Shown: one piece after another, positions 1-64,000 of the stretch
How the letters are laid out: the number at the start of each line of letters is the position of its first letter
Position numbering within the stretch: the stretch's first letter is position 1
NCBI RefSeq assembly: GCF_018977255.1
Contig: NW_024704765.1
Coordinates: forward strand, 5,952,001 to 6,016,000
DNA from: Callorhinchus milii
Lineage: Eukaryota
Direction of reading: 5' to 3'
DNA: 64,000 nucleotides
Notes under the pieces: generated by a model
Database searches by the model: none
Seen by the model: only the letters and a program-made list of their open reading frames with translations
Told to the model about the DNA's origin: nothing
Position numbers and translations under genes: made by a program

Positions 1-293
1 CAAAACGCTTCACAGAATATACTGTGAAGTGGATTCACTGTGTATTTTGTGGACCAATCGCGACAGCCAATTGCACACAGCAGCGTCCCCACAAACAGTC
101 GTAGATTGAGTGGCCACATTTTTTTTTGGAGGCGGAATTATTACTCCAACAATCGACTAACAACCAGGTTCCTAAGTACTGCCGGGTAAACAGAGGCGTG
201 TGGAGGAAGGAATCTTGCCCAAAGTTTTGTCCTGCCTGGGAATTGAACCTCTCGCTTGCGAGGCGAGTGCTCTAACCACTGAGCTACAAGACT
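1..293 (-). mobile_element. tRNA-derived SINE (3' end cut off by window edge)
   Basis: Reverse complement begins AGTCTTGTAGCTCAGTGGTTAGAGCACTCGCC, with a box B and the shared body. Confidence 0.85.
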
Positions 294-949
294 ACACAGA
301 AAATTGGAATCAACCTGAAAAGTGAATCAGACCAAATTAATTCTGTATTTTAAAATGTGATACTTGCAATTGATGCAACGCGTAAAATGCGGAAACATCT
401 CACAGTGCTTCACAGGTGACTTAACAACTTTGATATTTTTAATTAAGATCATCCTGATCATTTTGGTTGCCATTTAGTTTTGCACTCTGACGACACTCTT
501 TTAAGCAACACTCTCAAATCCCTCTTTATCCCTGCAAAATGATTCCCATTGTCTCGATAAAGCACTTTGAGACGTTCATCCCACGTGAAAGGAACTATGT
601 AAGTGAAAGCTGTGGTTAGTGCAGTTAGGGGCTTGCCAGCACCTTACTTCATGCACCCAAATTATCGCCCTTGAGGTCAGTGCTTCTCTGGAGCAATGCC
701 AGTTAATGCCATTACACTGTCAATTCATTCCATTTAGGGCCATAATTTTGACTGTAAAGCCATCAAACAGCATTTACCTAAATATAATTCTTTGTCATAA
801 CTCCTCTTACTCATAGCTAAATGCAATGCAATACGGGACGTCATGGTGTAATGGGATTAATGTGTGCAGTGTCACCGATGAGTCATTTTAACACAAGATC
901 ACATTTCACACTGTTCCAGCCATGATCTCTGGGAAAGGAACTGGGATGA

Positions 950-1055
950 GGAGTTCTGAGGAAGGGTCGTGGACCCAAAACGTTAACTCACTTTCCTTTC
1001 TCCACGGATGCTGCCTGACCCGCTGAGGGTTCCCAGCAACTTCTGTATTTGTTTC
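950..1055 (+). mobile_element. Penelope-like element terminal fragment
   Basis: GAAGGGTC...AAACGTTAACTC...GATGCTGCCTGACCCGCTGAG...CCAGCA pattern, recalled as common in cartilaginous fish repeats; partial copy at ~52190-52255. Confidence 0.5.
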
Positions 1056-1548
1056 ACATTACCATTGAGGGTTTGGAAAGATCAGTGGAAAGTCTGTAGG
1101 GGCTGATATAAAGTTGATATTCTTAGCAATGTATTTAGTCGCAGCCTATACGTATATTTGTGTATATATGTGTGTATTCACATTATTTGGGGGTAAATGT
1201 GATACATCAAATTATCGGTGCATTGTTAGAGGTGTCATCCTTCAACAACAACAACAAGAATATAAGAAAATAAGGAATGAAACAATTTAATGGAGAGTAA
1301 AAATGACAATAAAGCTCATATTTTTTGAGGCCTGATGTTCCACATGCTAAATAGTTTTAATCTTAAATTCTGAGGTTGCAGAGAATTATCATAATAATTA
1401 TAATCCTTACATTTGGTATAACACGCACATTTTTTAAATTGATCTTTAACCTAGAAGCCAGTTTTCCGCAGTTCTTAAACATAAATGATCTTTCAAGATG
1501 AAGAGTGAACGGAAGAATCTATTCTGTGCAAAATTGTATTACAGGTTA

Positions 1549-1870
1549 AGTCCTGCAGCTCAGTGGTTAGAGCACTCGCTTCGCGAGCGAGAGGACCCGG
1601 GATTGAATCCCAACAGAGCGAAACCTTGGGCAAGTTTCCTTAATCCACACGCCTGATAATAATCCCTCTAGAAAAAAAAAACAATAATAATTCGGTCACT
1701 CAATCCACGACTGTTTGTGGGGACGCTGACGTGCACAATTGGCTGCCGTGTTTTGCCCACAAATATACAGTCGATCCGCTTTACGGTCTATTCTGGGAAG
1801 CGCTTTGAGACGTCGAGAAGACATGAAAAGCATTATATCAAATGCCAGGATTATTATTATTATTTTTATT
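1549..1870 (+). mobile_element. tRNA-derived SINE, near full length
   Basis: Head GTCCTGCAGCTCAGTGGTTAGAGCACTCGC, box B-like GATTGAATCC, body, tail ATATCAAATGCCAGG(ATT)n. Confidence 0.9.
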
Positions 1871-2235
1871 ACTAAACCAGATGCCAACAGTTGTTAAAAT
1901 ACTGTATAAACAGCTTAATGGCCCCACCTAGTGGTCATAAATGCCATTACATGGTTTCTGATGCCACCAATTATCTTCACATTAAAACAGAACAAACTCG
2001 TATTTTAATAGCATCTTGTCATTAATAATATTCCTTAATTTGTTAAAGCATCTTTCCCGTTGGGAGGACATCACAAAGCGCTTCACGGGATGTACTGTAA
2101 ACTTCAACGACTGCACATGTTCGATCCGCTCGTGTCAACAGGTCGGATTGTGTAAACACGTCATTTCGCCAGAACAAACTTCCACAAACAGCCCAAGCGA
2201 ACAGAGGAGTTTGCTCCCCTTTTCTCTTTTAAAAA

Positions 2236-3530
2236 TGGCAGGGCCAGCAGGGTCGGCAAGGTTGGTAGGGTTGGCACGGTTGGCAGGGTTGGTAGGGTTG
2301 GCACGGTTGGCGAGGTTGGCAGGGTTGGTAGGGTTGGCAGGGTTGGCGAGGTCGGCAGGGTCGGCGAGGTCGGCAGGGTCGGCAGGATTAGCGAGGTCGG
2401 CAAGGTTGGCAGGGTTGGCGAGGTCGGCAGGATTGGCAAGGTCAGCAGGGTTGGCAGGGTTGGCGAGGTTGGCAAGGTCAGCAGGGTTGCCAGGATTGGC
2501 AAGATCAGCAGGGTTGGCGAGGTCAGCAGGGTTGGTAAGGTTGGCAGGGTTGGCAGGGTTGGCGAGGTTGGCAGGGTTGGTAGGGTTGGCACGGTTGGCA
2601 AGGTCGGCAGGGTTGGCGAGGTTGGCAGGGTTGGTAGGGTTGGTAGGGTTGGTAGGGTTGGCGAGGTTGGTAGGGTTGGTAGGGTTAGCGAGGTTGGCAG
2701 GGTCGGCAGGGTTGGTAGGGTTGGCAGGGTTGGCGAGGTTGGCAGGGTTGGTAGGGTTGGCACGGTTGGCGAGGTCGGCAGGGTTGGTAGGGTTGGCAGG
2801 GTTGGCGAGGTTGGCAGGGTTGGTAGGGTTGTTAGGGTTGGCGAGGTTGGTAGGGTTGGTAGGGTTAGCGAGGTTGGCAGGGTCGGCAGGGTTGGTAGGG
2901 TTGGCAGGGTTGGCAGGGTTGGCGAGGTTGGCAGGGTTGGTAGGGTTGGCACAGTTGGCGAGGTCGGCAGGGTTGGTAGGGTTGGCACAGTTGGCGAGGT
3001 CGGCAGGGTTGGTAGGGTTAGCACGATTGGCAGAGTTAGCGAGGTTGGTAGGGTTGGCAGGTTTGGCGAGGTTGGCAGGGTTGGCAGGGTTGGCAGGGTT
3101 GTCAGGATTGGTAGGGTTGGCAGGGTTAGCGAGGTTGGCAGGGTTGGTAGGGTTGGTAGGGTTGGCAGGGTTAGCGAGGTTGGCAGGGTTGGCAGGGTTG
3201 GTAGGGTTGGCAGGGTCGGCAGGGTTGGTAGGGTTGGCAGGGTTGGTAGGGTCGGCAGGGTTGGTAGGGTTGGCAGGGTCGGCAGGGTTGGTAGGGTTGG
3301 CACGGTTGGCGAGGTCGGCAGGGTTGGTAGGGTTGGCAGGGTTGGTAGGGTTAGCACGGTTGGCAGAGTTAGCGAGGTTGGTAGGGTTGGCAGGGTTGGC
3401 GAGGTCGGCAGGGTTGGTAGGGTTGGCAGGGTTGGTAGGGTTGGCACGGTTGGTGAGGTCGGCAGGTTTGGTAGGGTTGGCAGGGTTGGTAGGGTTGGCA
3501 GGGTTGGTAGGGTTGGCAGGGTTGGTAGGT
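2236..3530. repeat. G-rich 9-bp minisatellite (GGCAGGGTT / GGTAGGGTT / GGCGAGGTT variants), ~140 units
   Basis: Directly visible 9-nt periodicity; it explains the long repetitive ORFs on both strands. Confidence 0.95.
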
Positions 3531-3685
3531 GGGGCATGGCCACGGAGGGATTTGAACATGAGGATCTTGGACTGGATTCGCCGGGCGAGGACAGAGGCGA
3601 CGGCCTCGGGAATCCCGGTGCACGAGAGCACATGGGCCGCGGAGGATGGCAGAGTCTCGGAATAGTCCAACACCGACATGAGGAA
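3531..3685 (-). mobile_element. L2-type LINE ORF2 C-terminal remnant
   Basis: Minus-strand translation VLDYS...SAAHVLS...RIQSKILMFKSLRGHAPP resembles the L2 RT tail (LDYCN...SAAR.L...RI.FKIL..FK.LHGLAPPYL). The same motif occurs in the L2 piece near 52000. Confidence 0.6.
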
Positions 3686-3703
3686 ACCATCAATGGAGAG
3701 ACA

Positions 3704-4068
3704 ACGCCCCGCCCAGTGATTGACAGATCGACAACCAACGCCCCGCCCAGTGATTGACAGATCGACAACCAACGCCCCGCCCAGTGATTGACAGATCGAC
3801 AACCAACGCCCCGCCCAGTGATTGACAGATCGACAACCAACGCCCCGCCCAGTGATTGACAGATCGACAACCAACGCCCCGCCCAGTGATTGACAGATCG
3901 ACAACCAACGCCCCGCCCAGTGATTGACAGATCGACAACCAACGCCCCGCCCAGTGATTGACAGATCGACAACGCCCCGCCCAGTGAGGGGACAATGCCC
4001 CGCCCAGTGATTGACAGATCGACAACGCCCCGCCCAGTGAGGGAACAATGCCCCGCCCAGTGATTGAT
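3704..4068. repeat. 34-bp minisatellite (GCCCCGCCCAGTGATTGACAGATCGACAACCAAC), 12 GC-box-bearing units
   Basis: Unit starts at 3706, 3740, 3774, 3808, 3842, 3876, 3910 and 3944, then shortened units at 3974, 3997, 4027 and 4050. Confidence 0.95.
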
Positions 4069-4435
4069 AGCCGGCGGCGGGGGCGGGGGGTGGGGGAGAG
4101 AGGAGGAGGCGGTCACGTGCTACACCCGCTGACGACGGGCCGTGACGGCTGCTCACGTGACGTCAGGCGGGCTGGCCCCGGTGTCACGCGGTCGGGGGGC
4201 TGTCAGTCTCCGCGGGAGGTGGTGGTGGCGGCGGCGGCGGCCTCGGTTCCTGTCGGTGTCCGGTGGGAGGATGCGGAGGCCGCGGCGAGGATGGAGACGC
4301 TGAAAGTGAAGGACCGGATCCTGGAGAACATCTCGCTGTCGGTGAAGAAGGTGAGAGGCCGCGCGCGGCCTTAGCGGGGAGCGCTGGGGAGGGGGGACCG
4401 GGGGTGTTGATGAGGGACCGGCGGGGGTTGGGCGG
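4069..4435 (+). promoter_or_regulatory. PLEKHM2 CpG-island promoter / exon 1 with E-box (CLEAR-like) and CRE sites
   Basis: Very GC- and CpG-rich. GTCACGTG at 4112-4119; TCACGTGAC at 4153-4161 overlapping TGACGTCA at 4158-4165. Confidence 0.75.
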
Positions 4436-7400
4436 GTGTCTCTCTCCCCTCTTCCCCCCCCACACACACCCCATCCCCCCCTCTCTCTCCCCTCTCCCCT
4501 CCCCCCACACACAACCCCCCCTCTCTCCCCTCTCCCCCCCCACACACACCCCCTCTCTCCCCTCTCCCCCCCCCACACACACCCCATCCCCCCCTCTCTC
4601 TCCCCTCCCCCCCACACACACCCCCTCTCTCCCCTCTCCCCCCCCCACACACACCCATCCCCCCTCTCTCTCCCCTCCCCCACCCCCCCTCTCTCCCCTC
4701 TCCCCTCCCCCCACACACAACCCCCCTCTCTCCCCTCTCCCCCCCCCACACACCCCATCCCCCCTCTCTCCCCTCCCCCACCCCCCTCTCTCCCCTCCCC
4801 CCACACACAACCCCCCCTCTCCCCCCCCACACACACCCCACCCCCCCTCTCTCCCCTCCCCCACCCTCCCTCTCTCCCCTCTCCCCTCCCCCCACACACA
4901 ACCCCCCCTCTCTCCCCTCTCCCCCCCCACACACCCCCCTCTCTCTCCCCCTCTCCCCCCACAGACCCCCCCCCTCTCTCTCCCCCCCTCCCCCCCACAC
5001 ACCACCCCCCCTCTCTCTCCCCTCTCCCCACACACACCCCACCCCCCCTCTCTCTCCCCTCTCCCTCCTCCCCCCCCCCCCACACACCACCCCACCCTCG
5101 TCACCCGCTGCAATTTAACAATATAAAAACACACAGTCACTACACTTTACTATAATAATCCTTGCATTGATATCTTGCGTCTTATCACGTCTTCGAGACC
5201 CCCCCCCCCACCCCCCCCACTCAAAGCGCTTCACCCCTTTGCAGTATATTCCGCAGAGCGCCTCTGAGATGCGATGAGGCGCACGTGTATCAATTGCTGC
5301 AATTATTATTATTATTATGAAATACAGCATTTTTTTTCTTTTGTTGTTCTTCTCCTTCAGTCACCCTCCTATCCCTCCCCTCCCTGCCCTCCACCCCTCC
5401 TGATTCCAACCCCCCCCACCCCGCCCGCCCCAGTCTGGGACTGTCCAGAGCACCTTGGGACGTCCTCCCGATGTGAAAGGCGCAGTGTCAACGTAATCCG
5501 TTGTCGTTGGTGGCCGTTGATGTCCTCTCCTCGTCCCGGCAGACTCACTCCCAAATTGAAATTTAATTTGCCGCCTCTCCTTGTCGTCGGGACGTCCTCC
5601 CGACGTGAAAGGCGCTCTATGAATGCAATCTTGTTGTTGTTGTTGTTTTGCGGGATGTCGCTGGGCCCCTTCAGGACATTTCTTTCACGTATGGAAGGTA
5701 TGATATAATAAAGAAGTGTAAGTTGTAACTCGTTTACCAGAGGGTTAAACGGGAGTGACATTTCTTTGCAAAGTCCATTAGACCCGTGGCATCGCCCAGG
5801 AGAGTTATTAGGTCTGTCCCGAGCCTTGTGTTTACTCGTACATCTCGCTGACCAATATGGGAGGAATTTTGGGACTATGTTAAAGGATTGGCTCCCGTGC
5901 AGTTCTCCGTTTAGCCTAATGATCGTAGTGCATCAACAGAGTCGAGTAGAAGGTTGCAAAATAGGTTAGTGCAAAGATGGCTCTTTGGTCCATTAGCTCC
6001 TATCTTTCCAGAATATCCAGCCGACCATCTTCCCGTTACAAGTTTTCTTTAACTTCTCTTTTTCTGTGGGCTTCAACTTTCTGCACAATGTAAAGCAGAA
6101 TTCTCACCAAACACATAATTTTTTCCCTGTTTGTGGCTTCCACTATTACGGGCACTCTACATCGTAGCTAAGAGGATAACTGTTGGTCCTGAACATGATT
6201 ATGTGCTTTCGTGTTTCTCCTCAGAGCTACATCCAACTGCAGCTCCTCAACTTGGGAAAAGCTGAGTGTCCTTGAATGTGCATTTTACCCTTGTTTTTAG
6301 TGCAGACTGATTTCCTCAGCATTATATCATTGCCCTTGGTTCTGTGGGCAGAATAAAATGTCGTGGAAGGTAAAATATTTTGAAATAACTTTCAATGGTT
6401 GATATAGTGTTGATTCAGTGCTCTCTTTTAAAGCATAAGTGAGCATTTCAAGAGGAAAGCTTAGTTCCTCGTCAGCTTGACACTTTGACTTGTGATACAC
6501 CATGGAAATATAGTGCACCAGCACAAAAAAACATTCTTTCAGCCCATTATACTGCTGCTTTTCTCCACAAATCACCTAATCTAATCTTATTTTCCTATCC
6601 ATACCTTTTAATATAATTCTTCTTCAAGCATCTATGTAATTTCCTTTTAGAAGTCTCTTCCCTCCTGTAGCTGCAGTTTGTGGCAGAGTTCCACATTGCA
6701 ACTTCTGTGCAAAGAAGTTTTTTTTTCTAACTTCCACCCTTAATTTTGTGAAGTGCCGTCGTCTGAATTTCACAACCCTCTGTTTCCTTGTTTCTGGGTT
6801 CTTATCGTACTAGTTTTGTCCGGAAGATGCTGTTCTGTTCTGCTGATATGCGCTTTACGTAAGACCAGTCCCTTAAAGGGACATTCTGTGTTAATGTGAG
6901 GAAAAGATAGCATTGATCTGTAGCTATTTTAATTGCTGATTTCTCTGTGTGGTTTGAAATATTCAACAGTCCACAGTGCTAATCACCGTGTAACCCTGGA
7001 CTGATTCTATACAATGGAGCTCTTTTACTGAGCCAGGTTGGTAAATGCTAGAGTTTCTCATCTATTTTAAATGCTGGAGTTTCTCATCTATTTTTGAACA
7101 ATGCGCACAATCCAATAGAACATACTGCTCTCTGCACATGTTCAGGTCCTGCAATGGACATAGCACCGAGTGGTTCATGGCTCCTCCCTGTGTAACAAGC
7201 TTGGACACTAACTCCAATCCCTGTCGGTTTGGATTCCCGATTATCAGGGATGAAGTTTGTTCAGTTATGAAGCCAGACTTGAGAAGTTAGCGTTGTTTTC
7301 ACTGGAGCTAAGTGGGTTGAGGGTGACCCGCTGAAGGTCTTCAAGATTATGAAACTTTATGATTGGGTAATTAGTAATAATTATTTTCATTGGCTGACAA

Positions 7401-10400
7401 GTCAATAAATAGGGGTCGCAAATTTAAGATAATCATAAAATGGGAGCTCAGAAAAAAATCTTTACACGGAGAGTGGTGATAATATGGAAGTCTGTACTAC
7501 AAACTATTTGAGGCAAAATCCACAAATTGAACAGGTTCTTGAGAAGGACAAATATTATGGGGAACAAGCAGACAAGTTGGAATACTTTGGTTCATGTGAC
7601 AAACTTAGGGTCCAAATAGTCTGTTTCTATGTTACATCGTTCAATGATGTATCTTACAGAAATGGCAGAGTGATGGGTTCAGCTGAGAGGGGGTTGTTTT
7701 AAACTTCGGAAGAAGACGTTCAAGCAAGCTACACAACCGTAGTTTTACAGAGTGGCTGGGGAGGAAATGTGTAACACCTGAGCACCTAAACAAATTAAAG
7801 AGGATTTGCTGTCTGAGGCTTTGATAGTACTTGGGTTAGAAAGAGGCTGTGGACATGGATACTGAATACAGTTCTTGACAATTGTACTGAGAGGTCTCCT
7901 ACAATCCCTGTAGAACTATTGCAGGAGAACCGCTGAGAGGTGGAATAATCCCATTTGACACATTCATAATCACCTCATGTTAGGTTAGGGTTAGGCCATG
8001 AAGAAGGATGCATGTATTATGTATTTTTTCAAAAGGATTCTTACCAATAAAAGTCAGAGGTCACCTAGTTATTCAACTGACAATGCAGATCCTGGCTTTC
8101 GGGAGCAGGAGGCAGGAGAGTGTTAAGATCTCTGTATGACGGTTGTTCGTCTTCTTCTCCTAGCTCCAGGGTTACTTTGCTGCCTGCGAGGATGAGACGC
8201 CAGCAATCCGAAACCATGACAAGGTCCTCCAGAGATTGTGTGAGCACCTGGATCACGCCCTGCTCTATGGGTAAGTTGCAAGCCTTGGAATAGTGCAACT
8301 GGTTAGAAATTGTAAATAATAATCATCTTGATTTGCTTGTTTAATATTCTGGTCTAGTTGCTCTCATCTTTTAAGTCCTCACCCTCAGAACTTGCATTTG
8401 GACCCAGGTTCCAGATTTTGGATATTTAAGGAAGAAACTTTGGAGCGTGCTGCTACATAACGTCTGTAACATTTGCTTGTTCAGTTTGCAGGACATCTCC
8501 TCTGGATACTGGGTGCTGGTTGTCCACTTCACACGCAGTGAGGCAGTGAAACAGATTGAGGTGCAGCAGCATGTCGCCACAAACCTTGGTCGCAGTGAGT
8601 ATCACACTCTACTCATGCAGTTTACAAGAACAAGATTCAACTCCTTGTAGTTTTGGATATGGCTGTAAAATGTTTGCCACAATTTAATAAACTGGTGGAA
8701 CAAGATTAATGGATTGAATGGTATCCTCTTCCTATTTTTCTGAGAAGCTCTATATGAGTCTTTGCAGTAGGGGCCCTTCCCTCACATCTTAAAAGCTTTC
8801 AGTATCTAAGCATTTTAGTTTGTAGAAGTTAAACATTTGAGACAAATTTAGGATGCAAATCAGCTTGGTGCTACTTGTGGAGTTTTGCACTTTATGGCAT
8901 AAATGGTGTGTGGTTTGTTTTTCTTGTTCAGGTCGAGCCTGGCTATACCTGGCATTAAATGAAAATTCTCTGGAGAGCTACCTGAGGTTGTTCTGGGAAA
9001 ACCAGACTCTGCTTCACAAGTACTACTTCAAGTAAGTCATATTATTCCATTCAAATGGCAACGTGACGAGCTTCCTTGCCAATGCAGTGTGTCTCTGTGA
9101 CTTCGGTAAAGAGGATTTGTTTTTGCACAAAATGTAAAGTAGTTTTTTTTGTATATTTGTAGCCAGGCATATGTATATTCGGACATCACCATTATATTGC
9201 AGTTGGAGGATCCAATGTGTAACTTGTATTAGCGCACATCCTCAGAGTTCTGGATCATCATGTTGCCACTGACGGCATTTCCTGCATATTGAATGCTGTG
9301 CGCATCTGATCTAGAAGTCGGCCAGGTTTCAGCACAGGGAGCGGGGTGTACTGTGCTTCTAGTGGTAGGGGATGGGTGTCCCACATTATAAGCGAGGGAG
9401 CATTATATCAAAGGGAGGTATAACAGGGTTCCCTGGATTTTTAAAAATGTAACTTTATAAATGTACAGCTGAGGCTTTGTGGAACTATTATTTCCAACTT
9501 TCTCTTTTTTTTCTGATTCCCAAAGGAATGCCCTGGTCTGTAGTGATGATCACCTGACCTTGTTCCTCACACTGGTCTCAGGACTGGAGTTTATCCGATT
9601 TGAATTGGACCTGGTAAGGATCCTGACTCTTCTAAACTGCACATTTATACTGTTTTGTATTTGCAAGAATATTTGTACCTTTCTGGAGATCTAGTTTCTC
9701 TTGGTTACAAGATGCCAGCTGAGCTCAATAGGCAACACCCTCATCTTTGTGTCAGCAGTCTGTTGGTTCAAGAGCTAATTGAGTAATTAACTTCAAACTC
9801 TAGGCTAGAGTTTGTTGGAGGGGCCACCCTAAAGATGAGACACAGAACTGAGCTCATGGTTTGTTGCTGCCCTCTTGTGTTTCAACGTTTCCTTAACCGT
9901 CTGCTTGTAGGATGTTCCCTACCTGGATGTGGCTCCATACATGCCCGAGTATTACAAGCCACACAACCTGCTGGATTTTGAAGAGCGTCTGCCCAACTCG
10001 GTGCAGGGCTCCGACAGCCTTTCTCTGAACTCCTTCAACTCGGTCACCTCCACTAATCTGGAATGGGATGACAGCGCCATTGCCCCCTCCAGTGAGGGTA
10101 AGTGCTAGGATTTTTCGGTGTCCAAATAATTCAGTCAAGCCTTGTACAGTAGAGAGCCCAATATCTACAGTAATTGGACTGGGTCCGTTTGGATGTGAAA
10201 ATAGTCTGGTTATCAGGCCAGCGTGCAAAACAGAATGTACTTTGTAAATCAAAACCTTTGATCACACTGTGGCAGCCCTTCTCGTTTTCTCTCTCCCTGT
10301 CTCTCTAACCCTATATCAGATCAACAAGCTATTTCCCGTTGCCAGTCACACAGATCACACAAATCCGACTGCTGGGTTTGATGCATACGTACGTAATTAA

Positions 10401-13400
10401 ATATATTCCTTTAAAATTTAAGCCTGAATTTACTGCTGGGGTTTCAGCCACTGTACATTTAAGTAGATTTGTAGTTATCTGGCTGATTGGGTGTGGGGCC
10501 GCTCTCTTGTGTTACACATTCTCTCGTCAGGAGTTTTGTTTATCAGGCTGGTAGCTGCTGAATTGAATCTAATCGAGATTCAGAAAAGACAAGTGGCCTC
10601 CATGAATCACTCCCATCTTTTCATTGATTTTCAACTGCTGTTTAATCTCCTGAGTATTACTGTATATGCTGGGGGCATGTTGGTCAGTGCAAACGTCCCC
10701 TTTCTGGTTTCTGTACTGCGGTGCACCTTTCCTTTGAGGAGGGAGTTCAAGGCCAGTGACCTATAGGCTACATTGTACTCTGAGGAGCCCTGACTTTGGA
10801 CTTAAAATGTTTTTTTTTAAAGGCAGCCTTTGTCCTTTCTTCCCACATAGGAAATGTACTGTTCGTACCTAAATTCTGGCACTCTGAGCCAAATGTACAT
10901 GGGAAGCAAATTGTCTTGTAGCATTTCAGAGATTGTGTGAAAAAGCATTCTATGCAAATGAATAGTGCAGCTTAATCACAGCGCTGTCAATGGGCACTGG
11001 AGCCAAGACATTGCTGAGGTCTAAAACTCAGCACATTACCTTTAAGAAGGAGGAGATAAATGACGTTATTTCAACTGACTGCTTTAGCATCTGGACTTGA
11101 CCTCACAGTTTCCGATGACACTACGGTGTTGAGGAGAGAGCTGCATTGTTGGAAGTATAATCCTTTGAATGAAACCTTAAATCAAGGGCCTGTCTTTGGA
11201 GTCCTGTAGCTCAGTGGTTAGAGCACTCGCTTTGCAAGCGAGAGATCTGGGTTCGATTCCCAGTAGGGAGAAACCTTCAGCAAGTTTCCTTACTCCACAC
11301 AGAGCCTAATAATAATCCCTCCAAAACAAAACAATAATAAATTGGTCATTTTCAATCTACGACTGTTTGTGGGACATTGCTGTGCGCAATTGGCTGCCGC
11401 GTTCGCCCACAAATACACAGTCAATTCACTTTACAGTATATTCTGCGAAGCGCTTTGAGACGTCCTCCCGACGTGAAAAACGCTATATCAAATGCAAGGA
11501 TTATTACAATTATTATTTCAAGTGCAAGATTCTGTGGGACTATTTCAAAAGAGAAGATAGTTTCCCCAGTGTCCTGGTCAATAATCCTCCAAGTTAGTCA
11601 GTTATTCTCAAGACTTCTTTGACCATGCTTTCGGTCCTTCTTTCCCTCTCCCTGCTCCCACCCACCCCCCAATCCCCGGCTTCCATCCCCAGCTCAGATG
11701 CCACCCCAGTATTGTTAAGTGCTTCAGGACATTCTCCCGCTGGGAAAGGCTCTTAAAAATGCAATCTTGTATTGTGTATCTCACAGCTGTTTTCGAGACT
11801 TTGCTGTGTTCAAAGTGGCTGCTGCATTTGCCTACAAAAGCAGTCACTTATGTTTAACAATAATTCATATAAAGCACTTTGAAATGTTTGATGTGCAAGT
11901 GATATAAAAATGCAAGTCTTTTTTCACATAACGGCTCTGCACAAACTCACATTCAGGCCGGCAATATATACAGTATTTTTTTAAATGATATTTTTAAAAG
12001 CAAAGTTGCAACCTTCATCTTGTGTTGATCTTCCCCATCCACCAAAATAAAAGGTCTGGACCAAGATGCAGAAAGCTCAGTACAAATGGGCACTGGCATC
12101 CTTGGGGAAATGTACAAAATGGCATACATAGTACATGACTAATCGCTAATCTGAACATGTATCAGTCTCCCACTCGGGACAAAAGGTTGTCCAAATGTAT
12201 GGGAGATATGACTGTTATGAGTTGTTGAAAAGTGAATACTTCACCAGCTTGAGCTGTCCTCTCAAATAGTCATTGCTCTGCTATAGAAGAGAATATTCAT
12301 TATCAATAGTATCCAACCCTGTTTGTAGAGTGCGTGTGCAAGTAACTGCCGCTTAGTTACCGCATTTCGCCCACAAAATAATCAGTTCACTTTACAGTAT
12401 ATTCTGTAAAGCGCTTTGAGACTTCTCAACAACGTGACAAGGAACCATATCAAATGCAAGGATTATTATTGACATACTATCTTGTGTGAAAATCTCTAGT
12501 TGTTGTTGAATAAGAAGCTGTTGGAATTTTCCAATTGTAATCTGGTCACCGTGACATTGTCCACCCCCGCCTCCAACCACTGCAAGGATTGCAAACGTTC
12601 AAACATTGGATTCATCGTTATATCTAGTCCTTCTCTGGGAAGAAATTATATTGAAGATGGTTGAAGTGAGCCTGTTAAGGTGCTATAAAAATGCAAGTTT
12701 CTCATCTGCTGACCTTGTTGCAGAGATTTAAGAGTTGAGAGTATGTTAGGCAGTAGATCTTATCATTGGTATTGAAGATTACTTTCTCGAAATCACAAGA
12801 GCGAGAGGTTAACTCTTACACACGTGTAGCCACAGCTGACTTGCCTGGATCACCACTGCCTTCACTTGTGGCTGTTGCGTCTCGCGATAACTGGTCCAAC
12901 AGCTCATTCATTCAGTGCATTGAGTTTGTGCTAAAATGAATAAGGTAACTTAGTTGTCAGTGTGAGGGTGCAGTGTGAATGTTTTTATGTTTGTTCCTGC
13001 AGTGCGTTGGAGGAACAGCAAACTGCCAGCTTCGCTCCTAGGTACGGAATATTCTCCAATTGCAATTCTCAAGCAACTAAAACTTTTTGTGCCTTTTGCT
13101 CTGTAGTGTTAGGAGTCGGTGTTTGGTTACAGGGGCTTTAGCTTCGCTCCCACATCAAAAGCTATGATCGGCCTCCGTCTCTAGATTTTATATAACCCTC
13201 AGCAAAGGGGAGTGTGAGGAATATTACTGATTGAGTTTTTGCTAGGTTGTCAATCTTGTATCTGGGAATAGTCATTGTTTCGGCCATGTAGCTGAGGATG
13301 TCACATTGCCCTTTTATTGCCCCAGATGTGTTACTAGTGTACAATTCCCCCGATATACCAACCAAAAGAGTGCATAGAACGTATTATATGAAAATCTTTT

Positions 13401-16400
13401 TACTGCAACGTCAATAAATTGATCACTCATTCTCAGGCTGTTTGCGAGACTTTGCTGTGTGCACGATGGTTGCTATTTTGCCTACAAAAAAAGAATCCTT
13501 ATGCTTGGTATTAATTGGTGTCATGCACTCTGAAACGTTTCAACATTATAGGTGCTGCAACAGGGGTTGTTCATACTCAGCAGAAAGCAACATTAACAGC
13601 AGCAATGGGTGGCATTGCACGTATAATCATTCCTGCGCCAGCTCTCTGAAAGAGCCATTAGTTTACACTCACTTCCATGCTCTTTCCCTGGATCTCACTA
13701 ATGTTTTTATATTCTTCTTTTTCAAATATTTGTCTAATTCCTTTTTATTTAAAAAAAAGCTGTTCCGGATTCCGTTCAACCACTATTTTTGTAGAACATT
13801 TTAGAACATTTAATTGTTATCCTCTGTTACAAAAAAAAACCTCCTAACTTCTCCCTTTGATTTTAGTCATAATGTCAAATTTATGTCCGCTAGTTACCGA
13901 TGTACCAACCAATGAATTGGATCATGTGAGGTGCAGCAAGAGTCTGGCTCACGGATTTATTCGTACTCTTCATCACACGCAAAAGGAGTTTGGAGGACAT
14001 TATGGGAATATTTGCAGTTACAGCAAAATAATAAAAAAAAGATCTGTGCTCTATCCAGCATGTAGGGCAGGTTTCGTCTTGTGCTGTTTGTATATTTGTG
14101 AACATGACTGTCATTGTTACCCATTTGTGTTTTTTTTCTCTTCACTGTAGATTATGATTTTGGAGATGTATTTCCAGCAGCACATTCCATGCCCAGCACA
14201 GACTGGGAAGGTGGGACTTGTATTTCACACTCTGTCTCTACCTGCTGCATGCTCTGTCCCTAACCGTGTCTGATTCAACTCACACACTGCATTGCATGCC
14301 TGCCAGGGCTATGGGTATGTACGTGTGTGTTTGGTGAGGTGAAGTAATGTCAATATTTGAGAATGAAATGCAATTCATGGACTGAAATTTAGCATGATTC
14401 TTGCTCAATCCCATGAGTTAGAATTGTATTCAGATCTGAAAGGAAACTGGTCAGACTGGCGGACTGGATCCTGTGATAATCTCTACAGTGATCATGTTTT
14501 CATAGTTCTAGTTGCCTATATATTGATATATTGACCTATGACATTCAGCATTTGTCACTAATTTCATTAGATGCATCTCTCAAAGTACAAAGGAGAGCTA
14601 CTGAAAGGTCAAGGTCAATAGCTGCCAAGGATAAAAGGCACAGGAAAGAGAGGAAGTGATAAATCAAGAAGTGGGAGCCAAACTTCAGGTTTAAACATCT
14701 AAAACAAAGGTACATAAGATAGCGAGTAGGAGAATTTAGGAGGAACTGTTACACAGGGAGTAAAATTGTGGAACTCACTGCCCGAAGTGATGGTTGAATC
14801 AGATGCTACAGATGCATTTAGGAGGAAGCTGTTGTTTCACTTCAGAGAGGAGAATAGAAGGATATGGAATGGAGTAAAGAGTGGATGGGTGGAGACTTGT
14901 GTGCAGTATAAGCACTGGCACAGACTGGTTGGGCTGAGTGGCCTGTTTTCATGCTGTACATTCTTTGTAAATCTTTGTAAACAAAGGAGTTAGAATTTTG
15001 TTACACAATTTATAGGGACAATGTCCTTCCAAAAATAGTGGTTGAAGCAGAAACTATTATCACTTTTAAAAAGGAATTGGACCGATATTTGAAATCAAAA
15101 TATAAAAGGTTTTGGGTACAGGGGACTAAATGAATGCATGGCTCAGTGAACTAACACAAACACAATGAGCTGATTGGCCTCTGCATGTGCTGTAAGGTTT
15201 TGTGTAAGCCTATAACTATTAGCTTTGCCTAGTCCCTGCATTATCTAGCAGAGATCACCAAAAAAGTAATGGCAATTCATGTATTATACAAATATTTTGA
15301 TGCCATCCAATACTTACAAATGATGTGGATATGTCCAAACTCACCAGGCCCACCCATTCCAACTCTAACTTCAATATCGTGTTCCAATTGTCTATATTCA
15401 GAGGCAGTGGGAGATGTGACATAAAGTTGGGTCTTGCCTGTTCTGGGCAGAGTAAAGCAGCCATTTTACATTACTAGTTGCCTCTGTTACTTCCTCACTT
15501 ATAACGATGATGTCCTGTGGATCTGGTTTCTAGCACTGACTAGCTAACTTCCCACGCTACAAAATGACCACCTTTTGGCTTGGATGCTGCTGAGGCCACT
15601 GTGCACTGTACATATGCACAAAAGTCACTTCCTGCAAACTGTGCATAAGCGCAAAGGTGATCCAAAAGACGGCCTTTTCATTAGCACCTCGCTTATCTTG
15701 TGGCCTCTGAGTTACTGTATCCAGAGAACCAGGCTGTAATCAGTTTCTCCTGTAGTTGTGTAAATGTGCTTTTAGGTGTGTGAGAAAGCTGTCAGTGCAT
15801 CGAGAAAAGTTTCCAAGATTTGTCGGTCACGAGATACTATCTTAGACAAGTTGCTAAAACAAATTGCGCCTTTCACGTCAGGAGGATATAACAGCATATT
15901 TGGAGGTCAGACGAGATCCGTTTCTTCTGAATCTGTGCTGTCTTCTATTTATTTGGCTGTTTTTATCAAGGCTTCAATGATCCATCTCTCTTTTTATGAT
16001 ACAGTAGTTCTACTTGCTGATAATAGGACTTTCTTTTGCTTTTTTGCATAATTTACCCCAGTTCTTGCTCAGGAATGGCACTCTTTTGTTATGTGACTGA
16101 AAATTCACTACAGTTCTGAATTTTGCAACAATTCCGGCTCAATAACAGGTTTTGGTGTAAACTTACACTTTGGCTTAAGCTTGATCTCCGTGTTGTCTGT
16201 CCCATAACAATTTTTTTTAAAGGTCTCTCTTGAACTGCCATCCACGTCCTAGTTTCCCTTGATTGCGGTAAGTAATCTGGGTTGTCTGAGTTCTGAGTAG
16301 GAAGAAGAGAATGCTTTCCAGCATCACTCATACGCTGGCATTGATGGTCTGCGTTGAGACTCTGCAGGCAGGTCGTACCCTCTTAGAGGATGGAATAGAT

Positions 16401-19400
16401 GTGGAGCGGAGAGAAGCATTCACAAGTCGGAAATTGTACCTGAAAGCACCAGCCACCAAACGACACTGCTTGAAGGATGCAATGTCACTTGTGGCCATTG
16501 TTTACTTCTGCAAAGAAGATTAGAGTGGGGTTTCTCTGACCGAGAGCGTGAATGGGGTTCAGAACTTGGTCCTTCGGGGGTTCCTTTAAATCTGGAGGAT
16601 GTTCACTTTGTTATATTTGCCTTTCCACTGCCACATGGCCCAGACCAATTCAGCTACATAAAGGCCTCTACAGGTTTATAGAACATTGTCAGTGTGCTTC
16701 ACACTTGCCCCTATATTGCATTGAAACATGATTGAACCCTGTGAAGTCTACTTTTGGGGGTAAGATCCCCTTTCCTCCCAAAGAAGGAATGGAAATGGCT
16801 GGATTTCTACAACAACAGATCTTTGAGAAGCGTTAATGTGATTACATGCAGTGTGAGCAGCGTTGTGCTAGTGAACAGCTGCATTCTAGAGTTTGACAGA
16901 TGAATACTGTAGCTTCATTGAAAGGAAATAAAATTTCAGTTAAAACGTCTGAATTATAGCATCAGTTTAGTGAATTTATTTTCCTCTCAGATCTGCAGTT
17001 ATGCTGGAATAAAGACAAAAAGTTTGTGTAGAAGAAAATAACTGCTGACCTCTTGCCCATTGTACTTCTTTGCATTTGTCGGCAGAGGGTGAACTGACGG
17101 ATACAATCAGCAGCTGCCCCAGATCTGGGACTTCTGAGAGTTTAAACAAAAGCAATGGGAAGAGCCCCACTTTACGCCACAATCCTTTCAACACCGAGAA
17201 GGTGGAGGCACGGAGCATGCCGGAGCTCAGCACGGTGCCCAGCACCGAGTGTGAAAGAGAGGAGAGCAATGGAAATCTGCAGGATTCTGCAGAGCTTGAG
17301 CTGGAGCTTGAAGTGATTAGGTAAATCACTGTAAATGGAGCTGAGTTCAGGAAAGAAGAACTTGCATTTTTATATTGCCTTGTGTGTCAGTGTCTCAAAG
17401 CACTTCACAATGTCTCTATACTGCGGGCAATTGGGAAGTTGGGAAAATTGGGGTGGGGGTGGGAGTGTTGAGTAAAGGTGGGGAGGGAAGGCACAAGATG
17501 AAGGGAATGTGGGTGAGCATTCCAGAGAGCTGAAGAGGCTAGCTAGCGGTGGTAGAAAGGAGTGAATAAGGAATGAGTAGTGGACCAGAAACCATAGACA
17601 GGAGAATTGGGCTGTAGGAGATGGCAGGGATTGGGTGGGCAGGAATGTGAAGTGATTTGTAATGTTGATCTGCTCGAGTACGGAAAACCAGTGAAACCTG
17701 ATGAAGATACAGTCCATCCACAGGCATTGTAGTCCTTAGCTGTACTTCACATGCAAGTGGTTCTGATTCTTTATATGGTTTCGATTTCTCAGATTGGCGA
17801 AAAGGAAAAAAAACACAAAGAAGAAGAGGGCAAAATCCGAGGAACGAGTTCTTGAGGACAAAACTCTAGTGGTGCTGCTGCCAAAGGAGGAAGCAAAGTC
17901 CGAGCAGGATTTCACCAGCCGTTTGGCAAAAGATCAGAACAATTCACTGTATTTGCAGAATTGCAAAGAGGCCTCAGGTGGGGAGGAGGGCAGCAGGCCC
18001 CGGGACAAGCCACGTTATGCAACCCGTCGCATGTCTGAGGCAGATAGCCAGCCGGGCCTGCTTATACCACAGATGAAGGACACCTCAATGAACAGTGTAG
18101 GGAATCCTTTAAGTGAGGTGATTGAACGGCTGAATGGAACACTAGATGACAACAGCTGGACTGCGGATAATGATCAGCCTGAGCAGCCCTTTCGGACCGG
18201 TATCCCGGGGGACACCCCGGATGAACCACCCTATCGGGGGTATAGTGAGCGGAAGCCACCTACCATGGACTTCTACAGGTTTGCACTCGAGAGTCCAGGT
18301 GCTGGTGCAACAAGTGGCAGCGACCATGACACTTCAGGGGATGGTCAACAAGCGCATGTTTTTAGTAGCTATGAGAGTGCTGACTCGGAAGCGTGCAAAA
18401 GGGAGGAAATCTCTGGGACCGTAGAGGAGGCTGCTACCCCACGGAGCGATGGAGTGGAGACGACAGGGACACAGCGGCTCTCTGGGCAAGATGATCTGAT
18501 GGAGGTTTGCGGTCCCAGCCAGGAACAGTCTGTCATGCAGCCTGGAGAACCTGAGAATCCCAACACGGAGGGAGCTGGCAGTAGATCATCAGAGAAAGAA
18601 GTTGCTAGTAGTAGCCCTGTAGAGGGAAAGGGGGCTGGAATTAGCCACTTGGAGCTTGAGGAACCTGGCAATAACACCTCGGAGCTAGAGGGAGCTCGAA
18701 ATAGTCCCTCAGAGTTGACTCATTCAGCAGAATTCAGGTAAGATGCTCTGATTATTATACTTGAAACCTCATCCCTTCTCTATATGTGTTGATGTTGGAG
18801 CTATTTACGTACCTTGGAATGGTTTTAATCTTGCTGGAGCGATTTTGAAAAGTGCACAGGAAATTCACTTCACCTGTTTAAATAATATCCCAACAGAGGT
18901 GCTGTGTTACGTGATGACCCTTACTTGTATTTGAGCAGTAGGTTACGCAGCATCAGCCAGAAGTCTGGCAACAGCCAGAATGCTGCACTTTACCTGGGGC
19001 AGGAACATATCTGTTCATGTCTTCTGTCCTCATCACTTTAGGGTGGACAACAACCTCCTGCTTCTGTTGATGATTCATGTCTTCCGAGAGAACGAAGAAC
19101 AACTCTACAAGGTAAGAGATCCTCAAAGAGAAATTCCCCAAACAAAAGTAATGGGAGTCTCTCTAATAAATGGTTTAAATGTAGAGATGTGTAACATATT
19201 AATGAACTAGCAGTATGTGCTTTTCCTTTTGTATGAAATGCAATGTATATTGATGCATGTTGTTGTTTTCCCTTTGTGAACCACCATGAGGGAGTAGAGT
19301 GGAGTAGCTACCACACAAAAACACTGTGACATATATCTGAATTCAGGTTTGATTGTAGCTTTTGACCTTAATACGAGGAATTATTGTAAAAGGGAACGGA

Positions 19401-22400
19401 GAACGGAGAAGCTTGGGGTCTTTGCAAATTGCCTACATGCTTCTATATCTTTCAGATGATGCGGATGTGGTCTGGTCACATGGAGGGGAACCTGCAGTTG
19501 CTGTATGTGCTTCTGACAGACTGTTACATCTACCTGCTGAGAAAAGGTATTTCCTACCCACCAAACATTGACTGGGACTTCACTATCAGAGGAATAATTG
19601 TGTACACCTGCGTATTTCAGCAATTTTAGAATTTTCAGTTGTGTTAATATGGTATTAACGCACATTGTTGTAACCTAATTGCTTTTAAAATAGTACCGAT
19701 GTGTTGGGAGAGCACTGTTGTGAATTTCTTTGGAGTACAGTATCTGTATTTCATTCCTTGTCTTGTCCTGAGCAGGAGTTGCTGACAAGCCCTATAATGT
19801 GGAAGAAGCGGTGTCTTACAATGAACTTGACTACATCTCAGTGAGTTATTCATGATTTAGTTACACTGGTTCTTCATATTTAAATGGGTTTAGACAGACA
19901 CGGTGGAGGTTAAATACATTCAATTGAGAGATGCATCAAGGCTCCAAGGTTAAGTAGGGGAGAGTAGAACAAAAGTAAGGTTTAAGAAAGTAACGTATGA
20001 TGAATGAATCGTATAGAATGAAATTATAAGACACAAAGTTTACAAAAAAGATTAGAAAGGTAGGGGAAAAAGAGTGGCCGTTATTACAGAGAAATAGAAA
20101 AGGCTTTAATACGCAGACAAGAAGTTAGGGGATAGTAAAAGAAGGGCTACAGCCCATTGCAGAGTAATTGCTGTTCTGTACCGTGTCCTTGAGATGGACA
20201 CAGGCAAGTGTAGGTCCTGTACGTCCCGTCCGCACCACTAGGGGGACACTTCACCCTTCAGAGTAAACTGGAAGAGGCTTCAAAGAAAACAAAAAACCTT
20301 CATTTGACTCTGTGCATATCTGTTTTGAAAGAATTATACATTGCGTGTAGTTTTCAGACCTAACTAGTGGATATAAGTCCTGTAGCTCAGTGGTTAGAGC
20401 ACTCGCTTTGCAAGTGAGAGACCTGAGTTCAATTCCAGGCAGAGGGCGAGACCTTGGGCAAGTTTCCTTACTCCACACAGTCAGAGCCTAATAATAATCC
20501 CTCCAAAACCAAAACCAATAATAAATTGGTCATTTTCAATCTACGACTGTCTGTGGGACATTGCTGTGCGCAATTGGCTGCCGCGTTCCCCCACAAATAT
20601 ACAGTCAATTCACTTTACAGTGTGTTCTGTGAAGCGCTTTGGGACGTCCTCCCGACGTGAAAAGCGCTATATCAAATGCAAGGATTATTATTATAAGGCC
20701 ATCCGCTAAGTTAAAGATAAGGAATTATTCCAAGATGCTTTAGAATGCAGGTGTAGCTGTTGAAGCGTGTGTCCAGTATGCTGTACTCGGGTTGACTGAT
20801 TTCTGTATCACGCCTGTAGGTGGGGCTGGGCCAGCAGACCGTCCAGCTTGTCTGCACTAATCGACGCCGGCAGTTCCTGCTGGACACGGCAGATGAGACC
20901 CTCACAGAGTAAGTAGAATGCAGAGAGTCCTGCAGCGTTATCAGTTACAGCATTTGCGAGAGGACCTGGGTTCAATTCCTGGCAGGGTGAAAAGTTAGGC
21001 GTGTTTCCTTAGTCTGCGCGCCTCTGTTTACCTAGAAGTAAGTAGTTGTTAGTCGCTTTACCGGGGGTAATAATTCCTTCAAAAATAAAATTAAAAAAAA
21101 AGATGATTAATAACAGGTAACCTTTTTATTCTAAAGAAATAATTTTGACTAATTTCTACCAATTTCATATTCTCTAGGTTTTTCCTCAGTGCTTTGAAGT
21201 CAGCCATGATTAAAGGCTGTCGAGAGCCACCGTACCCCAGCATCCTGACTGATGCCACTATGCAGAGGCTGGCACTGACCAAGTTTGTGGCCCAGGAGTC
21301 CAAATGTGAGGTAAGGTTTACATCATGGTGTAAGTACTTATTCCTGCCAGTGTTCATTTACTGGGAATACTCGTTGATTACTTGGTCTCGCCTTTCATCC
21401 ATCACACAGACCAATGGGAAGCCAGCGTTGCTTGTATTCTGGAAAAACTCCTTGGCAATGGGGAAAGAGAATGTCCTTCAAGTGTTGTTTATTTAAAAAG
21501 TTCAATGGGAAATGTTTTGTGGTGTCTTTGTTGGCTTGGGCCCTCACACTACGTTTGTGCCTGACTGCAATGCAAAAGCATGTGTAACTCTGGAACACTC
21601 TTCCTCTATACCTCCGCCTTGCCTCCTCCTTCTCTATCGTCGCGCCTGAAGACCTTCCTCTTCGACCGTGCCTATGGTCACCTCTCCCCAGCTCGGCGTC
21701 GTGCTCTGCCACTGTCGAGCGCTCTGGGACTCTACCCTGTGTGAGGGATGTTACATCAATGCAAGTTGTTGTTGTGTTTACAGCCGTCGGAAGTCACCAT
21801 CCACCTGTACAGTCTGATTCACTGGGAAGACCCTCTGGATATAACTGCAGGACCCCAGGGGAGCCTCTACATGCCTGGTGCAAATTCAGTCACCAAGGAG
21901 GGATTGTTGCATTACAAGGCTGGGACCACCTACTTAGGGTCACCCATCTGGAAATCCTCCTATGTCGTGCTCAGGTGAGACTCTGACTCCTATCCTGTCA
22001 CTTCAATCAACCAATCTGACACATGTGTCATGTCATGTTGGCTCAGTTGCTAGCACTCTCTAGCTCAGAAGGTCGTGGGTTCCAGCTTCATGTTGGGACT
22101 TAAACGCATGATCGATGTTTACATTCCAGTGCACTACTGGAAGAGCGTTATATGGTCGGAAGTGACAGCCTTCAGATAAGACGTTGAGCCAAGGTCCCAT
22201 CTACCATCTACGTTAAGGAACCCATGTCACTGTTCAAAAAGAGATGGGACTTTTGCCTTCAAAAATAGTTATTACATTTGACAATGATTACTGCATTGAG
22301 ATATTTTGACATATAAAATCCTTTAAAAAAATGGATTGGTCACTCGGAGTGAGGTTTTAAAGGCTTTCAGGATTGTTTCTTCAATCTGCTACATGCTTCA

Positions 22401-24791
22401 GATGATTGACCCCAAGATAGAAATAACACCTTACTCTCTTTGTCGCTGTTCTGGCCATGCGTGAAACTTTGTTAACAGAAGTGCTTTGTTTCGGCAGCAA
22501 TGGGATCCTTTATCAGTACCCCGACAGGACAGACATGATGCCAATCATTTCGATAAACTTGGCGTAAGTTCCTTTATAAAATGTATGCACTTGAATACCT
22601 ATTGTCTGGCTCTCTCTCTCTCTAACCCAGTACTGTATGTACATTAGATTGCTGAGTGACTCTATTCTTGGTTAAATTTGCACTCAAATTCCCAGATTAC
22701 TCAGATTATAATTTAGGTTTTTAGCCTTTGTATGATGCAGTGTCATTTATGAATTATGCCAACTCACCCATCTCATTGCCTCACTTCCTCAGTCTCATTG
22801 CCTCATGTCCTCTCTCCTTCCCTTCAAACCCTTTGGCCACGCTTTTGGTCAACAGCCTTGCTTTTCCCTCTCTCCTCCCTCCCTCTTGATTATATCTGTT
22901 TAGCGGTTTGAGACTTTCCTACCTGAAATATGCTGTTTATGTGCCCGTTGTTACAGGGGAGAGCAGTGTGGTGGTTGTCGGAGATCCAGCATTACGGAAC
23001 GGCCGCACACATTCCATGTGATCCTGACTGAGCGCCCTGCCCTGGAGCTGAGTGCCGAGAGTGAGAAGGAGATGGCTGACTGGATGCAGCACCTCTGTCA
23101 AGCCGTGTCTAAAGGGGTAAGTGAGTACCTGGAGCAGTGTCTGTCTGCCTTTGCTCAGGCTAATAAGGCATAGCAAAGCTTTTCCTGATATTAAAGGGAA
23201 TGTGTTCGCTCTGCTTTCAGTGACGAGTGTTCATTATTTTTACATTACACCTAATGAGATTGTTTAGTGTAGTAACCGTTCTTTTGTGTTGGCAGATTAT
23301 TCCTCAGGGTGTGGCACCCTCGCCATGTATCCCCTGCTGCCTTGTAGTAACTGAAAGGCTGGTCATTACATGTCACGAGGACTCCCAGACAAGCTTCTTC
23401 CGATCGCTGGGAAGTGCTGAGCTAATCAGTGTGAGCAGCATCTCCATAGACCCCAATGGAGAGTACTGCCTGATGGTGAGTATGATTAGAGATGGTCTTC
23501 AGTTTGACCACTAATAGCTTACACGAGATGAGGACTTGGCAGGGCTTTGGAGCTCCCACTCACAGAGGCACATCTCACAAGCTGAGTTAGCTCTCTCAGT
23601 GTCTGTTAATGTGTGAGCTTTGACCATGAGAGTTGGCTGGCTGTTCAGTTGTGGGTGGGGTGTAGGGAAGGGTGAGTAGCCTGGGTAGCAGCGTAACTTA
23701 GTGGCCCACTTTCTGCTGCGGATAGGGAATAGTATCGCAAGTAAAGAGAAAGGGAAGGGTAAGTAGTATTAAAAAAAAGTTGATAAGGAGCTGAATTACC
23801 TTTGCCTTAAACCTTCCTCTCTTTCTAACTATCCAAGAAGGCAGCGATTCCCAGATTCCATCGAGAGCTGAAAACTATAATCTAATAATCCTTGCATTTG
23901 ATACAGAGCCTTATCACATCTTCGAGATGTCTCAAAGCACTTCACACAGAATACACTGTAAAGTGTATTGATTGTATTTTGTGAGCGAAAATTCTACACG
24001 TGCTGCTGCCACACTGCTTCATTATTGATCTTAAGTGTTCTGTATAAAAAGACATCTACCCTCAGGAATGTTTGGTAGCTCTTCAGAAACTTGTTGTTTT
24101 TGTCGCTTGCTTTCATGAAATGGTTTGCTTTTGCACATCTCGTTGTCTATTCGCTTTTATGAAGCTGCGTTTTAACCTCTACAGGAGTTTTCTGAGGATC
24201 AGAAGCAGACTTCGCCTCCTTGGTTTCTGTACTTCAGCTGTGCTGCAGAATTGGAACGTTTCATTACTGCGCTTAACGTAGCCTGGAGAAGCATCTATCA
24301 GGTGAGCAAGGAATGCATGGTATTGACACGCCAAAATTGCCTGATCAGTCACTCCAATAAATTTCATTTGTATAGCGTCTTTCACGTCAGGAGGACGTCC
24401 AAAACGCTGGGACTCCACAGCTGTACTGGCACTCAAGCTGACTTGCTCTCGATCGATTTTGTACTTTGCACATCAGTAGGAAGAGTGTAAAAATGTGTTA
24501 CCCATGTCCCAATAACTGATTGCTTCTCGCACACTCTGGCAGTACTTTTTGAAATGTGTCCAGAACCCCAGTGACTCTGCGAGTAGTTGCTTGTGCAGCG
24601 TTCTGTTCTGACTCTCTGTAGCTCTGTTCTGACTCTCTGTATCTGTTGTTCAGGTGGATCTGCCTCAGAAGCAGTTACAGGAGCCCTGTGTTCAGAGGAA
24701 GTGTGAAGATGCCGTGCTGCTGATCCGCACCACGTGGCAGCGCAGTGACAGTCTGCACCGAGGTCGCTCCGAGCGAGATCCCTGGTGCTGA
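4291..24791 (+). CDS. PLEKHM2: Pleckstrin homology and RUN domain containing M2 (SKIP), lysosome-kinesin-1 adaptor; 20 coding exons, ~1063 aa
   Basis: Exons (all GT-AG, phases consistent): 4291-4350, 8164-8270, 8485-8594, 8932-9031, 9526-9613, 9911-10097, 14151-14210, 17086-17320, 17793-18737, 19042-19111, 19456-19546, 19776-19840, 20820-20908, 21178-21310, 21784-21974, 22498-22563, 22957-23116, 23296-23475, 24185-24301, 24654-24791 (sum 3192 nt). Translation METLKVKDRILENISLSVKKLQGYFAACED...; RUN domain (RAWLYLALNENSLESY); W-acidic motifs TNLEWDDSAI and STDWEEGEL; PH-region exons; C-terminus ERDPWC*. Confidence 0.96.
4440..5098. repeat. C-rich (CT/CA) degenerate tandem repeat in PLEKHM2 intron 1
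   Basis: Repeated CCCCCTCTCTCCCCTCTCCCCCCCACACAC-like units, essentially G-free on the + strand. Confidence 0.9.
7270..7640 (+). mobile_element. CR1-type LINE 3' fragment (degenerate)
   Basis: TTGTTTTCACTGGAG...GAGGGTGACC...AGGTCTTCAAGATTATG...TTTACACGGAGAGTGGTG motif series of CR1 RT ends. Further pieces at ~6480-6790 (-), 13680-13880 (-) and 14690-15205 (+). Confidence 0.65.
11198..11518 (+). mobile_element. tRNA-derived SINE, full length, nested in an older Deu-domain SINE (~11090-11600)
   Basis: Box A TAGCTCAGTGG, box B GGTTCGATTCC, tail GCTATATCAAATGCAAGGATTATT. The flanks read as two halves of a Deu-like core. Confidence 0.9.
20376..20694 (+). mobile_element. tRNA-derived SINE, full length
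   Basis: Near-identical to 11198-11518. Confidence 0.9.
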
Positions 24792-27700
24792 ACCCCAGAG
24801 AATTGCACCTTCAGGGCTGGACTGAACATCATGGAGAACTGTCATGCTGGCAATTGCGTGTGGCCCACAGAGCACAAAGTTATTGAGGTGCACGGAGGAG
24901 AATTCTGGTAGCAACACAATGGGGTATGCGGGAAATCGGATTTGCCATGACAAAAATCTCTTGCCCAACAGAACACTGATCAACCACCCATCAAGCCTTT
25001 AGGAAATACTTCATCAACAGTGTCAGGGATACCCGATGGTCTTTGAACATAGACCTGCTTGTTTAGCTGGGTATCAGGTGAGTGCCTCCGTCTATCCTGA
25101 CGTGTGCATTGAATTCCCCCACTGGGCCGAGTTGACATTTTACAACTGCTGAAGTTCTCAGCCTCTCACTGGCAACAAGCACTAGCCTGTGTGGCCTCCA
25201 ATGATAATAGCACCTTCAATATGGTGGGTAAATCTAGTTTTGGCTGCCTGTCTCTTCCTCTCAGAAAAGAAAGGCATAAGGTCGATGTGCCGTAACCGAG
25301 CCCGTTTATATAACGCTGCACAGTGATTGTCTCTTGTGCTCAGAAGCTGGTTTGTTCCGGTGACACGGAGGAATGCTATCTTGTTGCTTCCATCACTTCC
25401 CAGCCTCTGAAAGCAGCTGTCAGCTCCACTCGGCGAATTTCCTTGATGGTTTTAATGAAGGTTTTATTTTCAGAGTACCCACAGGAGGAGCACTTGGTGC
25501 GGGCGTCTCCATGGTTACTAAAACGATAGTTAGTCTCAGTGACTGATGCAAAGCTGTCTGCACATAGTATATATATATATATATCCTTGCTAGAATTTTA
25601 GGAAATACCATTTTATAAAGAATGCTTTTACTGATCAATTGTTGCTTTGATTTGGACTGCACACATCCTGTTTCCTGATGAGGCTGTTTGTGGAAAAAAA
25701 AAGGCACTTGAGGCTGTGCCTGACATCCGCCCTGAGATTGGTGTAGGTAGAGTAGCTGGTTTGTGGGAATCTTGTCCAGCGCTGGGTGCTGGGGACCTGA
25801 TGGAATGTGTGCTGCTGACTTGCAGTTTTTAAGTTTTGTTTTTGTGTCTGTGTGACCTCCTTCTCTTCAGATTGTAGAACGCAACCCACACTGCTGTTAT
25901 TTAAATGCAAATGTGGAGTGGGATTTTCAGCCTGCAAAGAGGATTTATTACGAGAAAACATTGGCTCCATTCAGTAATGCCTCTCAGTTCTGAACACTGT
26001 TTGGTTCATCAGTCCATTGAAAGGGACTGAATTTTCCCAGCCACTCACCAGCTGCTGCCTGTAGAGAGGTGTAGGTGAGGGACCTGCAGGGAAAGGCTCT
26101 TGTACTCCTACAGGGAAGGGGAGTTGAGAGGAATGTCCCTTATTCCTGCAGTCTTTGGATCAGCAAGTCAACCTCCTGAAATTCCTCAATGTCTTAGTTT
26201 TCAAATGACAAGCTCAAAATTTAAGATCATGCAGAATTTTTGGAACATTCTTAAATTCAGTCCTTTTAGAAAACGGTTTCTGCCTTTCTTACAAAGAAAT
26301 AACACCTTATCGTGCCGTTGAGACGTCTCAGAAAGTGCTTTTTAGGATCTGCTCTTCAGTAGCAGAGAATAAACTTTCATTGTGCCATTTATTGCTGCTG
26401 TACAATCCAATCCATAAATCACACCATCGCATATATTAATACCTTCTATCATGTGAGATGTGATTTGTGCAATTTATATTCATAAGATTTACACAAAGTA
26501 ACTTAGACAAGCTGCGTATTGGACTGTTTTACCAGCAGAAGAGAGAGGCATGTTTCCAAAGAGACGGTAGCAAAGCTTCTAGTGAAGAAACTTTGTGCCG
26601 CTTGATGTGAATCTTTCTGCCTGAAATAGAATGCAGCAACACATTAACATTGTGTAAACTAGCGAATGTGATTCCTGTTAAGTGCTAACAGCCCGTGCAT
26701 GGTCTGTTAGTATAACGTGCTGCAGATTCAAGGCATCATTATTGCACATGAGAAGATCCATTCAAGCAGTCACTGGAAGGATCACCCCCTCCTCCTGTGT
26801 CCATGACAACCTGAGCTGTGTTCCAGTGTAGTTTATATTACATCGCTGATACTGCAAATACTCTTCTATAGATTCTGGGCAGTGTGTGTTTTTCTTTGCA
26901 AAGTTGGAATATTGGGGTGGCATGTCTGGGATTTTTTTTTTTATCTCTTACTTTTTTTTTCCCCCCAATTCATTTGTCAAATACATATGAGCTTGTAAAT
27001 GACCTTCTGAGGGGATATGGGGCATGACTTGAATAATGAACCATTCATTAGTGTAGCTGCAGCTTTTGACAGAGTGTCAAAAAATGGCCCAGTGTTCATT
27101 TTAAAAATGGCTTAGTGATCACGGAACAATACAAGGTGGGGCGTGAACCCATTTCAGCTTGTATTCAAGCAAGTGAAATTTCTATGAAATGATGGGATTA
27201 ATGAAAGGTGATTTTATAGTAAATAGTAGATACAGTTGTGTTGAGGGATTGAAACAGCTGGAAGCAACTGATATACATGTTTTTACTGAACTGAAGAGTC
27301 GGTGAAGTGGGAGTGAGAGTTATATACATGATGTGTGCACACAGTGTCTGGAGTTATAAGGGCTACAGGCTTAAATCTGCCTTGTTTCGGTACTATAGAG
27401 ATGTAAAGCCTGATGTTACACTAATAGACTAAAATGGGACCCGGTGCAATGAGACAATTTATACTGAAAACCTCACTCTAGAAAACAAATGTGTGTAGGG
27501 CACAGCACACAGTTTCTTACTTCTGCTGACTAACAATCCTACAGATAAAATGAGTCGTTCATCTAAAGGTTGTTTATGGAAATTTTCTGTACACTAAATG
27601 TTTTTTAAATCAAGAACTGCTGAAAACTGACTTCTAAATTTGAGAAATGCCCTAAAATTTTGCCTGATCTTAAATATTACTACAGTACCTTGGTCTTAAG

Positions 27701-30643
27701 GCTAAGAGCATGGAGAATGTTGTACTTCTGGGGTCAAACTGGCCTTTATGGTTCAACTCGCACCAGGTAGTGGCTTTTTATCTTTATTTAAAATGAGTAA
27801 CTTGCCTTTTCTATTAACTTTCAACAATTTTGTCAGACTGTTACATACCACTTCATGCCCTCTATCTGGTTTGTTTTGTAGGCCTGTTTTACCACTAGTA
27901 ATTGAAGGAATCATCATTATTTCCATTAGGAACCGGCTGCACAATCCCAGTTCAGCAGGGAAAATTTTTTTTTTTTTAAACAGTGTTTCATTCAAATTAG
28001 TTTCTTGCCAACAATTTAGCGAATTTGGAAAAGAAAGTAACTGTAATGAGTTAAGCAAACCAAATAGCAGTTGTTTATTCAGTGATGCTATTAAAGAAGA
28101 CAACAACAACTAATTACATTTGTATAGCGCCTTTCACGTGGTTGAGAATTTAAATAGATTTATTTTGCCATTGTATAATGAGATGTTTTAAATGGGTTGC
28201 ATAGTTAGACACTCTTCTCTCTTGGCTATGAATTCAGCCTGCACTGATGGGATGGAATTCTTCTCCCTCCCTCTCTCGCGAGAGGGGCTTGCATTGGGAC
28301 AGTGCAAACTAGTTTTTAACAAACTATAAATGTCACACCAAAGGTGGAATGGTGCAGGCAATGGCCACTTAGTTTTTTGCTGTGCAGATGGAGCTTTATT
28401 TTGCATCCAGCCTATTCTGTTCCTGTGTTGGAAAAATAATCCAAATATACCATTCTCCACCATCGGCATCCTTTAAAATATCGACGAGCGCAAAATTAAC
28501 TCCAGTCTAGGAGTTTGCTTGTTTGAAAATTACAGCGAAATGTTCAACTAATGTCAGTGCCTTCCATCAACCACAACAGCTGTTTGTGCGAGGCACAAGT
28601 GTTGCTCGGGGTTGTGGTTGGCACCGGCGTTCTTCACAATGGGCAGTGAGTGCAGTGTGACAATTTGTCTGTTCACTGAGTTGAGTAAGTGGTTGTTGGT
28701 GCTCTCTTTATGCCTTTGCTTTAGATCGGATTATGTTTTAGATTTGACCCTTTATTTTGACTGAGGGCCCAAGTACGATAGTTTGTTCTGGAGGCTTTAT
28801 TGTTGGATGTAGTGTTTCTTCAAAAAAAAAGTGTTATTGCTAGGTTCCCAACAGCATTGTCTGACTGGTTTGTGTGTACACCACTCAGTGACTGTCGTGG
28901 AACTCCTTTTACAAACTATTCGCTGAATCGTACAAATCCCTGTCTTGTGAGAGCAATGTCTTTGCTCATCAAAATACCTCATAATAACACACCAAGATTT
29001 TTGTAAGGAGAAAGTTACATTTGCCTAAGCAATTAACTGGAAATAATGAAATAAGTGATGTTGGTTACAAATAGTGCTGGGTTCTCTTGACCCAAGGCTA
29101 GTGGTAATGAATGGGGAGATGGGGCTAGTTTTCTATTGTCAGCGTGTTTTGAATTAAACTATATTGGCACAAGCTAGATTTCATAACCTAAGCAAACTTA
29201 CTGTTTTTATTGAGTAAGAATTCGCTCTCCATGCATGCACATAGGTAGTCAGTTCATGTGAGGTATGTTTTATCAATGTCAATAATTAGCAGTGTTTTAC
29301 TTTATACTCTTGCCATCCCTGTAAAGTCATGTGGTCAGTGTGGGTTTAGTTCCAAACTGGAGCCTTGCAATAGGGGTTTTGGGCTATAATTCCTGGAAGA
29401 TGTGGTTCTCGCGCGCGCACACACACACACTAAAGTAACTTATACTAAGGATTTTTCCAGGATGGAGCATGTTTGTGAGTTACAATACAAGGCATTGCAA
29501 TACAAACTGCCTAATCTATCATTTCGATAAGATTTTGTTTGCACTGTAATATTTTGCTACCAGTCAGACTTGACCTGCAGAATTTGTACATTATAGAAAT
29601 GGGGATAACTCCACAATGGAAGTGGTCTGTAGTCTAAACACTTCAGATTATTGGTACGTTGCAAAATACTATTTTTAAAGACCGTGGGAAATTAAATGGT
29701 CCTGGTGATTTTTAAATGTGTGTGACAGAAACTAGACGTAGGAGTTTGTTGTAGAGAGTGACTATTTATTCTGTTGTGTGTTCCATGTTCAAAGTCACGT
29801 TATAAATAATTCTTACCTTTGACACCAGGGAGACGTTTCGACGTGTTTCGCAGGATGTCCTGTACTGTAAAGCACAATGACTGTGTGTTTTGCATGTGAA
29901 CATCTAGGAGGAGTGACTGCTGCAGACCTGAAATGTTTCTGGTTGTTGTGATCCGGATTGTATCATGATCCACATTACATGAATATCTACCATTGTTTCT
30001 AGAACTTCTCTCCCCCCCCCCTCCACCCCGGTTTTGCTGGTCCCTAAAATAGCTTAAGACTTTTTTTTAATAAATAAAAGGGTGGGGGGGGTGTATTGAA
30101 ATTATCTTAACGGCTTCAGAATGACATCTAAGCACAGGTCCAAATGAATCCTGTGCAATTTTACTCCGTCTACCCAAAAAGGACAACTGCTACAGTATAA
30201 TATATACCGGTTGTCAAATCAAATAATGCAGTCAGTTTGCACCTCAAAGCCATTTGGTACCTGCACGTGTAAACGCGTAGCTTCCACCCAGAATTTCTGC
30301 TGGAACCTTTCAGTACCTTAAAAGATCTCTGGCGAGCTGCGAGTAATGGGAGGTCCAAAAATCAGACGGCCCAGCTTCTCTCTCCTCTGGCCCTTTCAAC
30401 ACAACGTCATTTCATTTCTTCGGAGCGATTATTCGATTGTACCAATACCGGGTACCCGGGTACTTCCAAGAGTTTTGGGGGCCAGAACCGAACAGTTAAT
30501 CCTGTCCATGAATTGATCGCTATTATTATTGACTGCTAGCAATATTGATTCCTGAAGCATGATCAACCCTGAAGTTTCTTCTGGAGAAATTTCACAGTTC
30601 ATACAATAATCTAATGTAATGGTGTATATCTTATACCAATGCG

Positions 30644-31008
30644 NNNNNNNNNNNNNNNNNNNNNNNNNNNNNNNNNNNNNNNNNNNNNNNNNNNNNNNNN
30701 NNNNNNNNNNNNNNNNNNNNNNNNNNNNNNNNNNNNNNNNNNNNNNNNNNNNNNNNNNNNNNNNNNNNNNNNNNNNNNNNNNNNNNNNNNNNNNNNNNNN
30801 NNNNNNNNNNNNNNNNNNNNNNNNNNNNNNNNNNNNNNNNNNNNNNNNNNNNNNNNNNNNNNNNNNNNNNNNNNNNNNNNNNNNNNNNNNNNNNNNNNNN
30901 NNNNNNNNNNNNNNNNNNNNNNNNNNNNNNNNNNNNNNNNNNNNNNNNNNNNNNNNNNNNNNNNNNNNNNNNNNNNNNNNNNNNNNNNNNNNNNNNNNNN
31001 NNNNNNNN
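30644..31008. other. Assembly gap (365 N)
   Basis: Run of N. Confidence 1.
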
Positions 31009-31329
31009 TGTGTTTTGTGTTCACTTCACAATGTAAATGCTGTGTTTATTGTACATAACAAATTGGTGTAAATAGGACGGAAGATTAATTAAAAAAAAAA
31101 GTCACGGCCTTTCCTTTGTGCCGCCGGTGTCCGATCAGTGAGGCTGTAAACTCTCTACGCTGACGCTGGTTTAACCCTTTGGAGACCAAATTGACCCTCG
31201 CAGCGTGGAATTCCACTCGTCTGGAACCCAGCGCACACACTCTCTCTCTCTCTCTCTCTGTCCCTGTCCCTGTCCGCTGAGCTGCGGCTGGTGTTCGGCT
31301 CAGGCGGGTGAGAGAGAGAGAGAGAGAGC

Positions 31330-31790
31330 GCGAGGGTGGGGGGGTGGGGGGGGGAGTGCATGGGGAGCAGCTGGTGGGGGGGGCGGTGCGGGGGGGGGGG
31401 GGTGCATGGGGAGCAGTGGGTGGGGGAGCAGCCGGTGGGTGGGTGGTGTGGGGGGAGCAGCCGGTGTGGGGGGGGGGTGCGGTGCGGGGGGGGGGGGTGC
31501 ATGGGGAGCAGTGGGTGGGGAGCAGCCGGTGGGTGGGTGGTGTGGGGGGAGCAGCGGTGTGGGGGGGGGGTGCGGTGCGGGGGGGGGGGGTGCATGGGGA
31601 GCAGTGGGTGGGGGAGCAGCCGGTGGTGGGTGGTGTGGGGGGAGCAGCCGGTGTGGGGGGGGGTGCGGTGCGGGGGGGGGGGGCATGGGGAGCAGTGGGT
31701 GGGGTGCAGCAGTGGTGGGGGGGGTAGCAGTGGGTGGGGGGGGCGGGGGGGGGGGCGGGGCCGAGGGGGGGGGGGGGCGGGGCCGAGGGG
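31330..31790. repeat. G-rich tandem repeat (~90-bp unit, GGGAGCAG...GTGCGGTGCGGG...TGCATG) upstream of SLC25A34
   Basis: About four imperfect copies with long G runs. Confidence 0.85.
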
Positions 31791-32033
31791 GCTCGCGCTG
31801 CCCATTGGTTGGCGCTGCGGTGGAGGCGGAGCCCTCGCGGCTCCCGGTTGCACAGTCGCCGGGAGTGTCCCTCAGTAAACAGCTCCACACCGGGAGGGAC
31901 ACCGGGACACGGAGAGGGACGGCCCCGGGAGGTCACTGCGCTGTACCGGCGGCGGCGGCGGAGGCGGAGGAGGAGAGTTGCCGGTGACCCTGACTGACCG
32001 CCTCCCCCCGGGGGGGGGGGGTCTCGGGCGGCG

Positions 32034-32035
<2 letters not shown>
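31740..32035 (+). promoter_or_regulatory. SLC25A34 CpG-island promoter
   Basis: GGGGCGGGG boxes, inverted CCAAT (ATTGG at 31804-31808), CpG-rich leader before the ATG at 32034. Confidence 0.65.
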
Positions 32036-37933
<5,898 letters not shown>

Positions 37934-39876
37934 CCGAGCCCTCAACAGTGCCTCTGGCCTTTGAAATCCCAGCACCAACTCGTGCTACGATCAGAGACTT
38001 GATAGTCAACCAGATATTGTGGGGACACCTCCTTAACTCGTGCCATACGGACAAGAAAGACCTGAGTGTTCACTGGTGACCGTGGATTAACATTACACTG
38101 ACTGTAGGGTTTAGCTGCCGCGGTGCAAGCGAGAAACCTCATCCCCCCCCCCCCAACGTTAGTGGCTTGCCTCCCATCTCAACTGCCTCACTCAGTGCCT
38201 ACTAAAGGGTATGATATTCAGCTCAAGTTTGCACAGTAACACAGGAGCTAAAGAAACACCACCACCGAGTTTATTGGACGTGAATTAACACAGGATTTCT
38301 CCCCCACTCCCCACACCCTCCATATCAAGTGGAAACAAACCCCTACGTTGATATTGGTGCAGACTAGTTGGGCTGAATGGTCTGTTTCCGTGCTGTACGA
38401 TTTAATGTAAAGGAGCGTCCAACCTCTCGTTGTACAGACTGAACCGATGTTTCAGATCCTCGAGACTGAAATGAGAACAGGCACTCACTAACTCTGCCAT
38501 TCACAAGCAGCTCTGTCCATTTGTAAAGTCCTTCAAGCTTTGCGATGAGTGTACACTCTGGCTTTTTCAACGTTTCAAGGCACTGTTAGAGAACAACGCA
38601 CTTTAAAGAGTAGAGTAAAGGGCAGCAGAGAGCCAGTACTAAGAAGGAGATGCACCACACTGTATGAGAGCTTGTGAAGAGGGACTCGATCAGTCCCGCA
38701 TTCCTGAAAGTCGTGAGTTTATTTTTCCAACTTCAATTTGCTCCTTTCCTAGAGTCATTGGCATCAGTTTCCTCCTTCCTCAGGTTCTTCCTGTGCATAG
38801 GACGTAACACACAGGAAGTAACATCAGTGGGGATCTGACTGACTGGAAATCAGCCATTTGGTGCTGGAAGCTGGGTCCACGGGAGACCTAAAGAGCGATG
38901 TAGATCGTGACATTTCCCTTTTGGGTGTAAAACACGCTCACTCTCATTGACCATACTTAGGAACCTGTCAGTGAAGAAATCAGGGGAAGACTTGAATTGT
39001 CTCTTATAGGGGCGATTAGAAGAGGGTTTTTATAAGAGAACATTTTGGCACAAGACTGAGATCTGAACAATGCTGAAAGGGGAATTGAATAAATGTTCTA
39101 AGTGGGAGCTGGCGTCAGGTTAGGCTCGACACGCTGATTGATGCCTGTTATACTGGAAATTGCTCTAAACCTAACGAGGAACCCATAGAATTTCTCCTGT
39201 TCTCTCAGTATCTTTCTAAATGTGCCTTTCACTCTGGTGCCTTATCAAATTGTAGTGAGATGCTTGGAACCTTTATTTCCGTCTGCAGGGAGGAGCAGCT
39301 GATTACTTTCCTGCGTCTTAGGACTGATGTTATTGCACTACGGACAGTCTGGAACTGCCCGGCACAGTTAGCTGCCTTTGTTATCACACTGTGCCTTCGA
39401 TTGCATCTCTGTATTACTAATCTGAAAGAAAAATAAAACTCAAAACAAAACAAAAAAAAGCAAGACATTTCTATTTGCTTGGATATCTTATATTTAAACC
39501 CGATTCCGCTTGGGCTGGATAAGATGTTTCTTCACTGAATGTTTCTTGATTTACGGCATAAGTCTATGCTATTTTGTTCTTTCTATTATTATGTTGTTGG
39601 CCAACCCAAAAAGGTTTGGCTTATACAGCAATGGGAATGGGTTAGTGAGTGGAAAAGAATGGGTTGAGTTACAGCCAGTGGGTTGGGTTTGTAGGGAGGT
39701 GGGTGGAGTCCAGCTCAGTGATTGCCTCTGGTGGACTTTGTTCCTTGATCCTTACATGGTCTCCTGGGAGCGGTCAATCAGCCCTGGAGCCTGGGCTCAG
39801 ACCGGGCCTGAAGGACACTCGCTGACAGACACACAGACACACACACACACACACATGCACATCCCTAACCCCTCAC

Positions 39877-42501
<2,625 letters not shown>

Positions 42502-42904
42502 TGGAAGAGAGGACAGCCCCCCACCCCACCGGCCTCAACACGTACTCTGTTGGACATCCTGCATTGAGGCCCCTTCCCCCTGCAAACGCCCACTGCTCAC
42601 ACCTACTGCTCACACCCGTTTGTAAACCGTTGAGATGTGGAATGGGATCCGGGTGTTTCCCACAAGCTCTAATTCTCTATGTGGTGCTCGTACTCACGAA
42701 GGTGTATGAACATTGTGGAATGAGTTCTATAATGATTGCTTTGATTTTTGATACAGCGCCTTATCGTCGTCGTCGAGACGTCTCAAAGCGCATCACAAGT
42801 TTTTAATGTGAATTGTCGTGACAGTGCACCTTCTGAGCAAACGCGGCAGCCAAGTTGCCCGCAAACAATGTCCCACAAACAGCCGCGGTTTTTTTTTTCT
42901 TTTC

Positions 42905-43105
42905 GAATCGTGCCGTGGGGACCCTTCACGTCCATCTGAACAGGACCTCGGTTTACCATCTCATTGAAAGGACGGCATCTCTGACGAGGCAGCACGCCCC
43001 CAGCCCTGCCAGTTCGGTACGAGTTCCAAGTTCCGATACGGGTCTCGACCCACAACCTCCTGACGTTGAGGTGAGAGTGTTACCAATTGAGCCAAGCTGG
43101 CACCC
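42905..43105 (-). mobile_element. Deu-domain (SacSINE/AmnSINE-like) SINE fragment
   Basis: Reverse complement contains AGATGCCGTCCTTTCAATGAGATGGTAAACCGAGGTCCTG, resembling the Deu core. Related copies at ~22030-22250 (+), 33490-33600 (-) and 43440-43620 (-). Confidence 0.6.
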
Positions 43106-43680
43106 AAACAGAAAGATCTTGCATTTATAAATCACTTTATTTCACTGAAATGTTTTGCGGTAATTACTGTTCAGGGCACGTGCTGCTTTATTGGGAAACG
43201 CAACACGACATTTGCGTACAGTTGGGTCCCACGATCAGCCACGTGGTGAATGGAGGAGGATTCAAGACTGAAGTGGATAGATATTTGTCAGGTCAGGGTA
43301 TTAAAGTATTCAGGGCAGGTAATTGGACTTGAGGTACAGATCAGCAGTGATCTTATAGAATAGTGGAATATGCTCAAGGGGCTGAATGGCCTCCTCCTGT
43401 TTCTGTTTGTATGATTGTTGGTTGGATTCCTCTTTAGCAATTCACCTCCAGGACCTGGGTTTAACATCTCGTCCAAAGGACAGCACTTCAGATAATGCAG
43501 AGTCCCTCTTCCACCCCCCACCACCACCACCACCACCACCACCGTACCGCACTGGAGCATCAGCCTAGACTGTGAGCCTAAGCCTTAACGCAGGACTTGA
43601 ACCCACAGCCCAGCGAACTCAGTGATAAAGAGAGAAGTCCTTTCAGTCCCGGTGACATGCCGTTTCCCCACCTTAGACTG

Positions 43681-43712
<32 letters not shown>

Positions 43713-44593
43713 CCTTGCATTTGACACAGCGCCTTTATCACGCCGTCGGGACGTCTCAAAGCGCTTCACAGGATACACTGTAACGTGGAGGGACAGTAAT
43801 GTTGTGGGCGGAAAAAGGGGAACGCGTCTGAACTCAACGCCGCTCACGAGCGGACGGTCGGGTACTGTCGGGGCTGTTGGGATCAGACCTGCGCAGTCGT
43901 GTTGACTTGTGCCCAGTAGGTGGCAGCGCTGAGCTGTGGATGGCCTCAGGCTCCCAAACCTCTGCCAAACGCTTTGGGCTGAAAATCCGCGGCATTGGGT
44001 GCGTCCAATTCTCACGTTGTCGAAATTTCCACTTCTGCGTTGTCGGAGTCCGTGTCGTGGAGGGGCGATGGCGGAGCCTGACTCCGGGGGGGGGGGGGGG
44101 GGTAAAGCAGAGGGATTGGGTCCAAGAGGGCCAAAGCTTCGGGGCGTAGTGGCTGAAAGCGCGGATGCCTAAGGTGGGGCGGATGGGACGAGAGGAGCAA
44201 CAACAAAATTACATTGGCATATAGGGCCTTTTCACGTGGGGAGGGCGACAACGAGCAGGAGGCCAGAGCCAGCCAGCCGAGCGGAGGCAGCGGAGCGGAG
44301 CGCGGAAGAGAGGCGGCCAGAGAGGTCGGGAGGTGTCGGGACGTGAAGGGACTTGTAGACGTGTGAGTGGGAGGATTTTGAAATCGAGTGGTGGGACGTG
44401 GAGTGAACTTTACGGTGTGGCGCCTCTCGCCCGGCGGGACACACGCTGAGATACGCTGAGTAAGCGGGCAGTGGACTGAGCTACAGCCGAGCTGCCCGTC
44501 CAAACCCACTGGGAGCCGCCACCCAGTGCGGCGTCAGTGTCCGCAGGTATCCGTGAACGTCTCTCCTTGTTGTTGCCGCTGTCCCCTCTCCCC

Positions 44594-46749
44594 TCAGCAC
44601 AAGCGTTTCCTGTAGACGTAGTAAGCGAGCAAGCCAGCGCTCAGCAACAGCAGCGTGCCGCAGCACCCACGGGCCACCGACTGCTCCGCATTCTCTTTCT
44701 TAGTGTATCGCTCGACGAAGCCGGACTGAGAAACAAAAAGAGACACCGGGAGCGGGTCTGAGCCAGTGTGAACCGAGCCTAGAGCAGGGCTAGTGGGTCA
44801 GTCAGGGCTCCCCGGCCTTTTTACAGCCCGCTATAACAACACCAACAACAACAACAAATTTCATTTATATTTAGAAAAATCCTCGCATTTGATACAGCTC
44901 CTTATCCGTCGTCGAGACGTCTCAAAGCGCTTCACAGGATATACAGTGAAGCGCAGTGACTGCGTGTTTTTGCGGGCGAAACACAGCAGCCAATTGCGCC
45001 CAGCGACGTCCCCACAAACAGTTGTTTTGAAGGAGTATTACCCCAGAAAGCCGTCCGCCAATCGGCCATCAAAGGTAAACAAATGCCTGCGGGGTAAGTA
45101 AACATGCCCCACCCGGGAATCGAACCAGGGTCCTCTCGTTTGCGAGGCGAGCTCGCTAACCACTACCCGGTGGGACTCCAAAAATAATTCCACCAAACAC
45201 AGCTGTGCTGCTCAAATTGAAATGGCGCTGACAGACCTCTCACCAACGAAATGATTTGTACGCGGCAACATTGAGTCAAAGCTGCTAAATGTGTAACGCG
45301 GTGGACACGCGGGCTGACAAAATAACTTTGCTCAACTCTAGCGTCAAAGAGAGTGTTACTGTGCAGAGTGCAGGCGTGTGGGGGGGGGGAGTGCGGTGGA
45401 AATGAGTGGGGTCTAAAATGTAAGGTTTCTAGTAGGTTTCCTTACTCCGCACGCCTCTGTTTGCCGAGCAGTAAGTATGAACCCAGTTGTTAGTCGATTG
45501 GCGCCGAACGCTTTCCAGGGGTGTAATAAATCCCTTCAAAAAAAAAACGATGATAATAATTTGGTCACTCAATCCACGACCGTTTGTGGGGACGCTGCTG
45601 TGCGCAGTTGAGCGCTTTGAGACGTGCCAATGGCGTGATAAGGCGCTGTATCGATTGCAAGGATTATTATATTATTCCCTGTGTTACAAATTCCTGTGCA
45701 ACTCCAGAACAGACGGACAGACAGACAGACAGAGAGCTTTCCAGCAGTCGCAGCCTGTGAATTGTGAGCGCTGTTTCCCAGAAGATATTTACGGGTTCAC
45801 TTTGGCGACAGCCGGTGTGTTGTGAGTGACTGTTGCACAGCTGAGTTGCTGGGTTCGCTGATGTGTACTGAGCCACAAATAGTCCAGTCCAGTCCAGCTT
45901 GGAAGACGGCCAAGGCTGCCTGCCTGAGAGGCAAGCAGATAGGGCCAGCTCCCCTCAACCTCGCTGTCCAACGATCACTCGCCAGCCATCACTCACTTGC
46001 CTTTATATATCGTGGCCTTCACGTGGGGGCAACATCTTGTGGCTCTTAACAGTGACGGAGCCTGACACGTAGTAGCCGGAGGAGGGGAGAGGGAGAAAGG
46101 AACTGACCGGAAGCACGGTCGAAGAGGAAGGTCCTCAGGCGAAGGAAAGCAAGAGGGGAAAACGCAAGGGGATTGAGAGAGAAACTCCCCAGATTTCTGG
46201 GCATTAGTGCATTGAGACGAGGAGTGAGTCAGCGAGTGACGTTTTATTGCCCAACTTTGGGGCTTGTGTCCTGTTACTCACCCATCCTCCCTTATCTACG
46301 ATGTCCGGACACACCTTGGCTTCCACGTACTGTCCCACCCTCACCTCGAGCTCCTCCAGCACCGACCCCATCCCGTTCTCCTGGCAGTAAATGGCCATCT
46401 GTCCGGCCAGCACGTAGATGGAGAGGATCCCACTCCAGGTCAGTCGCTTGCGCTGCCAGGACTCCTCCGGCTGAAAATGCTCGTCCAGGATCTTGATCAG
46501 GAAGTCGCAGGCGTTGTCCAGCCGGACGTCCCTGAAGATCCGTGGCCAGCGCTTGAAGAAGATGGGATATTTCCCCATCAGGTCGGTGCCAGCGTGGCGG
46601 AGCGCTGCGGAGGCTGGGCTGGGAGCTGCCTTCGTGGTCCTGCCCGTCACAAAGCTGATGTAATCCCTCGACATGACATGGGCTTCCGTCACCACAGGGT
46701 CCTCACACGGACCCCCGGACACCTGAGCAGGGAACAGCCTCAAGAACAT
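44594..46749 (-). CDS. bcl2l16: Bcl-2 family protein with BH4-BH3-BH1-BH2 regions and a C-terminal TM anchor, likely Bcl-wav (bcl2l16) ortholog; 2 exons, ~199 aa
   Basis: Exon 1 46749-46282 (MFLRLFPAQVSGGPCEDPVVTEAHVMSRDYISFV...AALRHAGTDL...TWSGILSIYVLAG...VDKGGW|gtgagt). Exon 2 44725-44594 follows tttgtttctcag (SGFVERYTKKENAEQSVARGCCGTLLLLSAGLLAYYVYRKRLC*). The phase-0 intron directly after BH2 GGW is the canonical Bcl-2 family intron. The start codon is uncertain because a possible acceptor at 46722 could take an upstream exon. Confidence 0.88.
44875..45180 (-). mobile_element. tRNA-derived SINE in the bcl2l16-like intron
   Basis: Reverse-complement head near 45100-45180, body and tail toward 44875. 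Confidence 0.8.
45432..45675 (+). mobile_element. 5'-truncated tRNA-derived SINE
   Basis: TTTCCTTACTCC...GATAAGGCGCTGTATCGATTGCAAGG(ATT)n. Confidence 0.8.
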
Positions 46750-47074
46750 TGACCCCTCTTGTCGCTCTCTCTTCTCTCTCTCGCTCTCGTGCTTGTGTGG
46801 CAACCGGACCCACGAACAACTGACCCACAACTCACTGAAGGGTCTAAAAATAACCTGGACATTGAGCATCGAGGCGACAGGACTGTATAAATACCTTTGG
46901 CCTAATATCAGGATCTGGGTTTCAGAGACGGTCAATGACAAACACTGCAATGTGTCAGGAAAAGAACTTGCTTTTTTTTTTAAAAATAGAGCCAATAAAT
47001 CTCACAAGGGCTTTACAGGCATTCCCTTGACATCTCGTGACCAGGAGGGTGGGGCGGGGGGGGTTGTACACAAA

Positions 47075-47333
47075 CACACAGAACATATATTGTAAAGTGG
47101 ATTGACTGTGTATTTTGTGGGCGAAATGTGCGCAGAGTCGTGGATTGAAGTGATTATTACCCCCGGTAAAGTGATCCGCCAATCGACTCACAACCGGGTT
47201 CCTACTTACTGCCGGGTGAACAGAGGCGTGTGGAGTGAGGAAACTTGCCTAAGGTTTCACCCTGACTCGGGTATCGAACCCGGGTCCTCTCGCTTGCGAG
47301 GCGAGCGCTCTAACCATTGCACAACAGGACTCC
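47075..47333 (-). mobile_element. tRNA-derived SINE
   Basis: Reverse complement of GGAGTCCTGTTGTGCAATGGTTAGAGCGCTCGCC...GGTTCGATACC. Confidence 0.85.
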
Positions 47334-48419
47334 ATCTTAGCGAGTTCAAAATCCCGAGGTGGGGGCTTGAACCCACCTTCTGACCCAGAGGTGAGCGAGC
47401 CGGGCTGACACACACACACACACACACACACACGCGTGTATATCTGAACGTAGAGAGCGAGGTCTTCACAGTTTCATCTGCCACCGAGGCCTGGGAAAGT
47501 CAGGCCTTGTTTATACTCTTGATCCCAGAGATTAGGGAGGAAAAATGTGTCTTGTAAACGCGATAATGATCACAATTTGCTTTAGACGCGGCCATTGGCC
47601 CATCTGCTGCGATGCTGCAGTGACAGAACATGAGAATGGCCACAGCCCACACACATACACACGATATCTCAGGTTTGTTTTTCCATCCAGCGCGTCGTCG
47701 CTCTAACGTGAGACCGTCTGTCGCGGCACCAGCTCCTGAGGACAATCAGACTCTCGGACCGGAGCTTAGTAATCCTGGCTTTCGATACAGGCCTTATCGC
47801 GTCTTCCAAGACGTCTCCCAGCGCAGCACAGGACACACCGGAAAGGGAATCGACTGTATGTTTCTTCATCAGCTTCACTGATACAGACAGTGGCTGACGT
47901 GAGGGTCATCCTGCAAGTGGTTGATAATATAAGACTGTTGTTGCACACGGAACAGCCCTGACCAGAGATCGCAGACAGCCTGGGCTGGGGGGGGGGGGGG
48001 GGGGGGTAGGGGCTGGAACATACTGTATTTCTGACTTTTTTTTACCCCCCCCCACCCCCCTGGCGTTTATTCTCCCTCCCGCCCACCATCCCCCCGTCCT
48101 GCCCTTTAACATAAACCGTCTGTTTGTGCAGGTTTCGCAGTGAGGACAAAGGAATCGTCAGTGTATTTAAACAAATGCAAGTTGCAGTGTCAGAGAGATT
48201 AATGCAAAACACACACACAGGAACAGGCTGCTTCTTGTCAAGGGCACGTAAGGTAATTACCTCACTTGGAAAGAACTGAGCTTATCTGAGAATCTGCACA
48301 CTGCCCCTGACAGTGATATGACAAACTGACTGACTGACTGAGTGAGTGAGTGAGTGAGACACTGGAGCCTGTGCACAGGGGGCAGGTTAGTCTCTGAGCA
48401 GCTTCCTGTTTCGGTACTA

Positions 48420-48634
48420 ATGCCCCAGGAATTCATTTTCCTTTTATGGTAAAAAGCAAAGTCGAGGCAGCCAGAGAGATTGACCTGAGCGCGAGGAGTC
48501 ATATCCCAGGAGCCGCTCTGAGGCACTGCCTGCTGAATGCTGGGGCTTTCAGGGGAGGCACGTTAGTGCAACACAGCTTCACGGCTATGGACAGACCTCT
48601 GAATGCGCAGCACTGAGCTCAGCAACAAAGACAG
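48420..48634 (+). promoter_or_regulatory. Putative FBLIM1 promoter and non-coding first exon
   Basis: Perfect CArG box CCTTTTATGG at 48440-48449 and strong donor CAG|GTAAGA at 48634/48635. The first coding exon has an acceptor just 16 nt before its ATG, which implies an upstream UTR exon. Confidence 0.55.
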
Positions 48635-48769
48635 GTAAGAGGGAGGGTGGGAGGCCGTCTAATGGATTGGGTTAATGGGTGACAAGGTTTAAGCCAATAC
48701 AGATAATGCACGGCATGGCGTTCCCGCCAGTAAACACGGGTTACTTGCGGCCAGCATTGATGGAGATTG

Positions 48770-49039
48770 GCAGCCAATCGCACACAATAGTGTCCCCCAA
48801 ACAGTTATGGATTGAGTGACCAAATTATTATAATTTTGGTTTTTGGAGAGATTATTACCCCCGGAAAGCGATCTGCCGTTCGACTAACAACCGGGTTCCT
48901 ACTTACTGCGAGGTAAGCAGAGGCGTGCGTGTGGAGTAAGGAAATTTGCCTAAGATTTCGCCCTGACTTGCCCAGGAGTCGAACCCGGTTCCTCTCGCTT
49001 GTGAGGTGAGTGCTCTAACCACTATGCTGCGGGACTCCA
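48770..49039 (-). mobile_element. tRNA-derived SINE
   Basis: Same family head and body on the minus strand; a further partial copy lies at ~49360-49630. Confidence 0.85.
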
Positions 49040-50822
49040 GTTCAGAGCAAGTAATAGAACAGACCCATAAGGGCAGAAGGTTCAAGATGGGAATATAGAG
49101 TTGGGAAGATCACATTGTTGGGTGAAGTGAGACTGGAGGGATTTAAAGACTGGAACAAAAAGAGTTTAAACATAATCCTCTGACGCACTGGGAGCTATTG
49201 GCACTTGGGATGTTTGGGAGTGATGTGATGGGCATGTGAAGACTTGTGCAGGAGAGAATCTGAGAACCTGGGCTGCAGAGGTTCTGCACCACTGGAGACT
49301 GGAGCTGAAGAGGAAGTCAGAGGAGAGCATTGGGAAAATGAATCCTTGAAATGACAGGAGAATAATGATCCTTGTGTTGGATATAGCATCTTATCACGTC
49401 TTCAAGACGTCTTAAAAGTGCTTCGCGCAATATACTGTAAAGTGAATTAACTCTGTGTTTTGTGGGCGAAACCCGGCAGCCAATTGCGCACAGCAGTGCC
49501 CTACACACAGTCGTGGGTTGAGTAACCACATTTTAAAAAAAAATTTTCTTTGGAGAGATTATTACCCCAGAAAAACAATCCGCCGATCGACTAATAACCA
49601 ACCGGGTTCTTACTTACTTCTGATAAACGAGGGTTGCCTAGCAATATAAGCAAGGGTTTCTGCAATGGGTGGGTGGGGAGAGGGAAGTCAGGTTAATATT
49701 TAACTGAAGGGACCCATGGAATCTGAGCCAATTGCTGACACCCAATTAAGGCTGGATTTGAGAACGTTCCAAAGTTGTGCACAATTTTAACACAATGGCC
49801 TTAAGGCTGAGACGTGAGAATTTCGAATGAGGAGCAGGAAACCCGGTTGATTTTCCACGTCTCTAACCCCTCTGCTGCAGCCCAAGCCATTGCCCAGGCT
49901 GACTCAGCACAGAGCAGGAATTGAACCTGCCACCTCACCTGGGTGGCCTGTGTATTCACCAGCTCCACGCCCTTTGAACACAATCTTCTGCAGCTCCAGG
50001 GTTTGTCTCATGACTTGGTAATTACTGCCCATAAGTGAGAGTTTATTGCAGATCAAATGACATAGACTGTATTAAGCCGATTAATGCCTTCGGGGCTGAA
50101 GGAAGGTTTCCGTGCCTGAATCAACTCCTTTGAAGTGAAATAGGCTGCACATCGGCAATAGCTGTCTGCGTGTATGTGAAAGTTTGTGTGTATGAAGAAA
50201 TCAGTGTCTGTATGTGTGTAAATGAATGAGTGTGTGTGAGAGATCGTATGTTTGTGTGAGCGAGTTTACACAGCGCCCGTCATGTAAATTGGACCTGGGA
50301 GTACTTTACAATGGTGGGGGGTGGATGGCAAACGGGTGGGGGGAGGAGGGGGGGAGTGATAGGTCAGAGCCATAAGTTTTCAAAAATTACAGTCGCTACA
50401 CTTCACAATATTTAGAGGCATAGAAACAGGAGGCCATTCAGCCCCTCGAGCCTGTTCCCCCATTCTATGAGATTGCGGCTGATCTGTACCTCAACTCCAA
50501 TTACCGGCTCTTGCCCCTGAACTAACAAATATCTATCCACCTCAGTTTTGAAAGTCATTTACCATGAAGCCTTCTGAGCCTTTCGAAGTTGGCTTTGGAG
50601 CGTCTGAAATTAGGTAAAACAATCGCTCCGAGTCGCCGTTCGGCTTGAAGTTGTTGCTGTATTTCGGGCGCTGCAAAGGTTTGTCTATGTCACATTTTCG
50701 GGATTGGTGATCGGTTTACTTGCTGAACGAGTGTAGTGGGAAGCTGATCAGCCGACTGACCCTGACCCCCCCCCCCCCCCCCTCTACCTGTTTTGCCTGA
50801 TTTCAGACATTCCAAAGTCAAG

Positions 50823-53800
50823 ATGTCTCAGACAAGGAAAGTCAGCTCGGTTTACATCCGGCTCGTGACTCCTGGCACAATCTGTGCCTCAAAGACATAC
50901 AGCTCTCTCGAGGCTTCAAAGGCAGACTATAAGCCAGGCTCCTCCGCATCCGAGGACAAGGTCTACACCAATGGACACGGAAGCAGGGCAACAGCAACCA
51001 GAGCGGCCTCCACCCCAACAGCCTTTAAAGCTGCTAACGGAGGTAAGAAACAACAACAACAAATTACATTTGTATAGTGCCTTCACATCGGGAGGACATC
51101 CTAAGGCACTGGACAGTCAGGGATTTGGACCCGAGTTAGGGGTTGGGATCAGGAGGGGTGAAGGGCTGGGAGGGTAGGGGTAGGAGGGTGCCTGAAGGCG
51201 CGGTTGAAGAGGAGGGTCTTGAAACGAGCCTTGGAGGAGGTAAGGGAGGCAAAAAGATTTGCAGGCATCTCAAAGCGCTTCACAGAATATTCACGGGAGT
51301 GACGGGTGTGGATCCACGTGGAGATACATAAAGAGGCAGCGAATCAAAAGAAGCAAAGTTGTGTGTTCACTTCTCATTCCGTGTGTGCCCTTTATTTGCA
51401 GATTTTTTGCCCCTTCCTCCTCCTCCCCCTCCTCCTCCTCCTCCCCCTCCCCCTCCAGTGAACGAATGGAATGCTCTCCAGCCTGGGGAGCTGCCACTTC
51501 CTCCCCCACCCTCTCCCTACCGCAGGGAGGTGCAGGCACCCTTCGGACTCGACTATACTCCCACCAGACTGAAGGCCCCGGGGCTCGGAACATCTCCAGC
51601 CGAGCAGGTAGGACACAGATTAACAATAAATTACACTTGTGCAGTGCCCTTCACGTCGGAAAGACGTCCCAGGGCGCTGGATAATCAGGGGTTTTGTCCC
51701 CGAGCTGGGAGTTGGGGTCAGAAGGGGAGGAGGGCGTTGTGGGGTAAGAGGGTGGCCGAAGGCACAATCGAAGTGGAAGGTCTTCAGACGGGACTTGAAA
51801 GAGGCAAGAGAGGGAGTGAGGTGGAGGGATTGCGGGATAAGAGTTCCAGAGTGTGGGGACAGAGATGCTGAATGCCCGACTGTCAATGGTGGGAAGGGAA
51901 GTGCGGGGGACCTGAAGCAGCTGGTGTCAGCCGAGCGGAGGGAGCGGACAAGCTGATATGGGGTTATGAGGTCGGGGAGGTGGGGGGAACAAGACCGTGG
52001 AGGGCCTTGAAGGTAAGAATGAGGGTTTTGTTCTCGATTCCCTAAGGAACGGGTAGCAAGTGAAGCGGGGAATAACGGGGGTGATAGGTTCCCGGAGCCT
52101 GGTGCGGGAGAGGACACGAGCTGCAGGGTTCTGAATAATCTGCAGTTTGTGGAGGGAAGAGTTGGGAAGTCCAATGAACAGGCAAAACTGTGAGTTAATT
52201 CACTTTGCTCTCTCCTTAGATGCTGCCTGACCTGCTGAGTGTTGCCAGCGACTTCTCATCCCATTCCTGTTCTCTTTCCTCTAGCCTCGCTCTGCAGCCT
52301 CTGAGCCTGAGGGATATCGAGCTCGGACTGCGGACCACACACCAGGGAATTCTCCGTCACTGAAACCAGAGAGCAGCTTGAATGGATTACCCCAGCCAGG
52401 TATGGACCAGCAAAAAATGCCCGAAATATGAAATATGGGTGCGATAGTTTTTAAGACTGTGTTGGGGGAGAATAATTCTCAAGATGGTGTGTGGGAATCT
52501 GTAGTGTGGAGTCCCCGTAGCGTAATGGTTAGCCCACTCGCCTCGCAAGCTAAAGGACCTGGGTTTGATTCCCGGGCGGGGCGAAACGTTAGGCAAGTTT
52601 TGTTACTCCACACACTTCTTTACCCAGCAAAGGAACCCGGTTGTTAAGCCGATTGGCAGATCGCTTTCCGGGGGTAATAATCCCTTCAATCCACGACTGA
52701 GTGCAATTGGCTGCTGCGTTTGATCCACAAAGTACAGTCAAATCCATTTTACAGTATATTCTGTGAAGCGCTTTGAGACATCCCAACACCATGATAAGGC
52801 ACTATATCAAGCGCAAGGATTATTATTATTATTATTAACCTGGCTGGTTGTGAGGAGGGGGTTTCTTGCGTGTGGGTATGTGTGTGTCCATGTGCATGTG
52901 TGGGGTAGTTGGTTGGTTGAAGCCGCTCTCTGTAAATTCTCTTGGGTTTTGTCTCCTAGAGATCTGTGGCTATTGCCAGCAGGTGATTCCACTGATCGTC
53001 CCCGCTGTCCAGGCTATGGGCCAGTTGTTTCACGAGGATTGTCTGAAGTGTGGGAAATGCCAATGCAGACTCATTGGCAAGACTTACTACAACTTGAAAG
53101 GCATTCCTCACTGTGATCCCTGCTATCAGGTACTGTTCATCCTCACCCCTCGGGCATGAAAACCCTTGAGTTTGCATTAACTTTTTACATCCCCCCCTCC
53201 TCCTGACGTGAAAGGCCCTGTGTAGATATAATTTGTTGTTGTCGTTAAACCATAGGACACTCTGGAGAAATGTGGGAAATGCGGGAAGAAGCTGGTGAAT
53301 GAAATCATGAGAGCCCTGAACATGGCCTTCCACCCCGAGTGTTTCACGTGTGTCGTGTGTCACAGACCCATCGGGAATGAGCGTTTTGGACTGAACGAGG
53401 CTAACGAGATCCATTGCATCCGAGATTTTCAGAGGTACGTATGTACGTCACATGTCATTGGAGCTCAAGGACCTGCAGTTGTGATCCACGGGGCCCTGGT
53501 TTAATGCGCGACATTGGTATGTGACGGTGCTTGGTGTCATGGTGGACACACGGAACCTAGTGCAGGAGACAATACAAGTTGCAGAATTCTGCAATGGTGT
53601 TTGGAAATTCAGTGAGGAGAATTTGACCACTCTAGAGGTGTATTTATATAGCGTTTTTCATGCTTGATAACGTCTCAGAGCATTTAAATATAAATCTAGA
53701 TAAAGACGCGAATGAGGGATTCAGTTGTGTTGCGGGTGAGTTCGGGATGGAGGTCGAAGGAATTGCAGAGGGAAAACGAGCATTTGTTGTTGTTGCTATA

Positions 53801-56800
53801 AAGCGGTGGCTTAGGGTTTGAAAGAGAACAGGTCAATAGGACAATCAAGGTTGCACCCTGCCTTTGGACCTCGCTGCGTGTAAAAATGGCGGCTGATTTT
53901 GCTTACACAAACAGCCACTATGCTTGACAATAATCACTGTAAAGCGCCGGGACCTGTCGGGCTGCACAAAAATAAAAGTTAAGTTCTTGTATTTATTCCG
54001 CTACGGTATAAAGATGGTATGGGGCTGCGATACCATTTGCTGACAGCATGTGGGACTGTTGTGCTACCGAAAGATACTGAGCTGGTTATAAATTGGCTTC
54101 CTCTGAGCATCAGGTTTGACAGAAGAACACAGTATCGAGAAGAGCTTCCTGTTTGTTGCATTGTTATTGCTTCCGACAATCTATCTGCAGGCTCTCCGCA
54201 ATATGTATTATTTTTATTCACGCAAACTTGCCTTTTTTTTCTAACAAAGACAATTCACGAAATGTAGCGCGAAGGTTGGTTTTATCCAATAAATGGAGCA
54301 GCCATTTTGAACGCAGCAAGGTCCCACAAACAGCCGACCTTTTCCCCACCTTATAATAATAATAATCCTTGCATTTCATACAACGTCTTATCACATCTTC
54401 CAAGACACCTGGAAACGCTTCGCAGGATATACTGTAAAGTGGATTGACTGCATTTTGTGGGAGAAAATTAATATTTATCACGTGTACAAAATCCTGACGT
54501 TTGTCCCTTTTGTTGCTACAGGAGATATGCCCCACAGTGCTCAGTCTGTAACCAACCAATTATGTCTGAGACTGAGGCAGAAGAATGCATGAACATTGAG
54601 CTGTTTGATCGGCACTTTCACATCAACTGCTACAAATGTGAGGTAAGGAGGGTCCTGTTATCTGAACTTATGTACCTGCCATCTTTCAAGCATGATGCAG
54701 TCTATGCGGGACAGAACTCATCGGGATGAATTTGTAACTTGTGGCATGTGAAGCTACGGAGACTGGTGAGGAAACAGTTACCAGGTCCGGGTGCTAAATT
54801 GTCATTGATTCACTGCAGTAAAAATACTATTTTTGGATGGTATTAACCAATTGGATGCTTATAGATGTTGACTTTAGACTTGCAACATCCGATGTAATCC
54901 TAAAGCAAATCAATACACTCCACAAGGCAAATTCAAGCACTCTGTGAAACCAGTTTCAGAATCATTCTGGCAATATGGTTTGACCACTGGATCCTGGGAG
55001 GAGTTAGCGTGGTGAGAACAGGAAGGGTTCAGCAGGGAAACCTTTACAGTCCAGGAAGCACACAATCTGACAGGAAACCCATGAGGACATCAACACACTC
55101 CAGGTGGTGAGTTGTGTTCCCGAGATACACAATGGGTGTCACCTCTCTGTGAAAAGGACAGTCCTCCCGTACACAGGCACTGATGTGTGGAGAGAAGTTT
55201 AAAACTGCTTAGGTTGAAAGGCAGGTGGCACCCACTAGACAGCCCATTGCCCAGGAGGAAGAGAATCTGATCCTCTCACTCCCAGACTCACATCCATCTT
55301 TCAGTTAAACTAAGTGAAGCTATACCGCAGGCCTCACCGTCAGTCAAAGTGAAACGCCAGTCCACAGGTGTTTTAAAGAACGACGGAAAACCCGATTGCA
55401 AATTAAGGCTGAATTTAAGAATTTTCCAAGGCCTTGCTCAGTGTTACATTTTAAGGCAACGGTTGGTCTGAAGGCTAAGATTGTAAGGATTTGAATCTCT
55501 ACATTGTAAACAAGATATTAAATGTGCAAAAATAATCCATGTGACCTTGAACAATAGGCTGATGGAGCAGCCATTTATATCATGTGCTGTCACAAGCGGC
55601 CGATTCCTACACTGCGTGCATTGTTTACACAGGCCAACGTTAATAGTGCATCTATTTAGTTCTATTTTGAAGGATTTACTGTTAGTATTTTGAGTAGATG
55701 CTGGTTTCTTTAGTCCCAAATTTGCCTGTACTTCATGCGAAACAGGTGATACAGTGGTGTGTGCAGGTGCTGCTCAGGTTAGCCTGCGAGCATGGCTTCA
55801 GCACATAGTTTCAAAACTTTCTCTAGTGTTAAAATCAGGGTCCTACAGCTCCATCAGAATTAATGGGGCCTAATTTATGGTGTATTGTAACAGGTTTCCT
55901 TACTAAGGAATAAGATTGGATTTCCAGTTGACGTGGAGGTGAGGGCATGGGGAAAGAATCTGCACCACAAATAGATCTTGGCCGTGCAAGGTTCCCACGA
56001 GCGGTTTGCCTGGACATATTTCTGGGAAAGGGAAGGAGTCCCCATTTGTGATGTTCTTTATTAGGGAATCCCATTAGAATTGCAAGTTAGACCCAGGTAA
56101 CACCTGCCTGCTGGACTCTGACTATTACCACGTGTTCTCAGCAAAAGTAATACTGACAGTGCAGACGCTCTTTGTTTGCTACCATTATAGCACTAAGCTC
56201 CAAATAATTTGACTGTCTTAATGGTGGGCAGTTGTGTGGGGAAAAACATACAGTAAAAATTCATTTTGTTCATATTTGACCAGTTCCTACGCACATCTCT
56301 ATTAATCCATCTGAAGAATTACCTCTCACCCAGGTTTATTTCGAGAAAAGTGAATAAAAAGGGGGAAAAAAAATGATATATAGCAACCTAATCTGTTTAT
56401 TTTCCCACGGAGATAATCCTGATTGTGACCTGACTGTGGCTTCTCCTTTTATACTTAATCTCCTGGAGGAGGTAAGTGACTGCAGGGAAAACTCCCAAAC
56501 ACTTATGAAATCCTTCCTCACCCCAAAGGCAATTGAGTTAATATGTGGAGTATTAATCTAACATCAACACCTGTGTTTTTAGGCCAGTTCCCTCTCCGCC
56601 CTCAATGCAACCACAGTGAGGTCAGACTACCCAAAGCCCTCGCTGTTAAATTTCACCCTCACATGACCAACAAATTCACAAAAATAAGCTTTAGCTTCTT
56701 TGGTTTAATTCTCGTCCCTAAGTCAGGAGCTTGTGGATCTAAGCCTCTCATTGCAACTTTGAACACAAAATCTGAGCTGACACTTCAGCACAAGTTGGGA

Positions 56801-58796
56801 GGTGGATGTTAAAGTTCCCACAGCTCTATTCAGAGTTTCTCGCAGTGTCCTGGCCAACAAACCATCAGATAAATTGTTAAATTTATAACTGTTTAATGGG
56901 ACCTTGTGATGTGCAAAATGGCTGCCATGTTATCCTACAGAAAACACATGAGAATAATTACTTTAAAGAGCTATAGATACTATAAACATACAAGTTCTTT
57001 CCTTTTTCTTCTAAATCTAAACCTTTCATTCCTACCAATTACTGTAAATCAGGCTAAATTTGCTAACTGAATCAGGCAGTTTATCTGAACGCCTCCAACA
57101 TCACTGTAAAGTTGAAGCTTCACTACTTCCTCCTAACATGTCTCTTGGTGGATGAGTCATCTTTTGTTCAGGAACCAGTGTTTCCAGCTGCACCAGAAAG
57201 GCAGCTCTTAAAGAAACACTGTAACTGCTCTTTAAAGCACTGTATAGATTAGCTAGGCCTCCGCAGGGGGAAACCGCTAGCCTCAGTGACTTGGACAACC
57301 TTCCCTGTACCATGGGTTTAAAACTGTGGTATTTCTCAGCCTAATTCCTCAATAAGGAACCTCAGTGTTACAAAGTGAGGACTCCTATTAACCAGAGATG
57401 CCACACGTCAGACCAGTCCTGTGAGAAACTCTACCTCAATGCAATCTACTTTCAAATCAGTGTTCCAACTGGTTGTCAAGCAGGAATTCCTTGTTAAACT
57501 GGCTGAGAAATGCCACTACACAGGCTCCGATATTAACCAAATAAGTGGAGTCCTGTAGCTCAGTGGTTAGATTGGAAGTAGATTGCATTGAGGTAGAGTT
57601 TCTCACAGGACTGGTACGACGTATGGCAAGTGAGAGACCTGTGTTTGATTCCCGGCAGGGGGTGAAACCTTGGGCAAGTTTCCTTACTCCACTCGCCTGA
57701 TAATAATCCCTCAAGAAAAAAAACAATAATAAATTAGTCACTTCAATCTACGACTGTTTGTGGGACACTGCTGTGCTCAATTTGCTGCCGCATTTCACCC
57801 ACAATTTTTTTTATCAATTCACTTTACAGTCTATTCTGTGAACTGCTTTAAGACCTCTAGAAGACGTGAAAAAGTTCTATATCAAGTGCAAGGATTATTG
57901 TTACCAAGCGAAGTCTCTACAAACAATGACACCTCTCTTTACACACATCACTTTGAAGTTTCAGTTTGCTCCAGTCTTGAAATGATGGATCTCTGAAGCT
58001 TGTCTGTGACAGGCTTTGGACAGAAGCTGTTGTACTTTCAGTGTGGCCTTGCTGTCAAGATCCCTCCTAACTGAAACCTACCAGGGTGAAATGTTTTAAG
58101 ACTCACTGGTTCTATTACTGAAATGGTCAAGTGTTGCAATCCTCAAGCAAATTGCAACAGACTTAACGTTGCTACACTAAAGCTGCTAAAAGCAACTTCC
58201 ACCTTGGAGGAAAGTGCAATAGTCAAGTCATAGAAGGAAACAGGCAATGCAGGTCAGACAATAAGGCTGTAGGCGGAGATTGCAAAAAGTAGGGAGGTTG
58301 GGCAAGGTTTGTGAGATCATGAACACAATCCATTGGGAAACGGAGCCACTGGAACTTGGCAAGGGCGAATGGGCACAGTGTGGAAGAGGATACTGTCTGC
58401 AGATTTCTGTATGAGCTCAAGCTTATGAAGGGTGGAGCAAGGACAGCCAACAAGGAACGGATTAAATTATTTTTGATGTACAGTAGGTATGAGTGATTAA
58501 TGTGAAGAGGAGAGACTTAACATTTAGTCAGAGCATTTAGTGAAAAGCAGTGTGCTAAACAGGGGCTGATCAAATATCTGTGTGGTGACAGAACAGAACA
58601 TGATAATTGGCATATTACTAACCAAAACTTCAGAGAATGCTTTTTCTAGTAAATTTTTATGTTGTCTTGTTTACAGAAATGTGGAATTCTCCTGTCTCCT
58701 GATCCTACAGATGAAGGGTGCTTTCCACTGGGCAATCAAATTCTCTGCAAGACTTGCAATTGTCAGTGTGCCAGAGGTGAAGTTCCATACTCATGA
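50823..58796 (+). CDS. FBLIM1: Filamin-binding LIM protein 1 (migfilin); 7 coding exons, 376 aa
   Basis: Exons 50823-51042 (acceptor at 50807), 51402-51607, 52285-52399, 52960-53129, 53256-53434, 54522-54642, 58677-58796 (1131 nt). N-terminal filamin-binding-like motif RKVSSVYIRL, proline-rich region and three LIM domains (CGYC..HEDCLKC; CGKC..HPECFTC; CSVC..HINCYKC..CKTC). Synteny with TMEM82. Confidence 0.93.
51625..52175 (-). mobile_element. L2 LINE 3' fragment
   Basis: Minus-strand translation PDLITPYQLVRSLRSAD...SFKSRLKTFHFDCAF, then the L2 tail. Confidence 0.8.
52508..52838 (+). mobile_element. tRNA-derived SINE in an FBLIM1 intron
   Basis: GGAGTCCCCGTAGCGTAATGGTTAG head and (ATT)n tail. 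Confidence 0.88.
57547..57903 (+). mobile_element. tRNA-derived SINE with a 58-bp inverted insertion in its head
   Basis: Head GGAGTCCTGTAGCTCAGTGGTTAG, foreign segment 57571-57628, then AGTGAGAGACCTG...TTTGATTCCC, body and tail. Confidence 0.88.
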
Positions 58797-59904
58797 TTCG
58801 AGTGGAGTTGAAGTGGAACACAACCTGTGAACTGCTGGAGAATTTGATACCATTTGCGCACTTCATACATCTCAACTGCACCATTTTGCTTCATTCCAAA
58901 GGTTTACATTATAACAATTCCAGCAGAGCTTCACCATCCAGCTACTCATTTAAGCTTCTCACAAAATCCTTTAATAGAATATTTTGCTTTAGTCAGCCAC
59001 ATGGAAACCCCACCCGTTTAAGGTTATCTGAACCAGACACGAGTTCAAGCCCACATAAGCATGTGTGTGGATTCTATAGAATCAGTGAAAAGGGAACTGG
59101 GTGAGTGAGTACCTGAGAAGTAAAAACATGAGGGTAGTTGTGGAAAGAGTTGGAAAATGAAATTTATAAAAAAAACTTAAGAAGATATGCAGGACAGGCC
59201 AAGTGACCTCCTACAGGGCCAAAAATTTCTATATCTCCACCTGTAAATCCCATAACATGAATTATTTTAGTTGATAGGAACTTGTTGAATTGCTTTATAA
59301 AGCCATTTGTGGTTCCATTGCTTGCGTGGTACTTTGTTCCTGTGACATGACTATGGCTTTGACTATATCTGTGTCTGGGCTGGTCTTTTTTCCTTCCTCA
59401 ATTTTAATTTCACTCGGTTGTTTGTGAGACTTTATTGGTGTTATGTTGTTATGAATGTTATGTTTCCTTGGGTTTGCATGCATAACATTCTATATTTTAT
59501 ACAATTTTATTATTTCCAGATCATCATCCCATTTTTTGACTTGTTTCATTTGGGTTCCGTCTGCCTTGCCATTCTGTCTGACTCCTGGTTATCCTGTGTT
59601 ATATTCCCCTTCCAACCCAAAGTGACCCCAAATATCAAATAAATTGTCTGCTCATCCCATTGTTGCTTATGAGACTGGTGCTGATTAGCTGCCATGTTTG
59701 CCTATGTACTGTAAAACATTCACTGCATCTCTAATGAATTATACTTTGGAAAGCACTTCAAAATGTTTGGTTTTATGTGAAAGTTACTACTGTATATAAA
59801 TGCAAATTAACATCCTTTTGACTAAATATTTCTCTGGCATTTCCTATTTTTATGTTGTTATTTTGAATTTTAACAACAGAAAACATATTTGAAACAACAT
59901 TTCC

Positions 59905-60115
59905 AACCCTGGAAATCTGGAACTCTCTCCCCCAAAAGGATGTGGATGCTGGTTCCATTCACATCTTCAAGACTGAGGTGGATAGATATTTATTAGGTCA
60001 GGGTATCAAGGGATAGGGGGCAAAGGTGGATAATTGGAGTTGAGGTACAGATCAGCCATGAATTGCGGAATAGACTCGAGGGGCTAAATGGCCTACTCCT
60101 GTTCCTATGTTTCTC
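59905..60115 (+). mobile_element. CR1-type LINE 3' terminus
   Basis: TGGAACTCTCTCCCCCAAAAGG...AAGACTGAGGTGGATAGAT...GAGGGGCTAAATGGCCTACTCCTGTTCCTATGTT. Related copies at 43255-43410 (+), 50420-50555 (-) and 36760-36860 (-). Confidence 0.8.
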
Positions 60116-63100
60116 CCCATACTCATGATATTAAATGTGTAAACATGTAAATGTGCCAATAGCTTGGTGTGTGACTGCCATTTAATTTGGTAATGAACTT
60201 TATAAACTAGAAAGATCTGTTCTATCAGGACATTCTCAGCTAGGATCGTGATGACCATTGGCCACAGCAACTCCCAAGATTTGGTGATTGAGAGAAGGGT
60301 GAGTTTCAGTCAGAGTTTGCTAACTATTCAATAACCATTAAAGGAGTTCATCTGTATCCTAGATGAATATAATATGGCAGGCTTGGCTGAGACTACAGCT
60401 CAGAGATTATTCCCATTCCCATAAAACAATGCCCATCCCAACCAATAAAACAACTTATTCACTAGAAAAGTTAAGGGAGGAGAATAAAGTTATTAACTGT
60501 AATATGTTTAATACAGTCAAACATCTAGACCAAGGAAGACACAGCAAGATGAACTGCAATGCTAATTTTTGATCATGTATATTACTATGTAACCCAAAAT
60601 CCTCACACAGAAATACACACTCACAAAGCAACCTTCTTCCCAACCAATTTTCCAATAAGTCCCTCCAGAAAGATTCAATTCCAAAAACACCAATGGTACA
60701 ATCAATTGATACCTAACTGGAGGGGAATATATAGTAAAATGTTATTCAGTTCCGCTCATGTGTGGGATGAATTCTGTATTTAACTCTATAATATACAAAC
60801 AAAATTAGATTACAGTATTTATCACATGATCAAGCTTATTCTTCCAGGTACGAAACTACATAAGTGTTTACAAAAGTTTACTCTCTATATCATTTGCTTC
60901 TACTGCTACATAAATTACAGAAATATTACTTATATACCTTCACAATACTGTACACAATGCCACAACTATCTGCTCACAAGATGCCCTCTATACGTTGCTA
61001 CCAAATTAAACGTTTACAATACGTTAAGTAAAAGACAAACATAAACATTTACTAGTTTCAACAAATTACTTTGATACATTTTTTATGATCTTCAAAAATT
61101 TTGTTTCCCATAGACATAAGGCTATTAAAAGTGGTCAGATTGAACAATTGCCAGAATAAACTAGTGTAACCATAGCAAGTGAGGCATTATATTGTCTTAG
61201 CACAAAAATGGCACTACACCAAGCAAGAAGTAGTATCCTTGAATTTTAAATAGTTATTATTGATCACGTCCTCACCATGCTATCTTCCACCTTTTCCCCA
61301 CATACTCAAAGGAAGCAAATATGTGATGAAAGGAAATCCCTTATAAATCATACCAATTTCAAATCATGAAGCTTGATGCTCAAAGACAATGTTTATAGAC
61401 TAATGTTCCGAAATACAGATGGTTCTAAGCATCTATCATTATGAAGGGATCCTGCAGACAAATATAAGGAAATCCTGTATTAAGTTTGTGTTTTAAATTA
61501 TTGAATGATTTTGGCAGTAGAATTTGTTTTCAAATAAGGAACAACACACCAAAGGCAATGCCTGTTTTGGATCCAAGGGAACCAGAAGTACTTTCGTCAG
61601 GTAGGAGTGAATTTAAGTGCTTTCAGAAGAATAACATTAAGTATTCTGAGCACAGCAGGTTTTGTAACTTGGTATCTGATGGGTGGAGCTGTTAAAAGGC
61701 AATAGGCTGCACTTTTCAAGGTTGAAATCTCAAGAAGCATGTTTAAGCTACTGAGGTGAAATTGGTTTTAGGCAAAAAACGTTACTAGGGCAAGTTGTGA
61801 AAATTGTCTAAAATTATCCCAAGGTCTAGTTCTGTTGAACAACCCGTTTCCCTGCTGTTTTCCTGTGTTGTATCATTCTATGTCATTGTTGAGTATAGGG
61901 ATATAGAAAATTTTAGTCTAGCTGAAGAATCAATAGGTTACCTTATTTGCCCCATTCATCCATGTCTGTTATTTTAGTTACAGCTACAATGCAATTAATA
62001 AAATTATTCCAAAATACAGCACTCAGAAACATTGTGAGGGTAGCAAATTATCAAATCATTCATGGGCCAGTCAGAATACCAGTCTAGCAAATGATCACAC
62101 CTTAAATACTATGTAATGAAACTGCCAATTATTTTACAGTAATAGACATGTATAAAACAGCACAAAAACGTGTAACCAGAAACGTATTAAATTTATTTTT
62201 TAGAACTGAACAGTATTTTCCTATTAAATAATGTATTCCTATAAATTATGACAAATCTTGGGGCTACCTAGCATCAGTACTCCCTTTGCTGAGAGAGCAA
62301 GTAGCATTATCCAAGACTACCAAAAATTCCTACCGACTACCAGTCACAACTGTACATCTGATCTTTTCTCCCCTACAACCTTCATTCGATGCCGCTCAGG
62401 TTAGGAATGGAATCTACATCGATCTCCAAGTGTACAAGCAAGTTCTAGAGCACTAATGCTGGAACCCTTCACTGGCTCCATTTCTATCACCTTTCCGAGA
62501 TAGCACACTGAGCAGGACAAACACATGATTTTGAGCATGTCATTTTGAGCAATATAACTTCAGGTGCCACCAGAAGATCTCAAAGCAGGATTTAGACACA
62601 TAACAGAAAAGAGTAATTTCTCATCCTAAATGGCATATTACGCTTTATTCTGTGGAATAATAGCTGACTTAAAAGTATAAGCAGGTGAGAACAAATTAGT
62701 TAATCAGATCATGAAGCAGGTTTCTTCATGTCAATTACAAGTCTAGCAAACACTTCCTCTTTACTCTGGTCATATAACCAAAGAGTTGTTTACTCTTAAA
62801 ACATAATCCATTAACATTCTTGGATCTCATTACCCCTCTATTAAAACAATTCCACGAAACTTGTTTTCCTCTCTTTACCAAATAATTTATTTTCTTAGCA
62901 ACTTAACTTTGAATAGGGGAGGGTTGGGTTCTGTCAACATTTGAATCCTGCTTCCATATCAGCCCTTCTTGCGTTCATTGATAATATTACAAGGTCAGGA
63001 AGCTCTTACTCCATTTTATTGAAACCATTATGCTCATTGCTCTCCAAAATTCCTTTCTTTTTCTTCCCAAGTTCCAAATAAGTTGTTTTACATTTGCTGT

Positions 63101-64000
63101 ATTCTGCGTTGCAATAAAAAAATGCACCATCTCGTCTAACCTTTCCCAAGACCTGCAGTGTGAAACTCCTCGTCTCCTGCAGTCTTCCCTTTTTCTACAA
63201 TCTACAGGATTTCTTAAACGTACTCCGCTTTTCTTCAATTTTGGTAGACTGTCCCCTTCCAACCTTCAATAAATGTTAGCTATGATTTAATAAATATTCA
63301 GTTGAACCACATACCCAAGAAACTCTTAAAACTGATCTTATTGGTTTTTGTAATCTCTGCATCACACTTATTGGAAAAGATTGATAATGGGTTCCATGGA
63401 CATGACCATCAGTTAATTGTACAGATGTATTAGGTTTTAGGGTTTACATTTCTAGGTAGAGACTATTATTTGCTTTATCTCTTAGTAAATAGAACATGTT
63501 AAAAACAAAGCTTTGTAAGAATGAGACTTTACAATTCAGATGAATGCTTGCGGCTGCCTCATTTCAGCAATATTTTTATTCATGGTTTTGTAAGTGTGTA
63601 CACACACAGAGTTGCAATTAAAAGGCAAAACAACCCCATTTACAATTATATAACAAATGAAACCATTTCGATATATATATACATAAAAAACTTGAAAGCT
63701 AGCAACCAGTTGGTCTCCAATTTCAGAAGAAATGCATCCAGTGCATTTGCTTTCACTCGATCGCAAGTTTAAAACAAGTTATCTAACGCAAACCAAGTAT
63801 TATTATTATATCTGAGGAGTAGACAGAATCCACTTGTGGCAGGGTTATTACGAATGGAGACTTCAGGCGTACTAAGCATTTTTCCAGATACGCCAAAATA
63901 AAGATGGCATATCGCTTCGGTTTGTATTCTTGGAAACGCCCAAAACAATAATTTGGGACACGTTAAATTCTAGCCGCAACGTAGTTCTGTCGAATCAACT

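What the first reader, a model, noticed from the sequence alone, without database searches (positions are those of the whole stretch)
44594..46749. Intact Bcl-2-family gene (Bcl-wav/bcl2l16-like) hidden between TMEM82 and FBLIM1
Seen: a 468-nt open exon ending GGW|gtgagt and a 132-nt exon encoding SGFVERY...TM-RKRLC*, with a clean polypyrimidine acceptor. The ORF track shows only the first part and misses the TM exon. Knowledge: a phase-0 intron after BH2 GGW and a basic-tailed C-terminal TM are Bcl-2 family hallmarks; the human PLEKHM2-SLC25A34-TMEM82-FBLIM1 block has no Bcl-2 gene here; Bcl-wav was described from fish and amphibians as a mitochondrial Ca2+/VDAC-linked regulator absent from mammals. 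Inference: the sequence closely matches my recollection of zebrafish Bcl-wav (DP..EA....DYIS, SAALRHAG, FPIFFRRWPR, ILDEHF, VLAGQ). An intact copy in a probable cartilaginous fish would place its origin at or before the jawed-vertebrate ancestor, with later loss from this exact locus.
Basis: partly seen in the sequence, partly recalled or inferred. Interest (0 to 1): 0.8.

Follow-up and report, generated by a model that had tools for sequence, protein, structure and literature searches.

The report
Elephant-shark Bcl-wav (bcl2l16) gene, already annotated
This is a real, spliced and transcribed two-exon gene for the Bcl-2-family protein Bcl-wav (bcl2l16) in a cartilaginous fish, but public annotation already names it, so it mainly confirms that this fish-and-frog gene dates back to early jawed vertebrates.

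Summary
On the minus strand, a 468-nt open exon (46749-46282) ends GGW|gtgagt. A 132-nt exon (44725-44594) follows a polypyrimidine tract and cag, and encodes a hydrophobic tail ending RKRLC*.

- **Family:** exon 1 matches Pfam Bcl-2 over the whole profile (54.4 bits, cut-off 31.4). Its model has the Bcl-2 fold.
- **Splicing:** one transcript-like contig in a public run joins 44725 directly to 46282, so the predicted splice is used.
- **Orthology:** the reading as Bcl-wav/bcl2l16 is supported. Identity is 71-77% to shark and ray "BCL2 like 16" and 55% to a cypriniform BCL2L16, against 30% or less to any other Bcl-2 protein. It falls in a 41-row bcl2l16 clade (100/99), inside a chondrichthyan subclade (99/98).
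- **Not hidden:** NCBI already lists "BCL2 like 16 [Callorhinchus milii]". That protein is 100% identical, uses the same junction, and starts 40 codons further upstream.
- **Neighbours:** TMEM82 lies on one side (Pfam). A three-LIM gene lies on the other; it was not shown to be FBLIM1.
- **Not testable here:** teleost synteny and loss from this locus in amniotes.
- **Literature:** held papers limit Bcl-wav to bony fishes and anurans, so the deeper origin is a small, database-visible extension.
- **Oddity:** the BH3 aspartate is Thr only in this species, 1 of 41 orthologues.

The parts
46282..46749 (-).
   Evidence: Pfam PF00452 54.4 bits over residues 50-156; AlphaFold model pLDDT 88.6
44726..46281 (-). 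Phase-0 intron (1556 nt, gt...ag) holding a tRNA-Ala-like SINE copy at 45105-45176 and other high-copy repeats
   Evidence: skipped by X5 record 17
44594..44725 (-). Coding exon 2: 43 codons plus TGA, with a hydrophobic stretch GCCGTLLLLSAGLLAYYVY followed by RKRLC (tail anchor)
   Evidence: best 19-residue Kyte-Doolittle mean 1.55; 49% identical over 41 aa to the C-terminus of P0045
46750..46979 (-). Transcribed 5' region. It holds the upstream in-frame ATG at 46869 used by the NCBI model (239 aa) and an out-of-frame ATG at 46862 opening a 40-codon ORF
   Evidence: X5 record 17 reaches 46949 and X1 record 5 reaches 46979; P0001
44086..44593 (-). 3' untranslated region, at least this long. Further contigs cover 43800-44102. 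The nearest AATAAA signals on this strand are at 43192 and 43141
   Evidence: X5 record 17, X1 record 2
40685..42206 (+). Neighbour: TMEM82 exons, tail-to-tail with the Bcl-2 gene
   Evidence: Pfam PF15816 at 59.4, 212 and 85.5 bits on three ORFs
52959..54726 (+). Neighbour: LIM-domain gene, exons for three LIM domains, head-to-head with the Bcl-2 gene. FBLIM1 by position only
   Evidence: Pfam LIM 39.8, 47.9 and 17.0 bits (the third is below the 22.9 cut-off); atlas search gave only generic LIM clusters
32034..37933 (+). Further neighbour: mitochondrial-carrier gene exons (SLC25A34-like by position)
   Evidence: Pfam Mito_carr 67.5, 31.4 and 39.1 bits

Best explanation
The locus is the Callorhinchus milii orthologue of bcl2l16 (Bcl-wav). 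It is a two-coding-exon, transcribed and correctly spliced gene. Its product is a roughly 199-239-aa multi-BH-motif Bcl-2 homologue with a C-terminal tail anchor. Shown here: gene structure, splicing, Bcl-2 domain and fold, subfamily membership, and strong conservation across jawed anamniotes. Inferred from zebrafish work (passages in PMC8038216, PMC4632309 and PMC3995731): the protein sits in the mitochondrial outer membrane through its tail anchor. It binds VDAC1 through its N-terminal BH4-like helix and so raises mitochondrial Ca2+ uptake through the uniporter. When overexpressed it promotes Bax/Bak-dependent apoptosis, which an NR13/Nrz-type protein can restrain. I put identity at about 0.93 and the transferred mechanism at about 0.5-0.6.
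For: Pfam Bcl-2 at 54.4 bits (cut-off 31.4), profile positions 1-100 of 100. 100% identity to NCBI 'BCL2 like 16 [Callorhinchus milii]' with the junction ...DKGGW|SGFVERY.... 71-77% identity to five shark and ray BCL2 like 16 proteins, and 65% to the Latimeria one. The profile search returned 64 of 64 hits with E<=1e-5 from this one family: 27 teleosts, 19 anurans, 6 chondrichthyans, 2 sturgeons, Amia, Erpetoichthys, Latimeria, Protopterus and 6 unnamed. Against cypriniform BCL2L16 P0045, exon 1 is 55% identical over 143 aa (E 1e-57) and exon 2 is 49% over 41 aa (E 1e-13), with the exon border aligned at residue 156/157. In the tree, 41 family rows are split from 4 distant Bcl-2 outgroups at 100/99, Chondrichthyes at 99/98, and Callorhinchus is sister to the elasmobranchs at 97/90. 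phmmer against 1.84 billion representatives found nothing outside the family above 55 bits or 30% identity, apart from repeat-protein artefacts. The model has pLDDT 88.6 and pTM 0.82 with eight helices. Foldseek matches Bcl-xL, Bcl-2, BOK, NRZ, A1 and BAK at TM 0.65-0.74 and probability 1.00. A spliced contig in X5, and contigs in X1 and X6 that stop exactly at 44725 or 46282. Of the 41 rows, 27 columns are invariant, including F64, F65, R67, W68 and P69 of the FPIFFKRWPR block.
Against: No functional data exist for any cartilaginous-fish copy. The run kinds are the tool's guesses ('RNA?'). Unspliced contigs also occur (X1 records 3 and 4, X3 records 10 and 11). The splice joint appears in table 8 but not among the joints printed in its table 5. 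The zebrafish protein itself was not among my hits. The link to Bcl-wav rests on the NCBI name, on a loach orthologue, and on an eye comparison with the 26-residue zebrafish Bcl-wav BH3 peptide printed in PMC6148235 Methods, where I counted 16 of 26 identical. That the gene symbol bcl2l16 equals bclwav is my recollection. The canonical BH3 Asp is Thr in this species alone, 1 of 41 rows. This could weaken the BH3-dependent part of the mechanism. My outgroups were invertebrate or unnamed Bcl-2 proteins, not named vertebrate BOK, MCL1 or BCL2L10.
Confidence: 0.9

Rival explanations
1. It is the bcl2l16 orthologue, but in the holocephalan lineage its BH3-dependent, pro-apoptotic, Nrz-restrained activity is weakened. 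The BH4/VDAC calcium role would then be its main function.
For: BH3 position 55 is Thr here and Asp in the other 40 of 41 orthologues. There are further unique replacements at near-invariant sites: Y24H, Y33F, R/K151V and D/E102R. The end branch is 0.31, against 0.07-0.12 in elasmobranchs. None of four runs shows a variant at that codon (table 3). In zebrafish, the Bcl-wav BH3 peptide binds NRZ at only 3.57 uM, and NRZ R86A abolishes binding (PMC6148235, Results passages and Table 1).
Against: An Asp follows directly at position 56 and might substitute. L50, R51, A53 and G54 are kept. No binding data exist. One species only.
Confidence: 0.2
2. It belongs to another Bcl-2 subfamily (BOK-like or NR13-like, as many automatic names of its amphibian and sturgeon relatives say), and the bcl2l16 label is a naming artefact.
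For: Several relatives carry names such as 'bcl-2-related ovarian killer protein-like', 'anti-apoptotic protein NR13-like' or 'bcl-2-like protein 1'. The family profile hits PDB BCL-2, BOK, Bcl-xL and BCL2L10 about equally weakly, at 29-39 bits.
Against: Those oddly named proteins fall in the same 100/99 clade as the teleost BCL2 like 16 rows. They share the invariant FPIFF(K/R)RWPR block. Identity to solved BOK, NRZ or Bcl-xL structures is only 16-20%.
Confidence: 0.03
3. It is a decaying or non-functional copy that is merely transcribed.
For: All three candidate start codons have weak context. An out-of-frame upstream ATG opens a 40-codon ORF. Several lineage-specific replacements fall at conserved sites.
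Against: The frame is open across both exons with canonical splice sites. Identity to elasmobranch orthologues is 71-77%. All 27 family-invariant columns are kept. The fold is confident. A spliced contig exists.
Confidence: 0.03

Closest known systems
Zebrafish Bcl-wav (gene bclwav / bcl2l16; Prudent et al. 2013, seen only as cited in PMC3995731, PMC4632309, PMC8038216 and PMC6148235)
   Same: Same subfamily by similarity and tree, tested through teleost BCL2 like 16 proteins. Same layout: N-terminal BH4-like helix, BH3 (AALRHAG...), the FPIFF(K/R)RWPR block, W-S in place of the usual BH1 NWGR, BH2 GGW, and a tail anchor. No amniote counterpart among the 58 named hits.
   Different: Cartilaginous-fish host, whereas the held papers give its range as 'bony fishes and anurans', 'teleost fish' or 'unique to fish'. 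BH3 Asp is replaced by Thr. Function is untested here.
NCBI protein 'BCL2 like 16 [Callorhinchus milii]' (P0001, 239 aa)
   Same: 100% identical over exon 1, with the same exon junction and the same C-terminus.
   Different: Starts at the upstream in-frame ATG (46869), adding 40 residues with no counterpart in the other orthologues. Only one shark model (P0004) also has an N-terminal extension, and it is not alike.
Classical multi-motif Bcl-2 proteins with solved structures (Bcl-xL, Bcl-2, BOK, zebrafish NRZ/BCL2L10)
   Same: Same fold, TM 0.65-0.74. Same Pfam family. The intron directly after the BH2 Trp codon and a C-terminal membrane anchor are family traits by my recollection.
   Different: Only 16-20% identity and 29-39 bits to the family profile. 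The BH1 NWGR arginine is absent across the whole bcl2l16 family (W-S invariant).

Membership tests
Bcl-2 family (Pfam PF00452) | Significant match to the family profile above the curated cut-off | tested here: met
   54.4 bits against cut-off 31.4, E 2e-14, profile 1-100 of 100
Bcl-2 family (Pfam PF00452) | All-alpha Bcl-2 fold (helical bundle around a central hairpin) | tested here: met
   Model pLDDT 88.6, eight helices. Foldseek gave 91 PDB matches with E<=0.001, and the top-listed ones are all Bcl-2-family chains, TM 0.65-0.74
Bcl-2 family (Pfam PF00452) | BH motifs: BH3 L-x3-G-D, BH1 NWGR, BH2 GGW (motif definitions recalled) | tested here: inconclusive
   BH2 GGW is present. BH3 has L50...G54 but Thr55 instead of Asp. 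BH1 reads T-W-S-G, and W-S is invariant in the subfamily
Bcl-2 family (Pfam PF00452) | C-terminal hydrophobic tail anchor flanked by basic residues | tested here: met
   Exon 2: 19-residue hydropathy maximum 1.55, followed by RKR. Membrane insertion itself was not tested
Bcl-2 family (Pfam PF00452) | Intron directly after the BH2 Trp codon (recalled as a family trait) | tested here: met
   GGW|gtgagt, phase 0. The junction is used in X5 record 17
Bcl-wav / BCL2L16 subfamily | Closest relatives are teleost BCL2L16 proteins, well apart from other Bcl-2 paralogues | tested here: met
   50-57% identity to the actinopterygian rows, bowfin and bichir included, 55% to P0045, against 30% or less for other Bcl-2 proteins
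Bcl-wav / BCL2L16 subfamily | Falls inside the subfamily clade, in a place consistent with the species tree | tested here: met
   Family clade 100/99, Chondrichthyes 99/98, split of sarcopterygians from chondrichthyans plus actinopterygians 94/90. The outgroup root fell among the anurans, which I read as a long-branch effect
Bcl-wav / BCL2L16 subfamily | Direct match to the experimentally studied zebrafish protein | tested here: inconclusive
The zebrafish protein was not among the hits. Only its 26-residue BH3 peptide, printed in PMC6148235 Methods, was compared by eye (16 of 26 identical).
Bcl-wav / BCL2L16 subfamily | Mitochondrial outer-membrane location, VDAC1 binding through BH4, raised mitochondrial Ca2+ uptake, Bax/Bak-dependent killing | not testable with these tools
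   Known for zebrafish only (passages in PMC8038216, PMC4632309; abstract of PMC3995731)
Bcl-wav / BCL2L16 subfamily | Shared synteny (tmem82 - bcl2l16 - fblim1) in teleosts and amphibians | not testable with these tools
   No tool here returns eukaryotic genome context. Only this window's own neighbours were seen

The most novel reading that the evidence does not exclude
Bcl-wav arose no later than the jawed-vertebrate ancestor. The holocephalan copy is a natural variant lacking the canonical BH3 aspartate. That would make it a ready-made separation-of-function form, keeping the BH4/VDAC calcium role but with impaired BH3-groove binding to NR13-type partners.
Probability: 0.15. Interest if true: 0.4.

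Novelty: already known. Interest (0 to 1): 0.22.

Why it matters
Bcl-wav is the one Bcl-2 homologue with a shown developmental role through mitochondrial calcium, and it has no mammalian counterpart. The papers I could read limit it to bony fishes and anurans. An intact, expressed copy in a chimaera, plus annotated copies in five sharks and rays, moves its origin to at least the jawed-vertebrate ancestor and makes its absence from amniotes a loss. This is a modest correction that public annotation already implies. It is not a discovery of a new gene or mechanism.

Tried and rejected
Naming the distant hits of the exhaustive phmmer search, to obtain labelled vertebrate paralogues for the tree. 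Of the 10 looked up, only 4 clusters carried a name: a Bcl-X-like IMG protein, a Branchiostoma NR13-like protein, a Hirondellea Bcl-2-like 1, and a generic IMG label. I therefore used distant outgroups, and the test against BOK, MCL1 and BCL2L10 was not done.

Showing that the LIM gene is FBLIM1. A PDB search of a candidate N-terminal exon gave nothing (2 hits, E about 0.8-1). The atlas search of a LIM exon returned only generic LIM clusters. Pfam says only LIM.

The ORF at 17794-18741 and the short ORF at 4288-4374, which I suspected to be PLEKHM2, gave no Pfam hit.

The original Bcl-wav paper (Nat Commun 2013) is not held. I could not check whether it already listed cartilaginous fishes. Supplements were not opened.

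Searches for print on chondrichthyan Bcl-wav:
- 'bcl-wav' + 'shark': 1 paper, unrelated.
- 'bcl-wav' + 'cartilaginous': 0 papers.
- 'bcl2l16': 3 papers, none on evolution; I read the passages of two of them and only the listing of the third.
- 'bclwav': 3 papers, the same group's.

Multi-stretch hits to bacterial repeat proteins (P0077, P0097 and others) were rejected as artefacts and not followed.
Full report
**Observation.** Read on the minus strand, the window has an ATG at 46749. An open frame of 156 codons follows and ends ...GAT AAG GGA GGA TGG at 46282, directly followed by gtgagt. After 1556 nt comes a pyrimidine-rich tract and cag, then a 43-codon frame from 44725 to a TGA at 44596-44594. 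Searches give the translations: the first ends DKGGW, and the second runs SGFVERY...GCCGTLLLLSAGLLAYYVYRKRLC*. The long ORF 46204-46995 reads through the donor into the intron, and the second exon appears only as an unrelated-looking 50-aa ORF.

**What it is.** I searched the model exon by exon and never joined the exons myself. Exon 1 matches Pfam Bcl-2 (PF00452) at 54.4 bits against a cut-off of 31.4, covering the whole profile. Exon 2 has no Pfam family, as expected for a tail anchor. Its best 19-residue hydropathy mean is 1.55, and the stretch is followed by RKR.

The word-indexed protein search with exon 1 returned 22 proteins with E<=0.001 out of 51 candidates. The first is NCBI's 'BCL2 like 16 [Callorhinchus milii]' (P0001, 239 aa), 100% identical. 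Its sequence contains ...DKGGWSGFVERYTKKENAEQ...RKRLC.

The next hits are 'BCL2 like 16' of Cetorhinus, Heptranchias, Chiloscyllium, Narcine and Hemitrygon (71-77% identity). After them come Latimeria (65%), a lungfish, sturgeons and anurans.

**Transcription and splicing.** The look-up of sequencing runs listed 14 runs of one organism from 4 studies. None is on record as RNA; the kinds are the tool's guesses. I laid X1, X3, X5 and X6 (three studies) on 43800-48300.
- In X5, record 17 (1316 letters) lies with letters 8-647 on 44086-44725 and with letters 648-1315 on 46282-46949. The intron is removed exactly at the predicted sites.
- In X1, record 2 ends at 44725 and record 5 begins at 46282. 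In X6, record 27 begins at 46282.
- Against this, contigs that cross the splice sites unspliced also exist (X1 records 3 and 4, X3 records 10 and 11).
- The joint is visible in table 8, but not among the joints printed in table 5, where 112 were not shown.

I read this as a spliced mRNA together with pre-mRNA or DNA. The transcript reaches at least 46949-46979 at its 5' end, and at least 44086 at its 3' end.

**Start codon.** All have weak context, and an out-of-frame ATG at 46862 opens a 40-codon ORF.
- The orthologues begin 7-9 residues before the conserved DPVV.
- V20, E22 and A23, upstream of Met26, are conserved.

So 46674 is unlikely.

**Subfamily.** A profile of the 22 first hits (A1) found 64 proteins with E<=1e-5 among the 8000 candidates scored. 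All belong to one family: 27 teleosts, most named BCL2 like 16; 19 anurans; 6 chondrichthyans; 2 sturgeons; Amia; Erpetoichthys; Latimeria; Protopterus; and 6 unnamed. No amniote, salamander, caecilian or cyclostome is among the 58 named hits. That search is not exhaustive, so this is absence of evidence only.

Against the cypriniform BCL2L16 P0045:
- Exon 1 is 55% identical over 143 residues (E 1e-57).
- Exon 2 is 49% identical over 41 residues (E 1e-13).
- The exon border falls at the same aligned position.

The exhaustive phmmer search of 1.84 billion representatives gave 44 hits with E<=0.001. Only family members exceed 38% identity. Other Bcl-2 proteins appear at 55 bits or less and 21-30% identity (names for some). 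A few multi-stretch hits are bacterial repeat proteins, which I regard as artefacts.

**Tree.** I built a maximum-likelihood tree of 41 named family rows and 4 distant outgroups. I left out the fragments, isoforms and unnamed rows among the 64.
- The family separates at 100/99.
- Chondrichthyes are recovered at 99/98, with Callorhinchus sister to the elasmobranchs (97/90).
- Actinopterygii are recovered at 99/97 and teleosts at 99/95.
- A 94/90 split sets the sarcopterygians apart from chondrichthyans plus actinopterygians. This is compatible with the species tree if the root is on the chondrichthyan branch.

The outgroup root fell among the anurans. With outgroup branches of 1.25-1.75 I take that for a long-branch effect, and the tool itself warns of it. 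The pattern is that of single-copy orthologues.

**Fold.** Exon 1 folded with 40 orthologues (A2) gives pLDDT 88.6, pTM 0.82 and eight helices. Foldseek finds Bcl-xL, Bcl-2, BOK, zebrafish NRZ, A1 and BAK at TM 0.65-0.74, but at only 16-20% identity. The family profile hits solved BCL-2, BOK, Bcl-xL and BCL2L10 about equally weakly, at 29-39 bits. No Bcl-wav structure is in the PDB copy. This agrees with the papers' phrase 'highly divergent'.

**Neighbours.**
- Plus-strand ORFs at 40685-42206 match Pfam TMEM82 (59.4, 212 and 85.5 bits). They lie tail-to-tail with the Bcl-2 gene.
- Upstream of TMEM82, ORFs at 32034-37933 match Mito_carr.
- On the other side, plus-strand exons at 52959-53129, 53256-53501 and 54472-54726 encode LIM domains (39.8, 47.9 and 17.0 bits).

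That this is FBLIM1 is plausible from gene order, which I know only from memory for human. My attempts to show it failed.

**Literature.**
- The abstract of PMC3995731 calls Bcl-wav 'restricted to aquatic anamniotes'.
- A passage of PMC4632309 says 'bony fishes and anurans'.
- Passages of PMC6148235 say 'found in teleost fish', 'unique to fish' and 'without a mammalian orthologue'.
- A passage of PMC8038216 gives the mechanism: a mitochondrial resident that binds VDAC1 via its BH4 motif, enhances mitochondrial Ca2+ uptake and is pro-apoptotic.
- No held paper combines 'bcl-wav' with 'cartilaginous'. The one paper that combines it with 'shark' is unrelated.
- The 2013 original is not held, and supplements were closed. 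An earlier mention of cartilaginous fishes cannot be excluded.
- That the symbol bcl2l16 denotes bclwav is my recollection.

As a partial check, the zebrafish Bcl-wav BH3 26-mer is printed in the Methods of PMC6148235 (UniProt D2Y5Q2, residues 42-67). It carries AALRHAGDELL and RFPIF, the family consensus. By eye, 16 of 26 residues equal the Callorhinchus stretch.

**How it most likely works.** Shown: a tail-anchored, multi-motif Bcl-2 homologue that is expressed and under strong constraint. It keeps all 27 invariant columns of the 41 orthologues. Inferred by orthology: outer-mitochondrial-membrane location, VDAC1 binding through helix 1, promotion of uniporter-dependent Ca2+ uptake, and a BH3-dependent pro-death activity restrained by an NR13-type protein.

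One point speaks against a full transfer of the mechanism. The BH3 aspartate (position 55) is Thr in Callorhinchus and Asp in all 40 other rows. Four further near-invariant sites also carry unique residues, and the end branch is long. No run shows a variant at that codon. In zebrafish, NRZ R86A abolishes binding of the Bcl-wav BH3 peptide (PMC6148235, Table 1). The Asp-Arg contact therefore probably matters; reading R86 as the partner of the BH3 Asp is my inference from general Bcl-2 knowledge.

**Verdict.** The claim of a hidden gene is not: the same model is public. The evolutionary point, an origin by the jawed-vertebrate ancestor, is sound but incremental and visible in existing annotation. 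Loss from this exact locus in amniotes and shared synteny in teleosts remain untested. Interest is low to moderate.

Noticed in passing
window 46585-46587 (codon 55 of exon 1): The canonical BH3 aspartate is Thr in Callorhinchus only, 1 of 41 orthologues. Unique residues also sit at four other near-invariant sites (Y24H, Y33F, D/E102R, R/K151V).
   Followed up: partly
window 45105-45176 and 47258-47330, minus strand: Two tRNA-Ala(cgc)-like elements, 81% alike over 70 nt. One lies in the intron and one just upstream of the gene. Contig depth there and at 44857-45007 and 45461-45611 runs to tens of thousands, so these are high-copy SINE-type repeats.
   Followed up: partly
window 46862 and 46869, minus strand: The transcribed leader holds an in-frame ATG (the NCBI start, adding 40 unconserved residues). 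This could regulate translation.
   Followed up: no
proteins P0077, P0080, P0097, P0102: Exon 1 gave multi-stretch phmmer hits (E down to 3.6e-9) to long proteins. P0077 and P0097 are named 'uncharacterized repeat protein (TIGR02543 family)' by the source, P0080 is unnamed, and P0102 was not looked up. Probably repeat-driven artefacts.
   Followed up: no
one search hit list: All 19 amphibian hits are anurans. No salamander or caecilian bcl2l16 appeared, which hints at further losses within amphibians. The search was not exhaustive.
   Followed up: no
window 2016-5155: Long GC-rich minisatellite-like arrays giving repetitive ORFs on both strands, beside a possible first exon at about 4288-4374.
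   Followed up: no
proteins P0008, P0009, P0011, P0012, P0018: Several public models of orthologues end in unrelated sequence right after GGW. They look like read-through into the intron, the same trap as the ORF track here.
   Followed up: no
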